From Leucoraja erinacea (taxonomy: Eukaryota): DNA of 64,000 nt. The stretch lies in the NCBI RefSeq assembly GCF_028641065.1, contig NC_073379.1, positions 58,962,001 to 59,026,000 on the forward strand, in the 5' to 3' direction. The notes under the pieces are model-generated. The model was not told the origin of the DNA. It made no database searches and saw only the letters and a list, made by a program, of their open reading frames with translations. The translations under genes and the position numbers were made by a program. Each line of letters starts with the position of its first letter. Position 1 is the stretch's first letter. Positions 1 to 64,000 of the stretch are shown here, in pieces.

Positions 1-785
1 TGAATGCTAACATACCATTCGCTTTCTTCACTGCCTGCTGCACCTGCATGCCTACTTTCAATGAATAATGTACCATGACACCCATGTCTCGTTGCATCTC
101 CCCCTTTCCGAATCAGCCACCATTCAGATATTAGTCTACTTCCTGTTTTTGCTACCAAAGTGGATAACCTCACATTTATCCACATTATACTGCATCTGCC
201 ATGCATTTGCCCACTCACCCAGCCTATCCAAGTCACCTTGCATCCTCCTAGCATCCTCCTCACAGCTAACACTGCCCCCCACCTTTGTGTCATCAGCAAA
301 CTTGGAGATGTTTCATTCAATTCCCTCGTCCAAATCATTAATATATATTGTAAATAGCTGGGGTCCCAGCACTGAGCCTTGCGGTACCCCACTAGTCACT
401 GCCTGCCATTGTGAAAAGGACCCGTTTACTCCTACTCTTTGCTTCCTGTCTGCCAGCCAGTTCTCTATCCACATCAATACTGAACCCTTGACTGAAACCT
501 ACATTTGCCTTTGCTACTCTTTTACCATTAACATATCTAAAGAAGCTTTTACTGCCCTTCTTTATATTCCTGGCCAGCTTCCCTTCGTACTTCATCTTTT
601 CAGCCCATATTGCCTGTTTTGTTTCCTTCTGTTGACCTATGAAAGTTTCCCAATCCTCTGGCTTCCGGCTACTCTTTGCTGTGTTATACATCTTTTCTTT
701 TAGTTTTATTCTATCCCTAACTTCTCTTGTCAGCCACGGTTGCCTCCTACTCCCCTTAGAATCTCTCTTCCTTTTTGGAATGAAA
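1..785 (-). mobile_element. CR1 LINE ORF2 fragment with an internal deletion (junction at about 487-495)
   Basis: The reverse complement of 1-487 closely matches the RT region of the CR1 at 17043-17530 ([10 protein letters not shown]...KFADDTK). 495-785 encodes the upstream part (MKYEGKLARNIKKGSKSFFRYV). Confidence 0.9.
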
Positions 786-3700
786 TGTTAAAGTTTAGTC
801 GCCAAAAAATGAGCAGTAATTTCAGATGTTTATTTTTATTTTTACTTTTTGCTTTTGATTATTAAAGGAAGGATATATTGCATGACATAAAAATAATGCT
901 AGATATGGGCAACCCAACAATTATGTGACACGGCTGGTTGAACTGCTGCCTCACAGGTACTGGAGGTCAGGTTTGAACCTGCATTACTGTAGTTGGAGCT
1001 GAGTGAAATACTTGGGTGGGATCCTACTTATGAAGATGGATATTGTGTGATTTTTTTTTCTGGTTACAATTTGACATAAGTGTTGGAAAAACACATTCCA
1101 CAATTTATATTGTGTTTTGGAACGTTTGTTTGACTTTCAGTAGGGTGCAGATAAACTTCCTTGTCCTTTCCTGTTTTGGTGCATTCTCTGCTACCAAGGA
1201 TGGATGGCAAATGACTTGGGACTTCATTGTTCTGTTGAGAAATAAAAGTAAAGGATTTTATTGTCTGAAAGTTTAAATACATTTCTGCAAATATTAACCA
1301 GTTCAGGCAACATTTATTGAGTTAGAAAGCTGGATAAATATAGACCCTTGTTGTAAGTGCCTAAATGCCACGTGCATAGCTAATTCTGCTTCTGGAACTC
1401 AGTGCATTAACACAGCAATGCCTTTGCTACGCAGGCCATGTGAAACCTGCTCAACCCACCTTTGCCCTTGGTACTTGAATTGCGACTATAGAAAATAAAC
1501 TAGCCAGGCAGGAAGTGTCAATGTTTCCTGCTCAGCAGGACAGGTTGAGCCTGGAGTCTGTAGGGGAGAAAGTTGTCACCTCGGTCTGTAAGCTCCTTTG
1601 GTGATTTTTAACTGTCCGCTCACTGCCTTGTGAGCAGGATTAAAATGGGCTCTGAGCCAAGCATGGATTATAGTGAGAAGGCCAGGCATATGGTGACCAG
1701 CTGTCAGGCTGTGACAATAGGAATCTGAACTCGCCATCAGCTTGAGCAGAATGTTGGCCTGACAATGCACCATCTGACTTCTCTTTCTTAATCATTCTTG
1801 GTTTTTCACCATCAAGTTTTGATTGACCTTCGGAACAGGGTCTGTGGAGGATCATTGGGACTGCTGACATTTCAGCGTGCAATATGATCTGCCCACCACA
1901 CTGCCCTTTACGTTGTCCTCAAACGTATTCAGCATTTGGCTTTTGCCAAAGGGCTGAAATGTAGTTTGATTTATAAATCTAGTCTGTACATCAAGTGGAA
2001 AGTTATTTTTCACGCAAAAAAAATAAATCTGTGGAAAAAAAAGTTACATTCTGCCTTAGTTGAAAGAACACAGAAATCTGTGTCAGTGCAAAACATACAT
2101 ATTAAAGCTCAATAATGCCTTTAAGAAATATTTTTGGGCTTCTTGCAACAATTTATTGTTTGATACTGTGTTCGACAGAGTAGGAAAGTTTTAATATCCC
2201 TAAATGAAATTAATACATCAGAGAATTTCATCTTATAATGCACTCTATAGGCTAATAAGGTACTTCACAGCATGGCGAGGACAATATTATATTTTGCTTT
2301 ATTTTGATAATGTCCAAAAGTGTGGGCACAAATTACTTTCTGAACATACTTGGAAACTGAAGATACAATTACTGCCAGCCTTTCATTATTTATGACATCT
2401 GGTTGTTCATATTTGCATCCAGCATTAACAATTGTCTGAGTTGTTTACAGGCCTGCATTAAGATCAGCATGCAGGATGTGGGCTTGAACTAATATGCTGA
2501 GTGCGTATCATTTTTTCCAAGTGACAAAGGTGACAGGGTAATACAGATTTGAGTTATGATGAACCTGAAGGGATGCAAAATCATATGGCTGCTGCCGCAA
2601 CAAAAACATGATTTTCTTAAAAATCGGATAATTCACATTATCAAATTCACAAAACTGCAAAACCGACGTAGAATCTTCATGTGAAATCTGCTGCCTGCCT
2701 TTTTTGACTGATCAAACATTGTACACTAAAAATGGTTGGGGGTCAAAATATGCTGGCTTAGAGATCTCTTTAATGACACTGAATTGGCAATCAGTGGAGA
2801 TACAAGGACTCTTACCGCTGAGTTTAAAGCTCTCTACTAACTCTCAGCACTCTCTGGGGCGAGAACTCAATTTTCTCTGACTTCTAGAGCAGTATTTGCT
2901 TTAGAGGATTCCTGATGTGCAGGTACTGTGATGTTCTCATAACTTAAATCAGGAAGGAAAAAGCACAACTTTTAATTAATACTTAAAATATTTCACTGAT
3001 TGCAAATTGAGAATTTCACCGTGTAATATATTTAAATACTCATATATTTAAAGACTCAAATTACACTCATCCAAACTATAATTTACAAATATGCATTTCT
3101 CTCTCTTGGATGACCAAGGGAAATAATCTGAACAATGTTGGTTTCTGCATTATCACAGGCTTCTTGCACTTTCTGCAAACCCCCATCCACTCCCCCAGTC
3201 CCCACATTGAACATGAACTTGAACTTACTTGAAATGTTAACTCTACTTCTTTCCCCGCAGAATGTTGCCTAACCTGCTTAATATTTCCAGCTTTTCTTTT
3301 GTTCTTATTCAAAATTAATTTTGTGTATATTTTTAAATCTATTACATTTTAAAATATTTATAGGAGGAAATGACAATGAATACATTTAACGCTTTAGGCT
3401 TTGAATTTGCTATCAGCAATTATAGTTTTATTATGTTATGAGAAACTGTCAGAGCTCATGTAACATTTTTTTTAGACATTAAGATGAGTTTGGAAATAAC
3501 ATGCAAAGAATAATAACAGGAAATGCTAATAGATTCACAGTCAGTAATCCTATTAGATCTGACTCTTTAACACCAAGAATTCCTGTTTAATTGTTATCAT
3601 TTCAGTGGAAGTGTGAAACTCCCTGGTCACTTTTCCAATATTTCCAGTGATGATAATAACCGCCTGGACTTTCTGTTCAATAGTGTTTTTATGGAGCAGA

Positions 3701-4209
3701 AGTTGCTATAAATCAGCATAAGATAAGGCATTTGAAGCGGAACTGATGATAAGATATGGCATTTGAAGCACCAATCTAGTTTCTGTAATTTATTTAACTA
3801 GAACTGGCTCAGACCAAAAAAAACTCACTGAACACTCAACTTGTTTGAGCAGAAAGAACAGTTCCCTACTAATTGCGTACATTTTCCTCTTCCAGTCCAG
3901 TTTCCGTCCACATCCCAGAGATGTGCCGGTTGGTAGATTAGTTGGTCACTGTCCATTTCCTCCAGTTTGTACATAAATTGTAAAATCTCGAAAGATTTGA
4001 TAATAATGAGGGGAAAATTAAATGAGCTGTAAATGAGTGCCTGATGGCTGGTGTAGACTCTTTGCACGAAAGGCCTGTTTATGATCCTAAATTACTGAAA
4101 GGCAATAACCATAAAGGCAAGCATATAGGTAAGTAACAAGTAAATACTGTAATGATTCTGTGGGTGGCATGTTTGTGATGAGAAGAGGTTAAGTAAGATG
4201 GAGGAGATA

Positions 4210-4332
4210 CATGAGACTGCAGAGGCTGGAATCTTGAGCAAATAACTTGAGCCTAAATTTGAGAATTCCAGTCTGAAGAACGGTTCCAACCTGAACTGTC
4301 ATCTGCCATTTCTCTCCACAGATGCTGCTGAA
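4210..4332. mobile_element. Penelope-like terminal (pLTR) remnant with degenerate hammerhead-like core
   Basis: cagtCTGAAGAacggttccaacctgaactgtc...ctccacagatgctgc. Same motif as the termini flanking the GIY-YIG remnant at 47085-48950. Confidence 0.5.
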
Positions 4333-4334
4333 CA

Positions 4335-4495
4335 AGTGTAGAACGTAAGAGTTGGCTATTCAGCCCCTCAAGCCTGCCCTACCATTCAACATGATCATGG
4401 CTGATCTGCCTTGAGCCTTGCCACCTTCTCCCCATTGCCCTCAATTCCCTTATCTTTCCATAAGTTATCGCCTTTTGAATCTTCCCAGCACCTAT
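4335..4495 (-). mobile_element. CR1 3' end fragment
   Basis: ccattcaacatgatcatggctgatc is the reverse complement of the CR1 3'UTR seen at 18078-18102. Confidence 0.65.
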
Positions 4496-4506
4496 GCATG
4501 GCCTTG

Positions 4507-4543
<37 letters not shown>

Positions 4544-4679
4544 GCACTAGATGCGGTCCTTGGCCCTCTTGCAGCTGTACAGCTCTGGATGACCGTGGTA
4601 TTGCACTCGATGAACGAGACGGCAGAGGCTTGTTCTTCACCTGGAGCTGTTCGTTGCCGCTGCTGTGCTGGGACGGCTA

Positions 4680-4980
4680 GCTCTCTGAGTCTGGGCAGAT
4701 CATGCTGCAAAACTTGAGGACAAGGCTTTCGAAGGCGGCAAACTTCTCCCTGGCCAGGTTCTCGATCACCTTGGGCTTGAGTCCGCAGTGCTCGGAAAAA
4801 CTGTCCAAGCCCGAGCAGGCTCAGGAGAAGCAGCAGCTGACGTCGGAGTGCGAGAGCACCACAATCCGCCTTCACCAACCCCACTGCTTAAGCGGCTCTT
4901 TGGGGCGACCTGCTGCTGCTTCTCGGGACGTTGCTGGTGTGGTTACTTGTGCCCCCTGGGATGCTACTGGTGTGGCGACT
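4680..4980 (-). pseudogene. Decayed protein-coding-like fragment of unknown identity
   Basis: Frame 4868->4695 reads RIVVLSHSDVSCCFS*ACSGLDSFSEHCGLKPKVIENLAREKFAAFESLVLKFCSMIC. 49 of 58 codons end in G/C by hand count. The TGA stops are compatible with CGA decay. Confidence 0.45.
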
Positions 4981-5345
4981 GGGGGGAGGGAGAGGGGGGA
5001 AGAGGAGGGGGGGGGGGGGGGGGGAGAGAGGAGAGAGGTCGGGGGATAGGAGAGGAGGGGGGGAGAGGAGGGGGGTAGAGAGGAGGCGGGGAGGGGAGGG
5101 GAGGGGAGAGCAGGGGGGGAGAGGAGAGGGAAGAGGAATGGGGGGAGAGGATGGTGGGAGGTAGGGGGAGGGGGAGAGGAGGGGAGAGAAGGGGGGAGGA
5201 GAGAGAGGGAAGAGGAGGGGAGAGGATGGGGGGGTGGGTGGGTGGAAGAGGAGCAGCGGGCAGCAGGGAGCAGTGAGCGGGCAGTGGGGAGTGGGCTGTG
5301 AGGAGTGGGTGTCAACCAAAGGAGGAGGGAGGGGGGTGGGGAGGT
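4980..5345. repeat. G/A-rich polypurine low-complexity tract
   Basis: Almost only G and A, with many G-runs. Confidence 0.9.
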
Positions 5346-5839
5346 GACGACACTCGCAGCGCGAGCAAGACGATGCAGACTTCAAAGTTTGTCAGATTTT
5401 TGAAGATTTTTTCATTAATAACTCAAAATAAAGCATGACATTTTCAGATAAGGTGATTTGGACTCCAGGGGAAAGATATCTACCAGAATATGTAAATATT
5501 TTACCGTTAGAGCGCCGTTTTTTTTTTTTTTCGAAAAGATGTGATTATACACTACAAACGCACACACAGATAAGCACACACATGAACAAACACGCACAGA
5601 TCCAAGACTTTTAATAGGCACTAGACCAAGGTGGACCCGTTGGGTCCCTTCTCCTCAATGCGTGGTTGGGGTGGTGGGGGGGGGGGGGGGGTGGTTGGCG
5701 TCACACGCACACTAATCAACTCCCCCCATACACACACTAACGACACCCCTTGATATTATATTAATATTATTCATTGGCTCCTTTTACCACATCCCCGCCC
5801 TATGCACTCATGCATAGTCCCAACTCACGGGTGCGTCCA

Positions 5840-6300
5840 GAGAGGGAGGGGGGGGAGTAGAGAGAGAGAGGGCTGAGAGAGAGGGGGCAGAGATACAGAC
5901 AGAGGGGCAGAGACAGAGGGGCAGAGACAGAGAGAGGAGGAGTAGAGAGGATGGAGAGAGAGAGGGGGGGGAGAGAGGGGGAGGGGGGGGAGAGTGGGAG
6001 GGGGAGAGAGAGGTGGGGAGAGGGGGAGGGGGGAGAGAGGGGGGGGTGAGAGGGGCGAGAGAGGGGGGGGAGGGGGGTGGGGTGGAGGGTGGAGAGAGGG
6101 GGAGGGTGGATAGAGGTGGTGGGAGGGGGGGAGAGAGGGGGGAGAGGGGGGAGGGGGAGAGAGGAGGAGGGGAGGGGAGGAGGGCGGGGGGGCAGTGAGT
6201 GGGGGGGAGGGGGGAGAGAGAGGGAGGGAGGAGGGGGGAGAGAGGATGAGGGGAGGAGGGGAGGAGGGGAAGGAGGGGGGCAGTGAGCAGGGGGGGGAAG
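5840..6300. repeat. G/A-rich polypurine tract inside the Helitron
   Basis: (GGGA/GAGA)-type low complexity. Confidence 0.9.
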
Positions 6301-6835
6301 CTGGCAAGCCCAGCCGGGTGGCCCTGGGCTGGGCTTGCAAGCAGCACGGGCAGACAACGTCACTCGCAGTGTGTGAGCACAGCGTGCAGCCATTGTGACG
6401 TCATCACGTGATCAGCCTTGATCTTTCAGATTTTTGAACATTTTGATTAATAACTCAGAGAGGGAGAGGGGGAGGGAGGAGGGATAGATGGGGGCACAAG
6501 GGCCGTGAGGGGGGGGCAGAGAGGGGGGGGGGGGCAGAGAGGGAGGGGGGGTAGAGTTTGAGGGGTGGGGGGCAAGTCGTCAGAGGGGGGGGGGCTGCTT
6601 CCCGAAAGCAATACTCCCTCGCTGCAGACTCCAGGCAGGGCCCGAGAACGGGGGGAGTGGTTGGGAGGGTGATGTCACTCGCAGCACGAGCAAGAATACA
6701 GCGGGGCTTTTTTCAAAGGTCTTTAAGATTTGTGAACACCCGGGCTTGGCTTGCGAGCGGCGCAGCCGGGCGACGTCACTCGCAGCGCGTGAACACAGCG
6801 TGCACACATTGTGATGTCATCAGCCAAAGCCGTTC

Positions 6836-7087
6836 AGTTTTATTTTCTAAGTTCTTTCAGATTTGTGAACATTTTGATTAATAACTCAAGAAATAATGCA
6901 TGAATTTTTCAGATGAGGCAATGTCGGAATCCACGGGATAAATCTCTATCGGAATATGTAAAGTTTTATTTTCTAAGTTCTTTCAGATTTGCGAACATTT
7001 TGATTAATAACTCAAGAAATAATGCATGCATTTTTCAGATGAGGCAATGTCGGAATCCACGGGATAAAACTCTATCGGAATATGTAA
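6836..7087 (+). repeat. Tandem duplication, 2 x 126 bp
   Basis: 6836-6961 and 6962-7087 are near-identical (agttttattttctaagttc...ggaatatgtaa). Confidence 0.9.
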
Positions 7088-7489
7088 ATATTGATTTTCT
7101 AAAACCCAGCTTCTGTGTAGTACGTTCTATTGCATTTATGTGAGAAATACGGATTTCCCCAACAAAATACTGATTTTCAGTCATCAAAATACGGAAATGC
7201 TCGGTGAAACTTGGCTGCTCTGCAATTATTCACAATCACATTGGGTTTGATAATTCAAAATGTGATTTGTGATTTTCATGGTGGAAATTGAAGTCTAACT
7301 AAATGTTGTGTTCATGTCACTATTCCATGTTGAAATTGATGTGATTTGAAGGTTGTTTTTTAAAGGTTTTCTTTACTACAAAAACTTACAGTACAACTTG
7401 CTTATTAAAACAAGGACAACTTCAATTCTTGATTAAAAATAATGTATACAACAATGACCCCAATCATCCCATTCCACCCACTCATTACT

Positions 7490-7732
7490 CTTGACTCAAC
7501 CAAAATTATTTCTGAAATATTAGTCATAAATCTGGTGCACAAATGCTCCAAAATAAGGCTCAGAATGCACCAAAGAGCATCTAAAACCCCAGAGCTTCCA
7601 GGGCCTGGACCCTGGCCACAAGTGACTTTGAGCTTCGAGCTCGTGGTGTACGCTGCGCACACATTATTTCACATCAATTTTTTGTGACCCTGTCATGCCA
7701 CCCCCCTTTTTGAAAAGCTTCATACGGGCCTG
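7490..7732. mobile_element. End of a DNA-transposon MITE (hAT-like terminus CAGGCCCGTA on the minus strand)
   Basis: Ends in ...catacgggcctg. Partner terminus not certain. Confidence 0.4.
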
Positions 7733-7754
7733 CTATGATTTGTTTGATAGCAAC

Positions 7755-8130
7755 ATGAAAACATTGGAATAGGGTATTCAGCTTCCTTGAATTGTCACTG
7801 CCACTCATAAGATCTTGGCTGACCTTTCTTACATTTATTCCACATTCCTCTGTCTCTTAATTTCTAATAATCTATTGATTTCCGTCTAGAGCGTATACCT
7901 TGACTAAGTCTCCACTGCCCTCAAGTGGAGAACTCCAATGATTCACTACATTCTGGGCAAATAAATGTATTTTCATTCTGTCCTGATACCATGCCCCTTG
8001 GCACTAGACAACTCCCTCAGGGGAATCATCACCCATGCATGTACCCTGCCTGCTCCCATAAGTTTCAATGAGAACTTCCAACTATGTTCTTCCAAACTGA
8101 TCCCAGTCCACTTGTCCACTTAATCTTTCT
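7755..8130 (-). mobile_element. Old CR1 3' fragment
   Basis: Degenerate matches to the CR1 3' region (tccactgccctc...gattcacta). Confidence 0.5.
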
Positions 8131-8929
8131 ACATCCCCAAAGTCAATCAGATGATTACAAAAGTTGACATTGTTACCTGGCAATCTATTAATCAAAGGAA
8201 TGGCTAGAGAATGGTTTGAGGAACTGACTGTCCTGGACATATTCATTTGATATTTTTGTCTGCAACAGGACCCTTGCATTAACATAAATGACTTGCAGAC
8301 AGTGGACCCATGAGCAAACTCCAAATGTAAATTAAATATGTGTCTAACTATTGATGTTGATAGAAAAAATCTAATGCTTTGTTTGATAGAGACTAGTGGC
8401 CACATTATGGACAACTGTCATCTACAAATAATCTGGTTTGATGGATTATATTGGTCTTCTGCTGCAAAAATGATTCTTTATGTTTTGACCAGCACACTGT
8501 TGCCACCGGATCAGAGCAGTTATCTGGATAATTATGGGATAAGTGGTTTGGCTGCAGCAATGGCTTTCCATGCAAATCAGTTTTAAGCAGTTGCTGATTA
8601 AAAATTAATGAAAGAGACACTGCCAGCATAAATAAGTAAAATAAAATCAAAAGCACCTGCAGTCCTTAGTGGGATTTTTTTTGTTCTGAAGGGAATTTCT
8701 ATCACCAAAGCATCATTAGCCTCAACTATTTAGTACCAAAAATGGCCCAGATGGGATCTGCTCAGCATCCCATGTTAAGCTTATGCAAGGTCCCTTTTTG
8801 CTTCAGCAACAATATTTGTCACCCACGAGTTTCAACGCATTGTGTGTGATACACACCCCTATTGTCCCTATGTTAGCCAAGTTTTTATAACAGCTATTAA
8901 GCCCCAATTTCACATACCTTATCCACACC

Positions 8930-9815
8930 CTGAGGTCATCCATTTTACCCATCATTGGATTAAATGTAATTCAATCCAATAGTCATTCCTCACTCCCTGC
9001 CATGCTCCTGCCTATCCTGTCCACTGAACTTGTTTTCAATATCTTCCTCACTGACCTCCAGCTTCTCACCAGTCTCAGAACTGAAATGGATCTAGTTCTC
9101 CTGCCAATCCAGTTTAAACCCACCTGAGTACCACTAGCAAACATGCCGGCCAGGATATTGGTTCCCCTTCTGTTTTGATCCAACTTATCACTCTTGTACA
9201 TGTAAGCTCTGACCTAGAAGAGATGCCAATGGTCCAAAAATCCTTTCCCCTGCATCAACTTCTCAGCTATGCATTCATTTGTCCCGTTTTCATACCTCTG
9301 TCATTTGTACCAGCATGAACAACAACTTCTGGCTGCTCATCCTCCCCCTTTAGAATGTCATGCAGCCACTCGAAGACAGCTTGGTCCCACCAACAGGGAG
9401 GCAACACACCATCTGGAGTCTTGGTTGCTGCTATAGAAACTCCTGTCTGTCCCCTGAACAAACAAGTTTACTGCCACTATGGCTCTGTTTGTCATTACCC
9501 TTTCCATTGTGCATCAGAGCCAGACATAACTGCTGCTGCTGCTCACCCCTGACTGGTCATTCTCCCTCATCTGTATACAAAAGGGTACGCATATTTTTAA
9601 AGGAAATGGCCACAGGGGTCTCCTGCACTCTATGTCTACTCCTGGTCACAGACCTACTTTCTTCATGTCCCATAAGCGTGACCACATTGCTACAACTCCT
9701 ATCTATGAAGCTCTCATTCTTTCAGTCGATTTGGAGGTTGTCCAGCAGCAGCTCCAATTCCCTAACATGGTCTGCAAGGGGCTGCACCTGGGCACACTTC
9801 CCACAGATTTATGTG
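8930..9815 (-). pseudogene. CR1 ORF1 remnant (Cys-rich/coiled-coil N-terminus plus SGNH esterase domain)
   Basis: Minus-strand peptides ICGKCAQVQPLADHVRELE, ILKGEDEQPEVVVHAGTND and NRRGTNILAGMFAS match the esterase-type ORF1 of CR1. Frameshifted. Confidence 0.8.
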
Positions 9816-10859
9816 TAGTTTAATTGACAAAAGGATCATCTGAAAGTGTTGTGATGGCAATGGAGGTCAGCCAAAATGCCATGGAATTCTGTCGGTTCCA
9901 GCCAGAAATGCAACAACCAGTCAAGCAACAGCTCTCCAAAGGATTGGTCCAGGAATAAAAAATCATGTGTGTGCAAGTGGTACAACCACCATACAGATGC
10001 AACCATTCTTTTTAGCAGTCAATATGCTACTCATTTCAAAAGAAAGAACAAGCAAAAATTGCTTACCTCATAATACATGCAACAACAGTTGGGCTTCAAC
10101 ATAACAGCATAGAAAGATTAAGTTTCTCAAGAAATCACAAAGTTGGAATCTGCACATTACTGAGACTGCTGCAGGGGACAGAATTTACATCACGTAGTAC
10201 CTATAATTCAAGCAACTGTAGTGAGAGACCACAGAGTGATTGGGTCATAGTGTGGATTAATGGAACATTAATATAAATGCAGATCAACGTTTGTTGGCAG
10301 TCTGCTCCATTACTGGCAACGTGGCAAGGATGTTCAATCATCTATCCTTGAAAAAAATACAAGGTCAGTGTTACAGTTTATTCAAGTCAAGACTTGTAAA
10401 TCTAGAGACCAGTGGAGACGAACAATCGAGTCACATTTCAAGATGTTGTCTTCTACATTATTTACATCTTCTACTGTAGATGCCAAATCAGGATCACAGG
10501 GAAGTTGCCGTACAGGGAGATATGTGTATGGATTAGGCCAGCTTTAAAATTAGTCCATTATAAATGAGGGCCAGTTATTTTTTGGACAGCCAAGTGAAAA
10601 GAGAGTTTGAGAAATTGGAAAAATAAAATGGTGTTTTGGTCAAAGTAGCCAGTACCAATTGGACAACTCCATAGGTCTGCCAAACAGTAAGAATGCATGG
10701 TGATCATAATATAACAATACATCAAGTAGTAAACATTGAATAATATCCTTTACCAGCTTCCCATCCATGGATCTGGGTGCTCAACCTGCATATCCAGACT
10801 TTTCACAACATTTCTTACAGGCGTATACACAGCGTGATGTGATGAGAGTGATGCCTCGT

Positions 10860-11172
10860 AATCCGTCATTGAGTATAAATTTGCAACAAATATAAAAATT
10901 GTTCAAGATGCTGGTCAGACCAGAGTTGGGGTATTGCGATTAGCTTTGGTCATCCTGTTAAAGGAATTATGCCATTATGCTGGAAAAGGTGCAGTGAAGA
11001 TTTACGAAAATGTTGCCAGGACTCTAGGGCCAAAGATATAGGAATGGGTTGGGCAGATTAGGACTATGTCCATCAACAGGAGGTTGAGTGGTAATATTAT
11101 AGAGGTGTATAAAATCATGAGGGGAATAGATAGGGTGAATGTTTTTCCCTTGACAGGGGAATCAAGAAGCTT
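10860..11172 (+). mobile_element. CR1 ORF2 3' fragment (degenerate)
   Basis: LVRPELGYC...LEKVQ...IIEVYKIMRGIDR-like motifs. Confidence 0.75.
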
Positions 11173-11174
11173 AA

Positions 11175-12360
11175 CATCTGTAGTTGGCAAGTTACTAAAG
11201 TATTCTGAGGGATAGGATAAACAGGCATTTAGACAGACAAGAGCTGATTAGGGATAGTTTTTTAAAGACGTAACCAAAAGGGTTGATAAGGGCAGAGCTG
11301 TAGATGTATAAATAGACTTCAGCAAAGCATTAAACAAGGTTCTGCATGGTATGCTGCTCTGGAAGGTTAGATCCAAGGAGAGAGCTGAATGGATAGAAAA
11401 TTGGCTTCATGGAAGGAAGCTAAGGGTGATGGTGGAAGGTTGTTTCTCGGACTGGAGGCCTGTGACTACTGGTGTGCCTCGGTGTTCAGTGCTGGGCCCG
11501 TTACTGTTTGTCATCTATATCAATGATTTAGATGAGAACGTGCATGGCAAGATTAACAAGTTTACAGATGATACAAAAGTGGGTGGTTTTGCAGATAATT
11601 AAGATTTTTGTGAAAAATTGCAGCAGGATCTTAATCGACTGGCCATGCGGTCTGAGGAATGGTTGATGGAATTTAATGCAGAGAAATGGGAGGTGTTGTA
11701 TTTTGCAAAGTTTAACATGGGCAGAACCTACACAGTGTATAGCAGGGCTCTGGGTAGTGTTGTAGAGCAGATGGATCTAGGAGAGAAGGTGCATGATTCC
11801 TTGAAGATGGAGTGGTAGGTAGATCGGGTGATTAAAAAGGCTTTTGGCACAATGACCTTCATCAGTCAAGATGTTGTCAAGCTGGAAAGGGTACAGCGAA
11901 AATGTACGAGGATGTTGCCAAGACTGGAGGGTCTGAGCTATAGGGAGAGTTTGAGAAAGCTGGGACTTGGTGTGCAGGAGGATGAAGGGTGATTTTATAG
12001 AGGTGTATAAGATCATGGGAAAATTAGATCAGGCAGATGCACAGAGTCTATTGCCCAGAGTAGGTGGATCAAGGACCAGAGGACATACTGTAGGGGGGGA
12101 AGGGAATCTGAGGGGTAACCTTTTCACACAAAGGGTGGAGGGTGTATGGAACAAGCTCCCAGATGAGGTAGTTGAGGCAGGGAATATCCCAACATTTAAG
12201 AGACAGTTACACAGGTACATGGATAGCATAGGACAGGTTTGGGGGGATGTGGGCCAAATGCAGGCAGGTGAGACTAGTGTCATTGGGACATGTTGGCAGG
12301 TGTGGGCAAGGTAGACTTAAGAGCCTGTTTCCATGCTGTATCACTCTATGACTCCATGAC
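11175..12360 (+). mobile_element. CR1 ORF2 RT region and 3' end, with stops and deletions
   Basis: ORFs 11351-11602 (GVPRCSVLGPLLFVIYINDLD...KFTDDTK), 11618-11818 and 11967-12314. Tail ctatgactc. Confidence 0.9.
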
Positions 12361-12361
12361 T

Positions 12362-12637
12362 CTTAGAACTAGCAGACATAGGTTTACGATGAGAGGGGAA
12401 AGATTTAATAGGAGGGCCATGTTTTCAATAATTGGTGATGGGTATATGGAACGAACTGCCAGAGGATGTAGAAAGATATTATAATGACATTTAAGAGACA
12501 TGTGGATTGGTACTTTGAAATGAAAGGTTTAGAAGGATATTGGACAAATGCTGGTAAATGGGGATAGCTTAGATGGGGCATCTTGGTCAGCATGAATGAG
12601 TTGGACTGAATGGCCTCATTCCCTGCTCTCTGACTCT
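12362..12637 (+). mobile_element. Second CR1 3' end
   Basis: aactagcagacataggttta...tatatggaacgaactgccagagg...ctctgactcta. Confidence 0.7.
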
Positions 12638-13322
12638 ACAAGATACAAGATACATTTATATGTCACATGTGCCAATTGGTACAGTGAAATGTGTTGTCAC
12701 CATACAGCCATACGAATAATAAAGATCACAGAACATGATAAACTTTAACACAGACATCCCCACACAGCGGAATCAAAATTTCCCACTGTGGGGGAAGGCT
12801 CCAAAATTCAGTCATCCTCCTCCGTTGCCCTCCGTTGTTCACCCGTGGTCGAGAGGCTCCGGAACCCGTCGCATTCGCCGCCACGGGCATCCCCATGTTC
12901 AGGCCCTCACGCCGGGATGATGGACTCCGACGTCGGAACGGGAGAACCACCTCAAAGGCTTGGACATCCGAATCGGCCACTTCCTACCGGAGTCCGCGGC
13001 TCCCAAAGTAGACAGGCTCTGCAGTGAATCCAGTGCTGCGCCGCCGCCGCTGAAGCTTGGTCCTGTCCCCGGCAGGAAAGGCCACGCCAATTCAGTTGGT
13101 AGGCCGCGAGGGGGAGGGGGGTCGAGGACGTGACTCGGAGAATAGTCACGTCCTCGCCAGGAAGTGACTGGGAAACAGTTTCCACCTTACCCTACCCCTC
13201 CCCCACATAGAAAAACTAAATAATCCTCCAAATTACACTTATAAAACTAAAAATAAAAAAAAAGATTGAAAAGCAGACATAGTGTAGGCAGAGGCTGCCA
13301 TCAATGTGGCGCCCCTAGTGGA
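12638..13322 (-). mobile_element. Non-autonomous retroposon with Rex1-like tail and conserved hairpin (copy E)
   Basis: Minus strand has a GC-rich body, a hairpin at 12758-12794, the tail atttcactgtaccaattggcacatgtgacatataaa and (tatcttg)n. Confidence 0.65.
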
Positions 13323-13399
13323 GTACTGTTTAATCTATAATCGATTATTCAATACATCAATTTTTTTCAAGATGTTGAGTATTGTTTGTAGAATTTCAG

Positions 13400-13662
13400 A
13401 TAACGAATACTGATTTTGTTCCTTGCCTGCTCCCACCAGTCATCCCAGGTTCCTTGTCCTTTTAAGTTCACATTTTTTCATTCACCCCTTCCTTGCTCCC
13501 ACCAACAGGCTCCATCTACCCCTCATCCCCCTCCTCATCAGGTTCATCCATCACCAACCAGGTTCTGTTCCACACTGCTTCCACATTTTTACCACCTGGC
13601 ATCCTTTGCTCTCCATCCCCTCAATTCTGATGAAGGTTCTCAACAGGAAACGTTGACACAAG
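13400..13662 (+). mobile_element. Penelope-like pLTR remnant with hammerhead-like core
   Basis: Pyrimidine-rich segment followed by CTGATGA(13627-13633)aggttctcaacag-GAAA-cgtt-gac. Confidence 0.55.
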
Positions 13663-14357
13663 ATCTTCAGTAAAATTAACGTGCATTGATTACTGATATT
13701 TTTAATTTGCCAGTGTAACACACCATGTTGAAACAACAAGTTCCAGTTTAAAAAAATATTTACGCACTAACTTTTTAAATATTAATGTCCAAATTAAATG
13801 TTTTAGTCCAGTGTCCTTGTTATTTTCAACGTTCGTGTTGAATTCCTATTTTAAATGCAGAGCTGATGTCTTAGTATGCAGCACCTGATCTCTTCACTAA
13901 TTCAGCTCTGCCACCTGGAACAGGTCACCAGCAATGAAGCTCGACTGTTTTGGCTTTACATTGGCAGCTGAAGTCTGAACAGTGCTTCATAATTCAACAC
14001 ACATAATAAAATCAGAGCACCTTAATACAGATTTAAACAGCCCTGAATCTTCCTGAGCATCCAGCTATTCAGTTAGTAGGCAAACCCATTATTATACGGG
14101 GATCTTGGCTAACAATAACATTTTACCTTAATCAATGAGATTTCATGATAAAGGGAAAAAAGAGTGTTGCAGAAAGAAGTAGGGTGGCTTTCATTAAAAA
14201 TAAGTTGCAGGAAAAACAAAAGGATAGAGAAAGAAATATTTGGAGAGGCAAAAGAAATAAATAAAAAAAATATTGTTTTTCTTTTGAATTCTACCAATCT
14301 CAAAGACCAATATTTGACTGGTAGGCACGAGAAAACAATGTTTCAATTGGTGCTTAA

Positions 14358-14604
14358 AGGGCCTGTCCCACTTTCACAACCTAATTCACGACCTCTGCCG
14401 AGTTTGCCCTTGACTCATACTCACAGGATGGTCGGCACAAGGTCGTAGGAGGTCGTAGGAGGTCGTAGGTAGGTCGTAGCAAGCTATGATGCTAGTCGTA
14501 GGTACTCGTGGCATCAAACAGGTCGGGGCGTTTTTCTAGCATGATGAAAAATGTCCATGAGTAAAAAAGGTTGTGAATTAGGTTGTGAAAGTGGGACAGG
14601 CCCT
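14358..14604. mobile_element. PIF/Harbinger (Tourist-like) MITE
   Basis: 32-bp TIR AGGGCCTGTCCCACTTTCACAACCTAATTCAC. TAA TSD at 14355-14357 and 14605-14607. Confidence 0.9.
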
Positions 14605-14699
14605 TAACTAAGCTGGAGAGATCTAATAGGAAAAAAAAAATTGACATTTGGAAATGTTGTCACTGGATCAAAATCTTGGTGGTCTCTCCTCGATTACAC

Positions 14700-14965
14700 T
14701 GCAGAATGTCATCACCAGATGGACAGTAGCAGTTCAATTATAGGTGGGCATCAAAGGATGCCTCATCAGGGTGCATTCTCAGCATCTTTCTATATTGTCT
14801 GTGCACTCATGACTGGTCCACCGTACTGCTCCAACTGCATGTACAATTTTGCAGATAACACCACTGTAGTGGGCCAGATCACGACCAACAACAGGATGCA
14901 GTACAGGAAGGAGATAGAGAGCTTTGTCACATGGTGAAAAACATCAACCTCTCACTCAGTGGCAG
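14700..14965 (+). mobile_element. Rex1/Babar RT fragment
   Basis: YNFADNTTVVGQITTNNRMQYRKEIESFVTW aligns with KFADDTTVVGLISKGDEAAYREEVLKLTTW of the intact element. Confidence 0.75.
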
Positions 14966-15024
14966 CAAGGACAACGAGTTTTTCTAGTTTATTATTATTA
15001 TTGTCACATGTACTAAAGTACAAT

Positions 15025-15320
15025 GCTCCATTTGGCCCACCAAGCCCAGGTTAACCAACAATCACCCATTCACACTAGTTCTATGCTATCCCACTTTTGA
15101 ATCCACTCCCGACACATTAGAGACAATTTACGGATGCCATTTAACCGACAAGTCACGTGTCTTTCGGATGTGGAAGGAAACCACAGAAACCGGCACCCGG
15201 AGGAAACCCACACTGTCACAGGGAGAATTTGCAAACTCTACACAGACAACATTCGATGTCAGTATCAAACCAGAATCTTTGGCACTGTGAGACCAACTGC
15301 GCCATTGAGCTGCCCTGACA
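15025..15320 (-). mobile_element. tRNA-derived SINE (HE1/V-SINE-like)
   Basis: Reverse-complement homology to the SINE at 31358-31670. Confidence 0.75.
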
Positions 15321-15987
15321 CTTACACTCAGTGCTTCAACCAATGAAGGCAAACAGATCATATGCTTTCTTAACATTGGAGCATAGCATGGAACATAAAT
15401 ACCATCAAACGGCTCCTTTGGCTTTATACATTGCAAATAACTTGAAGTAGGGGGCAAATTGTATTTTCACGTTCTTTTATTCAGTGGTCTTTGCTCTTGC
15501 TTACTGGCCTTTTCATCCAACTCTTCAATTTTTTTCTTTAAAGAAAAAAGCACCATTAAACTCCCCGTTCTGTGCTGCAAAAACTTCCATGAAAAAAAAC
15601 CCCCTAATATATTCCATTATTCCCTGAGTTGCAAAACAGTGATGGGTTAACCTTGCCATCAGTGGAAGGGCGTAATTGAATTAGTTACGAGAAAAGATTA
15701 TTAAGTAACAAATGATTGGGCAGATTAGAAGAGAAAGAAGACACCCAATTGAATAAAAGGAAGGAGGTAAAGTCACTATCACTAAAATCTGTAACTAAAT
15801 TGTAATAGGATAACAAACAAACAAATATCCACTCATCGAAGCTCTTGAAAGGCTTCACCTGCATTGGTGCCTGCCTGCCTGAGTGTTAAAATATCTGAAA
15901 CGATCGCTTTGTTGATTTTCAGTGAATTAAATAATATCAGTAGAAAATATTCTGGAAAGGTGTTTGGGCCAGGTATAGAGATACATT

Positions 15988-16196
15988 GTAGAAACAAGGA
16001 ACTGCAGATGGTGGTTAATGCACAAGACACAACGTGCTGGAGTAACTCAGCAGGTCAGGCAGCATCTCTGGTGAACAAAAATAGGTGATGTCTCGGGTCG
16101 AGACCCTTCTTCAAGTCTTGACCTAAAACGTTACCTAGACATGTTCTCCAGAGATGCTGCCTGACCTGCTGAGTTACTCCAACACTTTGTGTCCTT
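15988..16196. mobile_element. Palindromic Penelope-derived terminal element
   Basis: 16026-16193 is a long imperfect palindrome centred on the gaagaagggtctcgacccg hammerhead-like motif. Confidence 0.7.
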
Positions 16197-16239
16197 TAGA
16201 GATACACTGTTGCATGAGATCTAGTTAGGATCTCGTTAG

Positions 16240-18168
16240 GACGAAGGGCTTAATTAGGAAAGGAAAAATGGATTATGAAAGAAAACTAGCAGGGAACATA
16301 AAAACTGACTGCAAAAGTTTTTATAGATATGTGAAAAGAAAGAGATTAGTTAAAACAAATGTAGGTCCCTTGCAGTCAGAAACAGGTGAGTTGATCATGG
16401 GGAACCAGGATATGGCGGACCAATTGAATAACTACTTTGGTTCCGTCTTCACTAAGGAAGACATAAATGATCTGCCGGAAATAGCAGGGGCCCGCGGGTC
16501 AAAGGAGGTGGAGGAATTGAGTGAAATCCAGGTTAGTCGGGAAGTGGTGTTGGGTAAATTGAATGGATTAAAGGCCGATAAATCCCCAGGGCTAGATAGG
16601 CTGCATCCCAGAGTACTTAAGGAAGTAGCTCCTGAAATAGTGGATGCATTAGTAATAATCTTTCAAAACTCTTTAGATTCTGGAGTAGTTCCAGAGGATT
16701 GGCGGGTAGCAAACGTAACCCCACTTTTTAAGAAGGGAGGGAGAGAGAAAACGGGGAATTACAGACCAGTTAGTCTAACATCAGTAGTGGGGAAACTGCT
16801 AGAGTCAGTTATTAAAGATGGGATAGCAGCACATTTGGAAAGTGGTGAAATCATTGGACAAAGTCAGCATGGATTTACGAAAGGTAAATCATGTCTGACG
16901 AATCTTATAGAATTTTTCGAGGATGTAACTAGTAGCGTGGATAGGGAAGAACCAGTGGATGTGGTGTATCTGGACTTCCAGAAGGCTTTCGACAAGGTCC
17001 CACATAAGAGATTAGTATACAAACTTAAAGCACATGGCATTGGGGGTTCAGTATTAATGTGGATAGAGAACTGGCTGGCAAACAGGAAGCAAAGAGTAGG
17101 AGTAAACGGGTCCTTTTCACAATGGCAGGCAGTGACTAGTGGGGTACCGCAAGGCTCAGTACTGGGACCCCAGCTATTTACAATATATATTAATGATCTG
17201 GATGAGGGAATTGAAGGCAATATCTCAAAGTTTGCGGATGACACTAAGCTGGGGGGCAGTGTTAGGTGTGAGGAGGATGCTAGGAGACTGCAAGGTGACT
17301 TGGATAGGCTGGGTGAGTGGGCAAATGTTTGGCAGATGCAGTATAATGTGGATAAATGTGAGGTTATCCATTTTGGTGGCAAAAACGGGAAAGCAGATTA
17401 TTATCTAAATGGTGGCCGATTGGGAAAGGGGGAGATACAGCGAGACCTGGGTGTCATGGTACACCAGTCATTGAAGGTAGGCATGCAGGTGCAGCAGGCA
17501 GTAAAGAAAGCAAATGGTATGTTGGCTTTCATAGCAAGAGGATTTGAGTATAGGAGCAGGGAGGTTCTACTGCAGTTGTACAGGGTCTTGGTGAGACCAC
17601 ACCTGGAGTATTGCGTACAGTTTTGGTCTCCAAATCTGAGGAAGGACATTATTGCCATAGAGGGAGTGCAGAGAAGGTTCACCAGACTGATTCCTGGGAT
17701 GTCAGGACTGTCTTATGAAGAAAGACTGGATAGACTTGGTTTATACTCTCTAGAATTTAGGAGATTGAGAGGGGATCTTATAGAAACTTACAAAATTCTT
17801 GAGGGGTTGGACAGGCTAGATGCAGGAAGATTGTTCCCGATGTTGGGGAAGTCCAGGACAAGGGGTCACAGCTTAAGGATAAGGGGGAAATCCTTTAGAA
17901 CCGAGATGAGGAGAACGTTTTTCACACAGAGAGTGGTGAATCTCTGGAACTCTCTGCCACAGAGGGTAGTTGAGGCCAGTTCATTGGCTATATTTAAGAG
18001 GGAGTTAGATGTGGCCCTTGTGGCCAAGGGGATCAGAGGGTATGGAGAGAAGGCAGGTACGGGATACTGAGTTGGATGATCAGCCATGATCATATTGAAT
18101 GGCGGTGCAGGCTCGAAGGGCCGAATGGCCTACTCCTGCACCTAATTTCTATGTTTCTATGTTTCTAT
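16240..18168 (+). mobile_element. Young 5'-truncated CR1 LINE
   Basis: Intact RT ORF, CR1 3'UTR and (tttctatg)3 tail. Confidence 0.95.
16268..18070 (+). CDS. CR1 ORF2 C-terminal 600 aa (reverse transcriptase; endonuclease missing)
   Basis: [30 protein letters not shown] and KFADDTK motifs with no stops. Confidence 0.9.
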   Translation: MDYERKLAGNIKTDCKSFYRYVKRKRLVKTNVGPLQSETGELIMGNQDMADQLNNYFGSVFTKEDINDLPEIAGARGSKEVEELSEIQVSREVVLGKLNGLKADKSPGLDRLHPRVLKEVAPEIVDALVIIFQNSLDSGVVPEDWRVANVTPLFKKGGREKTGNYRPVSLTSVVGKLLESVIKDGIAAHLESGEIIGQSQHGFTKGKSCLTNLIEFFEDVTSSVDREEPVDVVYLDFQKAFDKVPHKRLVYKLKAHGIGGSVLMWIENWLANRKQRVGVNGSFSQWQAVTSGVPQGSVLGPQLFTIYINDLDEGIEGNISKFADDTKLGGSVRCEEDARRLQGDLDRLGEWANVWQMQYNVDKCEVIHFGGKNGKADYYLNGGRLGKGEIQRDLGVMVHQSLKVGMQVQQAVKKANGMLAFIARGFEYRSREVLLQLYRVLVRPHLEYCVQFWSPNLRKDIIAIEGVQRRFTRLIPGMSGLSYEERLDRLGLYSLEFRRLRGDLIETYKILEGLDRLDAGRLFPMLGKSRTRGHSLRIRGKSFRTEMRRTFFTQRVVNLWNSLPQRVVEASSLAIFKRELDVALVAKGIRGYGEKAGTGY

Positions 18169-19584
18169 GATGCCTGAGACTGATTGGAAGTTGAGCCAAG
18201 GACCTTGCACATCAATGCTTTTCATGGCTCCACAGACATCTTATGTATGTAATGATCATAAACGTCAATCAGTTTGTTTCTACCACAAGAAATGGAATGT
18301 AAAACCAGTCAGATATTTGAAATGAGTGTAGTAACAATTGAGTTTGGGGAAAAAAATTATATTTGGCTGGTGGCCATTGCTGCAGCTGCAGTGAACACTT
18401 CCGAATCTTGTTACTCTGCTCCTCGCAATCAGTTTTCTGTGAGTGGATCTAAAATGAGCATTGGGCCTTTTATAAGCATAATCAGTTTTCAACTTCAATT
18501 TTTAAGGGCTCATTGAAAAGTCCAATTTCAAATCGAGCATTCTTAGAACACAGAGCATTGGTTCCCAAAACTGCTTTTTTCCTTATCTTGCTGGCTCAGT
18601 TTCTACCTGTTACATTTCCATAGATTTCTTCCTCTGCATGAAACAGAGATGAGATTTGTGTGAAGGAGAAGACCTTGTCGTGAATACATATCAAAGCCGT
18701 CACTACCCATTAATTATTTAATTCCAGACCACTTTTATTGTTCCTAAAGACTATTCTGTGCTGAGAGAGTGACTGGGGACCCACTCCTGGACCTTACTGA
18801 TGCTACTTAGTAATCATCAACCAGCTAATGCAGGGGAGACTGACAGATGTCTAAACAGTTTAATTTTCTCTACAGAACATGCTTCAGAAGATTCAGCTGT
18901 GACGGAGACCATGGAGCAGAGATTGTGGCTCAGTCTGGCTTATTTTCAAACACAAGTATTGCTCTAAACGATGGAAAGTGTGTAAATATATATCTGCTTA
19001 TTTCAGTTCTGAGCCTTGAATAAACCTCTGCTAGCCATATAGGGCTTAAGAAAGCCAACTTTAAGCTAAGCAGACTGGTGTAATTTATCAAACTAATACA
19101 TTTATGTAAAGTTGGTTCTTCCTGCACCTGACGTTACTTTATACACTGAAGGGCGATATAGGGTGAGATGTAAAACCAGCCCTGCCGGTTTTCCATTCAG
19201 GTAGAAATTAATATCCATCTCCAACACATTTTGGAAAATGTAGAAAAAAATTACAGCATTTACATGTGATGTGGAAAATTTATTTGGCCACAATATTTAT
19301 TGGGAACTGGAGAAGGTGTGTGGAGAGGCAGAGGACTTTGGTAATGTAAGGATTGGGGAGGTCCTCCTTACTGAGCATCAAGGGTTCAGTAGCAGAATGG
19401 ACCTCTGGCTGCTGTCTGATGGCTGGGCCATGTCGCAGTTTTGACCCGTAATAAGACTGAAAGAGTTGAATGATTAACCATCAGCGGTTGGTTGATTTGA
19501 CTTGCACAAGTGGAGAGCACCTCAATCAAGTTACAACTCCAATGATCATTGTAATACAGCGGATATTTATACAGAAAAGTAAGC

Positions 19585-19960
19585 AATAGACAAAAGACAA
19601 TAGACAAATGTGCAGGAGTAAGCCATTCGGTTCTTCGAGCCAGAACCACCATTCACTGTGATTATGGCTGATCATCCACAATCAGTACCCCGTTCCTGCC
19701 TTCTCCCCATATCGCTTGACTCTGCTATCTTTAAGAGCTCTATCCAACTCTCTTGAAAGCATCCAGAGAATCGGCTCCAACTGTCTTTTGAGGCAGAGAA
19801 TTCCACAGATTCACAACTCTCCGGGTGAAAAAGTATTTCCTCACCTTGTTCTAAATGGCCTACCCCTTATCATAAACTGTGGCCCCTGGACCTGGGTTCC
19901 CCCAACATTGGGAACATGTTTCCTGCATCTAGCATGTCCAATCCCTTAATAATATTATAT
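19585..19960 (-). mobile_element. CR1 3' end
   Basis: Minus-strand IIKGLDMLDAGNMFPMLGEPRSRGHSL plus 3'UTR and (caataga)n tail. Confidence 0.85.
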
Positions 19961-22409
19961 GCATGTAAAGCTGAACACAACAGAAATATTTTGGTAATGT
20001 TTTGCGATAAAGATCTTATGATTGAATTGAACTTGAGACTCAAGATGACTAATGACAGCTGCACGCTTACTGCTGAAGGTAATAAATGTAAAGCTTTTGT
20101 ATCAAGTATCCCAGCAAGCACTTTGGCAATTGTCATGTTACTTTCTACATCCACCAGCAGCCACCACTCCACAGATTGAAGCTGACTTCCATTGGATTAG
20201 AGGGACATAAATGGCAGGATTGCAGTCAGTGCTAGAGGTAGTTGATGGTCTCCTTGGAGACTTTGGGAATGCATTCCTGCTCTTCCTTACCCATAATGGA
20301 TGCCAAGGTAATTGAGAATATGCACTTATCTTTTGGATTCTGCTGTCCCTCTTCAGTTTTACTGCTCATTTCCTCTACACTGAGTCAACCAGGCAGTGCG
20401 AGTTAAAACTCCAAGCACTGCACTATCTCAGCCCAATTAAAATATGTTGTTAAATCTCTCCTCGGCAGGAAGCCTGAACATCCAGATATTTAACATAATA
20501 AAACTGCAGGTGTGTTGGGCTAGAGGTCGGATTTCTGCTTCCCTTGGCATTATTGCAGCGGGTTAATGTCAAGGACGTAATGTTGCTGGGTGTAATGAGA
20601 TTGCTATTGTGAATATGATATGACGTTCTTGTTGGATGTTGAAGATGCAGTGCTCCCTGTGAACCCACTCCCTCACTAAATTACAGTCGACAGGAGCCAC
20701 TAAAATACCCATGAGTCATGTATAAGAAGAGAGAAAGAGATTGAAAATGTGAAAATGGAATGGTCTGTCTGCATCAATTGAGCTGGGGACAGATATCTGG
20801 GGACTGTGAGAGTGCAGCTACAGCCTTGGGGTAATCAGAGGTAACGTATGCTGACAGCAAACCGTGCAACAATTGCAAGGATGAGGGAAACGGTAAAGGC
20901 ATGTAAGCCAACTTAAGAGCCTTGGGATACTGAGAGCAAAACTGCCTTGGGACTTCACTATGAAACTGATTTGAAAAGGAAAACAGTCTATAAAGGTGTG
21001 ACACCATGTCAGAGCAATTCTGAACTGTGTTTAGGTTTGTAGCTGAGCACACTGGGGAGACCTGAGGTTTCTGTTTTTCTTTATGTTTTGAAAAATAAAT
21101 AAAAACGTTCAATCCATGGATTAATTTGTAAATTCTTAATCAGAATTGAATACTTGTATTTATTGTAATTTGTTTGCTGCATAAATAACAAGATGATTGC
21201 ACACTGGAAATGGATTTATAAACCCAATAAATTGGTACTGGTGTTTATCTTGTTTATGAGCATAGACCTAATCACACGTGCTCCATCTACTTTAATATCC
21301 GTTTGCTCACATCTAAAAATGATAACACAGATTTAAAAAATCCAAAATAAAAACAAAAAAACCCCAGAAATACTCAGCAGGTAAGGCAGCATTGGTGATG
21401 AGAGAGAGTTAATATTTCACTTGCATTCCTTTCATTCCCACTCCTCTTCAAGCAATAATCCAGCCCGCTCCTAAATTATCCTACGTGCTGCATCAGTCAC
21501 TACCTCTGGCTATGCGCACAGGACTCCCATGGTGACTATTGCACTAAAATAAATCTTGCCTTATTTTTCAAATATATCACTTCTGATCTTATACTTGTGA
21601 TCACTTGTGTTAGATCTCATCAATTAGTGAAGTGGTCTTGTTTCTGTTCGCAAGAATTGTGGCACCTCGGGGGAGCAGGAGCCAAAGTTGGTGGTGTTTC
21701 AGATCCCTATTAGAGAACTCAGGAGTACTCTGCTCCTTCTGACCCAAAAGCATCCCTTAAAACTTAATTGGATCTCTTGTGGCCTCTATGCTTTCTGCCT
21801 CATCCTGCACCAGCAGGCTGAAGATCACGCAATAAGTAATGTGGTCAATGTTTAAATTGTTGTGCAAAGTCAAGTGACAATGGAGCCCTGTAGTGCCATT
21901 TAACTGAGCCCCTGATTCAACACGGCTGATGATCCCATCCATGTATACAAAGGATAAGGGTGAAATTCAGAACCCTTCTGGCATTTTGCTGTTTGGGACC
22001 ACTCCCACCTACTAAGGAGTTTGAACTCTGGCTTTCTGTTCTCTTTCTTCCACTGTTTATTTTAAATTCAAAAGTCAATGAAACATTGCTCATGTGGAAG
22101 TGTTACCAGTTGCTTTCGGTGGCACCAGTGTGAGCAATGGTTTGCTGTGTCCCTGCATGCGCAATACCCTGGTTATTTTACTGTGATAGTTTGTCTTTTG
22201 CCAAACTATCACAGCAAAATGCCCACACACTGTTTCCTTACTGGTTCTCACCAGCAAACATTAAGCGCATCTCTATTAGCCCCAAGATAGAAACACACAC
22301 AAGGAAAATAAGAAGCAAACAACCCGAGGGAGGGAAGAGGAAATATAAACTGGAGAGAGGAAGAACACACATTGGCCTGTGACCTGTAGTTTTGTGTAAT
22401 GTTCAGAAA

Positions 22410-23010
22410 GATTCTCAAATGACTCTTACAAATTCTACAGATGCACCGCTCAAAGCATATTCTTGAGTTGCATCACAGCTTGGGTTGGGAACAGCTCTGC
22501 CCAAGACCACAACAAATTGCAGAATGTGGTGGATGTAGCCCAGTCCATCACACAGACAAGACTCCCCACCATCGAATCCATATGCACTTCTCACTGCCTC
22601 GGCAAATCAGCCAACATAATCAAGGACCCTTCCCACCCTGTCAATCCTCTCCTTCCTGTACCCAGTGGGCATAAGATGCAGACGCATGGAAGCATGGACC
22701 GCAAGAATCAGGAACACAATCTTCCCTACTGTTATCAGACTCTGAACAGACTTTCCATTAGCTTGGATACTGTCCAATTCTCCAACCTGTCTCATTGTGA
22801 ACATTGGACATTTTCACTGGAACTGTTGGGCTGTGATGCTGAGAACTATATTCTGCACTCGGTATATTTCTCTTCACACCGCCTTTCTCTTCACACCGCC
22901 TTTACTACTTGAGTTTGGCTTGATTACATGAATGTGTAATATTATTAGATTTGATAATTTGAATGAATGTTTTTCACTGTATCTTGGTACACGTGATAAT
23001 AATAAACCTA
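22410..23010 (+). mobile_element. Rex1/Babar 3' fragment
   Basis: ORF 22463-22912 (SCITAWVGNSSAQDHNKLQNVV...IIKDPSHP). Tail tttcactgtatcttggtacacgtgataataataaa. Confidence 0.85.
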
Positions 23011-23029
23011 AATCTATACAGTGGTGTTT

Positions 23030-23700
23030 TTAGATCAGATTAGATTAGATTAGATTCCTTTATTGTCATTTAGACCTTTCGGTCTGAACAAAATTATGTT
23101 GCCTGCAGTCATACACAGAACCAATAAAAACAAAACATACAATAAACACAAATTAAACATCCACCACAGTGAGTTCACCAAGCACATCCTCACTGTGATG
23201 GAGGCAAAGTCTTAGTCTCCGTCTCTTCCCTCCTTGTTCTCCCTCTGCGCTGAGGCGATCGATCCAGGCCGAAGATGCCGCCCTCCAGTCCAGCAGACCT
23301 CCATGGTGATGTCGCCGCCGCCAAAAGCCGGAACGCCGTCTCCGCTCCGAGACGGCCCGCCACAGCCTCAGCTCCAGGCCGCCGCCCCAGCTCCAGGTCC
23401 CGCAGTCTCTGCTCCGGGCCGCTGCCCCAGCTCCGGGTCCCGCAGTCTCCACTCCGGGCCACTGCCCCAGCTCCGGGTCCCGCAGTCTCCACTCCAGGTC
23501 CCGCAGTCTTCGCTCCAAGACGGCCCGCCACAGCATCAGCTCCAGGCTGCCGCCCCAGCTCCAGGTCGCCGCCCCAGCTCCAGGTCCCGCAGTCTCCGCT
23601 CCGGGCCGCTGCCCCAGCTCCGGGTCCCGCAGTCTCCGCTCCGGGTCCCACTGTCTCCGCTCCAGGCCGCCGCCGAAAGCCAGAACGCCGCACCAGCAAG
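23030..23700 (-). mobile_element. Non-autonomous retroposon with Rex1-like tail, hairpin and 36-bp minisatellite body (copy A)
   Basis: (tagat)n tail. 3' region homologous to 56910-57105. Hairpin at 23161-23201. Tandem units ccgctgccccagctccgggtcccgcagtctcc at about 23330-23670. Confidence 0.75.
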
Positions 23701-23759
23701 TCTGCTTTACAAATCCATGCAGCAATAATGCAGGCCCTTTGGCTCATCACATCCACGTT

Positions 23760-24510
23760 GGTCATCCAATAACATTATATTAACCCCATTTTCCAACACA
23801 AAGCCTGTAGCCTTCTGTGCTTTGCTGTTTCAATACCATGCTGTAGATGTTATGAGAGTTACTAGCTCCACTATCCCCTTAGGCGGTGCATTCCATATTC
23901 CAATGAGAAACCTTTTCCTAAATCTAATACCTCAACCTCAAACCGATGTCTTCTGATCATATACATCTTTGCTATGGGGTGAAGTTTTCTTACTATCTAC
24001 AATATCTATGCCTTCATAATTTTGTGTATGTTCATCAGATCTCCCCTCAGCCTTTACTGCTCCAATGAAAATAAATCTTGTTTATCCGGTCTCTCCATAC
24101 ATTTGAAACACTCCATTGCAGATAACATCTTGAGAAATTGTATCTGCACTAATTCCAGTGCAATTATATCCTTCTTATTAAGTGGTTATCAGAAATACAT
24201 GCAAGGTCCCACTATGAAACGTTGACCGTTTCTTTCCCTCCACAGATGCTGCTTGACGCACTGAGTTTCTCAATTGGTTTGTTGTTTTTGCTCCAGATTA
24301 CAGCATCTGCAAAATCTTGTGGTCTCTTGTTGTAACATAACTTCCTTGTCTTTCTGTTTGTGCCTTAACTAATGAAGGCAGGTATTCGATGTGTGTTCAC
24401 AATAATCTTTTCAACGTTCTTCTGTTGCTCAGTTCTACCATTCATTAAGTATATCCTAGCCTTGTTAGTCCTCCCAAACTGCACCAACTCACATTTTCCA
24501 AGATTTTCCT
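23760..24510 (-). mobile_element. Old CR1 fragment interrupted by a Penelope-like terminal piece (about 24205-24320)
   Basis: Degenerate CR1 3' ORF2 motifs. gaaacgttgacc...ctccacagatgctgc lies within. Confidence 0.55.
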
Positions 24511-24554
24511 TTGCTCTGAAGCCTCGTACTTGGACCACTGGTTGTTTTGTTTTG

Positions 24555-24762
24555 ATTAGTTCAGTTTAGTTTAGAGATATAGTGTGGAAACAAATCCTTC
24601 AGCCCACTGAGTTCGCACTCAGCGATTCCCGCACACTAACACTATCCTACACGCACTGGGAACAATTTATGTTTATACCAAGCCAATTAACCTACAAACC
24701 TTTGGAGTGTTGAATGAAACTGAAGATCTCAGATTCTACAGCTAAGCCACTGTACCACCCAC
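24555..24762 (-). mobile_element. tRNA-derived SINE, internally deleted
   Basis: (tttag)n tail and homology to 31358-31670. Confidence 0.75.
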
Positions 24763-27700
24763 CGGTTGGTATGTGAGTTATTTGTTTTACTAGATCTGCA
24801 TTTGGTTTTACTTGGGCTATATCTTTTTATTTTGCATTGCAAATCAAAAGATTATGTAATTTTGAAAGAGCTTTAGTTTGCTGTTATATTTCCAGCAATT
24901 TCTTTGGTAAATGTGTGTCATTGCTGTCCACTATTTTATTTAGCCATTTATACTAATTAATTATTACTGGCATGCCAATATTTATTGTCTTCCCTTGAAT
25001 GCCCGTATGAAAATGATGGTGAGATGCTTTCTTGACTCCTGAAGGACCAAAATATGCTGTTGGGGTAGATACATTGAATGACCATGATAAAAGTGATCTG
25101 TGAAAATGTTGTGCTACATCATGGGGATCTTGCAGGCAGAGGTGGTCTCATATACCTGAGGCCCTTATCCTTCTAGCAGTCGTATCCTTCAAGCAGCAGT
25201 CCAAGAGTTGCTAAAACGTGGATCAACTGAAAGGGAGTGATTTTTTTAGATTATGTAACTGAATTTGAACGGACAATTAAGGACTTAGGTTTGGATAAAA
25301 ATATAAATTATCTGTTACATGTTTAAGTTTGGAAGATGTTGCTTTGTTAAGTGTGCCATAAAAATGGCAATTACATTAATTAGTACAGAAATCCCCTGGT
25401 TTGAAGTACTGGAGGCAAAAAAGTGTTGCCTAGTCTTTGAAAAAGAATGGATTGGGCCTTTTTTATTCACAGAGGTTCTGGGCATCACTGACAAGGTCAA
25501 TAAGACCACTGCCTTGAGCCACCATGGACTGCAGTGATCTTTCTAGTGGTATTATTGTTGATTAGGATCTATCCATGATATTGTATGAATAGTCATACCT
25601 GTAGAAATAATCTGGGGTTGGTGGGGTGCAGAATTTAGGATAGAAGAGGTGAGGCTCTAGGAATGAGAGAAATTATGGAGAAGGAAGTTATAAATTGTTT
25701 GTTGGAGTTTCTTAGTTAGAAACAAAATCAATAAAGCCACTGCTTGGCTATCTGTTATATAATCTAGCAAAATCAGTCTGGCAGAGAGAGAGTGCTGGGG
25801 TTAAAGTAGTGGGACATTGTGGAGGGTTGTGAGACAAAAAGTGATGGGACATTTGCAGGTCAACAACTTTGTTAACAGTGGGGACTGACCATGATAAGTG
25901 AAGAAGGGAACTTAATAATTTGCCCACACCTCATGACTCACAGGCAATCTTATTGAAGCACTTGCCTGGGAGATTAAATATTTTTGCTTTAATTCCACTG
26001 CCAGGTTTTTCCAAGCTTAGAAGCTTACAAAGATAACAAATGAAATTGTTTAAATTTGGTACATGGAGTCTAAACAAAATGCATCAAATGCAGGTCCACC
26101 TGAAGAATGAGTCAGTTGCCATATTCCTATCCAATTTGTTAAAAGTAGCCGAGGAGCCAGCTTGAAGTTGAAGTTTATGATTTTTGAATATTTTTATCAC
26201 ACATGATTAGTTACAAGCTTCTATTTTTCAAGGCTCCAGTATTAATCTCAAGTGGTCCCAAGCCAAAGCATGGTTTAGTGCATAACAATAACTCTTCTCT
26301 GCCCATGCAATGCACTACAATCTTTGAAAAGCAGCTCCCGTTGTTTCCCTTATTCCAAAGCCAATGAACCTTGCACAAAGTCTACCATAATCAAGACTTG
26401 GTGTGTGGAAGGATGCCTGATGCATTTATGGAGCTGTTCAGACATCCTGAATATGTTCTGCTCCTTTACACATTTCTCCGGGTGTTTAATATTCTGCCCC
26501 CACACAATCCAGACCTGCCAAATGACACTCATTATGACTACTAATGCTTCATTTTCATTTAAATTTTCCTGATGCATGTCAGTCTCAAAAATAATCAGAG
26601 CTCCATGTTTAAATGGGATCCTCGTAATAGCAAATTTCACTCCTAACATTTCCCTGATGTGGAGATTTGGCATGCTTACAAATGCTGCATGTGTCCACAG
26701 TGGCAATTTTTGTTTTAACTTTAAAATAACAATGGGAGCACACCAGATGGCAGGTGGAAAACAGCAGCTGTGGAATGGGTACAAGGAAGGTTGTGACAAT
26801 CACAGTGGAAGAAAGGGGCAATTGGGAAGTGGCATTAAATATAAATAAATAAAAATGATATTAGCAAGAGAGTTCACAACATTTCATTTAGGCAAATTTA
26901 CATAAGACCCTGTATTTACAATTCAGAGCAATTTAGTATCGTTTTTCTATTTTCATTTTAGAGAAAGGGGTACCTAATGTAATTTGCATTTTTTCATCAG
27001 AGCCAAAAAACATTTTTTCGATATGAATTTGATCTAGTTATACTAAATTAAGATGAGTGTGCAGTCCTAATATGCATTTTTTTTTCATCAGCGAGGTTAC
27101 CTTATAGCAAAAGTGGTATATAGAGCTGTAGTGGTTCTGAACATTTTAGCTGCTAAGTCCCTAAAGCATCACCATAGCATAATGCAGCAGGAAAAGTATA
27201 AAATGTCAGATACAAAGGATATTCATTCTTAATGGAAAGCATTGAAAAACGAGCAAATTTAGTTGTATTTGACAAGGTGCAAAGAAGCTGCTGCAGTAGT
27301 CAAAGACTTAATAGTAAAACATGGCGCTGGAGATATAACAGTTTATTAACTGCCTGCAATTTGTAGCTCAAATTGATCACAATCAAATCCTTATTTTTTT
27401 TTAAAGAACACTGCAGTTCCAGTAGCTGATCCAACTGGCAGTATGAGAGTACAATATTACTGTACCCATGCGGAACTCAGAAGATGGATAATGGAGCAGT
27501 GAGATTTCAGATTGATCTGAACAGTAGTTAGTGGAGCACGGAGGAAAATTTATGACCTGCTCAAAGAATGTCCTCAGTATCAAGTATATCTTTGCCAACG
27601 CTGAGTGAAAATTGGGTTTTATATAATTATTCTCCTATTGCCTCGTTTCAGCTTGTTGGCTACCACAAAACAGCATATCATTTTCCTCAACAGTTTGTGT

Positions 27701-28241
27701 GTGATTTGTCACCAGAAGAATGGTTTGAGTTATTTATTCCAATTAGTTAATGAGAAGACAGTACATCGTTCCCCACACCAAGCTCAGAATATAGGGACAA
27801 ACATGGAAGTCATTGTGTTGCAGCAAAGGATCAGTGGCATAATGCGTGTGAGTTCAAGGCAGAATTCAAGCAGAGCCTGGGTTCAGCTTGGACACGTACA
27901 TGACGTCAGGCGTCAGGCAGGAGGTACGCTGGATAGTAATCATTTCTCACAACGTTCTGTGTCAACGCTGATTTTTTTATTGAACGTTGATTAGTTGCTT
28001 ACATTAACAGTAAAGTCTTTGGGAACATTGCACTGTAGTGACATTTTACTCAGTAAGTAATCGAGAGGAAAAATTGTATTAATGCAAATGCATTTTATGT
28101 CTTTTTTATTTTCTGAACATTTCAAAGTGTTGACCCCAGTGTTGTACTTTGACAGACTTTGCCCTACTAATTCAGTTGCCCAGTGCTCTACAGTAATGGA
28201 ACTTCCAATACATTTCCTTTGTGCTTTCTCATGTGTGGAAT

Positions 28242-30468
28242 TGGCACTGACGGATGAGAGGCCGAAGCAAAGAAGTCGAAGCCAAAGAGCCGAATGGAAA
28301 CGAGGTAGAATCACCAATAAACCAAAAGAGTCCAAAGACGAAACGCCTAATAACCGAAAGGATGGGACGCCTAAATGCAAATTAACCAAAAGGACGGGAC
28401 GCCTAAAAGCCAACGAACCGAATGGCTGCTCTATCAAAACGCCACCTACTCGAAAGGTGGCGTCGCCTACAAGCCAAAGGACTGATTGCCGCTCAACAGA
28501 AAAGTCCAATAACGGACATGACGTTGCCGGGGGGTGGGACTTGTCAGCGATTGGTCCAGACCCCCACGTCCATCACATCACTGTGAAGGCATGAACATTG
28601 TCCCAAACCTCTGCTCCACCCGACCCATAGCACACGGAGGGTGGACGTGGGAGAGTGGGGGCTGTCCCGAGGGATGCACACTGTCGGCCGCTTTCAACTT
28701 GGTGCTTGGGTTCAGATTGCCCAGTCACCTATGGCTTGTGTGGGAAAATGAACCCTATGCTCCCATCTCCTCCTTCTCTCTCCCCTCTTCTCTCTCTCCC
28801 CCTCTCTCTCTCCCTTCTCTATCTCCCGCTCTCTCTCTCTCCCTTCTCTCTCCTCCTCTCTCTCCCCTCTTCTCTGTCCTCCTCTCTCTCCCTGCTTCTC
28901 TCTCCCCTCTTCTCTACTCTCCTCTCTCTTCCCCTCCTCTCTCTTCCCCTCTCTCTTCCCCTCCTCTCCCTCTCCTTTCTCTCCCTCCCCCTTTCTCACT
29001 TCTCTCTCCCTTCCTTCTCTCTCACCCCTTCTCTCTCTCCCCTTTCTCTCCCCCTCTCTCTCCCCCTTCTCTCTCTCCTCCGTCTCCACCCGCGGGAGCA
29101 TCCCACAGTCACTGACCGCGATGCAACCACCATCGGACCCCAATGTCCATCCAGGGTGATTCACCCCCACAGCGGGGACAGACGTTTTATTCATTACCAT
29201 CTCGGTACTTGCAGAACGTACCCAAGCTCCCATGCACAAAACAGGCAGCATCTCTGGAGAGAAGGAATGGGCGATGTTTCGTGCCAAGACCATTCTTCAG
29301 AGTGCATCTGAAAGGTCTTGACCCGAAACGCCACACATTCCTTCTCTCCAGAGATGCTGCCTGTTCAGCAGAGTTACTCCAGCATTTTGTGTCTATCTTT
29401 GGTGTGACAGTTGTCTCATTTCATCGGCTTCATGTATTGCGCGCCCATAAGAGACGCTGGACATGCCGCTTGCATCTATTCAAACAAGTGCGCTCAAATT
29501 GAAATCCCACATCTTTGTGAGGGAAGGATGGAATGGATGTAAACACCGGCTAAAATAAAGGCCGTTAGGACAGGGAAATAATGCCACCAATTAATTAACC
29601 ATGTTCCCGAATGTAAGAACGATTTATACATGTAACATTTTTACTTTTAAGTTAATGTAGCTCTGTTTTGATTTTTAATGCGGAGTTAAAGCCCCATCTC
29701 ATCAGTGACTGTGGGACTCTTCCGCAGGTGAAGACGGAGGAGAGAGAGGGGGGAGAAAAAGGGGAGAGAGAGAAGGAAGGGAGAGAGAAGGAAGGGAGAG
29801 AGAAGGGGGGGGAGAGGAGGGGAAGAGAGAGGAGAGAGACAAGAGGGGAGAGAAGAGGGGAGAGAGAGGAGAGAGAAGGGAAAGAGAGAGGGGGGAGAGA
29901 GAGAGAATAGGGGAGAGAGAAGGGGAGACGGAAGTGTGGGTTTCATTTTCCCACACAAGCCATAGGTGACTGGGCAATCTGAACCCAAGCACCAAGTTGA
30001 AAGTGGCCGAAGGTGTGCATTCCTCGGGACAGCCCCCACTCTCCCTCGGCCACCCTCCGCGTTAATTAATTATACTGTGGGGCTGTGGGTCGGGTGGAGC
30101 GAAGGTTTGGGACAATTTTCATGCCATAACGCGGGGGTCTGGACCAATCGGACAAGTCCCAACCCCCCGGCGGCATCATGTCCGGTATTGGACTTTTCTA
30201 TTGAGCGGCAGTCCGTCCTTTGGCTTGTAGGCGCTGCCGCCTTTCGGGTAGGTGGCGTTTCGACAGAGCGGCCATTCGGTAAGTTTGCTTTTAGGCGACG
30301 CAGCTTTTCGGTTCTTTGGCTTTTACACGTCCAGCCCTTTCGGTTAGTTTGCATTTAGGCGTCCCATCCTTTCGGTTTATTGACGGTTCGGCCTCGTTTC
30401 CATTCGGCTCTTTGGCTTTGACTTCTTTGTTTCAGCTTCTTGTCTGTCGGCGCCACGTCTAGGTACCG
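28242..30468. mobile_element. Foldback-like non-autonomous element with long inverted arms
   Basis: 28242-29115 is the diverged reverse complement of 29702-30455. The outer parts are built from short repeated modules. Confidence 0.8.
29240..29400. mobile_element. Palindromic Penelope-derived element in the foldback spacer
   Basis: aggcagcatctctggagagaaggaat...attccttctctccagagatgctgcct. CTGAAGA...GAAA core on the minus strand at 29300-29277. Confidence 0.7.
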
Positions 30469-30645
30469 TGTTTTCCAGCAACCGATTCCAGTACTAATGC
30501 TAGCTTATACAGTGACAAACCTCTGTTCCCCTGTACTGTACCTCAGTGCTAAACAGTGACAAATCTGCATATCCATTTCACAACATCATTCAGAAACGTG
30601 TCTGTCTAGGTAAGGATAGAAGAGTTGTGAATTGGGAAGCTAAAG

Positions 30646-30783
30646 AAATGGGATGGGAGATTGCAACCTTCATGTGGTCCGCCCTGTTTCAATGAATGCA
30701 ATCAACCTGGCATGCACAATCAAATAAGATCAAATAGAACAAGTTGTCCTACAACTTTAGGCTGTGCACGCCATACGCAAGAA
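30646..30783 (+). mobile_element. Short 3' retroposon fragment ending ccatacgc(aag)n (Ingi/Vingi-like tail)
   Basis: 10-bp TSD GAAGCTAAAG at 30636-30645 and 30784-30793. Confidence 0.6.
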
Positions 30784-30859
30784 GAAGCTAAAGGTATAAA
30801 GGTGGAAGGGGACAGTGAGAGGGGTAAGGGAAGAAATGAGAATCAAGGTGAGGTACTGG

Positions 30860-31240
30860 AAAGAGATATGAGGGGTGGGAACCTACTAACCCACAAACAT
30901 CCCCACCCCCTCTTCCCTGTGCCTCACCTGGATTCGCTCTCATGTCTTCCCTTACCCCTCTCACTGTCCACTTCCACCTTTATTCCGTCCTTTAGCTTCA
31001 CAATTCACCCCTTTCCATAACAAGAATTGGAGATAACACGTGATGAAATTGCATACTATTTGCATTACGCAGGCCAAATTGCTTCTCACACAATTACCAT
31101 TGGGAATTAGAGAGGACGAAGAAGGACTCGACCCAAAATGCCTCCTAAAATGTTCTCAGAGAATCTGCTGGACCTGCTGAGTTACTCCAGCATTCTGTTT
31201 CCTTTTGTGTATTAATCAGCATCTGCAATTCCTTGTTTCG
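30860..31240 (+). mobile_element. Penelope-like pLTR remnant
   Basis: Homologous to 48545-48950. cgaagaaggactcgacccaaaatg...gagttactccagca. Confidence 0.55.
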
Positions 31241-31357
31241 AAAACCACTTAAATATTAATTGACAAGCAGGAAAGAAAAGGCTGTTTTGGATTTAAACAG
31301 TATTAGGTACAAACCTGTTTCCATGTAACATCCCCACAGTATCCAGACACAATTGTA

Positions 31358-31670
31358 GGTTGGCACAGTGGTGCAGCGGCAGAGTTGCTGCCTTATATCG
31401 CTAGAGACCTGGATTCCATCCTGACTACGATGCTGTCTGTGTGTAGTTTGTACGTTCTCCCCGTGACTTGCATATGTTTTCTCTGGGTAATCCAGTTTGC
31501 TCCTACTCTCCAAAGACATACAGGTTTGAAGGCTAATTGGCTTGGTAAAATTGTAAATTGTCCATAGTTGTCAGGATATTGTTAGTGCGTGGGGATCGCT
31601 GGTGGGCGCGGGCTTGGTGCGGCGATGGGCCTGTTTCCGCACTGTATCTCTAAACTAAACAAAAACTAAA
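31358..31670 (+). mobile_element. Full-length tRNA-derived SINE (HE1/V-SINE-like)
   Basis: A-box-like TGGTGCAGCGG, B-box-like GGATTCCATCC, central gtttgtacgttctccccgtgac domain and (ctaaa)n tail. Confidence 0.85.
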
Positions 31671-32619
31671 TTGTTCCCTTAACACATCTGCTACTTTAAA
31701 CATGGGCTGTCCTAGAAACTTACAAGCATTTGCTTGGATTGACACATGATATTCTATTAAACAATGCAACATACGGGCTTTAGTATTTTAAGCTCACTGT
31801 AGCCAAAAATAAACATATTGCTATTGAAAATAACTTTATTTTTAAAAATCTTGAGGGAATAATAACTGTTATTGAGAGTCTGAACCTTTCAAGCCACTAA
31901 CCCCTTTTCCTCCATTGACACAATTGCCTTTGAAACACGATCTTCCATATCATGAAGATTTGTGGGATTGCAACTATCAGGCTGTAGCAGGACTGCAATA
32001 ATTGCAAACCTGCTGACTGTGTCCAGCATTTTCTGTCTTTGTTTCAGATTTCCCGCATCTGCAGTTTTACTTTTTATTTCCACTAATTTTAGGAATGGGA
32101 ATTTATCAAATAGTCTCTCCATCACCTTTTACTTTCATTCTCTCTCTTGGTTCACCCAAAACTGAACAGATTCCAGAAGGAAAATTTCCCCTATGATTCC
32201 CTCAATCAAGTTTGTCCAATAAGACCTGCTGTTTACCATCTGCTGCTTACTGTCTCTGATTAGCCTGTGCCTTTCCAAGGATTTACTAAATTAATCTTAT
32301 GTAATAATGTCTTTAACATGCCAAGTTTCTGGCACAGTGTGAGCTCCTATTAGAAAGGTGACTGTGCCTGATGTACATTCAGAGAATGCAAATACGCTGC
32401 ATCCAGGACTGAAAATTAACTCACTATATAGTCACAGATGAGGTAAGGCTTTGAGTAATTTCCCGATTGACTGCTTCCCTCTTCATCTAATCGGGTTATT
32501 TTTGTGGCTGCCTCTCACTGCCTCTCAACGTTTGGACACTATTTCTATCCCAGATTATCTTTCGAAAACTTTTCAGAGGCTAAGACTCCTTGAATCTTAG
32601 TTGTGGAGTTATTTACCTG

Positions 32620-33150
32620 TTTACATAAGGCAATTTACAGTGGCTGAACAAGTGACCACCTATTCATATATCTTTGGGGTACGGGAGCCAAAGCACCTGA
32701 AGAAATTACCCAAAGTTAATTTCCACACAGACGACACAGGGGGTCAGGATTGAACCTGGGTCACTGAGGCTTTGAGACAGCAGCTGTGCCACAGGGTCAC
32801 CTTGCCTTGATTACTCCTCTTCAACATTGTCTATTCAGGAATGGAGATCATAGACATCCTATTTGAGTTTAGTTTAGAAATACAGCACGGAAACAGGCCC
32901 AGAGAGTCCATGACAACCATTGTTCACACTAGTCCCATGTTATCCCACTTCCTCATCTACTCCTAACACTGTTGGGACAATTTTAGAGACCAATTAATCT
33001 ACAAACAACATGTCTTTGGGAGGAAACCAGTGAACCCAGAGGAAGACCACATGGTCACAGAGAACGTGCAAACTTCACACAGAATGCAATTGAAGTCAGG
33101 ATAGAATCTGAGCCTCTAGCATTGTGAGGCAGCAGATCTATCAGCTGCCC
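32620..33150 (-). mobile_element. Two adjacent SINE copies (about 32620-32800 and 32865-33150)
   Basis: Reverse-complement homology to 31358-31670. Confidence 0.7.
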
Positions 33151-35521
33151 CTAATTATGTTTACTAATTGTTTACTATTGGATTAATAATCCTGACCTAT
33201 ATATACTACCTTGCTAACTATATCAGTGATTGGAGCCCAATGGCATCACTGACTGCGATGTATATATTTAAAGAAGGAACCTTCTTCCTGGAAGTGTCCA
33301 TCTCTGCTAAGATTGTTAACATGGCAGAAATTCCAATGAGTTTAATTGCTCCTTCTTGAATTAACCTTGTGTGGTGGGGAACAACAGATCCCAGTCTCCA
33401 CCTCCACTTATATTACACAGGTGCATGTAAGCACAGGTTCCCTATTTGATTCAAATACATAATGTGCCAGTGCTACCAAATAACCAGGGAATCGATATTT
33501 ATCCTACAAAAGTTTTGTCCTGCTTCCACTGAGTTAACGGTTTCATTTAATTTTTGCAGCAAAATAATAAGCAAGCAACAAAAAAAAATCAACGGTGCAG
33601 TTCCACCCATAGATTGCAGCTGCTCGGCAATCAGCCGCTTTGTTGGCAGGGCAGCAAGCAACAGACAGATGAAGCACTAGAACATGCAATGGTAGTTATT
33701 CTAAATGTTGCCTGGCCTCTCTGACTTTAGCATGCTGATTAAATGGCAAAATTCAGAAGGGTGCACTTTACTCTGAAATTACCAATGCAGAGTGGGAAGA
33801 CGAGTTGATGCAAAATGACATTGCAGCTGCTTGTCAAGTCCCTTTCTGGCCTGGCATGCAAACCCATAATTTAAGTCCAGTGTTTTCAGCATGTTGACAG
33901 GCCATTAGTGAGGGTTATATTCTTTGCTCATGTGATTCATATATCCTATCTCATTTATCAAATTAACTTGACTATTTTGCTAGTTAACAAATATTTAATA
34001 TTTTCTACAAAGCAATAACCTATAACCGGTCACTATTGCAGGTCCTGTCCTGCATTCACACTTTATGTGGGAAAAAAAAAAATCCACCGCCAGGATACTT
34101 TTAATTTAAATTTACAAATGGCTCTTTCATGCTTTTTTTTTCATTTTCATATTGGGGATTTACATTGTGATGTATAGGCTTATACTGGTTTAGTCATTTA
34201 CATTTGAAATGCAATGGAAAGAAAATAAGAGCAGCTATTTTGCTAAACAGGCATATGGAGATGAATACCTCATGTACATTGAGCCTCCATTTATTGTTTT
34301 CTGTGTTGTAGGTTTCTTTATAAAGTGAGGCCGATAACCTTGAATAGAGAAGCCTTTCTCCATTCCTTCAGCTAAAATAATAAATGATCACGTTAAATTC
34401 TACACGTTCCCAGATTGCAATGATTATATTTAAATAACTGTAAATGTTCTCTAAAGCTATTGATATTGTCACCAATATCAAATTAAATGAATCAATGTGA
34501 TTTTTATCCCATTGTTCAGCCCAACAAGGCTTTGGCCTTCAGTCCTCCTGTCCCTTCTTCAGATATGGTATCTTTCCTCGAAATATAGTTTTTGCACTGA
34601 CAGATAACTAATTCATCAGGATGAGGTTAGTTAACTTAAGAAATTAATGTGTTTTTTTCTGAAACTTTTATGTCAAAAATAAACATTGTTTTTTTGCACC
34701 ACAATAATGGTTTTAATCCTCTAAAGTAACGAGGGATATAAATGTCACCTAATTTAATATGGATAATGTGTGCCATGTTTCAGGCATTCCTGGTGAATGA
34801 TATTTTCCTGATTTCTTTCATGTTAACAATCAGGGTATTTGAGACTTTTGGTGTTTGATGAGTATCAACTGGATTTTTGTACACTTCATTGATGGTATGT
34901 GTGTTACAAGACAACCAATAAAATATGTAATCTTCCGTAAACCTCTGACATGTCTATGATATTGTAAGGGAATTAAGACAGCAGTGGCTCAGAGATCTTG
35001 CCCTTCCTTCACGTTTTATGAATTCTTGTAAACAACATGATGTTTTAATTCAGACTTTTCTGGGGAGCCAGGTTTTGAAGCATCCTTGTTTTTGACCTCT
35101 GAATCACAAATAGAGTCACTGCCTGAGTTCTGTGTTGATTCTAGATATATAATAGATACACCAGCTTGCTGCCATCCTGCCTGGCAAGGAAGGTTATGAA
35201 TAAATTTAGTGGTGATTGAGGAAGTACAAAGGAGGAGGGGTTTGATGGGAGCAGGAAGTGGAATCAGAGTGGGGGTGGGGGAAGTGGCAGCGAGCAGAGA
35301 AGAGAGTTGCTAACCATGAGAAGAGTGCGTAAAATATTGTGGAAATATTGGAAGAGGGAGCTCAGACACGTCATGCGGTGATCAGCAGTGGATTACAGGG
35401 TTAGCTTGATAGGTCACTTGGAAACTGTTATTTCAGCCTGCAGTGCGATTAAGGCACTGGTGCTGTGAATACAGTCCTTCTCACCACCTTTTGGTGTCTG
35501 TTTTCTTCAGTTCCAGAACAT

Positions 35522-35922
35522 AGTCTATTTCTATTTCTATTTGGTTGTTTAATCAGCAGAAATTTTAGCTGGTTTCCAACGGGAATGGTGACGGACGCAC
35601 CACACGTCTCTGTCCTCCAGTTCCTGCGGACTTCCGCCGCTGGAAGTATAGGATTTTGGTGTGTGTGTGCTTTATCATCATCCTTACAATGCTATGTACA
35701 ACAGTGATCGCAACTTCTACTGAAGTGTGGATGGTCGTTGGCTAGAAGCTCATCCACCCTTTGACAGGTCTTGTTTTTTGTCCTGCAGGGGGTCCACAGC
35801 CGCTTCCTCAACTTGCAAACCAGGTGGGGGAGACGGTTTAGTCACCGGCTGCCCGACCATGGAGCAGGTAGCACGGGATTACATGGTACCCGTGGCAGGG
35901 GGGAACTCCCCCCCCCCAACCT
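35522..35922 (-). mobile_element. Unclassified short retroposon with GC-rich head and (ctattt)n tail
   Basis: CpG-rich block in an AT-rich context with a microsatellite tail at 35522-35541. Family not identified. Confidence 0.4.
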
Positions 35923-36054
35923 GATCTGTGAACATAGTAACATTAGTTAAAAATTAATTTGTTGTTAAATGGAAACAAATAAGGTTTTATTGACTGATCT
36001 CCATTACTGTCCACACTGAGATACTGCACTCTGTAAGGAGTGAAGGAATCCTAA

Positions 36055-36377
36055 AGGGCCTGTCCCACTGTACGAGCTAATTCAAGTTCTCCCGAGTTTC
36101 CCCTGATTCGAACTCGGAGAATTACGGTAATAGTCGCTCGTAGGTACTCGGGGCTCTCGTGGACATTTTTCAACATGTTGAAAAATCTTCATGAGTCTTC
36201 ACAAGCTTATCGCATTTCCCGAGTACCTGCCATTAGCGTTACGAGCCGCTAAGAGACGTCCCGAGCTCCGACTTACCCGTTACGTGCTACGTACATTCTA
36301 CATGCTTACCACGAGTTTGATTTTTTTTTTAAACTTGGGAGAGCTCTTGAATTACCTGGTACAGTGGGACAGGCCCT
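36055..36377. mobile_element. PIF/Harbinger MITE, second subfamily
   Basis: TIR AGGGCCTGTCCCACTGTAC, flanked by TAA and TTA. Confidence 0.85.
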
Positions 36378-36811
36378 TTAAAGCATATTAAGGGATGGCT
36401 CAGTGATGGTCTTAGTCAATCTGCATTCATAATAGACACGGTAGAAAATTCATAAACCACCCATGCGCTGTTGATGCTGTGGAGAATAAATAGTTTAATC
36501 ATTATTAGCAAGATTTTGTATGTCAGACACAAAACCAGTGAGTGATCCATATATTATGCTCCCAAAATACTTGCCTGGACAGCAAAAGCAGAACCACCCT
36601 CCCGCCCACAACCTGCAAAGTAATTATAAAATCCTGTCAAACAGAAGGCACGACTCACCAAATACCAAAAATAATATGCTTCTCATGCACATTGGATGAG
36701 GCATCCACACAAAATCTATTATCTCCAAATTAAAAAAAAAATCAATCTTTCCACACAAACAAATCTCCTTTTTGTTTCCCCTGCCATTTTCTAGAATTTC
36801 AGATCACCAAC

Positions 36812-37123
36812 TTAAAGCCGCGGTCTCCGGTGGGGAAGAGCCGACTCTGGACTTACCTGGACTCGTACCTTGTCCTTACCATCTGGACGCCCGCAGCGGC
36901 GGCTGTGGAGTGTTGAGGTCCCGACCACGGGGGAAAATGGAGGAGAACTGGCCAAATTGTGTGCCTCCACTACAGTGATGAATGCTGTAGTGGATGTTTA
37001 TGTTACATTTTTATTGTGTTTTTGTGTGTGCTCTTTATCATTGTATCGCTGCTGACATATTCATTTCACTTGCACTTTTTGTGCAATGTGACAAATAAAC
37101 CGTATTGAATTATATTGTATTGA
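36812..37123 (+). mobile_element. Non-autonomous retroposon 3' part with hairpin and Rex1-like tail (copy D)
   Basis: Hairpin ccactacag/ctgtagtgg at 36967-36993. Tail atttcacttgcactttttgtgcaatgtgacaaataaa plus (tattg)n. Confidence 0.6.
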
Positions 37124-37148
37124 TAATTCCAGATGGTAAGGTTGGATC

Positions 37149-37160
37149 CAAGATGGCGGC
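37149..37160 (+). promoter_or_regulatory. YY1-consensus motif CAAGATGGCGGC overlapping the ORF start
   Basis: Exact YY1 consensus at position +17 from the TSD-defined 5' end. Confidence 0.4.
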
Positions 37161-40119
37161 GTGCACGGTCGCAGCGGCTCACGGCTCTCTGTCTCGATGC
37201 TCGTTCTTGTTGTTTGTGTACGTTGTGTTGTCCGTGTACGTCTTTGCTGTCGGTTCTGCGAGCACCCGCTACACCCGCTACACCCGACAGAACCTCGTGG
37301 ATATCGGTGATATCGGTGACCAGCGTCAGACTGCGGTTTCGGGTGTCTTCCATCGCAAGTATAACATCCCGGGCGACATAGCAAGACCACCGGGGTCCCC
37401 GTGGATTGTTGTCGGGTCTAGGAGGCGGCGCAGACGGAGGAGAGAGAGGAAGCAGAAGCGAGGCCGCAGGTCCGGTGCTTTGCTAAGGCTAAGGAATCGA
37501 CCACACAAGCCACCTCTACCGAGCCTGTATCTCTCCAACGCCAGATCCCTGGTTCACAAAATGGATGACCTGGAAGTACAACTCGCCGGAAATCAATATG
37601 TCCGCGACTGCTGTGTTATGATCATCACCGAAACCTGGCTTCACCCGGGGATACCTGATGCTAGCATGCAGCTAGCAGGACGCTTTCTACTCCGCGGGGA
37701 CAGGACTATGGACTCCCGTAAGAGCAGGGGAGGGGGTCTCTGTATATACGTGCATGAGAATTGGTGCAACAACGGGACAATCATAGACAATCATTGTTCC
37801 CCTGACCTCGAGTACATGTCTGTAAGATGCCGGCCTTTTTTTCTACCGAGAGAACTAACAGTCGTGATTGTCACGGCTGTGTATATTCCACCTGACGCCA
37901 ATGTAAACAAGGCGCTCTCTCTCCTGCTGAACACCATTAATGAACAGCAGCGGGATCACCCCGAAGGTGTTCACATAATCGCAGGGGACTTTAATAAGGC
38001 CAACTTGAAGACTGTACTGCCGAAATTCTACCAACATGTCAAGTGTTCTACTAGAGGGGTGAACACGCTGGATCATGTCTACACCAATATCAAGCACGCG
38101 TATAGAGCCATCCCCCTCCCCCAACTCGGCCAGTCAGATCATCTCTCCCTCCTGCTCTCTCCAGCCTACACCCCCCTCAGACACAGTGCCAGGCCCACCA
38201 TAAGATCTGTTACAACCTGGCCTGAAAATGCACTCTCCAATCTACAGGACTGCTTTACACAGACAAACTGGGACATATTCGAACACCAGGATCTGGAAAT
38301 TTTCACAGAATCGGTGCTGGACTATATCAAGTTCTGCATCGGAAATGTGACTGTAGACAAAAACATACGGGTTTTCCCAAACCAGAAACCCTGGATGTCC
38401 AGCCAGGTCCGCACACTCCTCAGAGCCCGCGATGCTGCCTTCAGGTCAGGTGACAGAGCACTGTACAGGGCTGCTCGAGCCGATCTGAAAAGTGGTATTA
38501 AAAAAGCCAAGGCGGACCATAAGAGGAGCATAGAGTCCCACTTGTCCAGCAATAATACACGGGAGGTATGGCGGGGCATACAAGACATTACCAACTACAG
38601 AGGCTGTGCCACAAAGTCAGAAGACCTGAGTGCGCCACTGGCAGAAAAGCTAAATGGCTTCTTCTCCCGCTTTGAAACATCACAACAGCAGCACTCACCT
38701 GCTACAGCCCTGTTTCCACCCTCACCTAGCTCCTGTACTACTCCACTCACTGTCAGGGAGCACGATGTCAGACGGGTGCTCCTGGCAGTGAACCCCAAGA
38801 AGGCTACCGGCCCAGATGGAGTACCTGGTAAGGTGCTCAAAGCGTGCGCCCACCAGCTCACTGCCATCTTCACCAGAATTTTCAACCTCTCCCTGGACCA
38901 GGCAGTTATTCCGTCCTGCCTAAAATCAGCCACAATCGTCCCTGTGCCGAAGAAGTCTCCCATCACCAGCCTTAATGACTACCGTCCTGTGGCCCTCACT
39001 CCGGTAATCACGAAGTGCTTCGAGAGATTGGTCCTCCAGCAAATCAAGGACTATCTACCACCAGACTTCGACCCCCACCAATTCGCCTATCGCCAAAACA
39101 GATCCACAGAAGACGCCATTACCGTAGCTCTCCACTCTGTGCTGAGCCATCTGGAGCAGGGGCAGAGCTACGTCCGGATGCTCTTTGTGGATTTTAGTTC
39201 AGCCTTTAATACAATCATTCCGGACATTCTCATTGGTAAACTGGTCACTCTCGGCCTCCCCACTCTCACATGTGCCTGGATAAAGGATTTCCTCACCAAC
39301 CGGCCCCAGACTGTGAGACTCGGCCCCCACCTCTCCTCCACTCGCAGGTTGAGTACCGGTTCCCCACAGGGCTGTGTGCTAAGCCCCCTCTTATACTGTC
39401 TCTACACCTACGACTGTAGTCCGGCCCACAACAACAACCGCATCGTCAAATTTGCTGACGACACTACTGTGGTCGGACTTATTTCAAAGGGAGACGAGGC
39501 AGCCTACAGAGAGGAAGTCCTGAAGTTGACAACCTGGTGCTCAGAAAACAATCTGGCTCTGAACACCAGGAAAACAAAAGAGCTCATTGTCGACTTCAGG
39601 AGGCACAGCACCGACTTAGCCCCCCTACACATCAACGACGAGTGTGTGGAGAGGGTCAACACCTTCCGGTTTCTCGGCGTCCATATCGCTGCTGATATCT
39701 CCTGGACGGACAACACGACAGCGGTCATCAAGAAGGCTCAGCAGCGGCTGCACTTCCTGAGGGTCCTCAGGAAGCACAACCTGGACTCTAACCTGCTGCT
39801 GACCTTCTACCGCTCGTCCATCGAGAGCCTACTGACATACTGCATTACAGCATGGTATGGCAGCTGCACCATGGCAGACAGGGAGAGGCTTCAGAGGGTA
39901 ACTAGGACAGCTCAGAGGATCATTGGCTGCCCTCTCCCCTCCCTGATGGACATCTACACCTCCCGCTGCCTTAGCAGGGCAATGAAGATCATCAAAGACA
40001 GCTCCCATCCTGCGTTTGGACTGTTCGACCTGCTGCCCACTGGAAGGCGCTATAGGTGCATCAAATCCAGGACAAATAGACTCAGGAATAGTTGCTTTCC
40101 GAGAATTATAACCTGTTAA
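37153..40119 (+). CDS. APE endonuclease + reverse transcriptase, 988 aa from the first in-frame ATG
   Basis: Endonuclease motifs NARSL, ITETWL, AVYIPP, AGDFN, LDHVY, SDH. RT motifs DYRPVALT, FVDFSSAFNT, PQGCVLSP, KFADDT. Confidence 0.95.
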   Translation: MAACTVAAAHGSLSRCSFLLFVYVVLSVYVFAVGSASTRYTRYTRQNLVDIGDIGDQRQTAVSGVFHRKYNIPGDIARPPGSPWIVVGSRRRRRRRRERKQKRGRRSGALLRLRNRPHKPPLPSLYLSNARSLVHKMDDLEVQLAGNQYVRDCCVMIITETWLHPGIPDASMQLAGRFLLRGDRTMDSRKSRGGGLCIYVHENWCNNGTIIDNHCSPDLEYMSVRCRPFFLPRELTVVIVTAVYIPPDANVNKALSLLLNTINEQQRDHPEGVHIIAGDFNKANLKTVLPKFYQHVKCSTRGVNTLDHVYTNIKHAYRAIPLPQLGQSDHLSLLLSPAYTPLRHSARPTIRSVTTWPENALSNLQDCFTQTNWDIFEHQDLEIFTESVLDYIKFCIGNVTVDKNIRVFPNQKPWMSSQVRTLLRARDAAFRSGDRALYRAARADLKSGIKKAKADHKRSIESHLSSNNTREVWRGIQDITNYRGCATKSEDLSAPLAEKLNGFFSRFETSQQQHSPATALFPPSPSSCTTPLTVREHDVRRVLLAVNPKKATGPDGVPGKVLKACAHQLTAIFTRIFNLSLDQAVIPSCLKSATIVPVPKKSPITSLNDYRPVALTPVITKCFERLVLQQIKDYLPPDFDPHQFAYRQNRSTEDAITVALHSVLSHLEQGQSYVRMLFVDFSSAFNTIIPDILIGKLVTLGLPTLTCAWIKDFLTNRPQTVRLGPHLSSTRRLSTGSPQGCVLSPLLYCLYTYDCSPAHNNNRIVKFADDTTVVGLISKGDEAAYREEVLKLTTWCSENNLALNTRKTKELIVDFRRHSTDLAPLHINDECVERVNTFRFLGVHIAADISWTDNTTAVIKKAQQRLHFLRVLRKHNLDSNLLLTFYRSSIESLLTYCITAWYGSCTMADRERLQRVTRTAQRIIGCPLPSLMDIYTSRCLSRAMKIIKDSSHPAFGLFDLLPTGRRYRCIKSRTNRLRNSCFPRIITC

Positions 40120-40879
40120 TTCTAATTCACACATGCACTGACTTCACTGCCCAACACGGACTTCCATCTGTATATATGTATATATATTGTGCAGCCGCAG
40201 AAATTGTGCACCTATTCCCGCCCCCATCCCCCCCCCCCCTTCTCCCTTCTGTTTTTTGTGCTAAATTGTATGTATGCACTGAGTACGAGCAGCTTTCATT
40301 TTCACTGTACATGTATAGTGACAATAAATGGCATATCTATCTAATTCCAGGATGTCCATATTAACATACATGCCCTGTGTGCAGACGCAGGGTGATGTTG
40401 GCCTAATTTTGGATATTGTTTTGGTCATCGTTTTTTTTAAAGTCTTGAAGCCTGAGAGTGAAAGAGCCTTCAATCCACTCGAAACATCCATGCACAGATT
40501 GGGCAAACAGAAAGGAACGAAACATATTTCTATGCAAAGTTCTGTTGCAAAAAGATCTTACTCATTTGCCAGAGGCAGAAGTGCTTGATTTCAAACCATG
40601 TCTGATCGAGATTGCAAGACAGTGTTTAGAGGATTGCGTGCTGATGCATTCCCTGTAACGTAGCAGTATAAAAATAAGGATTTAATTAAGAATTGATACA
40701 GGCTGAATTACTGCATGATTCATAATTTTTAGGTAATTGGTGTGTCAGAAATGTTCAAAGCTGCAACACCTGCAGGAGGTGGTTGTTGACCTGAAGCTCA
40801 CATTTATCTGTAGTACACACTATTATTCTACAATTCATAAGCAGTAACAATTGGGAGCGTCTGACTTTTCTCACCATTT

Positions 40880-41120
40880 TTGGGGGCCTTGTGAATCTTT
40901 GGAAATCACAATGTCAATGAGTCGTGGAGGTCTATTTGAGGCTGAATACGTAGATTCTTAAAGAAGAGGAGATTCTCCTTCGGGGAATCAAGAGTTATGG
41001 GTAGGCAATAAAGTGGAATTAGGTGCAGCATCAGATCAGCTATGGATCCATTAAATGACAGGCCAGAGCAGAGGGGTTGTATGGTCTACTCCTGCTCCTT
41101 TTTCTTACGTTTTTCTTATA
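40880..41120 (+). mobile_element. Old CR1 3' end
   Basis: tgtgaatctttggaa...agatcagctatgg...ctactcctgctcct. Confidence 0.6.
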
Positions 41121-41234
41121 ATGAAATTAATCAGGAATAACGTGGAGGTTACAGAACTGGCATGGAGCTGCTCAACTAAATGGTCACCATGTGTACTGTT
41201 AAATCTAATTCTTATTATGTCCAGGTACAATAAT

Positions 41235-41480
41235 ATTGTCATTAGCAATCCAGCAGTCCTGGCTAATGATCTGGAGCTGTGAGTTCCAATCCCATCGTGG
41301 AGTATTTAAATACGGTCGGTTAAACAAATCAGCAGTTTAAAAATAATAGTTAGTGTTAGTGGTGATGACCATGGGACCATAGTTTTGTTGTTTAGAAACT
41401 CATCTCCTGCCCTCATTTGGTTTGGTCATATATGCGATTGAAATGCCCAGGAAGTTACTTGGATCTTGGGATGGGTCATA
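41235..41480 (+). mobile_element. Old degenerate SINE of a different chondrichthyan family
   Basis: tagcaatccag...ggctaatgatctggag...gagttccaatccca head. Recognised by resemblance only. Confidence 0.4.
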
Positions 41481-42309
41481 ATCTTCATGAAACACAATGC
41501 TGTCAAGCACAAACTCATTGAGGCTTATGTCAGAGTTAAATATTTGCTTTGCAGCATTTAATATGTAAAAATAAGTGACATTAAAATTTCAAAATACAAC
41601 TTTTGCAGCACAATTGTCATCATCTTTGATTTATGTTTATTCACAACATTATGCATCATCTGATGACTCAGGTAAGTAAGCAATGGTTAGAAAGGTCTGC
41701 ATTTATAATACCCATCCCCTGACAACTGGCATGCAAAAGGTTCCTTCTGTTTCCCAACAAAAGGCTTGCCAGCATGTTGCTTATCAGTCATATATTGTGG
41801 GATCAGTTTATGTTGAGAACAATATGGATGTAAAGTCGAGGAGTGATAAAGTGCTGAATGTCACTGTTCTCTGTTTATTCCAATTTAAACTTGTCCATAT
41901 AAATCAGCTCTAATGTGGCAAGGAGAAGCGTAATGAAAACACCACTAACTCACGAGCTATACTTGTGTAGATTCAGTTTGCTGTTTTCAGCCTTTTTGTT
42001 TCAGGGTAAAGATGAGCGGCATTGGCATTTAAAATGTGTGTATCTCTCAAGATTTTCTCTTTTCCATTCTCAGGCAAAGCCTAATTTTTTCTGCTATAAT
42101 TTAGTGACTGGCATTTGGCCTTTGATACCTTCCTGAAATTATCATTACCATGTGTAAATAGTAGCTGCTGGTTGACTAGATGGGGCATTGGAACAGAATT
42201 TGATTTGGTCACTTTCTAGCAGAGGTCACTGGGTAGCAATCAGGAGAAGGAAGCATGGGCGATCATTCTTTTCTTTTCCTTGACCTACAAGCCAGTTTCT
42301 ATTGATTTC

Positions 42310-45260
42310 AAGCATAAACACAAAATACTGGAAATAGAAGTATTGGGCAGGATCTGTGAAAAAAGAGGGAGACAGATTTCACCTTTCGAGTTGTCATGAG
42401 GACTGGAAAAAGTAAGAAATTAAGTTTAGTTTACAAAAGTTTTGTTTACTTTAGCTTAGTTTAGTTTAGAGATACGACATGGAAACAAGTCGTTTGGACA
42501 ACTGCAGTCACGCGGACCATCGATCACAGTAGGAGGAAACCAGGGGACCCAAATGAAACCCACAGTCACAGGGAGAATGAGCCATCTCCACGCCGGTCAG
42601 GTCTCTGGTGCTCTGAGACAGCAGCTCCATCAGGTAAACCACTGTGCCACCCTTGAGGGAAACGTTGAGGGAAAAGCCGGGCAGAGAAAGTGAAAGGAAA
42701 AGTCCATGATACGAAGGAGGACAGGAGAGAGAGATTGAGTGACACAAGTTGTTGTTGAAATCAGGGTGGTAGAGGTTCATTATTTATAAAAGGTTTGTCC
42801 AAAGGTCATAAATTAACCTTTAGAACCTTTAGAATCTACGAGAAAAGTGAGGACAAATATGGAAAGGTGGGAATGTAAATATCAGACTGGAATGGTTGAT
42901 TATCTGAAAATGTTGCATTTCAGTGAGTCCTGAAAAAGCAAGATTACAACATTTTGAGATTTTAAAAATCAAGTCTGCAATTTATACCATCAGATAAAGC
43001 ATAAAAAGAAGTTTAATTTGACACCTAATTCACTTTCATATCTTCAGTATTAAAAAAGCTATGGCCATTTTCATACTCAGAAATTAGCATCTTGTTCCCT
43101 ATTGCTTTTCCATTGACTTAACACAAAAGCTGTGATCGAGGACAGTCAAATGCCCATAACTTTCTTAAAAATCAAGAGATTGAATGAAATTTTCAGTTAT
43201 TTTAGATTGAAGCATTCTGAAACAAATATAAAACATCTTACTTGGATGACCTGAAATTAAAGCATATAATTAGTTAATTACCTAATTGTAGTTAATTACA
43301 AAATTAACCGTTGTGACGGAAATAGTAATAAACACCCAGACTGCCTTGAAAATTCAAAAATGTGATATTCTCAAGATCAGAACTTTAATATTATTGTTTT
43401 ATATGCTGTAAGTCCATAACAGATAGGTAAATAAATTACAATTTCTAGCAATAGACCAAGTCTTTATGGAGAAAATCAGTTGCTAGCTAGTATATTTGCA
43501 TATCATAATCAGTAGCATCATCATACTCCTCAGATTGTAACCAATAAGCAACTCTGTACACCTTGTTTTTGCTCAACTTTTCATTTTTGGCATTGTAAAC
43601 TACAAGTTTTTGCTCTTCAAGCCACACATGACATGCCTTTCTGCCCACTACTTTCCCATTAAGAATGTCCTGAAGATTCCATTTCTTAAAAAAATGATAA
43701 TTTTTAAAAATAGCCTAAGTATCCAAATAACTAAATCCCATTCACACAAGAATTCACAATATAACATGAATTTTAAATCTCACTGTCATGAACATATGCC
43801 AGATGGAAGGAATTTATTTTTTAATTCCCATAAATTAATCTAGAAACATCCACTCAATATAATTTAAATTATTTTTTGCACAATACAACTAAAACTGATA
43901 TTTAGTATAAAAATATTAACAATGGGCAGACAATAACACAAAATATAGACGATTTAGATGCTCTTCTGTCATGTTTGTCCATAAAAAAGAGCATTTTAAT
44001 CATCTTGCTAGTGGGTTTTTCTGGAACGCGATCAATTGGAACGTTGCATTTGTGGTGAATTTGAACCCCATATCGGCAGGAAAACACTGCCGGTTTGTAT
44101 GGGGCCCAAATAATATTTTCGCAATGTAAAATTAGATTAAAGCCATCCCAAGAAACAAGTTTATATGTAACATAAACAACTTAAATTATGTTTTGTCCCC
44201 TTTGTGCAAACCGTCATGTTGTAGGCATTGAAGTGTCACTTTTTGAGAAGTCACTTTTTATTTCAATCTAATTATTAAATTGTTTCGCAAATAAATAAAT
44301 AAATATATCGGGACAGAAGTCCGATTGATCGTTCTTCAGCAGCTTAGCAGCCCGAGGAAAGCCGCCTCGGATAAGCAGGAGAAAACAGCATTTTAACCCT
44401 GCCCCCCCCCCCCCCTCAAAGGCGCCAAAGTCACGCACACGGCCAGTGGCAGAACTGCAGCGCCGCTGAAGGTTAGTTTTGTAACATCGCTACCTGAAGG
44501 CAGTAATGTGCCAGTGGGAGAATGAGGTGTTGCTCATCAAATTTATGTTGATCTTTGCTGTAACTGGGTAAAGCCCTAAAGACAAAAGTAGGAGTATTAT
44601 TCGGGTGGAGAATTAAAGTGACAAGCAACTGGAAGCTTGTGAAGGAATGACAGTGTTCAGCAAAAGAACAGCCATTCTGTGTTTGGTTTCTCATTGCAGA
44701 AAAATACTAGATAAAGAGTAAGTAAATCACTGCTTCATCTGGATGTTGTGCTTGGATCCCTGAACCATGGCGTAAAAGGGGAGGGATTGCAATTTCTGCA
44801 GTTACATGAAAAAATGGAATGTGAATAAGAATGGACATTAATAGCGATGAAAGTATGAATCAGGGATCCATGGAGGGAATGATCTCTTGGGAATGCTGGA
44901 AGGAGCAGAGAGAGGAAGATGTGCTGTTGATGGTATCACGATGGAAGTGATGGAAATTACAGAGTATGATATAGTATGACAGAGTATTACTGAAATCAAG
45001 TGTGGCAGTGGATGGGCGGAAATTGCAGACAAGGGGAACACTTTTCTTGTTCTTGATGGAGGTGAGTGTGCGAGAGAGGAGCAAGAGAAATGGAACATAT
45101 ATATTTGTGAATCCTGAGTGAATAACAAACTGTTCTGGGACTCAACAGGTCCGGGACTCTTGTGGTTCCATGGTCGAGAATCCCATCAACTGTAGTTAAG
45201 GAGAAAGGAAGACTTAGTGACAGCACCAGGTTTATAAGGGCCCTGCCACAAAGCATGATC
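42310..45260 (-). mobile_element. Degenerate Penelope-like element (pLTR + GIY-YIG region), interrupted by a SINE (42445-42655) and a DNA transposon (42935-44493)
   Basis: Minus-strand LPVACHFNSP, KFDEQHLI, GTLLPSGL (rejoined across the insertion) and IILCNFHHFHRD, parallel to the 47580-48545 copy. Confidence 0.65.
42935..44493. mobile_element. AT-rich non-autonomous DNA transposon, about 1.56 kb
   Basis: Imperfect TIR (aaagcaagattacaaca vs gtagcgatgttacaaaa). CTGAA duplicated at 42930-42934 and 44494-44498. Confidence 0.7.
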
Positions 45261-45289
45261 ACCCTGGACCGCCCTGGACACCCTCACAT

Positions 45290-46563
45290 TTTTTGAGGAT
45301 GTGACAAATAAAATGGATGAAGGGATGGCAGTGGATGTAGTGTATCTAGACTTTCAGAAAGCCTTTGATAAGGTCCCGCACGGGAGACTGGTGACTAAAA
45401 TTTGAACACATGGTATTGGGGGTAGGGTGTTGACGTGGATAGAAAATTGGTTGGCAGACAGGAAGCAAAGAGTAGTAGTGAACGGGTCCTTTTCAGAATG
45501 GCAGGCAGTGGTGAGTGGAGTGCCGCGAGGCTCAGTGTTGGGGCCGCAACTGTTTACCATATATATTAATGATTTGGAAGAGGGAATTAGGAGCAACACT
45601 AGCAAGTTTGCGGACAACACAAAGCTGGGTGGTAGTGTGAACTGTGAAGAGGATATTAGGAGGTTGCAGGGTGACCTGGACAGGTTGAGTGAGTGGACAG
45701 ATGCCTGGCAGGTGCAGTATAATATTGATAAATGTGAGGTTATCCACTTCGGCGGCAAAAACAAAGGGGCAGGTTATTATCTCAATGGGGTTAGGTTAGG
45801 TAAGGGGGGGGGGGGGCGGGAGGTGCAGCGAGACCTGGGCGTCCTTGAACACTGGTCACTGAAAGTTGGCTTACAGGTACAGCAGGCAGTGAAGAAAGCT
45901 AATGGAATGTTGGCCTTCATAACAAGAGGATTTCAGTATAGGAGTAAAGAGGTTCTTCTGCAGTTGTATAGGGCTCTGGTGAGACCACGTCTGGAGTATT
46001 GTGTACAGTTTTCGTCTCCTAATTTGAGGAAGGACATCCTTGTGATTGAGGCAGTGCAGCGTAGGTTCACGAGATTGATCCCTGGGATGGCGGGACTGTC
46101 ATATAAGGAAAGATTAAAAAGACTAGGCTTGTATTCACTGGAGTTTAGAAGGATGAGGGGGATCTTATAGAAACATATAAAATTATAAAAGGACTGGACA
46201 AGCTAGATGCAGGAAAAATGTTCCCAATGTTGGGCGTGTCCAGAACCAGGGGCCACAGTCTTGGAATAAAAGGGAGGTCATTTTTCTCAACATTTGAATT
46301 GAGAAAAAACGTTTTCACCCAGAGAGTTGTGAATTTATGGAATTCCCTGCCACAGAGGGCAGTGGAGGCCAAGTTACTGGATGGATTTACGAGAGAGTTA
46401 GATAGAGCTCTAGGGGCTAGTGGAGTCACAGGATATGGGGAGAAGGCAGGCACGGGTTATTGATAGGGGACGATCAGCCATGATCACAATGAATGGCGGT
46501 GCTGGCTCGAAGGGCCGAATGACCTCCTCCTGCACCTAATTTCTATGTTTCTATGTTTCTATG
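45290..46563 (+). mobile_element. 5'-truncated CR1 with stop and frameshifts
   Basis: ORFs 45427-46170 and 46218-46463 are collinear with 16268-18070. (tttctatg)n tail. Confidence 0.95.
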
Positions 46564-47579
46564 GATATCCATTCTTCCATATTATATTCATATTTTGTTC
46601 ATAGTCTCAAACTTCATTGTGAGATCAATTAGAGCCGAAAATCTTATTTCTCTCCTTTTATGATGTTGCTTTATTCCTGCTGATCTCAAGGATTGTGTGG
46701 AATGACCTAGCAGTTGATCCCATCATAATGACATAAGTAGGGAATCATAGTTGGGAACTATGCTAGAGTGAATTAAAATCAGTATAGAAGCAGTAATTAA
46801 ACTAAAGTGCTTCATTGATTTTGTTATTTCATTCATGCAGATTAATTCAACTCCCTCGCACAATTACACTTCATCCTCCTTCGAGCAAGAGCCCCTGCTG
46901 ATCTCACAATTTAGGCAAAAGTTTAAAAAGGCAAGATGTCTATTGTGGTCATATGGACTTTCATTCTAAAGTTGGACACGGGGAAATTCCCAATTCTAAT
47001 GAAAAGTAGTCCCTCCATTTAACCAATAATTGTGTGAAAAACAAGGAAATGAAATCTTCCTTATATAAAAGGTAGAAACAGGAAACAAGAAACTGCAGGT
47101 GCTAGTTTACAAAAAAGGACCCAGAGTGTGTGAGTTGCTCAGCGGGTCAAGCAACATCTGCGGAGTACGTGGATAGGCAAGGTATCAGGTCGGGACCCTT
47201 TTTGAGACGGATTGTTGGGGGGGGAGAGGGAAAGAAAGCTGGAAGAGATGAGAGGCAGGTTAAAGCCTGGCAGGTAATAGGCCAATGCTGATGAGAAGGG
47301 TTTTTTGACAAGCAGATGAATGGACAAAGGCCAGAGATTAAAAGTCAGTATGTGTGAGACAAAAGGATTAAAGAATTGTAAATTGTGAAACTGGAGGAAA
47401 TAAGGTACGTGGAAAGGGAGAGAGAGGGGAGAAATAGGTGCGAATTCTGGTAAGCAGAGGGGAGGTGGGGCAGAAAGAATGGGGAGGGGTTGGTATATGA
47501 GAGAAGAAGGGAGAGGGGATGGGCTATGCAGTTACCAAAAATGGGGGAATTCAATGTTCACGCAATTGAGTTGTAAAAA

Positions 47580-47860
47580 TGTGTTTGGAAAAACAGTCGC
47601 CGAGTCTACGCTTGGCCTTGCTGATGTACAGGAGGCCACACTGGGAACACCGGATGCAGTAGACAAGGTTAGACAAGGTATAAGTGAGCCTCTGTCTCAC
47701 CTGGGAGGACAGCTGGGGTCCCTGGATGGAGGTGAGGGAGAAGGTATCAGAACAAGTGTTACATCTCCTGCAGTTCCCAGGGAAAGTACCTGGTGCCGGC
47801 ATGGTTTGGGTGGAACGGGATGAATGAATCAATGAGTTGTGAAGGGAGTAGTCTCTGCAG
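47580..47860 (-). pseudogene. Penelope GIY-YIG endonuclease fragment
   Basis: PGTFPGNCRRCNTC...SNLVYCIRCSQCGLLYISKAKRRLGDCFSKH: VY-x-CxxC-YI(G) signature of PLE endonucleases. Confidence 0.85.
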
Positions 47861-48162
47861 AAGATACTTCTGCTCTCGGACCCCCTCCCCCCGGATGGAA
47901 TAAGCACAGAATTCCCCAGGTCCTCACCTTTCATCCCCCAGTCTCTGCAACCAACACATTATCCTCTGACATTTCCATCACCTCCAACGTAATCCCACAA
48001 CCAGTCACATTGTACAATCCCTAACACTTATGCTTGGCCCACCAATGTCTGCAGGATCTCCTGGTTGCTTTACATTTTAACTCCTCCTCACATTCCCATA
48101 CTGACCTCTCTGTCCTGACTCCATTACCAGAGTGAGGTAACATGAAAACTGAAGGAACAACA

Positions 48163-48486
48163 TAGGCGGCATGGCAGTGCTGTGCGGTGCGGTGCGGTGA
48201 TAGAGTTGCTACCTTACAGAGCCAGAGTCTTGTCAATGGGTATTGGCTGTATGGCGTTTGTGTGTTCTCCTCATGACCTGTGTGGGTTTTCTACAGCATT
48301 TCCAGTTACCTCCCACACTCCAAAGACATACATGTTTGTAGGTTAATTGGCTTTGGTAAAATTGTGAATATAGGATAGGATAGTGTGTGTAGGATAGTGT
48401 TAGAGTGTGGGGATCGCTGGTCGGCGCAGATTTGGTGGACCAAGGGATTTGTTTTTGCACTGAATCTCCAAACTAAACTAAACTAA
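48163..48486 (+). mobile_element. tRNA-derived SINE inserted in the Penelope ORF
   Basis: Homologous to 31358-31670. Splits the host ...KLKEQH|LIFHLG. Confidence 0.85.
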
Positions 48487-48951
48487 TCTCATATTCCACT
48501 TGGGTAACTTGTTAAGAACATTGAATTCACCAATTTTAGGTAACTACATAATCTTCCTCCTCTCCATTCTTCCTGTATAACCCTTGCCCCTCTTCTTTCC
48601 CTTTCCCCATTCCTCTGCAACCCATCTGGAATTGCACCTATTTCTTCCCTCCCCGTTTCGTTCCACTTACATTCCTTCTTCTAGCTACACAATTCGCAAC
48701 TCTTCAATCATTTTGTCTCATTTTTTTCTTTCATTTTTGGCCTTTTGTGTAACTATTTGCCTATCAAATAACCCTTCTCACGTGCGTCAGCCTCTAACCT
48801 GTCAAGCTTTATCCTGTCCCTTCTCTCCTCCAGCTATCTTTCCTCTCTCCTACAATCAGACTGAAGAAGGGTCCCAACCTGAAACATCGCCTATTCATGT
48901 TCCCCTGAAATGCTGCCTGACCCGTTGAGCTACTCCAGCACTCTGGCTCTT

Positions 48952-49097
48952 CTTGCCTCCACCGCCCTCTAAAGCAGAAAATTCCACATACTCTCACAAC
49001 TCTCTGTGTGCGAAAACGTGTTTCCTCATCTCCGTTCTAAATGGCTTACCCCTTATTCTTAATGTGGCCCTGGTTCTGGACTCCCCCAACATCAGGA
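48952..49097 (-). mobile_element. CR1 3' fragment
   Basis: gcctccaccgccctc...ctggactcccccaacat. Confidence 0.7.
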
Positions 49098-49139
49098 TGA
49101 TGATGGTCATTAGCTGATACCTTATAAAGTCAATTGAAG

Positions 49140-49475
49140 ATGTATACAGCACATAAGCATGTCAACAGACTCTTTTGCCCATTGGATATGTACTGACCAT
49201 TACAGCAATCCCATTTTATTTTCCCCACGTTTGCATCACCTTCATATTCCCCTCCTCCCCCATGTTTTACCACTCACCTATTCATGAGGGGCAATTTACA
49301 ATGGCCAAATATTCCACCAGTCTACACATCTTTGGGAAATGGGAGGAAACTAGAGGAAACTCAAGGAGAACAAGTGAACTCCTCCACACAGACACCACTG
49401 TGAACTCCTCCACAGTCAGGATTTAACCTGGGTCTCTGGAGCTGTGAGGCAGCGACTCCTGCCAGCTGAGGCACT
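49140..49475 (-). mobile_element. Old SINE copy
   Basis: gtcaggatttaacctgggtctctggagctgtgaggcagc head on the minus strand. Confidence 0.6.
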
Positions 49476-49499
49476 TAAATGGTACATGTCATTTATTGG

Positions 49500-50120
49500 T
49501 GCAGGCTGTGTTGGTCCTTGCCTTTCTGCAACCAGACAGGTACTGCTTCATTAACTTAAGGGTTACAACTTGATGTGTGTACAATCATCAGTTAATATCA
49601 CTGTTCTGATAATATGATGAAGGCTGGGTAATTGATGCAGCAGCTAAAGATGGTCAAACTGAGGAATCTGCCCTCAAGAACTCCTTAATCTGTGCCTAGG
49701 ACAACAGATCAGTTCTAACAATAAAATCTATCTCTGGTCTCTGTATAACAGCAGGCAGCAGAACATCTTCCTCAACATTTCCATTAATTACAACTTTACA
49801 AGGTGCAAAGAGATCTCAGTCAAATATAGCCTTGATGTTAATAATAATTACTCTAATTTTGCATTTGCTTGTGTTTAGACTAAGGCTGCAATGAGGTCTG
49901 GAACTGAGTAGACCTGGGTGGAACTTAAACTGAGCATCAGTCATCCAAATATGAATGATGGAACTGTTGATGATACCTTCTATCAATTTACTGATGTGTC
50001 AGTGATTACTTGGACTAGATTTAACTCTAAAAGTAGGACTGGGCAATTTTCCACATTGTTGAATATGTTGCCAGTATTATAGCAGTTTAGCTAGAGACAT
50101 GATTTCCAGCACCTGCAAAA
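49500..50120 (-). mobile_element. Ancient CR1/L2-group RT remnant
   Basis: Minus-strand GVLEGRFLSLTIFSCCINY resembles [19 protein letters not shown]. Confidence 0.5.
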
Positions 50121-50608
50121 TTGTAGTTTTTCATTGAATAGAGATATGGGCAATTTTGGAGAACACCTCTTCAAACTCCTGACCTGGATGACGTCAGTCT
50201 TCAAAGACTCATCTCTCCACAATGACCTGCTCTCTTTCATGTTGTAAAGAGTGAATTGAACCACTAAGAATTGACTTCTGAGGATATGTGAATTTCGAGA
50301 AAATATCCAAGGTTGCTCATCAACAGAACAATTCTAGCTAAATTTAATTATGATAATTCATTTCAGTATGAGATTATTGAGACCAAATTTATATGGGGCA
50401 TAATAGGGGCACATGGTGCAAAAAAATGTTACATTGAGTCTGCACAGTCTATTTCCAATAACATTTAGATTTAGATACCCCGAGAACATGGTTTGTAAAA
50501 AGAACATTACAACAGTAATAGTCAAAACAGTTCAAACAGTTTAAAGTGCAGATGTGTCTTGCGACGTGACCATCCGAGGGAGACAGTCCATGGGGGGTGT
50601 TACAGTAA

Positions 50609-50834
50609 AGGGCCTGTCCCAATTCCACAACCTAATTCACAACCTTTTTTACTCGTGGACATTTTTCATCAGGCTAGAAAAACGCCCTGACCTACTTGAT
50701 GCCACGAGTACCTACGACTAGCATCACTACCTACCTACGACCTACCTACGACCTCCTACGACCTCTTGACGGCTATGCTGCGAGCATGAGTCAAGGGCAA
50801 ACTCGGCAGAGGTCATGAAAGTAGGACAGGCCCT
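50609..50834. mobile_element. PIF/Harbinger MITE, same family as 14358-14604 in opposite orientation
   Basis: TIR AGGGCCTGTCC, TAA TSD on both sides, internal reverse-complement homology. Confidence 0.9.
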
Positions 50835-50839
50835 TAACG

Positions 50840-50990
50840 GGTATGGACAATTTACAATTTTATCAAGCTAATTAACGTACAAACCTGTACATCTTTGGAG
50901 TGTTGGATATAGCACCTGTAGTCAGGATCAAACCCGGTTCTCAGGCATTGTCAGGCAGCAACTCTACTGCTGTGCTACTGTGCCGCCCGA
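50840..50990 (-). mobile_element. SINE fragment
   Basis: Homology to 31358-31670. Confidence 0.65.
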
Positions 50991-51904
50991 TGTTCCACAA
51001 AACACAGTTCTTTGAATTAAATTAGCCACAAATCTAAATGTATGGCTCAGGATCAACTGTGGTTTGACAATATTCCCGTGGAGTGCAATAGAATGTTTCA
51101 CTAAGCTGTATAAATGCATGACATTTCAAAGATCTATCTTTGCTGACACCACCTTGGTCCACAATTGTCCTAATCAATAATCAGCAACATGCTTCAGAAT
51201 CAGCAATAACTCTTCCAGAAAAAGTAAAGGTTAACATAATACAAATCTTTCACATTACCCAATTCTTCCATGGCTTCAGAGATTACACCTGCTGCAAATA
51301 AAATGTGTATTGATGGAACACACGTGACAACAGGTGTGCCTGTAAAAGGTAACATCTTCATTACCTGCTCTACAAAGGAAGCATTAAGTGGATAATGGAT
51401 GCAATTTCTAGCAAGTGGCTGAATTCCCTTGAGTGATTGTCTGTCCTCTGCTGAGGATAATTCTACACGTGGAAATGTTTCATTGTATTTTACCAGCAGG
51501 AAAATATACTGAAATCTATCATTTTGAGGTAATTACCAAACTAAACTGCTGGAACATTTCCCACACCAGTATGCAGTCAGAAAATTTCCCTCCAATGTGT
51601 AATATAATGATTTTCTGATCGCTGAAAGAATTTCAAATTAAACCTTTGGTGAAATGCTGTAGATGCTGAAAATCTGAACTAAAATATTAAATGCTGGAGA
51701 TTGACAAATGATCAAGAAACAATTTGTGGAGACAGAAACCAATAACAATATAGCCCAAATGACATTAACTTTGAAACTATCTTTACTACACTTTCTGCCT
51801 CAACTGCTAAGTAATTCCCATTTTTACTGCTTGTATTGTAGAAGTTTAACTTGCACTTCACTATATTCTGGGTACGAGCAACTAATAACAATAATAATAG
51901 TGTG

Positions 51905-52212
51905 CACTTGATTGAAACATACAACATGGAAATAGGCCCTTTATCTCAACGAGTCAATGTTGACCATCGATCACTCCTTCACTCCTTCCATAGTTCTATG
52001 TTCACCTCCACTCCCAACGCACTTGGGGGCAATTTAAAGTACAAATTAACCTTTGAGATATGGGAGAAAACTGGAATACCGGGAGGAAACTGGAGTACTC
52101 GGAGGAAACTCAGGCAGTGCAAATGTGCAAACATCACACAGGCAGCACCCGATGTCAAAATGGAAACTAGGTCTCTGGTGCTGTGAGACAGTACATCACT
52201 GTGCTACCATCT
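51905..52212 (-). mobile_element. SINE copy
   Basis: Homology to 31358-31670. Confidence 0.65.
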
Positions 52213-52249
52213 GAGATGTGTGGGGGTATAAAATCATCTGTGGCATAGT

Positions 52250-53280
52250 TCATAAATTCATAAATCATAGTAGCAGAATGAGGCCATTTGGCCTATTAGA
52301 ATAGAATAGAATAGAATAGAATAGAATAGAATAGAATGCAATTTAATGTCATTCAAACCTAGGTTTGAACGAATAGAATGCAATTTATTGTCATTCAAAC
52401 CTAGGTTTGAACGAAATATCATTTCTACAGTTTTTTACATTACAAAACAATCCAAGACCCACACTTAACACAGTTTACATAAACATCCATCACAGTGAGT
52501 CTCCAACATCTCCTCACTGTGATGGAAGGCAAAGTCTTTATCTGCGTTGCGGAGCTTGCGGAGCTCGGAAAAGCGGTCTCCCACCAGGGACCTGCGAGCT
52601 CCCGATGTTCCTGTCCACCGGGTCTGTGGCCGGTGCCTCCGAACTCCAAAAGTCGGGTCGCAGCCGCACGCCACCACAGCTCTTCCCGCTCCGAAGTTGG
52701 CCAGCTCTGCGATGTCAGTTCCGCAGGCTCTGCAACTGGAGCCCCCAGGTTAGTCCCAGCCGGAGGTCGCCGCCGGCTCCAGGATGTTAGGCCCAATGAC
52801 ATCCGAGACCCGACAGGGAATAGTCCTATTGAGTCTACTCCGCCATTCAATTATGGTTGATTTATTTCTCCCTCTCAACTCCAATTTCCTCCCTTCTTCT
52901 GGGAATCGTTGACATCCTTACTAAGCAAGAACTTGTCAATCTCTGCTTTTAAAGTACCCAATGATTTGACCTCCACAGCCATTTGCGGCAATTAATTCAA
53001 CAGATTCACCACCATCTGTCTAAAGAAATTCCCCCCCCCCCCCGATCTGCTTTCTAAAAGTACATTCGTTAATTCTGAGGCAGTGCCCCCTGATCTAGAC
53101 TCTCCCAATAGTGGAAAAATCATCTCCCCATACACTCAATCCAGGCCTTTCACTATTCGGTAAGTTTCAATGATGTCCCCCTCATCCTTCTAAACTCCAG
53201 CAAGTGCAAGCCAAGAGCTATCAAATGCTCCTCGTAGGTTAACCCAAACATCCCCAGGATCATTCTGGTAAAACTCTCCC
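52250..53280 (-). mobile_element. CR1 3' part interrupted by the retroposon at 52298-52824
   Basis: CR1 3'UTR is continuous across the insertion: aggccatttggcctatt|gagtctactccgccattcaa. Confidence 0.8.
52298..52824 (-). mobile_element. Non-autonomous retroposon with hairpin and duplicated Rex1-like tail (copy C)
   Basis: TSD CCTATT (52292-52297 and 52825-52830), (agaat)n tail, hairpin at 52487-52525. Confidence 0.8.
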
Positions 53281-53299
53281 AATTTAGAAAATTCTTATT

Positions 53300-53628
53300 C
53301 CCAAAGATAGGCTGAATGCACAGAATCATTTACCCGGAAGGGTAATCATTAAGCAGAGGAGATAGGTTTAAGGTGAGAGGAGAACGATTTAATAGGAACC
53401 AGAGGAGCAGAGGACAGTGGGTATATGGAATGAGCTGCCAGAGGAGGAGGATGATGAAGCAGGTACTATAACAATGATAAAGAGACACTTGTACATGTAC
53501 ATGGATAGGAAATGTTTACGGGGATATAGGCCAAATACAGGCAAATGGGATAGGTTAGATGGGGCATCTTGGTGAACATAGACAAGTAGGGGTGAAGTGC
53601 CTGTTTCCGTGCTGTATGATCTATACTA
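53300..53628 (+). mobile_element. CR1 3' end
   Basis: ataggtttaaggtgagagg...tatatggaatgagctgccagagg...cctgtttccgtgctgtatga. Confidence 0.75.
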
Positions 53629-54049
53629 TTACTCTAAAAGGGTGTGCTAATATTGCCCCTTAAACAGGAATGTCCCAGGAACTTCAGAAATAAACATAGC
53701 AAAACAGAGGCTAAGGCAGGGAAGACAGATGAGGCAAGGTGGACCAAAATCTTACTCCACAAGATCTAAATATGGCTCTAAAATCTTAAGGTTTAGCTTA
53801 AACATATATTTCTACTGCTGCGATAATGTGCAAATCTCATCTTGCCTACTCACTTGTGTGATTGTAGTATAAAGCCAGCACTAATTGCAGTGCTGATTGA
53901 TGATGTAGCAGCAAGGGGTCAAGATCATGGCTTTCTAAATTTAACATTGGCTGTGCTCCTGCTGCCTGCTTACAAGCAGACACTGAAGCGTCAGGACCCA
54001 GTAAAGAAATTCATATAGAAATTCCTCACCTGAAGAAACAGAGGAGCTC

Positions 54050-54380
54050 CTATGGTGGCGGCTCGGTGATGCAGCGGTAGGGATGTTGTCCTTCAGCACT
54101 TGCAGCGCCGGAAACCCGGATTTTATCCCGACTATGGGTGATGACTGTAGAGATTGTACGTTCTTCCGTGACCGCGTGTGCTTTCTCCGAGATCGTTGGT
54201 TTCCTCCCACACTCCAAAGATGTATAGGTTGGTAGGTTAATTGGCTTTGTATAAATGTAAAATTGTCCCTCGTGTGTGTAGGATATTGTTAATGTGCAGG
54301 CATCGCTGGTTGATGCTGACTCATTGGGCTGAAGGGCCTGTGTCCGCACTTTATCGCGAAACAAAACTAAACTAAACTAC
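54050..54380 (+). mobile_element. tRNA-derived SINE
   Basis: Homology to 31358-31670 and (ctaaa)n tail. Confidence 0.8.
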
Positions 54381-54519
54381 ATGACTGTTCTACATTAGTT
54401 TGATTAGTCCATATTCAAGTACTCGGCAGCCAAACCAAAGAAGTGTACCACTATTGTCACAGGCTATATTAGTAAGTCAAGACAAGTTGTGTGTATTGTC
54501 GTATGCACAAGCACAAGTA

Positions 54520-54722
54520 CAATAATGGCCCCATAGTAGAAGCGTCCATGTCATGAGGCTGGAAACTGGAAGTATCCTGAGCACATTCTGCTACCACCAT
54601 CATCTATTGCGACAAGTAATGGCTTCCACAGATTGTCGCCGGCAGCTTGCATCCTTTACAGGATGGACGATGACAGCGATGTCAACAGTTCTAACAAGAA
54701 GGACACGGAAAGAAGAAGAAGG
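54520..54722 (+). mobile_element. Retroposon 3' fragment ending gacacggaa(aga)n
   Basis: GAA-type tail like the element at 30646-30783. Confidence 0.35.
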
Positions 54723-55019
54723 GTACATATACTAATCTAGCTTGCAGCAGCATCTCTACAAAGCCACGTACACTCATACAAACCACACACAAAATGTAGG
54801 AGGACACGGAGCACCCAGAAATTACAAAACATTCTACAACACAGTAGGGAGAAAAGAAACCTCTGTGCACCCATAGTCAAGAAGAACTTGGGCAAAATAC
54901 ACTGTAAAAAAGACAACTCTACCACTGCACTGGGCTGCAGCAGGTGCTCCATCGTGATTTTTTGCTGAGCATAGGATTATTCCTGTGTGTTGGAATTGTC
55001 ATATCAGTCCATGATATAA

Positions 55020-55330
55020 CCAACATCTGGTGACTCTGATATCCACTGTCATGGAATGCTTTGAGCGACTGGTTATGGCGCACATCAACTCAAGCCTCTC
55101 AGACAGCCTTGATCCATTGCACATCGCTTACCATTGCATCTGGTCCATTGTGGGTGCCAGATCGATGGCAGGCACAATCTCCTTGGCCCTTGACTCATCG
55201 CTGGATAACAAGGACACCTCCATAAGATTCCTACTTATTGAATGTAGCTCCACCTTCAACACCATCATTTGGAAACAAACATATCTCGAAATTACTAAAC
55301 CTGGGTCTCAGCGTCCTCTTTGCAACGCTG
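55020..55330 (+). mobile_element. Rex1/Babar RT fragment
   Basis: TLISTVMECFERLVMAHINSSLSDSLDPLHIAY...SSTFNTII. Confidence 0.8.
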
Positions 55331-56345
55331 ACACATAGACACGTAGACTTTCTGACTCTGGCCTACCAATCTCTACAGAAGTCAGGATAGACAACAAACC
55401 TCTTCCACCTTAAAAAAAACTAAAAGGAAGAAGCCGGGTGAGCACCCGGCAAAATCTGTGTGATGGGAAGGGACAAACAACGTTTTGGGTAGGGACCTGT
55501 CCCATAGTTGATGGAGTATGGAGGGATAAAGTGGAAAAAGAGAGCAAAGCCTGGCAAAAAAATGCACTACCCTGGCGCACCACTGACTGGCAACCCATCT
55601 GCACTATTTGCAGCCTCTTCTATTCCTGTGTGTTGGAATTGTCGTATCAGACTCGGTGATGAGAGATGAGTGTATGGAGGAGGTGAAAGGTGCAGGGTGA
55701 TTAGGCGGGTGGGAGATGACGGGAGAGGGCGTACTAGGATAGGGATGCTGTTTATCATATACTGATATCAGAATGATGATCACAATATACGATTATCCAT
55801 CATCTCACATCACATTTTCTGCACTGCGTTCCCTTCTGATTTACAAACTTGGCCTCAAACCACTTTCTGCATTTGCTTGTATTATGTCACTACCTGGCCA
55901 GTAATCTCCAAAGATTACTAAGTACCAATCTGGACTATGATAATGGTTCCACGTAGCACACATCCGCTGTGCCCCCCTCTGGATGCCAGCATCTATAGCA
56001 TTCCAACAGTCGCCACACACTTCAACACACCTATTGCCTTTATAACACGGCTATAGCAAAGCAGCAGTCTCTCACCTGGCTAATTCAAGTGGCTGCTTCC
56101 CAGGTAATGATGATGATTTAATGATGGAGAGCAGCTTAACATTATTGAGCTGAGGTCCACATCCAGTCTCTTTCACAGAAAGTCAGCATCTCCCACTAAC
56201 TGCGCTCCAGATACAGGGGTAGCACACTGCAGGAGTTGCAGGACAAACAAAGGCACACAGAAAGCAGGTGGGATGGAAATGCACATTTGTCATTAATTGA
56301 CAAATCTGTCCGTGCTGGAATCAGATCAGATTCAATACATTATAA

Positions 56346-57131
56346 TATGGCGGCGCTGCCTTAGCAGCTGCAGCTCGCCTGCAGTCTGTTTGTTTTTTCT
56401 TTTTTTTTGTTTGTTCTTTTGTCCTGTTTTAGTAAATTTTTGGTTTTATTTATTTTTTTATGTTGCGTTTGGGTGTGGGGGGAACGTGTTTTTGGTCTCT
56501 TCCTTCGGGGGGATGCGACTTCTCTTGTCGTATTCCCCGTGTCCGTCTCCGTCTGTGCTGAGGCCTAAATGCGGAGCTGGCGGCCTTGGAGCTGGGGCAG
56601 CATTCCTGCGGCAACATCGGAGCTGCGGTGGCAGTGGCGACCCGGCATCGGAGCTGTGGCGTTCCGGCGGCAGCGGCAACCCGACAACGGAGCTGTGGCG
56701 TTCCGGCGGCAGCGGCAGCGGCAGCGGCAACCGGACAACGGAGCTGTGGCATTCTGGTGGCAGCGGCGACACAACATCGGAGGAGTGGCATTCGGCCACG
56801 GGGCGACCTGACATCAGAGCTGTGGCGTTCTGGCGGCAGTGGCGACCCGACATCGGAGGATCAGCCACGGGCCCGGTGGACGACAACGTCTGGAGCTCAC
56901 AGGTCGTCTCGGAGCAGAGGGAGAACAAGGAGGGAAGAGACAAGGACTTTAAGACTTTTGCCTCCATCACAGTGAGGTGGTGCCTGGTGAACTCACTGTG
57001 GTGGATGTTAAATTTGTGTTTATTGTCTGTTTTTGTCATTTTTATTGTATGTATGACTGCAAGGCAACAAAATTTCATTCAGAAAGGTCTGAATGACAAT
57101 AAAGGCTACTTTACTTTTACTTTACTTTACT
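56346..57131 (+). mobile_element. Apparently full-length non-autonomous retroposon (copy B) with 39-bp repeats
   Basis: Head atggcggcgc, units ggagctgtggcgttccggcggcagcggcaacccgacaac, hairpin at 56964-57004, tail tttcattcagaaaggtctgaatgacaataaa plus (tttac)n. Candidate TSD TTATAA at 56340-56345 and 57132-57137. Confidence 0.75.
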
Positions 57132-57319
57132 TTATAAACTGGGTTTGTAATATTTATTTTGCATTGGGATTAATCCCTGCAATGAGACCAAACAAATGGA
57201 GTGATGTTCAGTGAAGAGAAAGAAGTTGAAAAATGAGAGGATGTTGGTGAAGAACTGGGATTGCATTTACTGGAATCATGGTCAATTGAACTGATGTTAA
57301 TAATTTCTGCCAGAAAGTG

Positions 57320-57329
57320 ATTATTATAA

Positions 57330-57405
<76 letters not shown>
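57320..57405. repeat. (ATT)n microsatellite
   Basis: About 25 perfect units. Confidence 0.95.
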
Positions 57406-57619
57406 GTTTTCATTACCATTATCATCATAATTTTTCTACTACTGCATTAACAACAAGGCCGTGTCCTCATGACCTTTTCCTTTCTCTTCCTTTTTTACTC
57501 TTTTTTACTCCTCTTCCTTTCTCCTTTCTTCTTGTGTACGAGTAAGAACAGGTCGCAATGGAAAAAATCAATACTAAGTTTAGTCGTAGTAGGCCGTAGC
57601 TATTTGAAGCTGGTCTTTA

Positions 57620-58185
57620 AGGAGCTGTCCCACTTGGGCGACCTAGTTGGCGAGTTTAGAAGAGTTTGATAAAATGACATGTTGAAGACCTCCTTCAACT
57701 ATGTAGAAGACCTCCTTCGACCTCCTTCGGCTATGTTGAAGACTAGCTTTGACTAGCTACGACTAGCTAAGACTAACTTCAGGAAAATTGGACACCGAAT
57801 AGTGGAGAGTGAAGACGACCTCCTTCCATCTCCCTCGACCTCCCTTCGACTATGATGAAGACTATCTACGACTAGCTTCGACTACCTTCGACTGCCCTCG
57901 ATTACTTACGACTAACATGCCGACCTACTACGACTAAACCTACGAGTATAAAAAGTATTGATTTTTTCCATGTCTGTTTGTTGGCGAGTTTAATAGCACC
58001 CTTTTCTTACTCGCGGGCATTTTTTTTAACATATTAAAGAAAACGGCGCGATGCAGCTGAGGCCTCGAGTACGCGGAGACCACTCTCGAGCATGAACGAG
58101 AGTTACGAAGACCTCCTACGACCTCGTGTCGACCATGCTGCGTGTATGAATAGAGGGCAAACACTCCAGAACTCGCGGATTAGGT
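57620..58185. mobile_element. Harbinger-type MITE (third subfamily), right TIR lost
   Basis: Left end AGGAGCTGTCCCACTTGGGCGACCTA and cgact/cgacc internal modules. An inverted internal piece lies at 57538-57615. Confidence 0.7.
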
Positions 58186-58189
58186 GCAA

Positions 58190-59460
58190 TAGGCTGTTAC
58201 AGTTCAGAGTCTGTTTGTTGGCGAGTTTAATAGCCTGATGGCTGCGGGGAAGAAGCTGTTCCTGAACCTGGAAGTAACAGATGTCAGGCTCCTGTACCTA
58301 CTACCCCCGATGGTAGCGGAGAGATGAGTGCATGGCCAGGATGGTGTGGGTCCTTGATGATGTTGGCTGCCTTTTTTGAGGCAGCGACTGCGATAGATCC
58401 CTTCGATGACGGGGAGGTCAGAGCCGATGATGGATTGGGCACTGGTCACAACTTTCTGCATTCTTTTCTGCTCCTGGACGCTCGTTGCCAATCTAAGCCA
58501 CGATGCAACCAGTCAGCATGGTCTCTACTGCGCATCTGTAGAAGTTCGAAAGAGTCATCTTTGACATACCGACTTTCCGTAATCTTCTCAGGAAGTAGAG
58601 GATTTCTTTATAGGATCCAATTGCAGAGTGATGCGCAGAGACCCAGATCTGAGAGCTTGGTAACCAGCTTGGAGGTGATGATTGTATTAAATACCGTGCT
58701 GTAGTCACAGCCTGACATATGAGTTTTTGTTGTCCAAGTGGTCCAGAGCGGAGTGCAGAGCCAGTGAGATCGCATCGACCTTTGGTCTGTTATGGTGGTA
58801 AGCGAACTGCAGCGGGTTGAGGTTCTTGTCAAGGTAGGAGTTGATACGCGCCATAATCAACCTCTGAAAGCACTTCATCACCACAGACACTAGTGCCACT
58901 GGTCGATAGTCATTGAGGTACATCACCTTGCTCTTCTTGGGCACCGGTATTATTGATGCCCTTTTAAAGCAGGTGGGAACCTCAGACCTCAGAAGTGGGA
59001 GGATGAAAATGTCTGTAAAAACTCCAGCCAGTTGGTCCATACAGGTTTTTGGAACACGAACGGTTATGCCATCAGGTCCAGGCGCTTTCCGAGGGTTCAC
59101 CCCTCCTGAAGGATCTTCTGACGTCGGACTCTGTGACTGTAACTGAAATAACGTCACGGTGAATGGAGGCTCGGGAAGGCACATCAGTGTTCTCCCTATC
59201 AAAGCATGCATAAAACGCATTGAGCTCGTCAGGGAGTGATGGTTCGCTGACATTTAAGCTGCCTCCTGATTTTGCCTTGTAGGAGGTGATTGCATTCAAG
59301 CCCTGCCACAGTTGCCAAACATCCATCTCATCCTCCAGCTTGGAGCAGAAGTCCCGGTTGGCCTTTTTGATGGCCCTACCAAGGTCATATCTGGACTTCT
59401 TGTAGACCTGTATCCAGACCTGAATGCCCGGGATCTGGACTTCAGAAGAGTACGGACATG
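58190..59460 (-). mobile_element. Degenerate Rex1/Babar element with RT core deleted
   Basis: ORF 58705-59253 (VNPRKAPGPDG...NDYRPVAL...QFAY) and 58204-58491. The PQG/FADD region is missing at about 58610. Confidence 0.85.
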
Positions 59461-60039
59461 AAGGGAATTATCTCAACCAGTGTAGACATGGGGTGCGTGC
59501 AAAACATTGTGTATATAATCAATGATACACTGAACCATGCAGAGCTTGTAATCCTCCTAAAACTGCACACACTCTCTGCTTGCTGCTGGTCGTAATTGAG
59601 AATGAAATACAGTCAATCATTGAAAGGAGCACTTTTAATAATCTTTGTTACTGTTGATGACAAACTGCCAGGTCCAGCTGGAAGGGGTTTAATGCATAAA
59701 TACATGGTCACGATGACCTTGACAACCATTAGCAAAACCTGGTAAGTGTGGCCACCATAGGTTGCAGATTTAAGTACACAATTCCTTTTTGAATCACAGA
59801 TACATTACAGATTGTTCCTTGCAGGGACTTGGGTTGAGAAATTGCTCGACAAACACTGTGGTGAATATAGTCCCCCTATTTAAAGCCTTCTTTCTTTTCC
59901 TTGCTTGCTTGTCCTGATCTACATGGCTTCAATTTCCTCTGCCAATACTCTTTTATAGTCAACGTGCCTCTTTGCTGGTACCTCGAGTGATAGATTTTGC
60001 TTGTAAATTACTATGAAGCCATTTACTGTTAGAATTCTT

Positions 60040-60575
60040 GTTCTGGTACCTCAAGGGATATGGGTTAAACACGGGAAAATGGGACCAACTTAGATGGGTA
60101 TCTTGGTTGACAAGAATGAGTTCAGCTGAAGAACCTGTTTATATGCTCTATGGCTATGACTTCAGATACCTTTGTTAAAAGAATTAATCACCCCTCATCA
60201 GCAAAAATTGTATATACCATGAAAATGGAGTTCTCTGTTGACTTGAATCTAAAATTATGAGGGGCATAGTGTAGGGTGCATAGTAAGAAATTTTCTCCAT
60301 TGCGGACATGGATCAAAACCAAAGGCAATAGATCTACTATCTACAACGAGCAATGGGAGGATTGGAGGGAGTTTTAGGAAGAATCTTGTCACCCAGAGGG
60401 TGGCTGTATTTGAATTACACTAAGAAGTACATATATGAGTGTTTGAATTATCAAGTGTTAAGTTCTGCGCGTCAAGTTCTAGATAATGGGATTTGTATGA
60501 ATGGGTACCAAATGGTCAGGATAGATCTGGTGGGGCCAAGAATCTATTTTCATGCTGCAAGTCTCTATGAATCTA
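60040..60575 (+). mobile_element. Old CR1 3' fragments
   Basis: Two degenerate CR1 3' ends (about 60040-60160 and 60250-60575). Confidence 0.5.
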
Positions 60576-61147
60576 ATTCTCCCAAATACTGAATATGGCT
60601 TTCTAAAATTTCTTGAGATCAACGATGCTCATTTAAGGGATTTGTGTTGGAATGATCCCACAGCCTACCTGCTAAGCCTCTGGATAATGAAGATGATGTT
60701 AGGATTTATATTGCAGTCATTCGTTTGACATGGAACATTGTTGCAAGATAAATATACTTAAAATATCTTGCGCTAAAGTCTCTGACTGTAGTGTATTCGA
60801 ATCAGATTAAACCATTTTTACTAAACTCTTTGTCTTGCTTTCTATGGTCACAAAGAAATAAGGAAGGCAATTCTCATCAATCCTATCCTTACAAACATGT
60901 AATTTCCCCATCACAGTACCCGAACAATTACGTGGGTGAATCAGAGATGTTGCTTCTACTAGCATACTCGGAAATTTACTTTAGTTATTATCATTCTTGT
61001 GTGAATAACCATTTTTGTTTTAAGTCAAACTTTTACTCTCTACCACTTTGGATTGAGGAGTTTTAACTTCCAGTTCTGGTTTAACTAGTCCTTTTGGTAT
61101 CCTTCTTAGTATAACATTTTGGTTTTATCCTTTTGGTTATTCTTCTC

Positions 61148-61252
61148 AGTATAAAAATCAAAGAGAAGAAGTACAATGTAGCAAAGATGAGCGGGAAGCA
61201 AGAGGATTGGGTAATGTTTAAGGAGCAACAGAAAATAACGAAAAAGGCAATA
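61148..61252 (+). mobile_element. CR1 ORF2 internal fragment
   Basis: KKYNVAKMSGKQEDWVMFKEQQKITKKAI, homologous to ORF 392-691. Confidence 0.65.
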
Positions 61253-61616
61253 CATAGAAACATAGAAAATAGGTGCAGGTGGAGGCCATTCAGCCTTTCG
61301 AGCCAGCACCGCCATTCATTGTGATCATGGCTGATCAACTCCTATCAATAAACCGTGCCTGCCTTCTCCCCAGATCCCTTGACTCCACTAGCCCCTAGAG
61401 CTCTATCTAACTCTCTCTTAAATCCATCCAATGACTTGGCCTCCACTGCCCTCTGTGGCAGGGAATTCCATAAATTCACAACTCTCTGGGTGAAAAAGTT
61501 TTTTCTCACCTCAGTCTTAAATAACCTCCCCTTTATTCTAAGACTGTGGCCCCTGGTTCTGGACTCGCCCAACATTGGGAACATTCTTCCTGCATCTAGC
61601 TTGTCCAGTCCTTTTA
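61253..61616 (-). mobile_element. Young CR1 3' end
   Basis: ORF 61345-61584 is close to 46218-46463. (catagaaa)n tail. Confidence 0.9.
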
Positions 61617-62235
61617 TCTATATTACTAAAAGTAAGATCGTGACCGCTTTTGACTCACTGCGGTGTGATTTCCGAGAGAACGCCTCCACTTACGGTCGCC
61701 ATTTTTGGCCACCTCGTTCATAGCCCCCCTCCGCCAGACTGGACTGGAGGATTTTTCCCATCAATGAAAAATCAGAGAGATATTAATGTTTTTTTTTTAA
61801 ATCACCATTCTCTCTGCTGCTGCTGGTGGGAGGGGGGAGGGACTATAAAACCCAGAAGTGGTGTGCCTCACTCAGTCTCTCCAAGATGGAGGAAGCGAGA
61901 GGGTCACATCTCTCTGAGCTCTGAATAACACTGAACACATGTCTACTCAACTGTGAGTGCCTTTAATGTGGTTTCAAAATGAAAATATGGTTGCTTTAAA
62001 ATGCTGCACTGCAAAAAAATGGCTGTTGTTGGCGGTGATAACTGCTTTGAAAGGCTGCACTGCAAAAACAAAATGGCTGTTGTTGGTGATGGTAACTGCT
62101 TTGAAAGGCTGCACTACAAAAAAAATGGCTGTTGGTGGTGGTGGTAACTGCTTTGAAAGACTGCACGGCAAAACAAATGGTTGTTGTTGGTGGTGGTAAC
62201 TGCTTTTAAAAGGCTGCACTGCAAAAAAAAATGGC
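61617..62235 (+). mobile_element. Helitron 5' portion with about 48-bp tandem repeats
   Basis: Begins TCTATATTACTAAAAGT directly after host A, at an A|T site of the CR1 with no TSD. About five aaatggctgttgttggtggtggtaactgctttgaaaggctgcactgc units at 61985-62235. Confidence 0.7.
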
Positions 62236-63390
62236 TGTAGTATACCTGGACCTTCAGAAAGAATTTGATAAGGACACACATAGGAGATTAGTGGGAAACA
62301 TTAGGGCACGTGGTGTTGGGGTGCTGACCTGGATAGAAAATTGGTTGGCTGACAGGAAACAAAGAGTAGGGATTATTGGGTCCCTTTCAGAATGGCAGGC
62401 TGTGACTAGAGTGGTACCGCAAGGCTCGGTGCTGGGACCACAGCTATTTACAATATACATCAATGATTTAGATGAAGGGATTCAAAGTAACATTAACACA
62501 TTTAAAGATGACACAAAGCTGGGTGAGTGTGAACTGTGAGGAGGATGCTATGAGAATTCAGGGTGACTTGGACAGATTGGGTGAGTTGGCAGACGCATGG
62601 CAGATGCAGTTTAATGAAGATAAATGTGAGGTTTTCCACTTTGGTAGCAAAAACAGGATGGCAGATTATTACATAAATGGTGTCAAGTTGGGAAAAGAGG
62701 AATTTGTCAATGAAGGTAAGCATGCAGGTACAGCAGGCAGTGAAGAAAGCGAATGGCATGTTGGCCTTCATAACAAGAGGAGTTGAGTAAAGGAGCAAAG
62801 AGGTCCTTCTGCAGGTGTATAGGGCCCTAGTGAGACCACACCTGGTGTATTGTGTGCAGTTTTGGTCCCCTAATTTGAGGAAGGATATTCTTGCTATTGA
62901 GGGAGTGCAGCATAGGTTTACAAGGTTAATTCCCGGGATGGCGGGATTGTCATATGCTGAGAGAATGGAGTGGCTGGGTTTGTATACTCTGGAGTTTAGA
63001 AGGATGAGAGTGGATCATATTGAAACATATAAGATTATTAAAAGTTTGGACAAGCTAGAGCAGTGGTTGTTAACCTTTTTTGGCACCAGTGCGCGCATAC
63101 ACGAACAAATACTGTATGTGGTATGCACTTTTGTTAGGTTCCTAAACATGGCCTCAACAAATTGATATGTTATTTGTATCCCCTTCATGACCCCCAGCAA
63201 ATTGATATGATATATGTACTTTCAAGAGAGAGCTAGCTAGGGCTCTGAAAGATAGCGGAGTCAGTGGATATGGGGAGTAGGCAGGAATGGGATACTGATG
63301 GGGGATGATCAGCCATGATCACATTGAATGGCTCGAAGGGCCGAATGGCCTACTCCTGCACCTATTGTCTATTGTCTATTGTCTATTGTG
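62232..63390 (+). mobile_element. 5'-truncated CR1 with frameshifts, interrupted at 63061
   Basis: [37 protein letters not shown]. (tattgtc)n tail. Confidence 0.9.
63061..63219 (+). mobile_element. hAT/Charlie-like MITE left end
   Basis: CAGTGGTTGTTAACCTTTTT terminus following AGCTAGAG, a CTAG-centred target. Confidence 0.55.
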
Positions 63391-63399
63391 GCCTGTTCA

Positions 63400-63545
63400 A
63401 TGCCCATTTCATTCATCATTCATCAGTCTGAAGGACGGTCCCGAACCAAAACCTTGTCTGTCGATTTCTTCCACGGATGCTGCCTGACCCATTGACTTCC
63501 TCCAGCTCTTTGGTTTTTCTTGCTTTGGATTCTGCAATCTCTCGA
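63400..63545 (+). mobile_element. Penelope-like pLTR remnant
   Basis: tcagtctgaaggacggtcccgaacc...ggatgctgcctgaccc. Confidence 0.55.
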
Positions 63546-64000
63546 ATCTTTCCTCTCATTCTCTGTTCTTCAGGTCGGGCGCAAAATGAAAATGTATTAC
63601 CTCAAAGTTATCCACATTAAGTTTTGTCTGCTGCCTTTACTTTCCATTTCACTGCTCTCATGCCTTAACCTAGTGTGGCAGTCTTTCATGTAGCAATGTG
63701 GTAAAAGGGGTCTGAAGACATGAGTCAGAGCTGCATTACGCATCACCTGCCAGTCAATGACAAATAAATGAAGGAGTGGGGACACGTGGGAAAATGTTGC
63801 AAATTAACAGTCGTAGCAGGCATGAACAGCGACCTAAATATACCTGAACCAATGCGTGAAGGAAAAGCTTCACGCTGGATTCCATTCTGGAAGGCCACGC
63901 AATTTTCCCAGTCAGCTGTCTCCCAGACAAGTATAGATTGTGCACAGATAAGTTGGAGACAAATGAAAGTCCTTTGATTTGTGTAAAATGTGGTTCACTT

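Follow-up and report, generated by a model that had tools for sequence, protein, structure and literature searches.

A superfamily of protein-free retroposons in Leucoraja erinacea with a covarying 5′ hairpin and tails of two LINE clades

We analysed 64,000 nucleotides of Leucoraja erinacea DNA (NC_073379.1, 58,962,001 to 59,026,000, forward strand; hereafter the window), in which five GC-rich repeats lie alongside an autonomous Rex1-type LINE. LINE fragments with an RT domain, which we take to be CR1-like, also occur at 16229-18070, 45288-46563 and 62232-63063. A near-full-length repeat of family A occupies 56347..57134 (+) and runs from its head to a microsatellite tail; the same head is reached by 19 of 30 family copies, 18 of those being 553-815 nt long. 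The head (56347..56390, +) starts with a presumably YY1-like word and resembles the first ~35 nt of Rex1 (0/2000 shuffles for the family A copy). A first-pass annotation of the window had assigned a head matching Rex1 (atggcggcg/ATGGCGGCG) to a copy it designated B; the ATGGCGGCG head sits in the copy at 56346 (at 56347). Downstream, a U-rich tract, a G-run and TCNCTTCC precede a covarying hairpin, H2 (56508..56538, +), which is followed by GGCCTA. H2, present here and within 13091-13188, had been overlooked in the annotation, which flagged only a second hairpin, H3 (56960..57008, +), kept in most families and deleted in family N. A Rex1-type terminal stem-loop plus TGACAATAAA (57073..57103, +) follows, with family A matching Rex1 in layout and weakly in sequence (19/300 shuffles equal).

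The other four repeats are variously complete. The family E copy (12638..13321, −) reaches its 5′ head and contains both H2 (within 13091-13188) and H3 (12754-12799). A relative of A at 23030..23700 (−) is 84% identical to A across the last 200 nt and has its own tandem repeats; the family D copy lies at 36812..37123 (+); and a copy of the young family C (52298..52824, −) is truncated inside H2, with an internal deletion of ~183 nt and its tail stem-loop in duplicate. The 5′ head is reached by the copies at 56346 and 12638 only, the remaining three being 5′-truncated. Each of the five ends in GCC(T)TCC, a hairpin, GGATG, a U-rich spacer, a stem-loop, TGACA(A)(A)TAAA and a microsatellite, and the predicted folds of their last 150 nt are more stable than those of shuffles (z −2.6 to −3.3). 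The common 3′ layout described in the annotation was thus found at all five places, but its description of the bodies as unrelated was wrong, since bodies align between families: body sequence of the copy at 56346 recurs in that at 52298 (71% over 100 nt, E 2e-8), and the family D representative aligns with that of family E in the 5′ part (71% identity, 154 nt, E 2e-13).

The Rex1-type LINE (37149..40343, +) has a 988-aa ORF (37153-40119) with RT and ALKBH8_N domains and a tail stem-loop at 40299-40328. The tail behind this ORF has the same layout as those of the five repeats, and the LINE carries neither H2 nor H3. It represents one class of candidate partner. The Rex1 label is backed by the peptide FSSAFNT, encoded at nt 39193, which the available text of PMC3728117 gives as the product of the published Rex1 primer RTX1-F1. 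The intact Rex1 begins 26 nt past the family D copy (37123-37149), and a 9-nt word is found on both of its sides (37123-37149 and 40341-40350), offset from the Rex1 5′ end.

Searches of the 2.19-Gb genome itself place the five repeats in one retroposon superfamily of 0.55-0.95 kb elements with no common coding frame. Four end types gave 3815, 2995, 3120 and 2335 first-look candidates, which are not copy numbers. Across the genome, 16,887 sites match the H3 pattern exactly and 0 match its reversed control; metagenome contigs contain 0 matches. The group comprises more than 16,000 protein-free copies and, with GC-rich copies in the tens of thousands, makes up a notable share of this genome's annotation. 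Alignments of 30 copies for each of families A, D, E and C define a common layout: a head with a small stem, a U-rich tract, a G-run, GAAAC, TCNCTTCC, H2 and GGCCTA make up the 5′ part, and a GC-rich repeat body, a purine run, H3, a spacer, a LINE tail and a microsatellite the 3′ part. Defined heads are reached in A by 19/30, in D by 17/30, in E by 16/30 and in C by 17/30 copies, mostly 550-950 nt long, and beyond these fixed heads the flanks are unique. Copies of family C are 99-100% identical across their last 164 nt. The superfamily is dispersed, with 5′ truncation and microsatellite tails as in LINE-mobilised retroposons. Target-site duplications of at least 7 nt show no excess (5/69 full-length copies versus 74/1126 control pairings); short or absent duplications are usual for Rex1, L2 and CR1.

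No ATG ORF is common to the family representatives, and the bodies lack RT similarity. In family A only, a frame starting at an ATG after H2 is open to the tail in 8/16 copies and contains 39-nt and 45-nt repeat units; a conserved peptide was rejected as not being common to families, and a 305-aa stop-to-stop frame has no Pfam match. Rfam gathering and E-value scans gave nothing relevant within the elements, and similarity or complementarity to 18S rRNA, tested with 18S plus 1.5 kb downstream, stayed at chance level (best E 0.08). The extreme 5′ words vary by family: CAAGATGGCGG in A, CCGGAAGTG in N and CCACTAGGGGCG in E, which we take to be YY1-like, ETS-like and CTCF-like (one base short), respectively. 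Elsewhere, at G000:C4:52.13-52.37 Mb, we noted actin-family genes clustered in tandem, with a single long coding exon.

H2 is the better-supported of the two structures. A structure-blind alignment of 27 rows is 91.4% paired, with double changes at 8 of 11 pairs; its covariation score was reached by 0/500 shuffles and its conservative pair count by 28/500. The tree-aware test used flank-derived trees for both hairpins and counted changes that fall on the same branch; for H2 it gave 11 co-changes versus 3.3 (P=0.001). An H2 profile has 40 matches in 1.244 Mb of unselected DNA, spread over many families; at least 3 of these matches are fragments lying in antisense within another element. Elements were gathered largely through this profile, so that the apparent universality of H2 may reflect the collection, and single copies without it occur (L305). 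GC-rich, partly palindromic pieces of the superfamily were also seen inside another element at L218(−) 1401, L143(+) 9276 and L272(+) 8279. The host element, which in L218 and L272 ends in what we take to be a Tigger/MER2-like terminal repeat, is perhaps a DNA-transposon MITE that captured them.

The H3 stem is conserved, but its covariation is thin. Its structure-blind alignment (25 rows) has 96.8% of cells paired and 6 of 14 pairs doubly changed; no shuffle reached the covariation score and 7/500 reached the conservative pair count. Once relatedness is counted, same-branch co-changes number 4 against 1.9 expected (about four events, P=0.11), so that the covarying hairpin of the annotation stands as a conserved structure but not as a significantly covarying one. 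Similarly, the arms CCACTACAG/CTGTAGTGG given there for D do occur in the copy at 36812, but are a variant of that copy; its family mostly has CCACCACAG/CTGTGGTGG. G-U cells outnumber A-C cells by 32:5 in H3 and 28:13 in H2, where cells are not independent events, and this excess favours the sense RNA strand.

These data bear on whether the hairpins act as RNA at all. H3, and perhaps H2, might have no selected RNA role, persisting by descent while inverted repeats correct each other at the DNA level; the few H3 co-changes, the tolerated loss of H3 in family N and the window D copy, doubly changed relative to its own family, would agree with this. We consider such an explanation doubtful, though a serious one, as fixed G-U pairs and the 32:5 excess point to the sense RNA strand, the H3 stems are conserved while their loops vary from 4 to over 20 nt, and the H2 co-changes are significant.

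Family N is informative about what H3 does. H3 is absent in 20/20 of its copies, whose 3′ ends are 96% alike (median), and the purine tract joins the spacer directly. Its 5′ part is 77.5% like A over 240 nt and retains H2. Among 2515 candidates, 40 scored matches at 93-100% lie on many contigs. H3 is therefore not needed for spread, since a family without it is dispersed. This natural deletion answers part of the question, raised in the first-pass annotation, of how the elements fare with and without the hairpin.

The tails connect the superfamily to more than one LINE clade. Of 11 retained tails, 9 match Rex1-linked tails, with different families matching different Rex1 families; these tails (D, E, N, C, L121, L176, L269, L138 and L139) beat shuffles at 0-2/300. 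Families A and F have no close partner tail among the Rex1-linked tails, 19/300 and 44/300 shuffles being as good. A D-like family, 72-75% like D over the body, carries another tail (421 junction matches) and has H2 in 7/12 loci, and E-like relatives (L288, L127 and L330) carry a related non-Rex1 tail. This non-Rex1 type also follows RT ORFs of a clade that stands apart from the Rex1 and CR1-like clades with support 100/99, in a tree that left out 28 CR1-like rows. From motifs we take this clade to be L2; a literature text check of the L2 motif label matched nothing, and Atlas gave only 'RT domain'. The same tail type terminates a tRNA-headed SINE, found at L278 6104-6316(−) and L051. The tails of this SINE and of the D-like family are 87-89% identical, and the SINE is a possible tail donor.

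Two apparent swaps were discarded. L127 was rejected as a Rex1 tail swap, since a short stub of Rex1 sits there within an element that bears the other tail, and this twelfth tail was dropped. The tail at L122 belongs to a separate short element found alone elsewhere and was not counted. That element, of ~200-270 nt, has a CAAGATGGC head, a U-rich body and an (ATT)n tail, presumably L2-type (L122 300-390 and 5852-5953; L069 1395-1491; L176 6573-6671), and is another headless non-autonomous type.

The annotation had proposed that the repeats are mobilised by Rex1. Their Rex1-type tails agree with this, but the group also has tails of another LINE clade, and H3 is not Rex1-specific because it is kept in families with that other tail. 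It is very unlikely, then, that H3 is an essential signal for hijacking Rex1. Its retention in many families and its almost fully paired, G-U-biased stem are what such a signal might look like, but family N deleted H3 and still spread, and the hairpin persists where the tail belongs to another LINE.

The promoter evidence separates the group from classical SINEs, which have a small-RNA head and Pol III boxes. The annotation saw no tRNA A/B boxes and took the elements to be of non-tRNA type; we agree, with no tRNA gene found by ARAGORN and a negative Rfam search. No family has A and B boxes together, with 2 mismatches allowed; at the same stringency loose single boxes occur, an A-box in 19/19 copies of A and 7/10 of N and a B-box in 14/17 of C. 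A T5 run lies 47-60 nt (medians) past the head in 79/79 full-length copies. T runs stop Pol III transcription. It is highly improbable that these are standard Pol III SINEs whose tRNA head has decayed: the loose boxes might be read as remains of that head, but both boxes never coincide in a family, every full-length copy has the T5 run within ~60 nt, a control tRNA-SINE has both boxes and no such run, ARAGORN and Rfam are negative, and the A and C heads align with Rex1.

A poly(A) library from another organism gave 7742 reads on a family C copy, nearly all of them from relatives of it, with 74 at 99% or more. Strand bias is ~4- to 35-fold per bin and flips where a repeat of opposite orientation begins (the L101 junction); the reads fit sense transcripts provided that this library, whose strand is uncalibrated, follows the usual dUTP convention. 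At L101 750-857 another repeat, apparently a group member, stands head-to-head with the C copy. The poly(A) reads have no sharp start at the head, 431 of them continuing upstream into mixed sequence, and in two single-cell runs opposite-strand reads are primed at the U-rich tract. In view of the missing sharp start, the upstream run-on, the uncalibrated strand and the opposite-strand single-cell reads, we only infer self-driven Pol II transcription of the elements.

Against one Rex1 head, head similarity was equalled by 0 of 2000 shuffles for A, 1 for C, 213 for D, 410 for E and 87 for N, and is thus significant in A and C but not in D, E and N. In comparisons with two Rex1 5′ ends, the bodies gave no alignment to the window Rex1 and a best E of 0.015 to the leader of a second Rex1 family; an origin of the body in that leader was rejected, the similarity consisting of short words in one copy and a 20-copy profile not being significant. 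The term bipartite, used in the annotation, holds for ~35 nt of the head in families A and C, but a Rex1 source could not be traced for most of the element, and in these comparisons LINE 5′ and 3′ parts do not account for the whole. The elements are, as annotated, non-autonomous with Rex1-type tails, given the lack of a common ORF and the tail matches.

The copies are also not remnants of Rex1 itself. An H3-like fold is present in 0/35 Rex1-linked 3′ ends (4 of the 35 being false tail picks), which bears out the earlier remark that H3 is not seen in the Rex1 3′ UTR. At 30 unselected H3 loci, taken in order along contig 1, Rex1 RT lies within 1.5 kb upstream in 0/30 and H2 lies upstream at E<0.001 in 14; CR1-like fragments occur in 11, ending well upstream, in a check that used Rex1 and CR1-like RT queries only. 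The annotation had named, as an outcome that would overturn it, a hairpin belonging to the 3′ UTR of an autonomous LINE; these loci speak against that outcome. Because H3 is missing from all 35 Rex1 ends and Rex1 RT from upstream of all 30 H3 loci, the window copies are not truncated Rex1. That they are 5′-truncated pieces of any autonomous LINE with the hairpin in its 3′ UTR is scarcely tenable and largely refuted by fixed 5′ heads with unique flanks, in addition to the 14 loci with H2 upstream, even though three of the five window copies are 5′-truncated, the tails are LINE-like and the genome was examined as a sample.

As in a SINE superfamily, a conserved body is joined here to the tails of more than one LINE clade, one of which we take from its motifs to be L2. 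We favour, with a probability of roughly 0.7, a group that is likely transcribed by Pol II, resembles a SINE superfamily and exchanges LINE tails. Pol II RNA would be made from the head, and the terminal stem-loop would serve as a handle bound in trans by a matching LINE protein, after which target-primed reverse transcription would yield truncated or full copies with microsatellite tails. In the UnaL2/UnaSINE model the LINE RT engages the RNA through a borrowed 3′ stem-loop, and it is from this model that we derive trans-binding and target-primed reverse transcription here. Now and then, as in SINE superfamilies, template switching or recombination would replace one tail with another. The working core is probably the 5′ domain with H2, which would keep an untranslated Pol II RNA stable and accessible to partner proteins; H3 probably serves as an accessory fold, aiding stability or freeing the tail, and is unnecessary for spread. 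More tentatively, the group may be an undescribed Pol II 'SINE superfamily' in which the Rex1 head and H2 domain form a trans substrate for any LINE whose tail has been captured, with switches between Rex1-type and L2-type tails on more than one occasion. If so, the deletion and tail-swap families make the access of non-autonomous RNA to LINE proteins directly testable. Family N without H3 and the D-like families with either tail are natural controls for asking which RNA parts capture a LINE RT.

A description of the group was not found in the literature searched, a scope outside which lie most subscription papers, Dfam and Repbase; nor is it described in the accessible portions of PMC6274825, PMC9004415 and PMC5499810. 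The long (1.0-1.4 kb), abundant, non-coding CoeG-SINEs of the coelacanth, also a fish, are a possible relative, similar by description alone, as no CoeG-SINE sequence was found in the available text or five supplements of PMC4255032. Like UnaSINE with UnaL2, the skate elements have a borrowed 3′ stem-loop, but UnaSINE has a tRNA head, a CORE body and a single partner. The available part of PMC3747384 lists that pair and one Rex1-SINE pair, SINE2-5_NV with Rex1-24_NV, which is likewise non-autonomous with a Rex1 tail, but tRNA-headed and from a sea anemone.

Two classes of element come closest. According to the accessible text of PMC5786205, the ORF-less bipartite non-autonomous LINEs (RIME, NARTc, Bov-A and RTESINE) resemble the skate group in having no common ORF, a LINE-like 5′ head, a LINE 3′ end and presumed Pol II transcription; there Kojima (2018) sources such elements only from RTE, Ingi, Vingi and R2, a bias left unexplained. 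The skate group differs from these in its Rex1 partner type, in a traceable head of only ~35 nt, in 500-800 nt with no LINE source found and in tails from two clades (compared with PMC5786205 as far as available). As described in the available parts of PMC7245038 and PMC5499810, the SINE superfamilies CORE, Deu, Meta and UCON3 pair a conserved body with the tails of more than one LINE clade in concurrent families, as here, but are set apart by Pol III promoters and by heads of tRNA, 5S or 7SL type; the skate elements are longer and have neither. The former source, as far as it is accessible, also reports that SINEs with small-RNA heads exchange their tails, and mentions SINEs of birds whose GC-rich heads have no known origin. 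The skate group hence resembles both a bipartite non-autonomous LINE and a tail-swapping SINE superfamily and departs from each in one defining feature, because most of its body has no LINE source found and it has no Pol III head. If a group with a Rex1 head and no Pol III promoter indeed exchanges its tails among LINE clades, it would unite bipartite LINE derivatives and SINE superfamilies.
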